Of a stretch of DNA of 32,000 bases, positions 1-32,000 are shown one piece after another. A program made the position numbers and the translations under genes. Positions within the stretch are counted from its first letter, which is position 1; every line of letters starts with the position of its first letter. The notes under the pieces are model-generated. The model ran no database searches and had not been told where the DNA came from. It saw nothing but the letters and a program-made list of their open reading frames with translations. Source of the DNA: Candidatus Saccharimonadota bacterium (GTDB taxonomy: Bacteria > Patescibacteriota > Saccharimonadia > Saccharimonadales > UBA4665); NCBI GenBank assembly GCA_016699935.1, contig CP064992.1, positions 600,001-632,000 of the forward strand, written 5' to 3'.

Positions 1-263
1 GCTACTAATGCTGCGGCGTCTGCTACAGCGCTTGTGCGGTGTCCTAGTGAAGCCGCTAGACTTATGAGCAGCTTATCTCGCTCAAACGACTCCAGGTGTG
101 CCTTGTGTTTTACTATTATTGCGGCAGAGTAGTCAATGCTTTCGTTGGTCGTAAATATCGCATCACAGGCACGACATTTACGCCGACGCCACGTTTGATT
201 CAATCGCTTCTGCGGACGTGAATTTACGACTTCAGTCCTAGATCCACAATAGAGACATACCAT
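1..263 (-). CDS. nrdR: NrdR-type transcriptional repressor, N-terminal ~87 codons (rest of gene lies beyond the left edge)
   Basis: Minus-strand translation from ATG (complement of 261-263) gives MVCLYCGSRTEVVNSRPQKRLNQTWRRRKCRACDAIFTTNESIDYSAAIIVKHKAHLESFERDKLLISL... Two CxxC pairs (zinc ribbon) followed by the start of an ATP-cone is the NrdR pattern. The frame is open to the window edge, so it is missing from the ORF track. Confidence 0.75.
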   Translation of the reverse strand, partial: MVCLYCGSRTEVVNSRPQKRLNQTWRRRKCRACDAIFTTNESIDYSAAIIVKHKAHLESFERDKLLISLAASLGHRTSAVADAAALV

Positions 264-278
264 GTCTATATATTGACA
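263..278. promoter_or_regulatory. 16-bp AT-centred palindrome TGTCTATATATTGACA abutting the nrdR start codon (NrdR-box-like)
   Basis: The two arms TGTC/GACA flank an AT core. The shape resembles published NrdR boxes (acaCwAtATaTwGtgt), but only one copy is seen. Confidence 0.25.
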
Positions 279-297
279 TAGCGCTGGTAAAAAAGCT

Positions 298-327
298 AGT
301 GGATAAACTGATGGAAAGCGTGGATAA
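298..327 (-). promoter_or_regulatory. Two direct DnaA-box-like 9-mers (TTATCCACT at 298-306, TTATCCACG at 319-327, read on the minus strand)
   Basis: Each matches the TTATCCACA consensus at 8 of 9 positions. They lie between a terminator and the nrdR start. Confidence 0.35.
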
Positions 328-328
328 A

Positions 329-361
329 CAAAAAACCCGGCTTTCCTGCGGAAGGCCGGGG
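329..361 (-). terminator. Intrinsic terminator (minus strand)
   Basis: The minus strand reads CCCCGGCCTTCC-GCA-GGAAAGCCGGG followed by TTTTTTG. This is a GC-rich stem with one mismatch plus a U-tract. Confidence 0.65.
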
Positions 362-511
362 CATTGTCTTATGAAGGAAACCGGTACTTATGCTGTCCTT
401 ACCCTGCGTACGCGCGTAACGCGTTTAACGCTCGGGAGTTCTTCATAAAACAACTGGAAGCTCGCAAGTGAGCTTGGTTGTTTCGTACTCAGTGGGAACA
501 CCTCGTTTAAC
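329..511 (-). ncRNA. Candidate ~180-nt structured RNA or nrdR leader, family not recognised
   Basis: It is bounded by a promoter-like element (518-546) and the terminator (329-361). There is no credible ORF. Internal helices include ACAACCAAGCUC-ACUUGC-GAGCUUCCAGUUGU and UUAUGAAG...CUUCAUAA. Confidence 0.3.
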
Positions 512-517
512 GTGGTA

Positions 518-546
518 TAGTCTAGCAAACGAATACTTGCAAGTCA
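518..546 (-). promoter_or_regulatory. Sigma70-like promoter TTGACT-17 nt-TAGACT (minus strand)
   Basis: The -35 complement is at 541-546 and the -10 complement at 518-523, with exactly 17 nt between them. Confidence 0.4.
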
Positions 547-620
547 AGCAAAAACATTGTATACATAAGCACAATAACAGATTGGCACAATGAATTATTG
601 TTCCATATAGCGTCTTTCGC

Positions 621-856
621 TGGTGGGCGTTATCACTAGTGGAATCGGCCTGTTTCATCACGAAAAAGGCCAGCACTGCTGACCTTCTCTCGTGGTGGGC
701 GATATCACTTCGTGGAATCGGCCTGTTTCATCACGAAAAAGGCCAGCTGTGCTGAGCCTCTCTCGTGGTGGGCGATATCACTTCGTGGAATCGGCCTGTT
801 TCATCACGAAAAAGGCCAGCTGTGCTGACCTTCTCTCGTGGTGGGCGATATAGGAT
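621..856. repeat. Tandem repeat of three 72/73-bp units (621-692, 693-765, 766-838) plus an 18-nt partial (839-856). Every unit begins with a copy of the tRNA-Val 3' end.
   Basis: Each unit reads TGGTGGGCGATAT + CACTTCGTGGAATCGGCCTGTTTCATCACGAAAAAGGCCAGCTGTGCTGACCTTCTCTCG. The first 13 nt (18 nt at 839-856) are identical to the complement of the tRNA-Val 3' end at 1013-1030. Copies differ by a few substitutions. Confidence 0.9.
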
Positions 857-982
857 AGCAGGCTGCGCCTTTTTACGGGCAATCTTTCTCAGAACAAGTT
901 CCTGCGAGAGCTTGCCCTCCACCGAACCTTCGTTCGCTAAGCTCACTCTTACGGTTCTCTCCTATTCGTTAGCACCATATAT

Positions 983-1007
983 AAATACCCCAAATGAAGG
1001 GGTATTT
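983..1007 (-). terminator. Hairpin immediately downstream of tRNA-Val
   Basis: AAATACCCC-AAATGAA-GGGGTATTT is a 9-bp stem in an AT-rich context, placed just after the encoded CCA. Confidence 0.45.
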
Positions 1008-1012
1008 ATATA

Positions 1013-1089
1013 TGGTGGGCGATATAGGATTCGAACCTATCACCTCCACAACGTCAATGTGGCGCTCTAGCCAAATGAGCTAATCGCCC
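1013..1089 (-). tRNA. tRNA-Val (anticodon GAC), CCA encoded
   Basis: The reverse complement is GGGCGAT TA GCTC ATTTGGCTA GAGC G CCACA TTGACGT TGTGG AGGTG ATAGG TTCGAAT CCTAT ATCGCCC A CCA. This folds into a full cloverleaf with a canonical T-loop. Confidence 0.92.
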
Positions 1090-1189
1090 AGATGATATCT
1101 GGTGTAATGCATGTAAGCAGCTTGGCAATCTCAATAAAGTGCATTGGCTAAAGCGCCTGGGGTGAGTTGCAAATAACTCGCCACACTTG

Positions 1190-1213
1190 CCTTGCCAAAT
1201 GAGCCTATAGCCC
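1190..1213 (-). other. tRNA 5'-end-like fragment (acceptor and D-arm only) upstream of tRNA-Val
   Basis: The minus strand reads GGGCTATAGGCTCATTTGGCAAGG, compared with GGGCGATTAGCTCATTTGGCTAGAG at the tRNA-Val 5' end. No matching 3' half or T-arm follows. Confidence 0.4.
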
Positions 1214-1251
1214 AGTCGGGACATACGAAATATAACAGATGAGGCGGTGTA

Positions 1252-1285
1252 TTTCAACTGTCATACCGTGGTATGACAGTTGAAA
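1252..1285. repeat. Perfect 15-bp inverted repeat with a 4-nt loop
   Basis: TTTCAACTGTCATAC-CGTG-GTATGACAGTTGAAA. There is no U-tract on either strand. Confidence 0.85.
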
Positions 1286-1300
1286 GTGCGAACCTAGCAG

Positions 1301-1320
1301 CTATACCATTGCTGGTATAG
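1301..1320. repeat. Perfect 8-bp inverted repeat with a 4-nt loop
   Basis: CTATACCA-TTGC-TGGTATAG, located 16 nt after the previous hairpin. Confidence 0.8.
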
Positions 1321-1336
1321 AATCTCATAAATTGGG

Positions 1337-1353
1337 TTATCCACTTATCCACA
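1337..1353 (+). promoter_or_regulatory. Two overlapping DnaA-box motifs (TTATCCACT at 1337-1345, TTATCCACA at 1345-1353)
   Basis: The second 9-mer is a perfect match to the TTATCCACA consensus, and the first matches at 8 of 9 positions. Confidence 0.4.
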
Positions 1354-1456
1354 GGTAACTTTGGAAATAGAACAAAAAAGTACTAGCATAATGCAGCTAG
1401 GCCGTGTATACTAGCGTGTGAGGTGAGGTTTTGCCGAGAGGTTTTACCAAACTAGA

Positions 1457-1499
1457 AAGCGCTTGGATGTCTTTGCGAGAGCATCCAAGCGCTTTTTGT
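1457..1499 (+). terminator. Intrinsic terminator (plus strand)
   Basis: AAGCGCTTGGATG ... CATCCAAGCGCTT followed by TTTGTT. Confidence 0.65.
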
Positions 1500-1504
1500 T
1501 ATAG

Positions 1505-1534
1505 TTGTGATGGATAGTTTATGCGGTGTATACT
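1505..1534 (+). promoter_or_regulatory. Candidate thrS promoter TTGTGA-18 nt-TATACT
   Basis: The hexamers are at 1505-1510 and 1529-1534. The same GTGTATACT string occurs at 1404-1412, in front of the upstream terminator unit. Confidence 0.35.
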
Positions 1535-1669
1535 GGTTGCAAGCGCTGATGTGGACTAACCAGCTACGGAGCTTCGTTGGTGTGGCAACAGAGTACGATA
1601 ACTACAGTTGCAAGAGTAAACGCCCCAGGTGGAACCCCCCACACTTGTACACAGGTGAGGGGCCCGAGG

Positions 1670-1709
1670 CACGCTAGAGTAGACAAATAGTCTAATTGGC
1701 GTGTTTTTT
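1670..1709 (+). terminator. Terminator-like hairpin plus T6 inside the thrS leader (possible attenuator)
   Basis: CACGC-[TAGAC-AAATA-GTCTA]-GCGTG is followed by TTTTTT. It ends 7 nt before the AAGGAGG Shine-Dalgarno sequence (1716-1722). Confidence 0.4.
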
Positions 1710-1729
1710 GTTTATAAGGAGGTTTGAAA

Positions 1730-3592
1730 ATGAGTGATAGTCAAGACAACCTATATGCCATGCGGCATAGTCTGGCGCATATATTGGCGACGGCGGTGCA
1801 AGACCTGTGGCCAGAGGTAAAGCTCGGTGTGGGGCCTGTGGTCGATAATGGATTTTACTACGATATAGACCTCGGGCCAGACGTGAAGCTTAGCGAAGAC
1901 GATTTTCCACGCATAGAGGAAAAGATGCACGAAATCATTAAAAGCGCACAGCCTTTTGAAAGGTTTACTATGCCAGTACTTGAGGCATTGCACTGGGCTC
2001 GGCAGTACGACCAGCCATATAAAGAAGAATTGCTCAATGATTTACAGCGTGAGGGCACAACGCTGGCGAAAGACCTCAATGCTGCACTTATGGGCTTGCC
2101 GGCAGGTATAACGGGCTCAACGGCTCCGCAGGCGGTTACAGAAGTGAGTTTTTATCGCAATGGTGACTTCACTGACCTATGTAGGGGTCCACACGTTGAA
2201 TCGACCGATACAGTTGGTGCGTTTAAGCTCATGCGCGTTGCTGGTGCTTACTGGCGCAGCAAGGAGTCAAACCCGCAAATGCAGCGCGTCTATGGTGTGG
2301 GTTTCGAGACAGAAAAAGAGTTGCGCACCTACCTCGCCATGCTCGAAGAAGCCAAGAAGCGTGACCACCGCAAATTGGGTACAGAACTGGACTTGTTTAC
2401 GTTTTCGGACTTGGTGGGCGCCGGTCTGCCACTGTTTACGCCAAGGGGCACGGTTCTGAGGAAGAACTAGGTAAGTTTACCCAAGAACTTCGTGAAAAGG
2501 CGGGTTTTGTACGTGTCTGGACACCGGTGATTGCCAAAACTGACCTGTGTATAAGGCTAGCGGTCACTGGGACAAGTTTGGCGATGAGCTATTCCTAGTA
2601 AAAAGCCAGGAAACATCTGATGAGTTTGTGCTAAGGCCTATGAATTGCCCACATCATGTGCAGCTTTTTGCCGCGCAACCGCGCAGCTACCGAGATATAC
2701 CAGTGAAATACATGGAAAATGCGGGCGATTACCGAGATGAAAAAACGGGTGAACTCCATGGTCTCAGCCGGGTGCGGTCATTTACCCAAGACGACAGCCA
2801 TGCATTTGTGGCGGACTCCCAAATAAAAACGGTCGCAACAGAGCTTGTTGAAGCATCTCGGGAGATGTACGGTGTGTTTGGGATGGAGCTGAGTTTCCGT
2901 TTGAGTTTTCGAGATGACGGCGAAGGCTACCTCGGCGACCCGGTGCTGTGGGAAAAAGCCCAAGTCCAGATAGAAGAGCTTGCGAAAGAGAATAACCTCG
3001 ATTATTACATTGAAGAAGGCGAAGCGGCATTTTATGGGCCAAAGATAGACTTTATGGCGACCGATGCCATCGGACGCAAATGGCAAGTCGCAACGGTGCA
3101 ACTAGATTTTGTCCAGCCAGAGCGGTTTGGGCTTGAGTATACGGGTGAAGCTGGCACGCCACAGCGGCCAGTGATGATTCATTGTGCATTACTCGGTTCG
3201 ATAGAGCGATTTCTGAGCGTCTACATTGAACATACAGCTGGAAAATTCCCGGTATGGTGCGCACCAGAGCAGATTCGGATATTGAGCGTCAATCAAGAAG
3301 ACTCGACGGTATCCTTTGTAGAAAACTTGCAAGAGCAGGGCAAAGCACTCGGGTTACGAGTGACGACAGATAATAGTAATGAGTCTGTCGGCAAGAAAAT
3401 TCGAGCTGCCGAAATGTGGAAAGTGCCGTATGTAATTGTTGTGGGTGAAAAAGAAGTGGGGGCGGGGAACTGACGCCGCGCATTCGTAAAGACCTAGTTG
3501 TTTCAGAAGAAGTAAAGTCCTACAACAGTGAAGAATTCCTAAAAACAGTCGCCAACGAAGCCAAATCCCGCGTCAGTAAAACAAGTCTGTAG
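1730..3592 (+). CDS. thrS: Threonyl-tRNA synthetase, reading frame broken three times in this assembly
   Basis: ORFs 1724-2470 and 2547-3473, plus tail 3467-3592, carry the ThrRS motifs RHSLAHILA, RPMNCPHH and GPKIDF. Frame switches near 2460, 2548 and 3470 restore a continuous ThrRS (...TPRGTVLR/EELGKFTQELREKAGF...DL/YKASGHWDKF...). AAGGAGG lies 7 nt before the ATG at 1730. Confidence 0.9.
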
Positions 3593-3712
3593 ACTATAAA
3601 ACATATTGTTCGTCTCGAGATTGCTCATTTTTGTTGACAAGCCTCATGCTCAAACTACATGACATCATATATACATATTGATGCGGTAATGCGTATATGC
3701 TATCATGCATGT

Positions 3713-3934
3713 ATGAGAACAACACTTACTTTAGATGATGATGTGTATCTTGCGCTGAAACATCGTGCGGTGGATGCGGGAGTGTCGATGTCGCGATATC
3801 TGGAAGATGCCATTACTACTCAGCTTTTCCCTGATGCTACATCCCGTGAAGAGATTGAGCGACGCATGCGTGAACCGACCGTTCCGTATCAAGAAGTAAT
3901 CGCGCGCTTGAAAGTAAAAGGCAAACTGTCGTAA
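3713..3934 (+). CDS. Ribbon-helix-helix (CopG-like) antitoxin
   Basis: MRTTLTLDDDVYLALKHRAVDAGVSMSRYLEDAI... is a typical RHH N-terminus. The gene ends 10 nt upstream of the RelE-family toxin gene. Confidence 0.65.
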   Translation: MRTTLTLDDDVYLALKHRAVDAGVSMSRYLEDAITTQLFPDATSREEIERRMREPTVPYQEVIARLKVKGKLS

Positions 3935-3944
3935 GATGCGATAG

Positions 3945-4205
3945 ATGTATGGCATAGAGTTTAGCCGTAGTGCCGATAAAGAGCTTAATCGATTGCCTGT
4001 TCTGGTAGTACAGCGTGTCATGAGCGCTATAGAGGGCTTGGCATATAAGCCGCGTCCTTCTGGTGTAAAGAAAATGCATGGTTTTCAGTCGGTATATCGT
4101 ATACGAGTCGGAGATTACAGGGTAATTTATGAAATTAAAGATGGATTTTTTGTAGTACTCATTCTTGAAATAGGACACAGGAAGCATGTCTATAGAGGGT
4201 TTTAG
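3945..4205 (+). CDS. relE: RelE/ParE-family type II toxin
   Basis: 86 aa containing ...KKMHGFQSVYRIRVGDYRVIYEIKDGFFVVLILEIGHRKHVY, the conserved RelE/StbE core. Confidence 0.8.
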   Translation: MYGIEFSRSADKELNRLPVLVVQRVMSAIEGLAYKPRPSGVKKMHGFQSVYRIRVGDYRVIYEIKDGFFVVLILEIGHRKHVYRGF

Positions 4206-4509
4206 CACTAGTTTTCGGGGGCGGGTTGAGGCGGTGGTGGCTGCTATTCCGAAGGGGCGGGTGATGAGCTATGGGCAGATTGCAGCGCTATGCGGTAATG
4301 CACGGGCGGCGCGGATTGTGGGTGGCATAGCGCACTTTGGCGATCCGGGTTTACCTTGGCAGCGCGTGGTCAGTAAGGAGGGAGGGCTGGCGAACGGCTA
4401 CCCAGGTGGCCGCAACGCTCATGCAGAGCACTTGCGCGCCGAAGGTGTGAATGTTTTGCCGGATATGAAAGTAGATGTAGAAAGTTTGCTCTGGTGGCCG
4501 GCACACTAG
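4186..4509 (+). CDS. Alkyltransferase-like (ATL/YbaZ-type) MGMT-family DNA-binding protein
   Basis: IPKGRVMSYGQIAALCG...GLPWQRVV. The MGMT active-site PCHR motif is replaced by PWQR (Cys to Trp), as in ATL proteins. The start overlaps the relE 3' end by 20 nt. Confidence 0.7.
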   Translation: MSIEGFSTSFRGRVEAVVAAIPKGRVMSYGQIAALCGNARAARIVGGIAHFGDPGLPWQRVVSKEGGLANGYPGGRNAHAEHLRAEGVNVLPDMKVDVESLLWWPAH

Positions 4510-4545
4510 TGTATCTGGCAATCGTTAGGTAATATCTAGGAAGGT

Positions 4546-5443
4546 ATGCAGAAGCCAACTACCAACTACCAACTACCAACTACCGAATCGCCGCTCGTGG
4601 TGATTGTTGGCGAGACGGCGAGCGGGAAGTCGGCGCTGGCGATGGAGCTTGCGCGGCAGTTTGAGGGCGAGATACTATGCGCCGACGCTATGACGGTCTA
4701 CACGGGGTTTGATATTGGCACCGCAAAGCCAAGCGCTCGTGACCAGGCGGAAATTACACACCACTTGCTGGACATTGCCGACCCAGCGCAAGGTTTCAAC
4801 GCCGCTCAGTTTAAGCACTTAGCGGAGCGGGCGATTACCGACATTGCAGCTCACGGAAACTACCGATTATGGTCGGTGGCAGCGGGCCTATATGTCGATA
4901 GTCTTTTGTATGATTATCAATTTACTGACTCACCAAACATCGGTGAAAGAGATGTATTAAACACAATGACGCTCGCCGAACTACGCCTGCTAGCTGAGAG
5001 TCGTGGGTTTGATACTACCAGCATAGACTCAGCGAACCCACGGCGACTCATTCGGCTCATAGAAAGCGGAGGCAAGCAGGCGGTCTGTGCGCCTATGCGT
5101 GAAAATACCTGCGTTATTGGACTACGACTAGACAGGGAAAACTTGAACCGCGTGTAAGGCAACGGGTGAGGGAAATGCTCGCAACCGGACTTCAAGAAGA
5201 AGTTAAACGCATGTCAGCTAGGTACGGTTGGGAGGTCGAGTCGATGAGGGTGTGGGCTACCGAGAATGGCGCGATACACTCGCTGGTAGCATATCTCTAG
5301 ACGAAACTATTGAACGAATCGTTCGCTCAACCATGCAGCTCGCAAAGAAACAACGCACATGGTTCAAGCGTAATAATAGTATTCACTGGGTGACTGACCC
5401 CAGTGATGCTGTAGAAATTGTAACAACACTATTGAACAAATAG
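4546..5443 (+). CDS. miaA: tRNA dimethylallyltransferase, frame broken about four times in this assembly
   Basis: It has the P-loop VVIVGETASGKSALA, ...ADAMTVYTGFDIGTAKP, and the C-terminal piece ...QLAKKQRTWFKRN in ORF 5228-5443. The middle part is readable only after shifts near 4858, 4885, 5150 and 5250. Confidence 0.85.
4555..4582 (+). repeat. Heptanucleotide tandem repeat (CCAACTA) x4 inside miaA codons 4-13
   Basis: The four perfect copies occupy 4555-4561, 4562-4568, 4569-4575 and 4576-4582. Confidence 0.95.
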
Positions 5444-5503
5444 CATTTTTGTTCAATCGAAAATCTGCTACACTAAGGGCATTAGTGAGTAAAAGAGGTG
5501 AGC

Positions 5504-6144
5504 ATGGTTGAACAGCTATTCGGTTCAAAAACGCGCGTAAAGCTGCTGCATTTGTTCTACGAAAACCCGAATCGCTCATTCTATGTACGCGAGATCACCC
5601 GTAAGATTGATGAGCAAATTAACTCCGTCCGCCGTGAGCTGGCCAACTTGCTGAACATTGGTATCATCACCAGCGACTCTAGCAACAACAAGGTGTACTA
5701 TGAGGTTAACCAGAAATATGCGTACTACAGTCCGCTGCAAGATATTTTTGGCGGACGTAAGCCAAAGAAGCTTACCAAGAAAGCGGTTCCGCAAGAGGAA
5801 GAAGCAATTGAGACCGCAGAGGTTCAGGTTGCACAAGAACGACCCGAGACCGAAGCGCCTGCCGCCCTGAAACAGCTGGGCAATGTAGAGATTGCTGTGC
5901 TGATGGGTCAGTTCACGCGTGATGAGACCAGCGGTGTAGATGTGCTTGTAGTCGGTAATGTGAACCACAACGCCCTTCAGAAGTATGTAACCGAGCTTGA
6001 AGAGCAAGAAGGAAAGACCTTCGCTACACAGTATTTTCACTTGAAGAGTTCCGATATCGGGCACAGATAAAAGATCGCTTTGTTACCAACGTCTACGCAT
6101 CGAAGAAACAGGTTTTGTTCGACAAGCCAGGTCTACTGGGCTAG
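5504..6144 (+). CDS. Winged-helix (ArsR-like) DNA-binding protein, one frameshift near 6017
   Basis: The N-terminus is VEQLFGSKTRVKLLHLFYENPNRSFYVREITRKIDEQINSVRRELANL. The tail ...LRYTVFSLEEFRYRAQIKDRFVTNVYASKKQVLFDKPGLLG is readable in another frame as far as the TAG at 6142-6144. AGAGGTGA precedes the ATG at 5504. Confidence 0.5.
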
Positions 6145-6209
6145 TTGGCGGATCTCCCTATATACGGTATAGTTAGGGTAGCGAGTTTGATTATAGGAGA
6201 AAAGCGATA

Positions 6210-6836
6210 ATGGATATTCAGTTTTACGGCGCCAACTGCATTGTGATAAGCACGAAGCATGTTCGTTTGGTGTTTGACGATAACCTGGCTGATCTAGGCG
6301 CAAAGTCTATCACTAAGGACGGTGATGTCTGTCTCTTTACGATGCCTCACGCCGAACAGGTTAAGGGCGCGAAGATGACGGTAGATATGGCAGGTGAGTA
6401 TGAGATAAATGGTGTCAACGTGCGAGGTATCCAAACACGTGCCCATATGGATACCGAGCAAGAACGCAACGCTACAATATATAAGGTCACGGCGGGTGAC
6501 GTTCGGATTCTGGTGATAGGACATATTTATCCAAAGTTGAGTGAGTCAAAGCTTGAAGATATTGGGCTTGTAGACGTCATGCTCATACCAGTTGGCGGTA
6601 CCGGATACACACTTGATCCGACTGGTGCTCTTCGACTAGTTAAGGAAGTTGAGCCGAAAATATTTGTCCCAACACATTATGCTGACAAAACATTGCACTA
6701 CGAGGTTCCGCAGCAATCACTTGAGGATGCCCTGAAGGCGTTCGGTATGGAGCCAAAGGAGACAACCACTAAACTACAATTCAAGCCGGCGGATACATCA
6801 GACACGACTCAACTTGTGATTCTTGAAAAAGCTTAG
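6210..6836 (+). CDS. MBL-fold (UPF0173/UlaG-like) hydrolase-like protein
   Basis: The overall pattern is MDIQFYGANCIVI...VIGHIY...MLIPVGGTGYTLDP...PTHY. I do not see the HxHxDH metal motif. Confidence 0.4.
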   Translation: MDIQFYGANCIVISTKHVRLVFDDNLADLGAKSITKDGDVCLFTMPHAEQVKGAKMTVDMAGEYEINGVNVRGIQTRAHMDTEQERNATIYKVTAGDVRILVIGHIYPKLSESKLEDIGLVDVMLIPVGGTGYTLDPTGALRLVKEVEPKIFVPTHYADKTLHYEVPQQSLEDALKAFGMEPKETTTKLQFKPADTSDTTQLVILEKA

Positions 6837-7047
6837 GCCAAGGTATTTAACTCGACTTACGTAAAATCGCACTATCTTAAGGCTCGTCCAGGAGTGATTA
6901 AGAAGCTCCTTTATCTAGAGGAAGTGGATTCGAAAGCTCCATTGATGACTTAAAAAAGGGGCTTATGGTCACTCCCGAGAGAGGCTGGGGTGGTGGGAAT
7001 TCCCGCGTAAATCGAGTTAGTCTGGCAGTCGATTTAGTCGGACAGAA

Positions 7048-7083
7048 ACAAAAAATAGTCGGATTTTCTATCCGACTATTTTG
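7048..7083. terminator. Bidirectional terminator between the hydrolase gene and rpmB
   Basis: ATAGTCGGAT-TTTCT-ATCCGACTAT is flanked by an A-run on the left and a T-run on the right. Confidence 0.7.
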
Positions 7084-7102
7084 ACTATCCGATTTTGTTT
7101 AC

Positions 7103-7294
7103 CTAGGCTAAGAGGCCTTTTTTCTTGAGGGTGCGGATGGCCTGAGTGCTTATCTTGAGCTTTACTTTTTTACCATCTACTTCAACAGTTTTGGTCTGAA
7201 GATTTGGTTTCCAAACCTTTTTTGTGTGGCGTTGGGAGAAGCTGACATTGCTGCCATATTGCTTGCCTTTGCCGGTAAGATCACATTTTTGCAT
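7103..7294 (-). CDS. rpmB: 50S ribosomal protein L28
   Basis: MQKCDLTGKGKQYGSNVSFSQRHTKKVWKPNLQ... is the L28 signature; the protein is 63 aa. Confidence 0.9.
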   Translation of the reverse strand: MQKCDLTGKGKQYGSNVSFSQRHTKKVWKPNLQTKTVEVDGKKVKLKISTQAIRTLKKKGLLA

Positions 7295-7379
7295 TGCAAA
7301 CTCCGAGTTAGGGTTAGATTCAAGGTGTAATTGTACAGATTTTCGCCGTAGAAGTCAACGCTGCTATACTATATAGGTT

Positions 7380-7991
7380 ATGGGTGACTTCTCTTTGTAT
7401 AGTCTCTGTCTTTTTATCGTGTGCTTATTGGTAGCGATGACGGTACACGAGTTCATGCATGCCTACGTAGGCTTAAAGCTCGGTGATACCACCGCTAAAG
7501 ATCAAGGCAGGATTTCGCTGAACCCACTGAGCCATATTGATCCGTTCATGACGGTTGTTCTGCCAGCCATAACGTACGCGCTCTGGCAGGTTCTGTTCCT
7601 GGCGGCCAAACCCGTCCCGTTTCATCCCGGAAGGCTAAAATACGATGAATACGGTGCTGCCATGCTGGCCGCGGCTGGTCCGCTCTCTAATTTGGCACTG
7701 GCATTTTTGAGTGCAGTTGCTTTAAAATCATTTTCATTGCAAGGGCTTGCACTCGATTTGGTATCAACTTTTTTAGTGTTGAATGTCGGACTGTTTGTTT
7801 TCAACCTTATACCCATACCCCCCTTAGACGGTTCCCGCGTGCTCTACGCATTTGCTCCGGAGCCGCTTCAGGAGTTTATGGAAAAAGTTGAACCCTACGG
7901 CTTCATGATTATCATTGCGCTCGTATTGCTTGGTGGCTTTGGGGGATGGCTTAGTAACCTCAATCAGGCAGTACTAAGCGCCATACTGTGA
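7380..7991 (+). CDS. Site-2 protease family (peptidase M50) membrane metalloprotease
   Basis: It has an HEFMHAY zinc motif, multiple hydrophobic segments, and LIPIPPLDGSRV. Confidence 0.8.
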   Translation: MGDFSLYSLCLFIVCLLVAMTVHEFMHAYVGLKLGDTTAKDQGRISLNPLSHIDPFMTVVLPAITYALWQVLFLAAKPVPFHPGRLKYDEYGAAMLAAAGPLSNLALAFLSAVALKSFSLQGLALDLVSTFLVLNVGLFVFNLIPIPPLDGSRVLYAFAPEPLQEFMEKVEPYGFMIIIALVLLGGFGGWLSNLNQAVLSAIL

Positions 7992-7993
7992 GA

Positions 7994-8461
7994 TTATTTG
8001 TTATTAAACTGATCCCAGGGCGTCAGGAGACCGTAAAGAGCTATGTATATACCATGCTTTAGAACTTGGGCGCCCGCTATGGCCATACCAAGGTTAAAGT
8101 CTGCTTCCGAATCGTAGAACTTCTCTGGTACGCGAGACCCGGTTAGTATGATAGTTTTATCCTTGATTGTAGAAAGCACTTTTGCTGTCTTATGAATTGT
8201 ATCGGTGCCATGAGTAATGACTATGCGTTCTTCCTTTACAGCGGAGACGGCGTGTTTTATGAGGGTGCGGTCGCTCTCTGTCATATCGAGACTATCTTTG
8301 CGCAGTACGGTCATAACTCTGTATGAAAAAATCAGGGTTAGCTCTTTCCAGCGTGCGTAAAAGCTTGGCTCACCTATTTCAAAATAATATCCATGATTGT
8401 TATCGTTTTCAGGATAATCTTTGTCTATGGTTCCACCTGTCTGTACAAAAAGTATTGTCAT
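7994..8461 (-). CDS. Short L-asparaginase-like protein (N-terminal domain type)
   Basis: It carries VQTGGTIDK (the catalytic Thr motif) and ITHGTDT; the protein is 155 aa. Confidence 0.65.
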   Translation of the reverse strand: MTILFVQTGGTIDKDYPENDNNHGYYFEIGEPSFYARWKELTLIFSYRVMTVLRKDSLDMTESDRTLIKHAVSAVKEERIVITHGTDTIHKTAKVLSTIKDKTIILTGSRVPEKFYDSEADFNLGMAIAGAQVLKHGIYIALYGLLTPWDQFNNK

Positions 8462-8467
8462 ACAGCG

Positions 8468-8473
8468 ATTATA
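8468..8473 (-). promoter_or_regulatory. TATAAT -10 box 6 nt upstream of the asparaginase-like ATG (implies a leaderless mRNA)
   Basis: The minus strand reads GATATAATCGCTGTATG, with no Shine-Dalgarno sequence. Confidence 0.4.
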
Positions 8474-8695
8474 TCTTTTCGCTGACGCTGTTACAAGGTA
8501 ATTTTTCGGGGTATACTAAGAGTGCTGGGTAGGCCTCGCCATTGGCGGGGTGGCCAACATATGATTATCTGAATACTAATCATATGGGAACCCAATATTT
8601 GTCTGTAGCTTTGGCTGCAGCGTGCGGGTACCCACCTTGAATCTTTTCAGGGTTAATCACGTTGGCGCCCAGCATTATGTAACAAATAAATACAC

Positions 8696-9532
8696 TTATT
8701 GAAAGTAGTATAGGTGGTATGGCGGGAGCTTTCCCGCTTCGAAATCTTGTTGAAACTTGCGCCATTTCTGGACTTTTGCGGGGTACCATTGCTGGCCGAC
8801 AAGTAGCGTATCATTCTTGTGCTTCCGGTAGATTGCCTCGAATATGTCAGCCCAGTCGCTATACGTTTTGCTCGATACAACCCCGTCACCACCATATCGT
8901 TGATGATAGTTATACAGCACCTCCTCTACGTACAGGAATCCATGAGGATATTTCTCGCCAATGGTCATTGCTATATCCCAGTCTTCCATTGCTCCGAGTG
9001 TTTCGTCCCACCGGATTCCCTGATCGTAAAGTGACCGCAAGTGCATAAAACCATTTGCATCAAAGTGAAGCTTTTTCATGAATATATCTTTGAGTGTCAG
9101 GCCGAGTGGGGTATCAGCTGAATCGTCGATAGTTTTTACCAGTATGCCATTCTCATATAGCTCAAGCGTACGGTGGGCGCGTGGTATGGAAAAGACGGTT
9201 TGTGGATTGCGTGTAAACAACTTGAGCATGGTTGCCAGGTAGTGCGGCAGAAGCTCATTATCACTATCGAGGTAAGCGACCAATGTTCCACGTGAGACTG
9301 AAAGACCATGGTTACGAGCGGAGGCTGCGCCAGCATTGAATTGCTTGATGTATGTTATACGCTTGTCATGGTATCCACGAATGAGCTCACTCGTGTTGTC
9401 AGTTGAGCCATCATCTACGACGATAAGTTCCCATTCGTCGTATGTCTGACTCAGTACGCTTTCGATGGCATACCCGATGGCATACCCGCGATTGTATGTC
9501 GGCATAATGATAGATACAGCAGGTGTATTCAT
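8696..9532 (-). CDS. Family 2 glycosyltransferase
   Basis: VSIIMPTYNRGYAIGYAIESVLSQTYDEWELIVVDDGSTD and LDSDN match a GT2 (GT-A fold) protein with a DxD-type motif. Confidence 0.85.
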   Translation of the reverse strand: MNTPAVSIIMPTYNRGYAIGYAIESVLSQTYDEWELIVVDDGSTDNTSELIRGYHDKRITYIKQFNAGAASARNHGLSVSRGTLVAYLDSDNELLPHYLATMLKLFTRNPQTVFSIPRAHRTLELYENGILVKTIDDSADTPLGLTLKDIFMKKLHFDANGFMHLRSLYDQGIRWDETLGAMEDWDIAMTIGEKYPHGFLYVEEVLYNYHQRYGGDGVVSSKTYSDWADIFEAIYRKHKNDTLLVGQQWYPAKVQKWRKFQQDFEAGKLPPYHLYYFQ

Positions 9533-9788
9533 AAATCATGACTCAATTCGTATTTCAATGGTCGAGTAGGAGCGATTAACCTTGAACAGTTAGACGTACT
9601 CCTTAACTCACTCAAAACCTACTGGGATTATAGCAATCAAAAGAGCTTTTGGACGAGATTAAAGCCCCAGCGGCTACAGCTACAATAAGTGAAATTGACC
9701 TTGCTTACGAGCTTTAACAGGGGTAAATCGTAGACATCACTTAGATAAACGTAATGCGACTTGAACAGAGGGTAGAGTTATAGCTAAA

Positions 9789-10808
9789 TTATTTGGATTC
9801 TTCGTCTGGTGAAGCAACCATACTTAACTCAAGCCCAACGGTTTCAAAGATTTGTTCAAAGCCCTTGCCATATTCACCGCCACCGCCGTAGTCCTCAGTC
9901 TTTAGCTTAGCCCAGTCTGCCTTTGCATAGTCTAGAGAGGTTTGGGCTGATTTAACGAGCTGTGCGAACAATTCCGTTGCTTTAGGGTTAGCCTTAGCTG
10001 CCTTCACGACATCTAGAACCTTATTCCAATGTTCGGCTAGAAAGTCAGGTGAAGCGTCACGCTGCCAGCTTGCAGGGCCAAAGCCTTGTTCTTCTGGCTC
10101 CGTAAGTAAACCGACATTACCAGCATTTACATATTCTCTAACATCGCCTTGCTGGGCGTGTTCGTACAGGCTAGTAAGTTCAACCGTAACAGGTGATTCG
10201 CCTAAGCCAATATGCTCAAGCCCAGCAACAATGCCTTTGCCGTAAGCAAGTGTTTCTAGAACTGTATGCTCATCAGCGTCACCACTTATAGCGTCCTTTG
10301 CTTCGGCGATTACGCTTCCAGCTACACCAGCAGCACTATGCTGGAAATCTTCGTTAGCGTCTTCTGGATTAACTGCTAGTAGGAAAGTGCTGAACTTGCC
10401 ACCATCAGTCACTTGTAAACGGACTTTACCGACAGACTGTTCTCCCTGCGGACCATACATGGTGCTGGTCTTACGAAGTGGTGAAAGCGTCAAACCAGTA
10501 GATTCAAGAACGGGGGCGTTAGTGATCCCAACAATCGAACGAGCCATCTGTTCTTCTTCACTAAGAGGTAGCTTATCGCTTCCTACAAAGGCAGCCGTTT
10601 GTTCTGCTTCCTCTTGAGTCGCGCCAGCGTCCATAAGTTCTTGAGCTTTCTGTGCTTCGCCAACGTGGTCAATCATAGCTCTAGCCATCAACTTACCAAG
10701 CGAGAACTGGTCGTTATGTTCGTTAATAGTAGCGACAGTTTCGTTAAAAGCTGCCAAGTCCTCTGGTCGAGAACCGAACTCTGGTGTAGGTGCTGTAAAT
10801 TCACTCAT
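9789..10808 (-). CDS. Hypothetical strongly acidic protein (339 aa)
   Basis: This is a long uninterrupted ORF. By my count it has 56 D+E versus 25 K+R. I recognise no motif. Confidence 0.6.
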   Translation of the reverse strand: MSEFTAPTPEFGSRPEDLAAFNETVATINEHNDQFSLGKLMARAMIDHVGEAQKAQELMDAGATQEEAEQTAAFVGSDKLPLSEEEQMARSIVGITNAPVLESTGLTLSPLRKTSTMYGPQGEQSVGKVRLQVTDGGKFSTFLLAVNPEDANEDFQHSAAGVAGSVIAEAKDAISGDADEHTVLETLAYGKGIVAGLEHIGLGESPVTVELTSLYEHAQQGDVREYVNAGNVGLLTEPEEQGFGPASWQRDASPDFLAEHWNKVLDVVKAAKANPKATELFAQLVKSAQTSLDYAKADWAKLKTEDYGGGGEYGKGFEQIFETVGLELSMVASPDEESK

Positions 10809-11134
10809 AATGTATGTAGTTACCTTATTTTTGTTTTTATTTAACTGTAGACATCATAGCATAGCTTAGGTGATTTGTCAAACGTATTGGGAGCGGCCTC
10901 TTTCGCGGAAGTAATGTCTTACCCAACTTTGGTAAATAAACCTGTCCTAGACGCTCTCCGTGTGTTCCAGAGAGTATACAAAGTCATTCACTAATTTGCA
11001 TAACAGGGGCATGAAGTGGCATGCGGAGATTTTATTTCCAGATTTTGACCCCTCAACGCCATTTTCCGTTATTAACTCGCCTCTATTATCGAACACTGTA
11101 CCCATTAGAATCTTGTGCGAGGCTACTAGTTAAG

Positions 11135-11368
11135 CTAGGGAGTAGTACGAAAATTAAAGTTCACCTTACGCTGGTTCTCGTGAGCCAGAGCCATTGCTTC
11201 GGCGAACAATGGTTCACTTTTCAAGTAGTAATAATATGTGCTTTTACTGATCCTTGCATACTTACAGGCGTCACTAATGGGGTAGTTGTGAGCTACTGAA
11301 TCAGCCAGCTTGCTAATAGTCTTAAAATTAAATTCCTGTGGTCTTCCCACTGCTTTTTTAATTGCCAT
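11135..11368 (-). CDS. Small helix-turn-helix DNA-binding protein (phage terminase-small-subunit-like HTH; possible recombination directionality factor or regulator)
   Basis: MAIKKAVGRPQEFNFKTISKLADSVAHNYPISDACKYARISKSTYYYYLKSEPLFAEAM shows a GRP...HTH...Y.W/Y pattern. It is divergent from the recombinase gene. Confidence 0.45.
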   Translation of the reverse strand: MAIKKAVGRPQEFNFKTISKLADSVAHNYPISDACKYARISKSTYYYYLKSEPLFAEAMALAHENQRKVNFNFRTTP

Positions 11369-11418
11369 AAACTCCTCTTTTTGTGTTAGCCCTCTCTATA
11401 ATTATCTCATAAGGGTGC

Positions 11419-11447
11419 TTGCATAATGCTAATGATTAGAGTATAAT
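11419..11447 (+). promoter_or_regulatory. Strong sigma70-like promoter TTGCAT-17 nt-TATAAT facing the recombinase gene
   Basis: The hexamers are at 11419-11424 and 11442-11447, with exactly 17 nt between them. Confidence 0.5.
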
Positions 11448-11455
11448 TAGTAGAG

Positions 11456-11506
11456 TAGACGCCAACCAAAAGTCCTTTCAGGCAGAGGATTTTTGCGTGG
11501 CGTCTA
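11456..11506. repeat. 51-bp imperfect palindrome (long hairpin) right at the predicted transcription start
   Basis: The outer arms are TAGACGCCA and TGGCGTCTA. The inner arms are AAAAGTCCT and AGGATTTTT, with one mismatch. TTTGATT follows. Confidence 0.7.
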
Positions 11507-11833
11507 TTTGATTCTATAGACCACCATGCAAGCCTCAGCGAACTAATAAAATTATCGCCCTGAACCTTTTGCGAGGTGAAGACCCTAACCAGCTTCACTA
11601 GTCAAAGAAAGACTCGGTGTGAGCAATAATGTTGTCCACAAAGCTGTACCAAACCAAAAAGTAAAACAAACAAATGAAGACGTCTTAGCCGAATGGCTAG
11701 AATTGCTTAAGCAAGTAGATTTGGACGGTCCACTTGCCAAGCTGAACGAAACAACAATGAACGACAATAACGGAGGTCGTATAGAGCTTTAGTATTAGCC
11801 ATTGCCCCTGATTACGAGTAAAATAAGAGTGTT

Positions 11834-13445
11834 ATGTACCAAGACGAAGACGAACCGCAAGTAGATATTACCAAGCTACGCTATGTGCTGTATGCTCGCA
11901 AGTCTACCGACGATCCAAAGCGTCAAATACGCTCTATAAATGACCAGATAGACGAGTGTAAGCTGTTGGCTGAACGTAGTGGTATGCGAATCGTAAAAGT
12001 TTTTAAAGAAGAAAAGTCAGCCAAGAAACCCAATAATCGCAAAGTCTTTAACGAGATGATGAGAGGTGTTGAGAGCGGGAAATATGATGGCATAGTGGCG
12101 TGGAACCCTGACCGTCTAGCCCGTAACATGATTGAGGGCAGCCACATTCTAAATCTTATAGATGATGGTACGATACAGGACCTTAAGTTCGTCACGCACT
12201 ACTTTACCAATGATGCTAGTGGCAAAATGTTACTCGGAATATCGTTCGTCATGGCGGACTACTACTCTCGTAACCTTTCACAAAACGTAACCAGAGGTGT
12301 TAGGAAAGGGCTAAAAGAGGGCAAGTCGTCTGGCACACCAATGCACGGTTACATCAGAGGTGAAGACGGTATCTATCGCCCCGATAACGAGAATGACAGT
12401 AAGAACTTCGACCTTATTTGTGAAGCATGGGAAATGCGTAAGGCTGGTAAGTCGCTAGAATCTATCGCCAAGCACATGAACGATAACGGGTATGGTCGTC
12501 TCTATAAAGACAATGCTGAAAAGGCTGGTCAAAAGGTTTTGATGACCGATAAGATTTTGAGCGACAGGGTGTTTCCTAACCCCTTTTATTACGGCGTACT
12601 AATTCAAAAAGGCAAAGCGATAGACCTTAGAGAGTTAGAGAGCTATGACTTCACGCCAGCTACAGATGAGGAAACTTATAACTATGTTCAGAGCCTTACG
12701 GGTAGACGCTCGACAGCCCAGACCAAACGTAAGGTCTTTAAGCCGTTAGTGGAGATGGTCTACTGCGCCTACTGTAACGCTAAGATGTACCCACAAACAC
12801 CTAAGAGCGGTAAGAAAACTGAAACCAAAAGAATCCTATCGTACCGCTGCGATAACAAGTTTTGTCAACGTAAAAACAAAGAACTTAAGCTAAACCAATC
12901 TGTTAGAGGGATAGAAATCTTTAAGTTCATGTATGAAATGCTAGATGGCTTAGACGTTAATCGTGATGATTATGAGAAGCTCCGTAAACGTCTGGAATAC
13001 CGTAACAAAGCCAAGTTACAGGAAACCCGTATACAGATTCACTCTCTGCAAGGTGCAGTAAAAGCATAGACCGTGATGTGAATGAGCGTAGCCTAAAGAT
13101 AATTAACCTCAAGAAAGACAGCCCTGTATACAAGAATAACGAGAAGTACATAGAGGAGCAGTCTGTGAAAATGCAGGGCTTCAAGAAGACATAGACAAGC
13201 TCCAAGAACAAATTACCGATCCAGACCAAGACATCATGAGCTTCGAGGAGTTCTTGAACATAGTCAATAACGCTGGAAAACTCCTTAGAGCAGCCGATGT
13301 AGGTCTGAAAGACAGAATTGCCCGTCTAATCTACTTGAACGTGCATGTAGACAGCGAAAAAGTGGTCGATTATCAGATGAGAGAGCCGTTCAAAACATAC
13401 TTCAAAACCCATAAAATCTCGAATGGTCGGGGTGACAGGACTTGA
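11834..13445 (+). CDS. Large serine recombinase (integrase type), two frameshifts in the C-terminal third
   Basis: The N-terminal resolvase domain reads LRYVLYARKSTDD...GIVAWNPDRLARN. A recombinase domain and a zinc ribbon (CAYCNAKMY...YRCDNKFCQRKN) follow. The C-terminal part is readable in two other frames (13070-13192, then 13191-13445). The last 22 nt overlap tRNA-Pro. Confidence 0.85.
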
Positions 13446-13498
13446 ACCTGCGACCTCACGGCCCCAGCCGTACGCGCTACCAACTGCGCTACACCCCG
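13424..13498 (-). tRNA. tRNA-Pro (anticodon GGG or UGG; the anticodon loop has only 6 nt as assembled), CCA encoded
   Basis: The reverse complement is CGGGGTG TA GCGC AGTTGGTA GCGC G TACGG CTGGGG CCGTG AGGTC GCAGG TTCAAGT CCTGT CACCCCG A CCA. The fold is a good cloverleaf. The loop is one nt short, inside a G-run. Confidence 0.8.
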
Positions 13499-13833
13499 AT
13501 GCTTTCATCTTACCATCATTGCTTAGATTCGCTGTGGGCCTACGGTCACGTTCCGCGACCCCGTCGCCACATCTTTGAAAACAAGTTTTCAAGAGTGGAC
13601 TCCTTGCGGCCCGCCACTGGCAGTCCTCACCCAGCCGTACGCGCTACCAACTGCGCTACACCCCGATGCTTTCATCTTACCATCATTGCTTAGATTCGCT
13701 GTGGGCCTACGGTCACGTTCCGCGACCCCGTCGCCACATCTTTGAAAACAAGTTTTCAAGAGTGGACTCCCTTGCGGCCCGCCACTGGCAGTCCTCACCC
13801 AGCCGTACGCGCTACCAACTGCGCTACACCCCG
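13454..13833. repeat. Tandem repeat with a ~168-bp period and ~2.2 copies. Each copy contains tRNA-Pro positions ~1-47 plus ~127 bp of upstream sequence.
   Basis: tRNA 5'-part copies lie at 13454-13498 (within the intact gene), 13625-13665 and 13793-13833. The intervening 126/127-bp blocks (13499-13624 and 13666-13792) differ only by one C in a C-run. The fragments lack GGCC of the anticodon arm and diverge from the tRNA at the T-arm. Confidence 0.9.
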
Positions 13834-14020
13834 ATAAGGTCATGAGACAAACCTTCGGTTTTCTCATCGCGCCGGGCTAAAAGCGTGGTTTTCGCTCGGG
13901 CTGCTCTTTTCCCTAAGCTTTAAAGCATAGTGGACTTGAACAGAGGTGATTATACGCCAACGGAATATTATTATCCAGGGGATCAGATTTGTGCACTCAA
14001 GCTGTGGTACGATAGTGCTT

Positions 14021-14735
14021 ATGTGGCAAGAAACAAAACATGGGCTTTATAAACAATTTGTCTTTACCGACTTTCACCATGCGTGGTCGTTTATGGAAAA
14101 AGTGAGCGTAGTTGTAAATGATCTTGACCATCATCCACGTTGGCAGAACGAATGGAACGTTGTAGAATTTTGGCTGTCAACACATGAACCTATGCAATCA
14201 ATCACCGAGAAAGACTGGGAACTCTCCAAGAAGATTGATGTAATTGCTGGCAATGATGCAGAAACTGCACCGGCGGCTTATGATGATAAAATTACTACAC
14301 AAATAACAGAGGTGCAGCTCTATACAGATGGTGGTTCTCGGGGTAATCCTGGTCCGTCAGCCAGCGGCTTTGTTCTGCTCGATATGGAAGGAAAAGTCGT
14401 GCATGAGCATGGCATTTTTCTCGGAATTACAACGAACAATCAGGCAGAATATCAGGCGCTGAAGATTGGTCTTGAGGCTGCTTTACAAAAATTTCAGGCT
14501 CGGAATGTGTATGTGTACATGGACAGTATGCTTGTGGTGAACCAAATGAAACGAATTATTCAAAGTCAAAAATCGCGACTTATGGCCTATCCACGACGCT
14601 ATTCAGCAGCTTCTCCCGAAGTTTGAGAAAGTGACATTTGACCATATACCGCGCGAACTCAACAAGCTAGCAGACGCTGAGGTAAATAAAGTACTCGATG
14701 CACAGCTTGAGTCGGCAGCACAGCACGTTGAGTAA
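14021..14735 (+). CDS. rnhA: Fusion protein with an N-terminal pterin-4a-carbinolamine dehydratase (PCD/DCoH)-like domain and a C-terminal RNase HI domain, one frameshift near 14558
   Basis: The PCD core is FVFTDFHHAWSFMEKVSVVVNDLDHHPRWQNEWNVVEFWLSTHE. The RNase H core is QLYTDGGSRGNPGP...NNQAEYQAL...YMDSMLVV, and the tail ...KVKNRDLWPIHDAI...NKLADAEVNK is in the next frame as far as the TAA at 14733-14735. Confidence 0.7.
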
Positions 14736-14776
14736 TTTTGCCGAGAAGCACAAACGAAATCTGTTAGAATAGGGAT

Positions 14777-15156
14777 ATGTTTGGAGCACTCCTCGGTTGG
14801 TGGTATGGGCTCGGTTGGAGTATGCAGCTACGTAGCGCGGCAATCCGCTGGGCGCGTTGGGTCGATTACTTCTCGTTTAGTACCATTGGACGGACACTTT
14901 TGCGCCGTTTCGACAAATAGGTTCGGGAAGCTCTGGTGGCTCAATAGATGCACAGTTTAGGCAATGGGTTGATCGCACCTTCTCCCGAGCGATAGGATTT
15001 GTTGTGCGCTTATGTACCGTGGTGTTTGGATCTGTGTGTATGCTTATGATCGGTATGGTGACTATTGGCCAACTGATAGGGTGGCTTCTAATGCCACTAT
15101 TGCCTTTCCTTGGAGCTATCTTAAGCTTAACAGGGTGGATACCATGGCGGAGCTAG
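14777..15156 (+). CDS. Small membrane protein, one frameshift near 14897, overlapping the start of the downstream ATPase gene
   Basis: MFGALLGWWYGLGW...FSTIGRTLFAPFRQIGSG...VVFGSVCMLMIGMVTIGQLIGWLLMPLLPFLGAILSL. Its stop at 15154-15156 overlaps the ATG at 15144 of the next gene. Confidence 0.5.
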
Positions 15157-17581
15157 ATAAACTCGACTTACGCGAAGCTTCCACCACCTCAACGTCGCAT
15201 AAGTTGAGTATGCATTCGCAGCGGGCTCGCAAGGCGAAGCTTGGTACCCGAATTAGTCGCACTTTCTCAGTGTTGCTCATTGTTGCCTCTATAGTAATTT
15301 TGGCGGGAGGTATCGGACTGCTTGTTTCTGGAACTGCGCTGGGATGGCTTTGTATCGGATTGGCGGCAGTACCCTGTATGTACAGCGTATGGGACGCGAG
15401 TGACCTCAATGGTATTCCTGCAGGCAAGGGTAGCAGTATTGATCAGGTACTCGAGAGTAGTATACTTGGGCGCCTTCCGCAGGATCCTTCGCCAAAAGAC
15501 ATTGCAGAGACGCTAATTTACTCTAGTGCTGCACGGTTCCTTATTGTGCGCTTTGAGTTGTCTCCGAGCGTTCTACGTGATTATTCATCTGATCATGCAA
15601 ATGATGCTGAGGCAGTCTGGCAGCAGGCTGAAAGGTACCGAGCAGAAGCAAGCAGCAGCTTGCTCAAGGGGATATGCTTGTGGTGGCGCTTTGCGCGACC
15701 CAGGCGAATATTACTGGGATGCTTCCCCATATACAACTTGAAACCGCGGATTTGCAGACAGGTTTGCGATGGTACGGAAGGATCCAGCAGGTTATCGATG
15801 AATATAGGAAGCCTCGAATGACAGGCGGTATTGCACGGGATTGGAACTTTGGCTATGCAAATTTACTTGAGCATTTTGGCACCAATATTAGCCAGCAAGC
15901 AGTACAATGGGGGTATGATGTACGCTGATCTTGAGACGCACCATGCAATCGAGGCACAACTACGGTCAGTTTTTCAGGTGAAGGACGTCAAAATGTCGCA
16001 CTTGTCGGTAAGCTGGGCGCGGGCAAGACGACCATCGCACAAGCATTTGCTGGCTCTCTCTTGAGTGGCGGGCGAAAATTGCCGACCAATTTGCGTTTTC
16101 GCCAGGTTATCCGGCTTGATGCGAGTGCATTGATACGAGCCGCCCGAAGTCGGGGTGAGCTTGAAGACGTAGTCCAGCGGCTTTTTGTCGAAGCGTTTCG
16201 GGCGAAAAATATTATCCTCTTCCTCGACGATGCACAGTTATTTTTTGAGGAGGGTAACGGTTCGGTAGATCTGACGTCGGCGCTATTACCAGTCCTCGAA
16301 GGTGGACGATTACGGATTTTTCTCGCCATGGATGAGCAAGCGTACTTACGGATTGCCCAGCGCAATCCAGCGCTTGTAAGTGTCCTAAACCGAGTAAATG
16401 TTGCCCCAGCTAGTGAAACAGATACGATGGCGGTCCTACAGGATCAGATCATTCGATTAGAATCAGAATACAAGGTGACCTATTCCTTCCAGTCACTCAA
16501 AGAAGCTTATCGGCTCAGTGAGCGCTATCAGCACGATATCGCGCAGCCCGGGAGAGCTGTCCTGCTCCTTGAGCAAGCCGCTCGTCAGGCGGACCACGGG
16601 TTTGTGACGGCTCAGTCGGTCGCTGCTGTGATTGAACAATCCAGTGGTGTTAAGGTCACGCCTCCGGCCAATGACGTTGTTGAGCGAGATAAGCTGCTAA
16701 ATATGGAAGATCTTATTCATGAGCGCATGGTTAACCAGTCACGAGCGGTCCGGGTCGTGAGTGATGCACTCAGGCGGGCAAGAGCGGGGGTACGAAATGA
16801 AAAACGACCGATTGGCACGTTCTTGTTCCTTGGGCCGACTGGAGTTGGTAAGACAGAGCTAGCCAAGGCACTGGCGACAGTTTACTTCGGTGGGGAAGAC
16901 CGAATAGTCCGAATTGATCTGAATGAATTTGTGCGGGCAGAAGATGTCTCACGACTAATCACCGATGGTGCCAATGATCCGCATGGTCTGACGGCAAGCC
17001 TCCTGAAACAACCGTTTTCGGTTGTGTTGCTCGATGAAATCGAGAAAGCTCACCCGCAAGTGCTGACTACCTTGCTCCAGATGCTCGACGAGGGCATATT
17101 ACGGGACATCAATAACCGTGAAGTAAATTTTCGAGACGCTATTGTGATTGCTACCAGTAATGCTGGGGCGGAACGCATACGACAGCTTATTGACGAGGGT
17201 AAAGAGCTTGAGCAGTTTGAAGACAGTATTATCAATGAGCTCATAAATGGCCAACAATTTCGCCCAGAATTCCTGAATCGATTTGATGAAATCGTCGTGT
17301 TTCGCCCGCTCGACAAGAACGAGCTGGGGCAGGTGGTACAGCGAATGATAACAGAGGTGAATAGCACACTTAAGACCCAGAAAATTCAGGTAGAGCTTAC
17401 AGCTGAGGCGGTACAGAAACTTGCCACTATCGGCTACGACCCGCGGCTTGGTGCTCGTCCGATGCGCCGGATGGTACAGCGCAGCGTTGAAAACTATGTT
17501 GCCAAACGAATCCTTGATGGCTCTGTTCAGCCTGGCCAGACCATTACGATTTCCGAAGCCGACATCCAAACAGAAAAATAA
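15144..17581 (+). CDS. ClpA/ClpB-family double AAA+ ATPase with an N-terminal transmembrane region, three frameshifts
   Basis: The N-terminal hydrophobic segments are LLIVASIVILAGGIGLLVSG and LGWLCIGLAAVPCMY. NBD1 has Walker A GKLGAGKT and Walker B ILFLDDAQ. NBD2 has GPTGVGKTELAKALA, VVLLDEIEKAH, NRFDEIVVFRPL and GARPMRR. The frame changes near 15668, 15915 and 15985. Confidence 0.8.
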
Positions 17582-17656
17582 CCCATAAGCAACCAAACTC
17601 CTTATGTTTTGCTCAAGGACTGTCCTTGAGCAAAACAGAGGTGGTATAATGATGGG

Positions 17657-18003
17657 GTTAGATTGACAGCTAATCGCTAGTACATTCATGTATTAGAGGA
17701 AAGTCCGGGCAGCATAGGGAGTGACAGCCGCTAACAGCGGCCGAGGGCGACCTTAGGGAAAGTGCCACAGAAACGAAACTACCTCGCTTACGCGAGGCAA
17801 AGATGAAACGCGCGGTGTAAGAGACCGTAATCGCGCATGGTAACATGCGAGAGAGGTAAACCCTGTCAGCTGCAAGGAGTGAGCTATACACGTTCCCGCG
17901 ATGCTTACGTATAACCCCGCTCGAGCTTATGAGCAATTGTAGGCCTAGATAGATGATTAGCCCTACTTCGGTGGGACAGAACCCGGCTTACGGCAATCTA
18001 ACA
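17657..18003 (+). ncRNA. rnpB: RNase P RNA (bacterial type)
   Basis: It carries the universal blocks GAGGAAAGTCCGGGC (17695-17709) and ACAGAACCCGGCTTA (17976-17990). P1 pairs GTTAGATTG (17657-) with CAATCTAAC (-18002). An extended -10 TGGTATAAT lies at 17642-17650. Confidence 0.92.
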
Positions 18004-18008
18004 ATATG

Positions 18009-18038
18009 AAAACACCCCTACTAATGAGGGGTGTTTTG
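18009..18038. terminator. Bidirectional terminator between rnpB and rplT
   Basis: AAAACACCCCT-ACTAATG-AGGGGTGTTTT. Confidence 0.75.
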
Positions 18039-18054
18039 TATGAAACGTTTCTTT

Positions 18055-18404
18055 TTATTTCTCGAGTTTGCAGGCTTTGACGACTGCTTCAAAAGCAGCC
18101 GGTTCGTTGACGGCTAGTTCGGCCAGAACCTTGCGGTCGAGGTCGATATTTGCTGCCTTTAGGCCGGCGATAAGACGACTGTAGGTAGTGCCGTGTTCAC
18201 GGGCGGCCGCATTGATACGGACGTTCCACAGGGCGCGAAAGGTGCGCTTGCGGTTACGGCGGTCGCGGTAGGCAAACTGCAGGCTACGGGTAGTAGCTTG
18301 CTTGGCACGTTTGATGCTCACCTGGTTCGGGTGGCTAAAACCTTTGCGGCTTTACGGATTTTGTTGTGTTTTGCTCTGGTGGTGACACCTCGTTTAACTC
18401 GCAT
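18055..18404 (-). CDS. rplT: 50S ribosomal protein L20, one frameshift near 18340
   Basis: The C-terminal ORF reads ...[31 protein letters not shown]. The N-terminus [23 protein letters not shown] is readable from the ATG at 18404 in the adjacent frame. Confidence 0.9.
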
Positions 18405-18408
18405 GACG

Positions 18409-18603
18409 CTATACTCCCAACTTCTTGCGTATTATTTTAGTGTTGGTAGCGTTCATTGTCTCCAAACCAGCCAGCTTGCGCTTGCGTGCGCCGCTTTTCT
18501 TCTGTAGGAAGTGGCTAGCGTGTGAGTGACGGGTGCGAACACGACCGTTCTTAGTGACTCGTACGCGGTCTTTGGTGCCGCTATGAGACTTGAGTTTTGG
18601 CAT
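18409..18603 (-). CDS. rpmI: 50S ribosomal protein L35
   Basis: MPKLKSHSGTKDRVRVTKNGRVRTRHSHASHFLQKK... is the L35 signature. Confidence 0.9.
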   Translation of the reverse strand: MPKLKSHSGTKDRVRVTKNGRVRTRHSHASHFLQKKSGARKRKLAGLETMNATNTKIIRKKLGV

Positions 18604-18646
18604 GGTATCTCCTTGTCAATGACTCGTTTAAATTGATAAAACTGTA

Positions 18647-19193
18647 TCATGACGTGGACGCAGGCTCCGGTTTCGGAGTTTTTACGGCGACGCCTCTGAT
18701 AACGAATGAAAGTTGTTTACCTGTGAGCTGCGGATTTTGGTCGACGGCAATGCTGTCGCCAAAACTTGCAATAACTCGATCGGCAAGTTTGAAGCCAATA
18801 TCCTTGTGGGCGAGTTCGCGTCCGCGGAAGAAAAGGGTGATCTTTACCTTGTGACCAGCTTCGAGGAAGCCAGTTACTTTCTTCATCTTGACACCGAGAT
18901 CGTGATCGCCAATCTTGAGACCGAAGCGCATCTGCTTCATATCAAGAATCTTATTATTGAGGCGATTTTTTTTGCGCTTGCTTCGTCTTCTGGTAGTTAA
19001 ACTTACCCCAGTCGACTATCTTGCAAACAGGCGGGTTAGCTCCTGGCGAAATCTCGACAAGGTCGAGTTCTTGCTCTTGAGCTAAGCTATACGCTTCGCG
19101 CGAGCTCATAACACCGAGCTGCTTGCCATCCGCATCGATGACCCGTACCTCTGGTGCCCGAATTTGTCCATTCAGGCGCGTACTCGTGCTGAT
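18647..19193 (-). CDS. infC: Translation initiation factor IF-3, one frameshift in an A8 run, probable AUC start
   Basis: The N-domain ...[60 protein letters not shown] is joined to the C-domain ORF 18647-18940 by a shift in the run at 18966-18973. AAGGAG (complement of 19202-19207) lies 8 nt before ATC (complement of 19191-19193), and there is no in-frame ATG/GTG/TTG. Confidence 0.88.
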
Positions 19194-19280
19194 TTCGACT
19201 TCTCCTTGGTTACTTTCGTGCTTGGAAGTGTAACAGATTAGGTTCTTGGGGTCAACGACCTGCTTAAAAGAGATTTCATT

Positions 19281-20815
19281 TTATGCATCATGAAACTGAT
19301 GAGGACGGTACTGAAGGGCTTCGGCGACGTGTTGAGGTTGGATTGTATCTGAATCATCCAAGTCAGCAATGGTACGGGCGAGTTTAACGCAACGCATGTA
19401 GGCTCGGGCACTAAGCCCAAATTTCTCGGCCGCCGCATCGAGCATGTCTTTAGCAGCAGGTTCAAGATGTGAGAGCTTTGACCTCACGATTGGTCATATC
19501 TGCGTTTAATTTGGCTTTAGGCCTGAAACGGGCTGCCTGGCGAGCCCGGGCAGCAGTCACTTTTTGTCGTATAGATTTTGATGAAGGCCCATCTGTTTGA
19601 TTCTCACGGAGCAGGTGGCTATTGTCGATCTCGTGAACATCTACGTATAGGTCGATACGGTCAAGAATTGGCCCGGAAAGTTTCCGACGATACTGCACAA
19701 TCTGGTGGGGTAAGCAGCGGCATGGCTTGCTTGTACCGTAGTGGCCGCAAGGGCAGGGATTAGCGGTGGCGATAAAGATGAAGTGTGCTGGGTACTCTGC
19801 TGTTTCCTTGGCGCGGGCGATGGTAACCGTGCGGGTCTCGAGCGGTTGGCGAAGAGCCTCCACAGTCACACGTCCGAATTCTGGGAGTTCATCGAAAAGC
19901 AATACACCACGATGCGCCAGACTCATTTTCGCCCGGCCTGACGCTATTGCCACCACCTACGATTGCGACGTTACTGGCGCTGTGGTGTGGTGACCGGAAC
20001 GGTCTTATAGTGACGAGCCTATTAAAGTCATTGCTTGCCAGACTATGCAAGTGAGTTACCTCTAGCATTTCGTCGCGGTTCATGGGTGGCAACAAGCTTG
20101 GCAGGATTTTTGCGAGCATGCTCTTACCCGTTCCTGGAGGACCGCCGAGTAGTACATTGTGTCCGCCGGCAGCGCTGATCTCTACCGCGCGTTTTCCGAG
20201 CATCTGTCCCACAACGTCCTCGATGCACAGGAGATCCTCGTCTTCTTCAGGGGCTGCTCGGCGGCGAACTGTTCATCTGATGTTTTAATTATTATTGGTG
20301 TTTTTATGGCTGTTCACGTAGTCGTACAGCTCAGCCAGAGAAGACACTGTGATGAGATGTATGTTTGGTACCAAACGGGCTTGTTCGAGATTGTCTTCGG
20401 GAATGATAAACGTATCAATACCATGGTATTTGCCAGCAAGTAACTTGCCAATTATGCCGCGGACCGGACGAACCGAACCCTCTAATCCTAGTTCGCCGAT
20501 AACGGCGCTTTTCATAGGGATCTCTTGGCATTGACCAGATGCTCGCAGTATGGCCGTTGCGATGGCCAGGTCAAATCCGGTACTTTCTTTCGGAATATCG
20601 GCAGGGGCAAGGTTTACGGTAATACGTTTAATGGGTAGTTCTAGCCTAGAACTTGCAAAGGCATTTCTAATGCGCTCTTTGGCTTCATCGACTGCTTTTG
20701 TTGCGTACCCAACAATGAGAATGGTAGGCAAGCCTTTGGTGAGCTGGCACTCAATATCTACGACCAAACCATGCTGACCGTTTTCCACCACCCCGTGGAT
20801 AGGTTGATATTTCAT
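19281..20815 (-). CDS. comM: ComM/YifB Mg-chelatase-like AAA+ protein, at least three frameshifts
   Basis: Four consecutive minus-strand ORFs cover the gene. They are the Lon-like N-domain (20285-20815), Walker A LLGGPPGTGKSMLAK (19889-20212), LLFDELPEF...CPCG (19462-19956), and the C-terminal tail (19281-19487). Confidence 0.85.
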
Positions 20816-21104
20816 ACTCAGTTACGTTTGGATTATACAACCATATAAAAAGAACGCAACCCATCTGTAGGTTGATGGGTTGCGTACAAAGATAATTTTT
20901 TCTGTATGTTTGGTCTTAGTTTTTCTTAAGTAACGACGGCTTGCGAGAGGCCGTCGTTTTTTTGGTCGTTTTTTGTTTTTGAGCACTTTTTTTGTTCAGT
21001 GCTACCCCTTATACTAACGACCAAACATGCGATTGTCAATAACAAAGTGCCTGTGCTTTTTATCACCAATTATTGTAAACCAAGGCAGAAGAACCAAAAG
21101 CATA

Positions 21105-21133
21105 TTGACAAATCGAGTTTGTTGTAGTAGTAT
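21105..21133 (+). promoter_or_regulatory. Sigma70-like promoter TTGACA-17 nt-TAGTAT
   Basis: The hexamers are at 21105-21110 and 21128-21133. It lies ~190 nt upstream of the next ATG (21332). Confidence 0.5.
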
Positions 21134-21331
21134 TGAAATTGGCTCAGCCAAAACAAAAACAACAAAAACAGTGTCGCTCGGGTCGCCCTAAAGGCGGCAG
21201 GAGCGGTCAGTCAGTCGAAGGCGATAAGCGCTATACATTAATTTATATTGAGCGGATTTATCGCCTTTCGACCTATGTATTATCAGCGCCTAGGTATAAT
21301 TACCCAGGCGTGTTTTAATAATAATTACCCT

Positions 21332-21679
21332 ATGAAGCAAACTAAATTTCTTCGAGCTGGCATGTTTTGGCTTAGTCTTATCGTGTTTATGAGCTTGACG
21401 AGACCGTATACCATGCCTGTTTCATTACTTATTGTGCCGTTTATACTATTCGGGATCGCACTGTTTACGTCTTGGCAAGCATTTTCAGGGCTGTACTATA
21501 GAAAAAAGACAGGTAAACATGAGAACGGTCGCGTAAATCTGCTAGGTGGTATTGTGAGTATTATACTAGTTTTTGCGCTTGGGTTAGAGTCACTCGGCGA
21601 ATTAACGCCCAAGGACTTCTTAGTCATACTGCTCTTTGGCGCAGTAGCGTATTTTTATATGGTACGCTCAGTCAAGTAA
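21332..21679 (+). CDS. Small integral membrane protein (about four hydrophobic segments)
   Basis: MKQTKFLRAGMFWLSLIVFMSL...LLIVPFILFGIALFTSW...LLGGIVSIILVFALGL...FLVILLFGAVAYFYMV. The ATG at 21332 is preferred over the longer track ORF that starts at 21248. Confidence 0.55.
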   Translation: MKQTKFLRAGMFWLSLIVFMSLTRPYTMPVSLLIVPFILFGIALFTSWQAFSGLYYRKKTGKHENGRVNLLGGIVSIILVFALGLESLGELTPKDFLVILLFGAVAYFYMVRSVK

Positions 21680-21736
21680 ACATAACAAAGTGGCGGTACT
21701 ATCATTGGTAGCCACTAACGGTATATACTAGTAATT

Positions 21737-21997
21737 ATGAATGAATTGCCACAACCAATGGCACCACAAAATTCGAATGTGCCGATGCCTTCCCAGAGTC
21801 AACCAGCCCAGCTTGGTACTTCGGACGCGCCCCAAGCTGTTGACGCCAAAATATTACTGGAACGAGCAACTGAACAAATAGAAAGCACTATTCTCCAGAC
21901 GGCAACAAACCCGTATGAACGTGCGAATCAAGTCCATGCAATAAAGACTGCATTTCTGCGGGCTCGTCATGGAGTTGAAGCAAAGGACGGTTCGTAG
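21737..21997 (+). CDS. Hypothetical small protein (86 aa)
   Basis: This ORF sits in an operon position between the membrane protein and the ATPase. It has a Pro/Gln-rich N-terminus, and I recognise no motif. Confidence 0.4.
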   Translation: MNELPQPMAPQNSNVPMPSQSQPAQLGTSDAPQAVDAKILLERATEQIESTILQTATNPYERANQVHAIKTAFLRARHGVEAKDGS

Positions 21998-22046
21998 TAA
22001 TCATGGGCTTGATGAATAGTATTTCTGAACGGGGTATAGAAGAGCG

Positions 22047-24976
22047 ATGTTATTAAGTCTACAAAGAATCAACGCAAAGAAGTTGAAATACGAGCGTGGT
22101 CTTTCTATGGTGCCCATGCTCATCCACCTGCCCCCGGCCAGTGAAGATACAGAGGCGAATGGGCGTGATGTACGAGATCTTGTAGACGAAAATATCTCTA
22201 AAGCCCAAATAATTTACAACATTATCGCAAGCACAATTGAGCAAAGTTTTAAAAATCGTTTTCACGGTCAACGTCATTTTTCGTTCGAAATAGTCGGCCT
22301 GAAAGGGTTTGTCAGATTATACGTAGCCGTGCCCGCAGACTACGTAAATGTTATGCAACAAGCCATTGTCAGTGCCTATCCTGCTGCGCGTCTTGAAATG
22401 GCTCCAGAGTACAACATTTTTAGTCAAGTTGGAGGCATGAACGTGGTGATAGGCGGTCAGCTTAATTTGAAAGAAAAATTTGCATATCCAATTGCAACAT
22501 ATCAAGACCTTAAACGTGATGCATTCCAGTCAATATTGAACGCACTCTCAACCATGGAAAACGAAGACGGTGCCGCCATACAATTACTATTTCGCCCCGC
22601 TGATACCGCTTGGCGTAAAACTGCCACCGACTTCGCAACTGCGAAGAAAAAAGGAACAGATAAGGGTCTTTCTGCAGGGGCACTAGCGCGAGATCTTGTA
22701 ACGGCATTCGTAAAACCACCAGAGCCAAAAGAGGAAAAAGATAAACCGAAGGAAATATCTTCAATTGAGCAGTCTGTGATTGATGCTATAGAGGATAAGA
22801 CACGTCATCCTGGCTTTGAGGTTGCTATACGTGTGATAGCTTCTTCGAACGTTTCTCAACGCTCACAGGGAATAGTGAATAACATCATCGCAAGCTTCTC
22901 CTTGTTTGATGCGCCAGGGCGAAATGGGTTTGCGTATCACTCGGCGAGTGATCCGTCGGAATTAGTAACGAACTTCCTTCTGAGGGCATTTCCTCAGCAT
23001 AAGAAAAAGAACATATTGAATTCGGTTGAGCTTGCCACGATATTTCATTTTCCAGATCAGCGTAGTATCCCAACTTCGCAGCTTGAGCGGCAAGAGTCGA
23101 AGCAGGTGGATGGACCGCGCAATATGCCCAGCGAGGGCTTGCTCCTCGGTTTTAATGTATTTCGTGGCGTCAAGAAGCCGGTTCGGATTGGGCTAACAGA
23201 CAGGCAACGGCATATGTATGTTGTTGGACAGACAGGTACGGGTAAATCAACATTTCTTGAAAATCTCGCCTTACAAGATATGTTGCGCGGCGACGGCTTC
23301 GCCTTCGTCGACCCGCATGGTGATACTGCGGAAAAACTACTTTCCATGGTACCAAAAGAACGGACCGAAGACGTTATTTATTTTTGCCCGTCGGATATGG
23401 CATACCCTATGGGTCTGAATTTATTTGAGTTTCACACTCCTGATCAAAAGGATTTCATTATCCAAGAAGTCCTAAACATGCTCTATAAACTATATGACCC
23501 GCAGCACCAGGGTATTATGGGTCCGCGCTACGAAAGCCTATTTCGGAATGCCGCTCTCACTGTCATGGCCGATCCAGCGGGGAGCACGTTTGTAGATATT
23601 CCAAAGCTATTCCGTGACCCTCAGTATGTGAAGCAGAAGCTGCCATATGTCAAAGACCCGAATGTTATTGAGTTCTGGGAGAAAGAAATGCCCCAGAGCC
23701 AACGTAGCAACGATTTTGGCGAGGTTGTGAGCTGGTTTGTCAGTAAATTCGGTGCATTCTTGAGTAACGAAATGATGCGCAATATCATAGGTCAAACTAA
23801 GAGTTCGTTTGACCTGCGAGATATCATGGACAACAAAAAAATCCTGTTAGTCAATCTTAGCAAGGGTCGCACCGGTGAGCTCAATAGCAAGCTGCTCGGT
23901 ATGGTTTTCGTTATGAAATTCCAAGCCGCCGCTATGAGTCGGTCAAATGTCCCTGAAAGCGAACGAAACGACTTCGCGCTGTACGTAGATGAGTTCCAGA
24001 ACTTCTCTACCGATAGCTTCGCTACTATCATGAGTGAAGCGCGTAAGTATCACCTGAACCTCATTGTCGCTAACCAATTTACAACCCAATTGACCGAAGA
24101 AATCCGTGATGCCGTCTTTGGCAACATTGGTACCATTGTGTCGTTTCGTATTGGCCAGAACGATGTAGAAAGCTTGAGCCGCTATTTCCAGCCACAATTT
24201 GACGGTGATGACTTGCTTCGTGTGCCAAATGCAAATACCATTGTGAGAACACTTATCAGTGGTGTTCCGACGCAATCTTTTAGTATGGCGACACTTCCTC
24301 CTTTGGGTAACCCAAATCCAGGTCTTGCCGATGCGCTCAAGCAACTTTCAGCAGCTAAATATGGTAAGCCAAGGGCGGTTGTCGAGAAAGAAATCTTTGA
24401 ACGCTTGGCTACCAAAACGCCTGAACCTAAACCATTTGCAAACCCATTTTCTGGCTCTGGACCAGCTCCAGCGGGTGCTCCCCCGGGCTTCTCCTCTGCT
24501 CCAGCCGCTCCTGCATCACCGTCTCCAGTGGGCTCGGGTTCGTTTCTTGACGAGTGGCTCGCAAAGCAAAAAGCTACACCAGCTTCACCTCGTCCGCTGA
24601 GTCCCCCGACACAAACGCCTGGTTTAGATACGCATAGCGAAAATCAAAGTACTGTCGGTGCTAATGAGGTCGAATTGTCTACCACTGCGGTTGGTTCTGA
24701 GCCAAACGCTAGTTCATCATCAGTAGCTAATTATGAATCTGGTAATGTGTCGAGTGCAGAACTCGATCAGCAGGAAGTAAAAGATATCGCTGTTGAGTTG
24801 AAAAAGGACTAAAGACGGTCGAGGAAAGCGTGGATATACATAATAGCTCGAACGCCCCGGCAGAATCTAGTCCAGAACCACAAAACCATACTGAAACCGC
24901 GCAACCAGGGGAAGATACTATCGTTATAGACAGTGAAGGCACTATTCATACGAAGAATACTTCTGAAAATGAATAA
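22047..24976 (+). CDS. VirD4/TraD/TraG-like (type IV coupling protein family) P-loop ATPase with a long uncharacterised N-terminal domain and a Pro/Ala/Ser-rich tail, one frameshift near 24801-24806
   Basis: Walker A is HMYVVGQTGTGKST and Walker B is FALYVDEFQNF, followed by ARKYHLNLIVANQ. After an A-run the last ~54 codons continue in another frame as far as the TAA at 24974-24976. Confidence 0.7.
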
Positions 24977-25049
24977 AACCTAGATTATTTCGTTTCTTTT
25001 CGCCTTACCAATTCGAGGAAGTCCATTAACAGCGTCGCGTATCTTGTAG

Positions 25050-27095
<2,046 letters not shown>

Positions 27096-27216
27096 ATGAT
27101 AGGAAAGACGTATGGAGTACGGTGAATGATGTATGTTTTCGAGTTGAGCGGGATGGGGCTTATGTACCATTCGTCATACGTCATGCATCGTTCTTGATGC
27201 GCGGAGGAGTGAACTA

Positions 27217-29775
27217 ATGGACGATCAAACACTAGACAACGCACCACTCGATGTCGAAGACGAAGAGCGACTCGAACATCGAAATGAAGTAGAAATTATC
27301 CAGGCAGACCATTCGCGTGTCGTCGAGGGTCGCACGGTTGAAAATGTCATGGAAGATAGTTATTTACGCTACTCCATGAGCGTTATTATCGATAGGGCGC
27401 TTCCTGACGTGCGTGACGGTATGAAGCCGGTACATCGCCGTATTATGTACTCTATGAATGAAGATGGTCTACGGAGTAGTGCCCGGCATCGTAAAAGCGC
27501 CAATGTGGTCGGCGCTGTAATGGGTAAATACCACCCACACGGCGACTCGTCTATATATGACGCCATGGTGCGCTTAGCACAGCCTTGGTCAACACGGTAC
27601 ATGTTGGTAAATGGGCAGGGTAACTTTGGTAGTATGGATGGTGATCCACCAGCGGCAATGCGTTATACAGAGGCGAAGATGCATCGTCTAGCCGATGAGT
27701 TACTGGCTGACATCGACAAGGATACGGTTGATTTTCGTGATACTTATGACGGACAAAATCAAGAACCTACAGTTTTACCAGCCAAGCTTCCAAATCTTCT
27801 GCTGAACGGCCAGCTTGGTATAGCGGTCGGTATGGCAACCAATATACCGCCGCACAACTTGAGTGAAGTTATTGACGCCACAGTGTATAAAATAGACCAC
27901 CCAGATGCCTCACTTGACGACTTACTGCAGTTCGTAAAAGGTCCAGATTTCCCAACAGGTGGGGTTGTTTACGGCGCCGTTCCTATCCGTCAAGCTTACG
28001 CAACCGGTCGCGGTGGTGTGGTGGTGCGAGGTGTTGCCGAGATTGTAGAAGGAAATAAAGGTCGTCACCAGATAGTTATCACCGAAATACCATACGCACT
28101 AAACAAAGAAAGCCTTGTCATTAAGATTGCTGATCTGGTAAAAGACAAGAAAATTACTGGCATAAGTGACCTACGCGACGAAAGTGCAAGAGGTAATGTG
28201 CGCATAGTGATAGACCTGAAAAAGATGCCTATCCAAAAAAGTTGCTCAATCAGCTTTACAAACTGACTCCACTTCAAACTAGTTTTCACTACAATATGAT
28301 GGCTCTTATAGACGGTATACAACCAAGAGTTTTGGGCTTGCAAGATATATTGAGCGAACACATAAAGCATCGCCAAAACGTGGTTCGTCGCCGTACTGAG
28401 TTTGAATTACGCAAGGCACGTGATAGAGCGCACATACTAGAGGGTCTTAAGATAGCACTCGACAACATTGACGAAGTGATCGCAACCATACGGGCGAGCG
28501 AGACTACTGAAGAAGCCCAAATAAACCTGACCAAACGATTTAAGCTGAGTGATTTACAGGCAAAGGCTATTCTAGCCATGCAGCTCCGTACGCTGGCCGG
28601 CTTGGAGCGTAAGAAAATAGAAGATGAATTAGCTGAACTTATGAGGCTAATCAGTGAGCTAGAAGCAATTTTAGCTGACGAAAAGAAAATACTAAAGATT
28701 ATAAAGACGAATTCACTCAGCTAAAAAAACAGTACGGCGACGAGCGTCGTACCAAGGTTGTAGCTAGCGAATTGAACCGTTTAAGTGACGAAGACTTAGT
28801 GCCGGACGAACAGGTAGTTGTAACGCTTACGTCAGCAAACTATGTAAAACGCAGTACTTTGGCGGAATATAAACGTCAAGGACGGGGCGGAAAAGGTCGT
28901 CGAGGCATGGCCACGCGTGAGGAAGATGTCATTGAACACGTTGTAAATGCATCTACACACGATTTCTTGCTGTTCTTTACGAACAAGGGGCGTGTGTTCC
29001 GTCTCAAGACATATGAAGTGCCCTCAACCTCTTTAAATGCCAAGGGTGTAGCCATAGTAAACCTGTTGCAATTACAGCCAGAAGAAACGGTGAGTGCCGT
29101 CATAAATGTCTCCAAAAGCGACACCGAGCATGCGGCGAATCTCATCATGTGTACTAAAAAGGCGTTGTAAAGAAAACACCATTCGAACAGTATAGAAACG
29201 TCCGGACGACCGGTCTTATTGCAATCAACCTAGACGATGGTGATGAGCTAAAATGGATTCAGCAAACAAGCGGTGATAATGAAGTTGTCATAAGTACCAG
29301 TCAGGGTCAAGCCATTCGCTTCCATGAACGTGACGCCCGACCAATGGGTCGTGTCAGCCGTGGTGTTCAGGGTATTCGTCTGCGCACAGACGACCATGTA
29401 ATAGGTATGGATATAGTGGACGAGCATAGCAGCATATTTGTGATAAGTAGGTACGGCTATGGTAAGCGCACAAAAGTTGCTCAGTTTACGTCTCATGCCC
29501 GAGGAGGTGTCGGTATCCGTTCAGCGGTCGTCAATTCGAAGACAGGCGAACTGGTCGGCGTGAATACATTAAGTGACACAGATGACCAAGAGGTCATCAT
29601 CATCAGCCAAAATGGCCAAACTATCCGCTTAGGGCTAAAGGACATCCCGGCACTTGGCCGTGCTACCCAGGGCGTCCGCATAATGCGCCTGAATGAAGGT
29701 GACCAAGTCGTCTCCCTCGCCCTCGTAGAAAAAACCGAGCAGCTCGAAGACGAGGAAGACGAAGTCACGCAGTAG
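27217..29775 (+). CDS. gyrA: DNA gyrase subunit A, three frameshifts, all in A-runs
   Basis: It carries [17 protein letters not shown] and [18 protein letters not shown]. Four consecutive ORFs rejoin after single-base corrections near 28220, 28698 and 29155 (...[19 protein letters not shown]..., ...[20 protein letters not shown]..., ...[15 protein letters not shown]...). Confidence 0.95.
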
Positions 29776-29890
29776 ATAATTTACCAAAATCAAATAATAT
29801 GCTATAATAATGAGTGTTAGTATCACTTCAACTCACTCAGCATATGAAAACTCGAGATCATTATTATATACCGGCTACTGAGGTGCGAAT

Positions 29891-31089
29891 ATGATGCCAG
29901 GTAATCGCTACCCCACATATAATGCCAGTTTATTTACATCCGTCGAAATGCAAGTTACGGCGGCCATATTTGCTGAGCTTGATCTTACGGTGCAAGAGAC
30001 GAGGGGTATGGATTGTTCGTCAGAAATTTCTCCGCAATCACTCGCGCTGCTTGCCTTGGCACGTGCTGGGGCGGAACGGTTGGGGTGCAGTATAGAACTA
30101 CATGAATTGCTTGGTGCCGGTTATGTTTTAGGCGTCAGCTCTGAAAGGTTTGATTCAAGTCTAGCGCTTCATCTTTCAGATTTTGATGATACATCTGTTG
30201 CAACTACGCAGGCCAAAACAATGGTCTTAGAGGGATACAAAAGCCTACTCAATGAGAAGATGGGTCTAACGCTTAAAGAAGAAACCGTTCAAGCGATAAC
30301 AGATGCCGCTGATGTTTTCGCGGTGGCATGAACGAGAGCATATGATACATCACCTCGATGCTCACTATGCTGCTCTTTCATGGGCCGCAAAGACGATGGA
30401 TAAATTACGTGGTTTTCCTGCAGAGATTGTTGCAAATCATGTTGTATGGGCGCTTGGTGAAATGACACCGCTCGAACAAGGTAAAAGGTTGAAGGGGGCC
30501 TGCATTTGATATGGCAGATAGCCGATTGTTCGAAGCAGAAGGCGGGATTATCAATCCTGATATAACAGAGCTAATTATGCGATTTGTCCGCCCAGAATTG
30601 TTTGAAGAAAGTGTTTCGGTGTATCGTCATGCGCAGGGAGCTAGTAAAGCGAACACGGGGATTTTATCATACGGTGTGCCTGTGCCACAGCTGACTAAAA
30701 TTTTCGCGCGACTTATAGCTGAACAAGAAATGTACGGAAAAGATGGCTGGTTACCAGGAGTTATCATGCTCACGACTGTCATGAAAGGAGATTTCCTGCA
30801 GGCTCTAGCAGACCATACGCAGGCAGATACGCCTTTGGGCGAACTTTCACGAATGATTTTTGATTGCCCAAGAATCAGTTTGCTTGATGATGACCCGAAT
30901 CATCTTAACTTAATACCGGCAGATGACGCTCGTGCGGTGCTACCTATACGTTCGATTCGCGGTGGTACAAAAACAACTTCAACCTGCCCAGGGTGGTGCG
31001 CCGGTGATGTAGTTGATTTTCGCACTGCATCTCCAGGCAGACTAGCAGAGATACTGGGAATTCATTTAGTAGAGCAAGAAGATATTTAG
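29891..31089 (+). CDS. Hypothetical protein(s). These are either three ORFs (29891-30331, 30343-30509, 30511-31089) or one ~400-aa ORF split by two frameshifts.
   Basis: The three ORFs are contiguous, lie on the same strand, and have overlapping or abutting ends. The second junction lies at a GGGGG run (30494-30498). No motif is recognised. Confidence 0.4.
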
Positions 31090-31128
31090 ATGTTGTGGTG
31101 AATACAACACAATAGGGCAAATACATCC

Positions 31129-31157
31129 TTGACTTAGTGGGTTTTGGTCTATACAAT
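31129..31157 (+). promoter_or_regulatory. Candidate rRNA operon promoter TTGACT-17 nt-TACAAT
   Basis: The hexamers are at 31129-31134 and 31152-31157, ~205 nt upstream of the 16S 5' end. Leader hairpins follow at about 31229-31250 and 31262-31295. Confidence 0.5.
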
Positions 31158-31363
31158 AGCCAGCTAGTGCTTTTGAGGTCTCTATTTAGTGTCTCTCGAA
31201 AACTGGTCATTAAAAATTGAATAGTGCAAGGTCCCCTTTTACGAGGGGGACAATCAACGTCAGTTCACATTTCCGGCATTTGCCGGAGTGAATTGTTTTA
31301 GAAATTTCGAATCATAGATTCATGAAAGTAAGTCAGATTCAATCTGGCGCTAAGACAAATTCT

Positions 31364-32000
<637 letters not shown>

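Follow-up and report, generated by a model that had tools for sequence, protein, structure and literature searches.

A 32,000-nucleotide stretch of the genome of a Candidatus Saccharimonadota bacterium (contig CP064992.1, positions 600,001 to 632,000), referred to here as the window, carries a tRNA-Pro gene with two copies of a short unit on its upstream side and a gene for a large serine recombinase on the other. On the minus strand, from 13833 to 13424, tRNA-Pro nucleotides 1-36, a block, tRNA-Pro nucleotides 1-36 again, a second block and the full tRNA-Pro(GGG) gene follow one another, which is the order that an initial annotation of this DNA had proposed. The features are as follows.

11834..13445, plus strand: large serine recombinase gene, read in three frames (11834-13069, ~13060-13176 and 13179-13445), assigned by Pfam and by comparison with L019
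13424..13498, minus strand: tRNA-Pro(GGG), anticodon loop one G short in the assembly (ARAGORN; Rfam tRNA, 60 bits)
13499..13543, minus strand: spacer copy 2, immediately upstream of the full tRNA and presumed from its sequence to hold the tRNA-Pro promoter
13544..13629, minus strand: structured RNA module copy 2, with one G fewer in its G-run than copy 1 (R2, 91.1 bits, E 9e-16)
13630..13665, minus strand: partial tRNA-Pro copy 2, a direct repeat of the identical tRNA half
13666..13710, minus strand: spacer copy 1, consisting of GTAGGCCC and then an AT-rich stretch with TGGTAAGAT (-10-like, TG-extended)
13711..13797, minus strand: structured RNA module copy 1 (module-only covariance model R2, 97.4 bits, E 5e-17)
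13797-13666 and 13629-13499, minus strand: block 1 and block 2, between tRNA-derived sequences
13798..13833, minus strand: partial tRNA-Pro copy 1 (nt 1-36, covering the acceptor 5' strand, the D-arm, the 5' strand of the anticodon stem and CTGGG), with no mismatch to nt 1-36 of the tRNA at 13498
13834..13913, minus strand: conserved 80-nt element (GGGAAAAGAGCAGCCCG...GGCGCGATGAGAAAACCGAAGGTTTGTCTCAT), directly adjoining partial copy 1 (alignments with L112 and L050)

The earlier reading of a distinct ~168-bp repeat unit associated with tRNA-Pro is confirmed by TRF, which reports a repeat at 13463-13835 with a period of 167 bp, 2.2 copies, 99% matches and a score of 739, and by an exact direct repeat of 141 nt at the locus. 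A single nucleotide in 167/168 distinguishes the units, and identical 36-nt tRNA halves, three in all, bound them, giving the head-to-tail, near-identical copies with a shared end repeat that characterize a tandem duplication. The sole difference between the blocks is one G/C in a homopolymer run (GCAAGGGAG vs GCAAGGAG), in agreement with the earlier description. Module copy 1 consists of UGAG, hairpin A, CGCAAGG, a long hairpin B, CGGGG and hairpin C (GGTCGCG GAA CGTGACC), and the palindrome noted previously, TTGAAAAC-TTG-TTTTCAA, forms the tip of the conserved hairpin B. The last 38 nt of spacer copy 1 are identical at 28/38 positions to native sequence upstream of tRNA-Pro in L019. The 80-nt element abuts the tRNA itself in the unit-less loci L112 and L050; it marks the native upstream flank, and the units sit between that flank and the tRNA. 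The DNA between tRNA repeats is gene-less and measures 131-132 bp in the window and 136-224 bp in relatives.

The initial annotation had the partial copies matching the tRNA to about position 47, across a 4-nt GGCC deletion, and diverging where the T-arm begins. Ungapped identity to the tRNA covers 36 nt in the window and 37 nt (ending CTGGGG) in relatives, and the junction lies in the anticodon loop, after G37 (37/38). The longer match depends on the 5 nt TGAGG only, and the gapped alignment is unsupported, since the conserved module invariably opens with the TGAG that follows the junction. This tetranucleotide is present in 25/25 aligned units and is also kept in two units that lack a preceding tRNA 5' half, where the upstream sequence is at most degenerate tRNA-like and ends in the T-stem.

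The tRNA-Pro gene downstream of the array, previously called intact, is full-length, but its anticodon loop has 6 nt and ARAGORN returns it as tRNA-???. The loop reads CTGGGGG, with one G more than in the window, in 115/120 relatives, and those genes are called tRNA-Pro ggg. Indel errors in homopolymers are numerous in the window assembly and frameshift the IF3, L20, Lon-like, ClpB and Pterin/RNase H genes as well as the recombinase, whose frameshifts fall at A5->A4 and G4->G3. Errors of this kind probably account for the 6-nt loop, the single-nucleotide difference between blocks and the broken recombinase frame, all three of which would then be artefacts. Exact-protein look-up with the L35 protein recovered no same-strain contig, only relatives whose DNA is ~70-77% identical and whose locus order differs. 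With units that differ by homopolymer length only and so many indel errors in the window, a single unit mis-assembled as two in an error-rich long-read assembly has to be considered; it is extremely improbable, since other species assembled independently (L126, L122, L035) also have tandem units, a short-read assembly is interrupted exactly within the array (L035/L040), and a 167-bp repeat is easily spanned by long reads. The unit itself would stay even at one copy.

The blocks are not junk that an insertion brought along: they encode an RNA structure that covaries and is folded in the sense of the tRNA. Units of this family were found at ~22 Saccharibacteria loci in the order tRNA half, UGAG, hairpin A, YGCAAGG, long hairpin B, CGGGG, hairpin C, an optional but often present hairpin D, a spacer with a -10-like box, and the tRNA, the module spanning ~87 nt and the AT-rich spacer 40-45 nt. 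A genome scan located units in L032, L035, L039, L066, L084, L099 and L110, a metagenome scan gave 16 true unit matches, and L147 adds one further. RNAalifold, run on a MAFFT alignment that was not fitted to any structure, returned the same helices with 48 pairs, 20 of them compensatory. Across the 25 units, 96% of cells are paired and double changes are seen at 27/48 pairs, values of pairing and covariation that 0/500 shuffled controls reach, while slid controls are 31-49% paired; with compensatory changes beyond these controls, the module qualifies as a conserved structured RNA. The closing helix and hairpin D show no covariation in these 25 units. Frequent G-U pairs assign the fold to the tRNA-sense strand, and the L084 unit folds with z = -3.3. 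A C-run 3' of the hairpins is a possible pairing partner of the junctional GGG(G). Folding of the whole unit as a tRNA-like cloverleaf was considered and rejected, because the outer pairs of hairpin C covary, favouring hairpin C over a pairing of CCGU with the anticodon-stem 5' strand, and because the 3' C-run does not change in compensation where the acceptor has A5. A promoter and terminator scan of the locus found no terminator and, in the spacer, no two-hexamer promoter, only -10-like boxes, which recur in the spacers of other units.

No Rfam family significantly matches the unit in searches of the window, the locus and four relatives, whether at gathering thresholds or at E<=10, in keeping with the original impression that no described element has this layout. 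The families matched in that search were tRNA, RNase P and SSU rRNA, together with a sub-threshold 6S upstream in L084; the best non-tRNA match to the unit was DUF3800-VI, at 17.6 bits against a gathering cut-off of 35 (E 0.29). ARAGORN found no tmRNA, and there was no Rfam match to self-cleaving ribozymes, Y RNA or 6S. 6S RNA was also considered as the identity of the conserved upstream element and is unsupported in the window, L112 and L050.

R2 elements use an HDV-like ribozyme at their 28S junction, and by analogy the module could be an intron- or ribozyme-like mobile RNA that starts at tRNA 37/38, is co-transcribed with the tRNA half and self-cleaves or splices at the junction. The 5' boundary (G-run/UGAG) is invariant whatever precedes it, the RNA folds into a compact junction of several helices, with the upstream GGG taking part in its predicted closing helix, and the module recurs at a mimic site, CGGG/UGAG, inside other units. 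Position 37/38 is the canonical tRNA intron site (PMC4090602), and group I introns occur in bacterial anticodon loops (10.1101/2020.01.27.920355). Such a mobile RNA is nevertheless highly improbable, since Rfam gives no match to Intron_gpI or to self-cleaving ribozymes even at E<=10 and the domain is far below the size of known group I or II introns. The module is not followed by the tRNA 3' half, and with no intact 3' exon splicing could not give a tRNA. The fused modules are more simply explained by microhomology deletion between the G-runs of tandem units, and no reverse transcriptase goes specifically with the units, the gene for RVT_3/RNase H being part of a conserved synteny seen in loci with and without them.

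The genes that flank the units are housekeeping genes (Peptidase_M50, QueA, asparaginase, Pterin_4a/RNase H, HAD). In ~1.3 Mb of Saccharibacteria DNA the module-only model matches solely beside tRNA-Pro, although the searches were seeded with tRNA-Pro and copies elsewhere would escape them. Viral contigs, in four pattern scans, and phage records, in one BLAST search, gave chance matches only, all of which the covariance models rejected, and the module-only model had zero matches in viral contigs. Fragments of tRNA genes commonly result from the integration of elements (PMC9897764), and the blocks might accordingly be leftover ends in decayed scars of prophages or islands that once used tRNA-Pro. 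This gene is a proven integration site here, with one recombinase family at 16 loci, and the tRNA-Val locus in the same window has a classical 3'-fragment array. Random remnants, on the other hand, would not retain boundaries, an 87-nt architecture and compensatory changes across ~22 loci; the duplicated part is the 5' half, and no element genes are left at any locus. An origin as scars is thus very unlikely.

Units are single, tandem or fused, in 1 or 2 copies. Near-identical pairs are found in the window, L035 and L126, and L122 has two divergent units. In L032 and L039 two modules are fused at CGGG/TGAG, an arrangement that had been read as a nested insertion and is now read as two modules joined head-to-tail at the G-run. 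The unit is missing from close relatives exactly at the tRNA boundary, as can be seen in the empty-site pairs L084 vs L091 (flanks 89% identical), window vs L112/L050 (where the window's upstream flank matches their native upstream sequence), L039 vs L081, and L131 vs L092. The native flank adjoins the partial copy in 4/4 clear comparisons, which is also what insertion of module, spacer and tRNA half as one piece into the tRNA would produce. Both unit and recombinase are missing from L034, the nearest relative when RNase P RNA is compared (88% identity). Lineage-specific variants of the tRNA (A5 in L122 and L133, a GGCTA D-loop in L131) appear in partial and full copies alike, which points to local homogenisation and argues for local origin or gene conversion. 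Modules are 87% identical between L131 and L133, vs 68% for the RNase P of their hosts, and 70% vs 83% between the window and L126; module subfamilies are therefore incongruent with the host tree, and horizontal spread or old paralogy fits better than simple local turnover. Two units (L099, L130) lie downstream of the tRNA, joined to its 3' end from the T-loop onward, and look like a classical attachment-site scar in their sequence.

The serine recombinase that was annotated beside the tRNA is present, with its reading frame broken twice, between 13069 and 13200. Over three frames it is 81-92% identical to the intact protein of L019, which has 531 aa where large serine recombinases typically have about 450-700 aa. 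The N-terminal resolvase domain is recognized (PF00239, E 3.7e-26, 92 bits; E 2e-22 in the L019 homologue), and the Recombinase domain (PF07508, 19.9 bits, cut-off 21.1) and zinc ribbon (PF13408, Zn_ribbon_recom, 23.0 bits, cut-off 25.3) both fall just under threshold. Neither the recombinase fragment nor a 339-aa protein has an exact-protein record. The open reading frame at 13236-13445 ends within the tRNA, its last 22 nt, or last 7 codons, being the complement of the tRNA-Pro 3' end, as the initial annotation had observed. By tblastn the family is present at 16 tRNA-Pro loci with the same complementary last codons, most of them without units. In L019, which has a unit remnant, a second GTTCAAGTCTTGTCAC lies 3.5 kb away. 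A displaced tRNA 3' fragment or far-end site of the recombinase element was sought and not found in the window; the second core was seen in L019 only.

A causal link between this enzyme and the array, which the initial annotation had suggested, is not upheld: units and arrays occur in many genomes beside housekeeping genes, without a recombinase in the sequence examined. Recombinase-free arrays of constant copy number had been named as the finding that would tell against the link; arrays with no recombinase do exist, and on that count the link fails, although copy number varies between genomes. Of the proposed repeated insertion, the presence or absence of units at an exact tRNA boundary stands, and the T-arm junction and the role of the recombinase do not. 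The idea in its strongest form is a non-autonomous miniature integrative element, composed of module, promoter spacer and tRNA 5' half, which a recombinase acting in trans (this one or another integrase) inserts into the anticodon loop of tRNA-Pro, repeated events building the array. It draws on the exact boundary with native flank beside the partial copy, the patchy distribution and incongruent module subfamilies, the two divergent tandem units of L122, which independent insertions would be expected to leave, the two attR-scar-like downstream units, and the joint occurrence of units and recombinase in the window, L141, OFTM59 (L035+L040) and L147. This co-occurrence is slightly above chance. 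Most unit loci, however, have no recombinase gene in the sequence examined, and at least 10 recombinase loci have no unit. The 16-bp sequence common to the ends of the L019 element falls within the T-loop and the 3' strand of the T-stem, away from 37/38, and an inverted-repeat core is absent at the unit junction. A 170-bp circle is a poor recombination substrate. The tRNA variants common to partial and full copies, the RNA-structure selection on the module, which a passive att arm would not need, and the zero copies in viral contigs or phage records also count against such an element, and we regard it as unlikely. The recombinase belongs to a separate, unrelated integrative element that uses the tRNA-Pro 3' end.

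With moderate confidence, we interpret the 167/168-bp repeat as a two-copy tandem array of a unit from a Saccharibacteria-wide, tRNA-Pro-bound family. The unit would be transcribed from the native upstream promoter as a chimera of tRNA half and structured RNA, and the spacer would provide the tRNA with a replacement promoter. Recombination between the tRNA-half repeats is the most likely source of change in copy number: unequal homologous exchange, or slippage, between these 37-nt sequences could raise it, as in the window, or bring it to zero, as in relatives, and microhomology deletion between G-runs could fuse neighbouring units. A more far-reaching and rather doubtful proposal is that the module represents a new class of protein-free, tRNA-nested element, a small structured RNA, possibly catalytic or a guide, at 37/38 of a tRNA-Pro copy, which would capture the tRNA promoter, restore tRNA expression with a promoter of its own and pass from one Saccharibacteria genome to another, for instance by natural transformation with recombination at the universally conserved tRNA half.

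Partial tRNA genes are usually dismissed as integration scars; here one forms the conserved 5' end of a folded RNA that has no Rfam entry. The unit recurs across the episymbiotic, genome-reduced Saccharibacteria and has been gained, lost, duplicated and fused at one tRNA locus. If the RNA is functional, it would be a new tRNA-derived class, and the non-coding RNAs of this phylum are almost unexplored; were it selfish, it would show how a gene-less element can inhabit a tRNA gene without destroying it, by duplicating the 5' half and supplying a promoter. In practical terms, the array breaks short-read assemblies (L035/L040) and may mislead tRNA annotation. The unit can now be set apart from the widespread serine recombinase family, for which the tRNA-Pro 3' end serves both as attachment site and as its own C-terminal coding sequence.

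Several known systems resemble parts of this arrangement. K. P. Williams reportedly defined sublocation classes of integration within tRNA genes. As in tRNA-targeting elements, a direct repeat of partial tRNA flanks extra DNA beside an intact tRNA, tandem arrays are possible, and the breakpoints, at the anticodon loop and, in two downstream variants, the T-loop, are classical crossover sublocations. Unlike in those elements, the repeated part is the 5' half (nt 1-36/37), the 3' end being involved only in L099 and L130; the insert is gene-less, measures 130-225 bp, has no integrase at most loci and encodes a covarying RNA and a promoter-like spacer for the tRNA. Since the recombinase lies outside the repeat-bounded DNA, on the other side of the tRNA, and the repeated segment is not the tRNA 3' part, the repeats are not att-site repeats. 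Large serine recombinases of the phiC31, Bxb1 and A118 type resemble the neighbouring gene in its Resolvase domain, with weak, sub-threshold Recombinase and zinc-ribbon matches beside it, the 531-aa length of its intact homologue, its place at the edge of inserted DNA and its fixed chromosomal site, but it is unusual for the last 7 codons to complement a tRNA 3' end. The pneumococcal BOX and Neisseria Correia repeats are likewise short, gene-less and modular, with variable copy number, stable RNA hairpins and possible promoter-like sequences; they have terminal inverted repeats and number tens to hundreds of scattered copies, whereas the unit was found at tRNA-Pro only and is bounded by a tRNA-half direct repeat. 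Having no terminal inverted repeats but the 37-nt tRNA half as its repeat, and with every match in ~1.3 Mb beside tRNA-Pro, it is not MITE-like. Anticodon-loop introns (bacterial group I, 10.1101/2020.01.27.920355; archaeal and eukaryal at 37/38, PMC4090602) also comprise a structured RNA that starts at tRNA 37/38, but the unit has no 3' exon or group I core (Rfam), is much smaller and is followed by a complete tRNA. Like tmRNA, YrlA (a bacterial Y RNA), mascRNA and the tRNA-derived SINEs, the unit fuses a partial tRNA to a structured non-tRNA domain, probably originated from a tRNA gene duplicate and has a link to tRNA processing signals; it differs from them in lacking a T-arm, a CCA end and any tmRNA or Y-RNA match (ARAGORN, Rfam), in the identity of its 5' half to the neighbouring tRNA, and in its residence at one locus, in contrast to dispersed SINEs.

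Read on the minus strand, the array in the window consists of two partial copies of tRNA-Pro, each followed by a block, and a full tRNA-Pro:

13833-13798, minus: first partial tRNA-Pro copy, 36 nt of the 5' end
13797-13666, minus: first block, 132 nt
13665-13630, minus: second partial tRNA-Pro copy, the same 36 nt
13629-13499, minus: second block, 131 nt
13498-13424, minus: full tRNA-Pro

This layout, described in the initial annotation, is real as assembled and is recovered by sequence read-out, by Tandem Repeats Finder (period 167, 2.2 copies, 99% matches, score 739) and by a repeat search, which gives an exact repeat of 141 nt. As had also been described, the two blocks are nearly identical, the sole difference being one base in a G/C run, and a palindrome is present within the block. 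The partial copies had been said to diverge at the T-arm; tRNA identity instead ends in the anticodon loop, past the anticodon, and the alignment with a GGCC deletion had drawn on just five bases, TGAGG, which are the conserved start of the block. The tRNA-Pro described as intact is a full gene, but its anticodon loop has only six bases, being reported as 'tRNA-???' by ARAGORN and appearing as a shortened loop in the Rfam alignment.

With many essential genes frame-split, the window resembles a long-read assembly that was never polished, and its single-base features are for that reason untrustworthy. Judged against proteins of related contigs, the genes for IF3, L20, a Lon-like protease, ClpB, a 128-aa protein, the Pterin_4a/RNase H protein and the large serine recombinase that adjoins the tRNA-Pro 3' end are split over two or three frames, and these include:

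14774-17578: 128-aa protein and ClpB
18058-18404: L20
18665-19175: IF3
19284-20800: Lon-like protease

The two recombinase frameshifts fall at an A-run and a G-run, each one base short relative to the frame of the intact protein of L019 (L-numbers denote related tRNA-Pro loci or contigs used for comparison). The tRNA-Pro loop reads CTGGGGG in 115 of 120 related genes among the matches listed, the window having one G fewer, and partial copies in relatives end in CTGGGG, one G more than those of the window. Because the runs of relatives are one base longer and frame splits are widespread, the short anticodon loop, the one-base block difference and the broken recombinase are most simply read as sequencing errors.

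A genome scan covering one genome per species and seeded with a 30-mer from the tRNA-Pro 5' half returned at least 120 Saccharibacteria loci, several of which carry a second, partial tRNA copy and a block homologous to that of the window; a metagenome scan with a junction 20-mer gave 16 true and 5 chance matches. A covariance model built from 13 units and run on all loci scored units at 76-184 bits, against about 50 bits for plain tRNAs, and detected diverged units in L039, L099 and L110 and a second unit in L130; L147, a locus obtained for another purpose, also carries a unit. Units are present in about 22 distinct loci among those examined, both large scans being seeded with tRNA-Pro sequence and units away from tRNA-Pro lying outside their reach. 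From 5' to 3', the unit is organized as follows:

tRNA-Pro nucleotides 1-37, then UGAG
hairpin A, 7-8 pairs with a 3-5-nt loop, then YGCAAGG
long hairpin B with internal loops, then (U)UUCGGGG
hairpin C, GGUCGCS-GAA-SGUGACC
hairpin D (CCGUGAGG..CCUCACGG), in the majority of units but not all, and absent from the window
C-run, AT-rich spacer of 30-45 nt, intact tRNA

Hairpin C is expanded in one subfamily (L066, L135, L137, and L141), and some partial tRNA copies (L122, L129, L140, L039, and L147) have an altered D-loop with the D-stem largely retained. Most spacers contain a -10-like hexamer that lies 9-18 nt upstream of the tRNA and in several cases is preceded by TG. AT-rich sequence matches such a motif easily, and promoter activity of the spacer is accordingly putative.

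The block encodes a conserved RNA structure: from a MAFFT alignment, RNAalifold predicted 48 pairs, 20 of them with compensatory changes. In an alignment of 25 units, pairing holds in 96% of cells, and both partners have changed in 27 pairs; none of 500 shuffles reached any of five measures, and sliding the partners by 1-3 columns lowered pairing to 31-49%. The 25-unit alignment was fitted by the covariance model, which favors structure, and the unfitted MAFFT alignment gives the same helices. Covariation signal is found in hairpins A, B, and C, with too little variation for such a signal in hairpin D and in the three-pair helix closed between the junction GGG and a downstream CCC. At many positions G-C is exchanged for G-U, a pair that would become C-A on the opposite strand, so that the fold belongs to the tRNA-sense strand. 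Relative to shuffles, the L084 unit folds with z = -3.3, and the window unit by itself with z = -0.9. No Rfam family matches the block, the best non-tRNA match reaching 17.6 bits where the gathering score is 35. The data do not support a cloverleaf formed by the whole unit, and the lack of a 3' exon speaks against an intron.

The unit is polymorphic between relatives. L084, with a unit, and L091, without, are 89% identical over 1.1 kb, the similarity stopping exactly at the partial copy; the L039/L081 and L131/L092 comparisons give the same pattern, and the window's 80-nt upstream element adjoins the tRNA itself in L112 and L050. These comparisons with unit-less relatives identify sequence 5' of the first partial copy as the native tRNA upstream flank. 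The element (13834-13913, minus; GGGAAAAGAGCAGCCCG..hairpin..GGCGCGATGAGAAAACC-GAA-GGTTTGTCTCAT) directly adjoins tRNA-Pro or a first partial copy in three distant genomes; it could form a hairpin, matches no Rfam family and is a candidate co-transcribed small RNA or leader. Directly upstream of the L084 unit is a near-threshold 6S RNA match (7456-7604; 41.5 bits, gathering score 46.4). A fused Pterin-4a-carbinolamine dehydratase/RNase H (RVT_3) gene (window 13946-14708) is a conserved neighbor of tRNA-Pro across Saccharibacteria, with or without units.

At least 80 of the loci examined have RNase P RNA no more than 8 kb from tRNA-Pro, and it served as host marker; the window also contains part of a 16S rRNA:

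17658-18005: RNase P RNA (class A, 242 bits)
31363-32000: 16S rRNA, 5' 581 model positions, running past the window end

On the host tree, a rough neighbor-joining tree from RNase P RNA alone, units are restricted to one half and are patchy within it. The nearest relative of the window by this marker among the matches listed, L034 (88%), has neither unit nor recombinase. Two near-identical units are present in the window, in L126 and in L035, which together with L040 represents two contigs of one genome with the break inside the array. In L032 and L039, two modules meet at CGGG|TGAG without an intervening tRNA half, as would be expected of a deletion between the G-runs of adjacent units. In L110 (7277-7470), the spacer leads to a different GC-rich, structured-looking stretch, and the position of tRNA-Pro, 600 bp away on the other strand rather than after the spacer, suggests a rearranged locus.

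Two explanations fit these distributions. Movement of a small mobile element between genomes agrees with the flank comparisons, with module similarity that does not follow host similarity by RNase P RNA, with a pair of divergent tandem units in L122, and with two downstream variants, in which a module lies past tRNA-Pro and its terminator:

L099 4739-4907, minus: downstream module
L130 2012-2176, plus: downstream module

In both, a degenerate tRNA-like stretch that ends in the T-stem 5' strand comes before the module, and a short T-arm and CCA-bearing acceptor 3' end come after it (the 3' part of the tRNA, starting at the T-loop); hairpin C is made of T-stem-like sequence (CCTGC-AGAAT-GTAGG). 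Local duplication with differential loss fits the lineage-specific variants that partial and full tRNA copies of a locus usually have in common, the restriction of units to one locus (in scans seeded with tRNA-Pro sequence) and their absence from viral DNA.

The initial annotation had suggested a link between the units and the serine recombinase, which is better treated as a separate matter: at least 10 recombinase loci lack a unit, and the recombinase is missing from most loci with units, whose flanking genes are housekeeping (Peptidase_M50, QueA, asparaginase, Pterin_4a/RNase H, and HAD). Both occur together in the window, L141, L035+L040, and L147, slightly above chance in very small numbers. 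The window ORF contains a Resolvase domain and gives Recombinase and zinc-ribbon matches slightly below threshold; over three frames it is 81-92% identical to the intact 531-aa L019 protein. Its reported overlap with the tRNA-Pro 3' end holds, the ORF ending at 13445 with 22 nt shared, and homologues of 28-59% identity end within the tRNA-Pro 3' end in at least 16 loci (among them L019 2233-3828, L065, L036, L103, and L027). Because the last seven codons (GRGDRT*; window 13424-13445) are complementary to the T-arm and acceptor 3' strand of tRNA-Pro, the attachment site coincides with the 3' end of the recombinase gene. In L019, a 16-bp T-loop/T-stem sequence recurs 3.5 kb away, which points to recombination by this family in the T-arm and not at 37/38, where the partial copies end. 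The L019 lineage has probably lost a unit, since its spacer is identical to that of the window at 28 of 38 positions and traces of hairpin C remain. Between its Pterin/RNase H gene and tRNA-Pro, where the window has units, L019 carries two short adjacent ORFs (3950-4860) whose translations, on visual inspection, resemble a toxin-antitoxin pair.

The evidence best supports a locus-bound unit encoding a structured RNA fused to a tRNA half. Recombination between the 37-nt repeats would raise or lower its copy number, and the window would represent a recent expansion to two copies; the unit would be transcribed from an upstream promoter, and the spacer would supply a replacement promoter for tRNA-Pro.

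The same 32 kb holds a second tRNA-fragment array. Downstream of tRNA-Val(GAC) (1013-1089, minus) come a terminator, about 115 nt of further sequence and an 18-nt duplicate of the tRNA-Val 3' end (ATCCTATATCGCCCACCA), and then, within 613-1089 (minus), approximately three 73-bp tandem units, each with a GGCC...GGCC hairpin and ending in ATATCGCCCACCA. No counterpart was seen beside the tRNA-Val genes of L032, L084, and L050. This array is of the classical 3'-fragment type.
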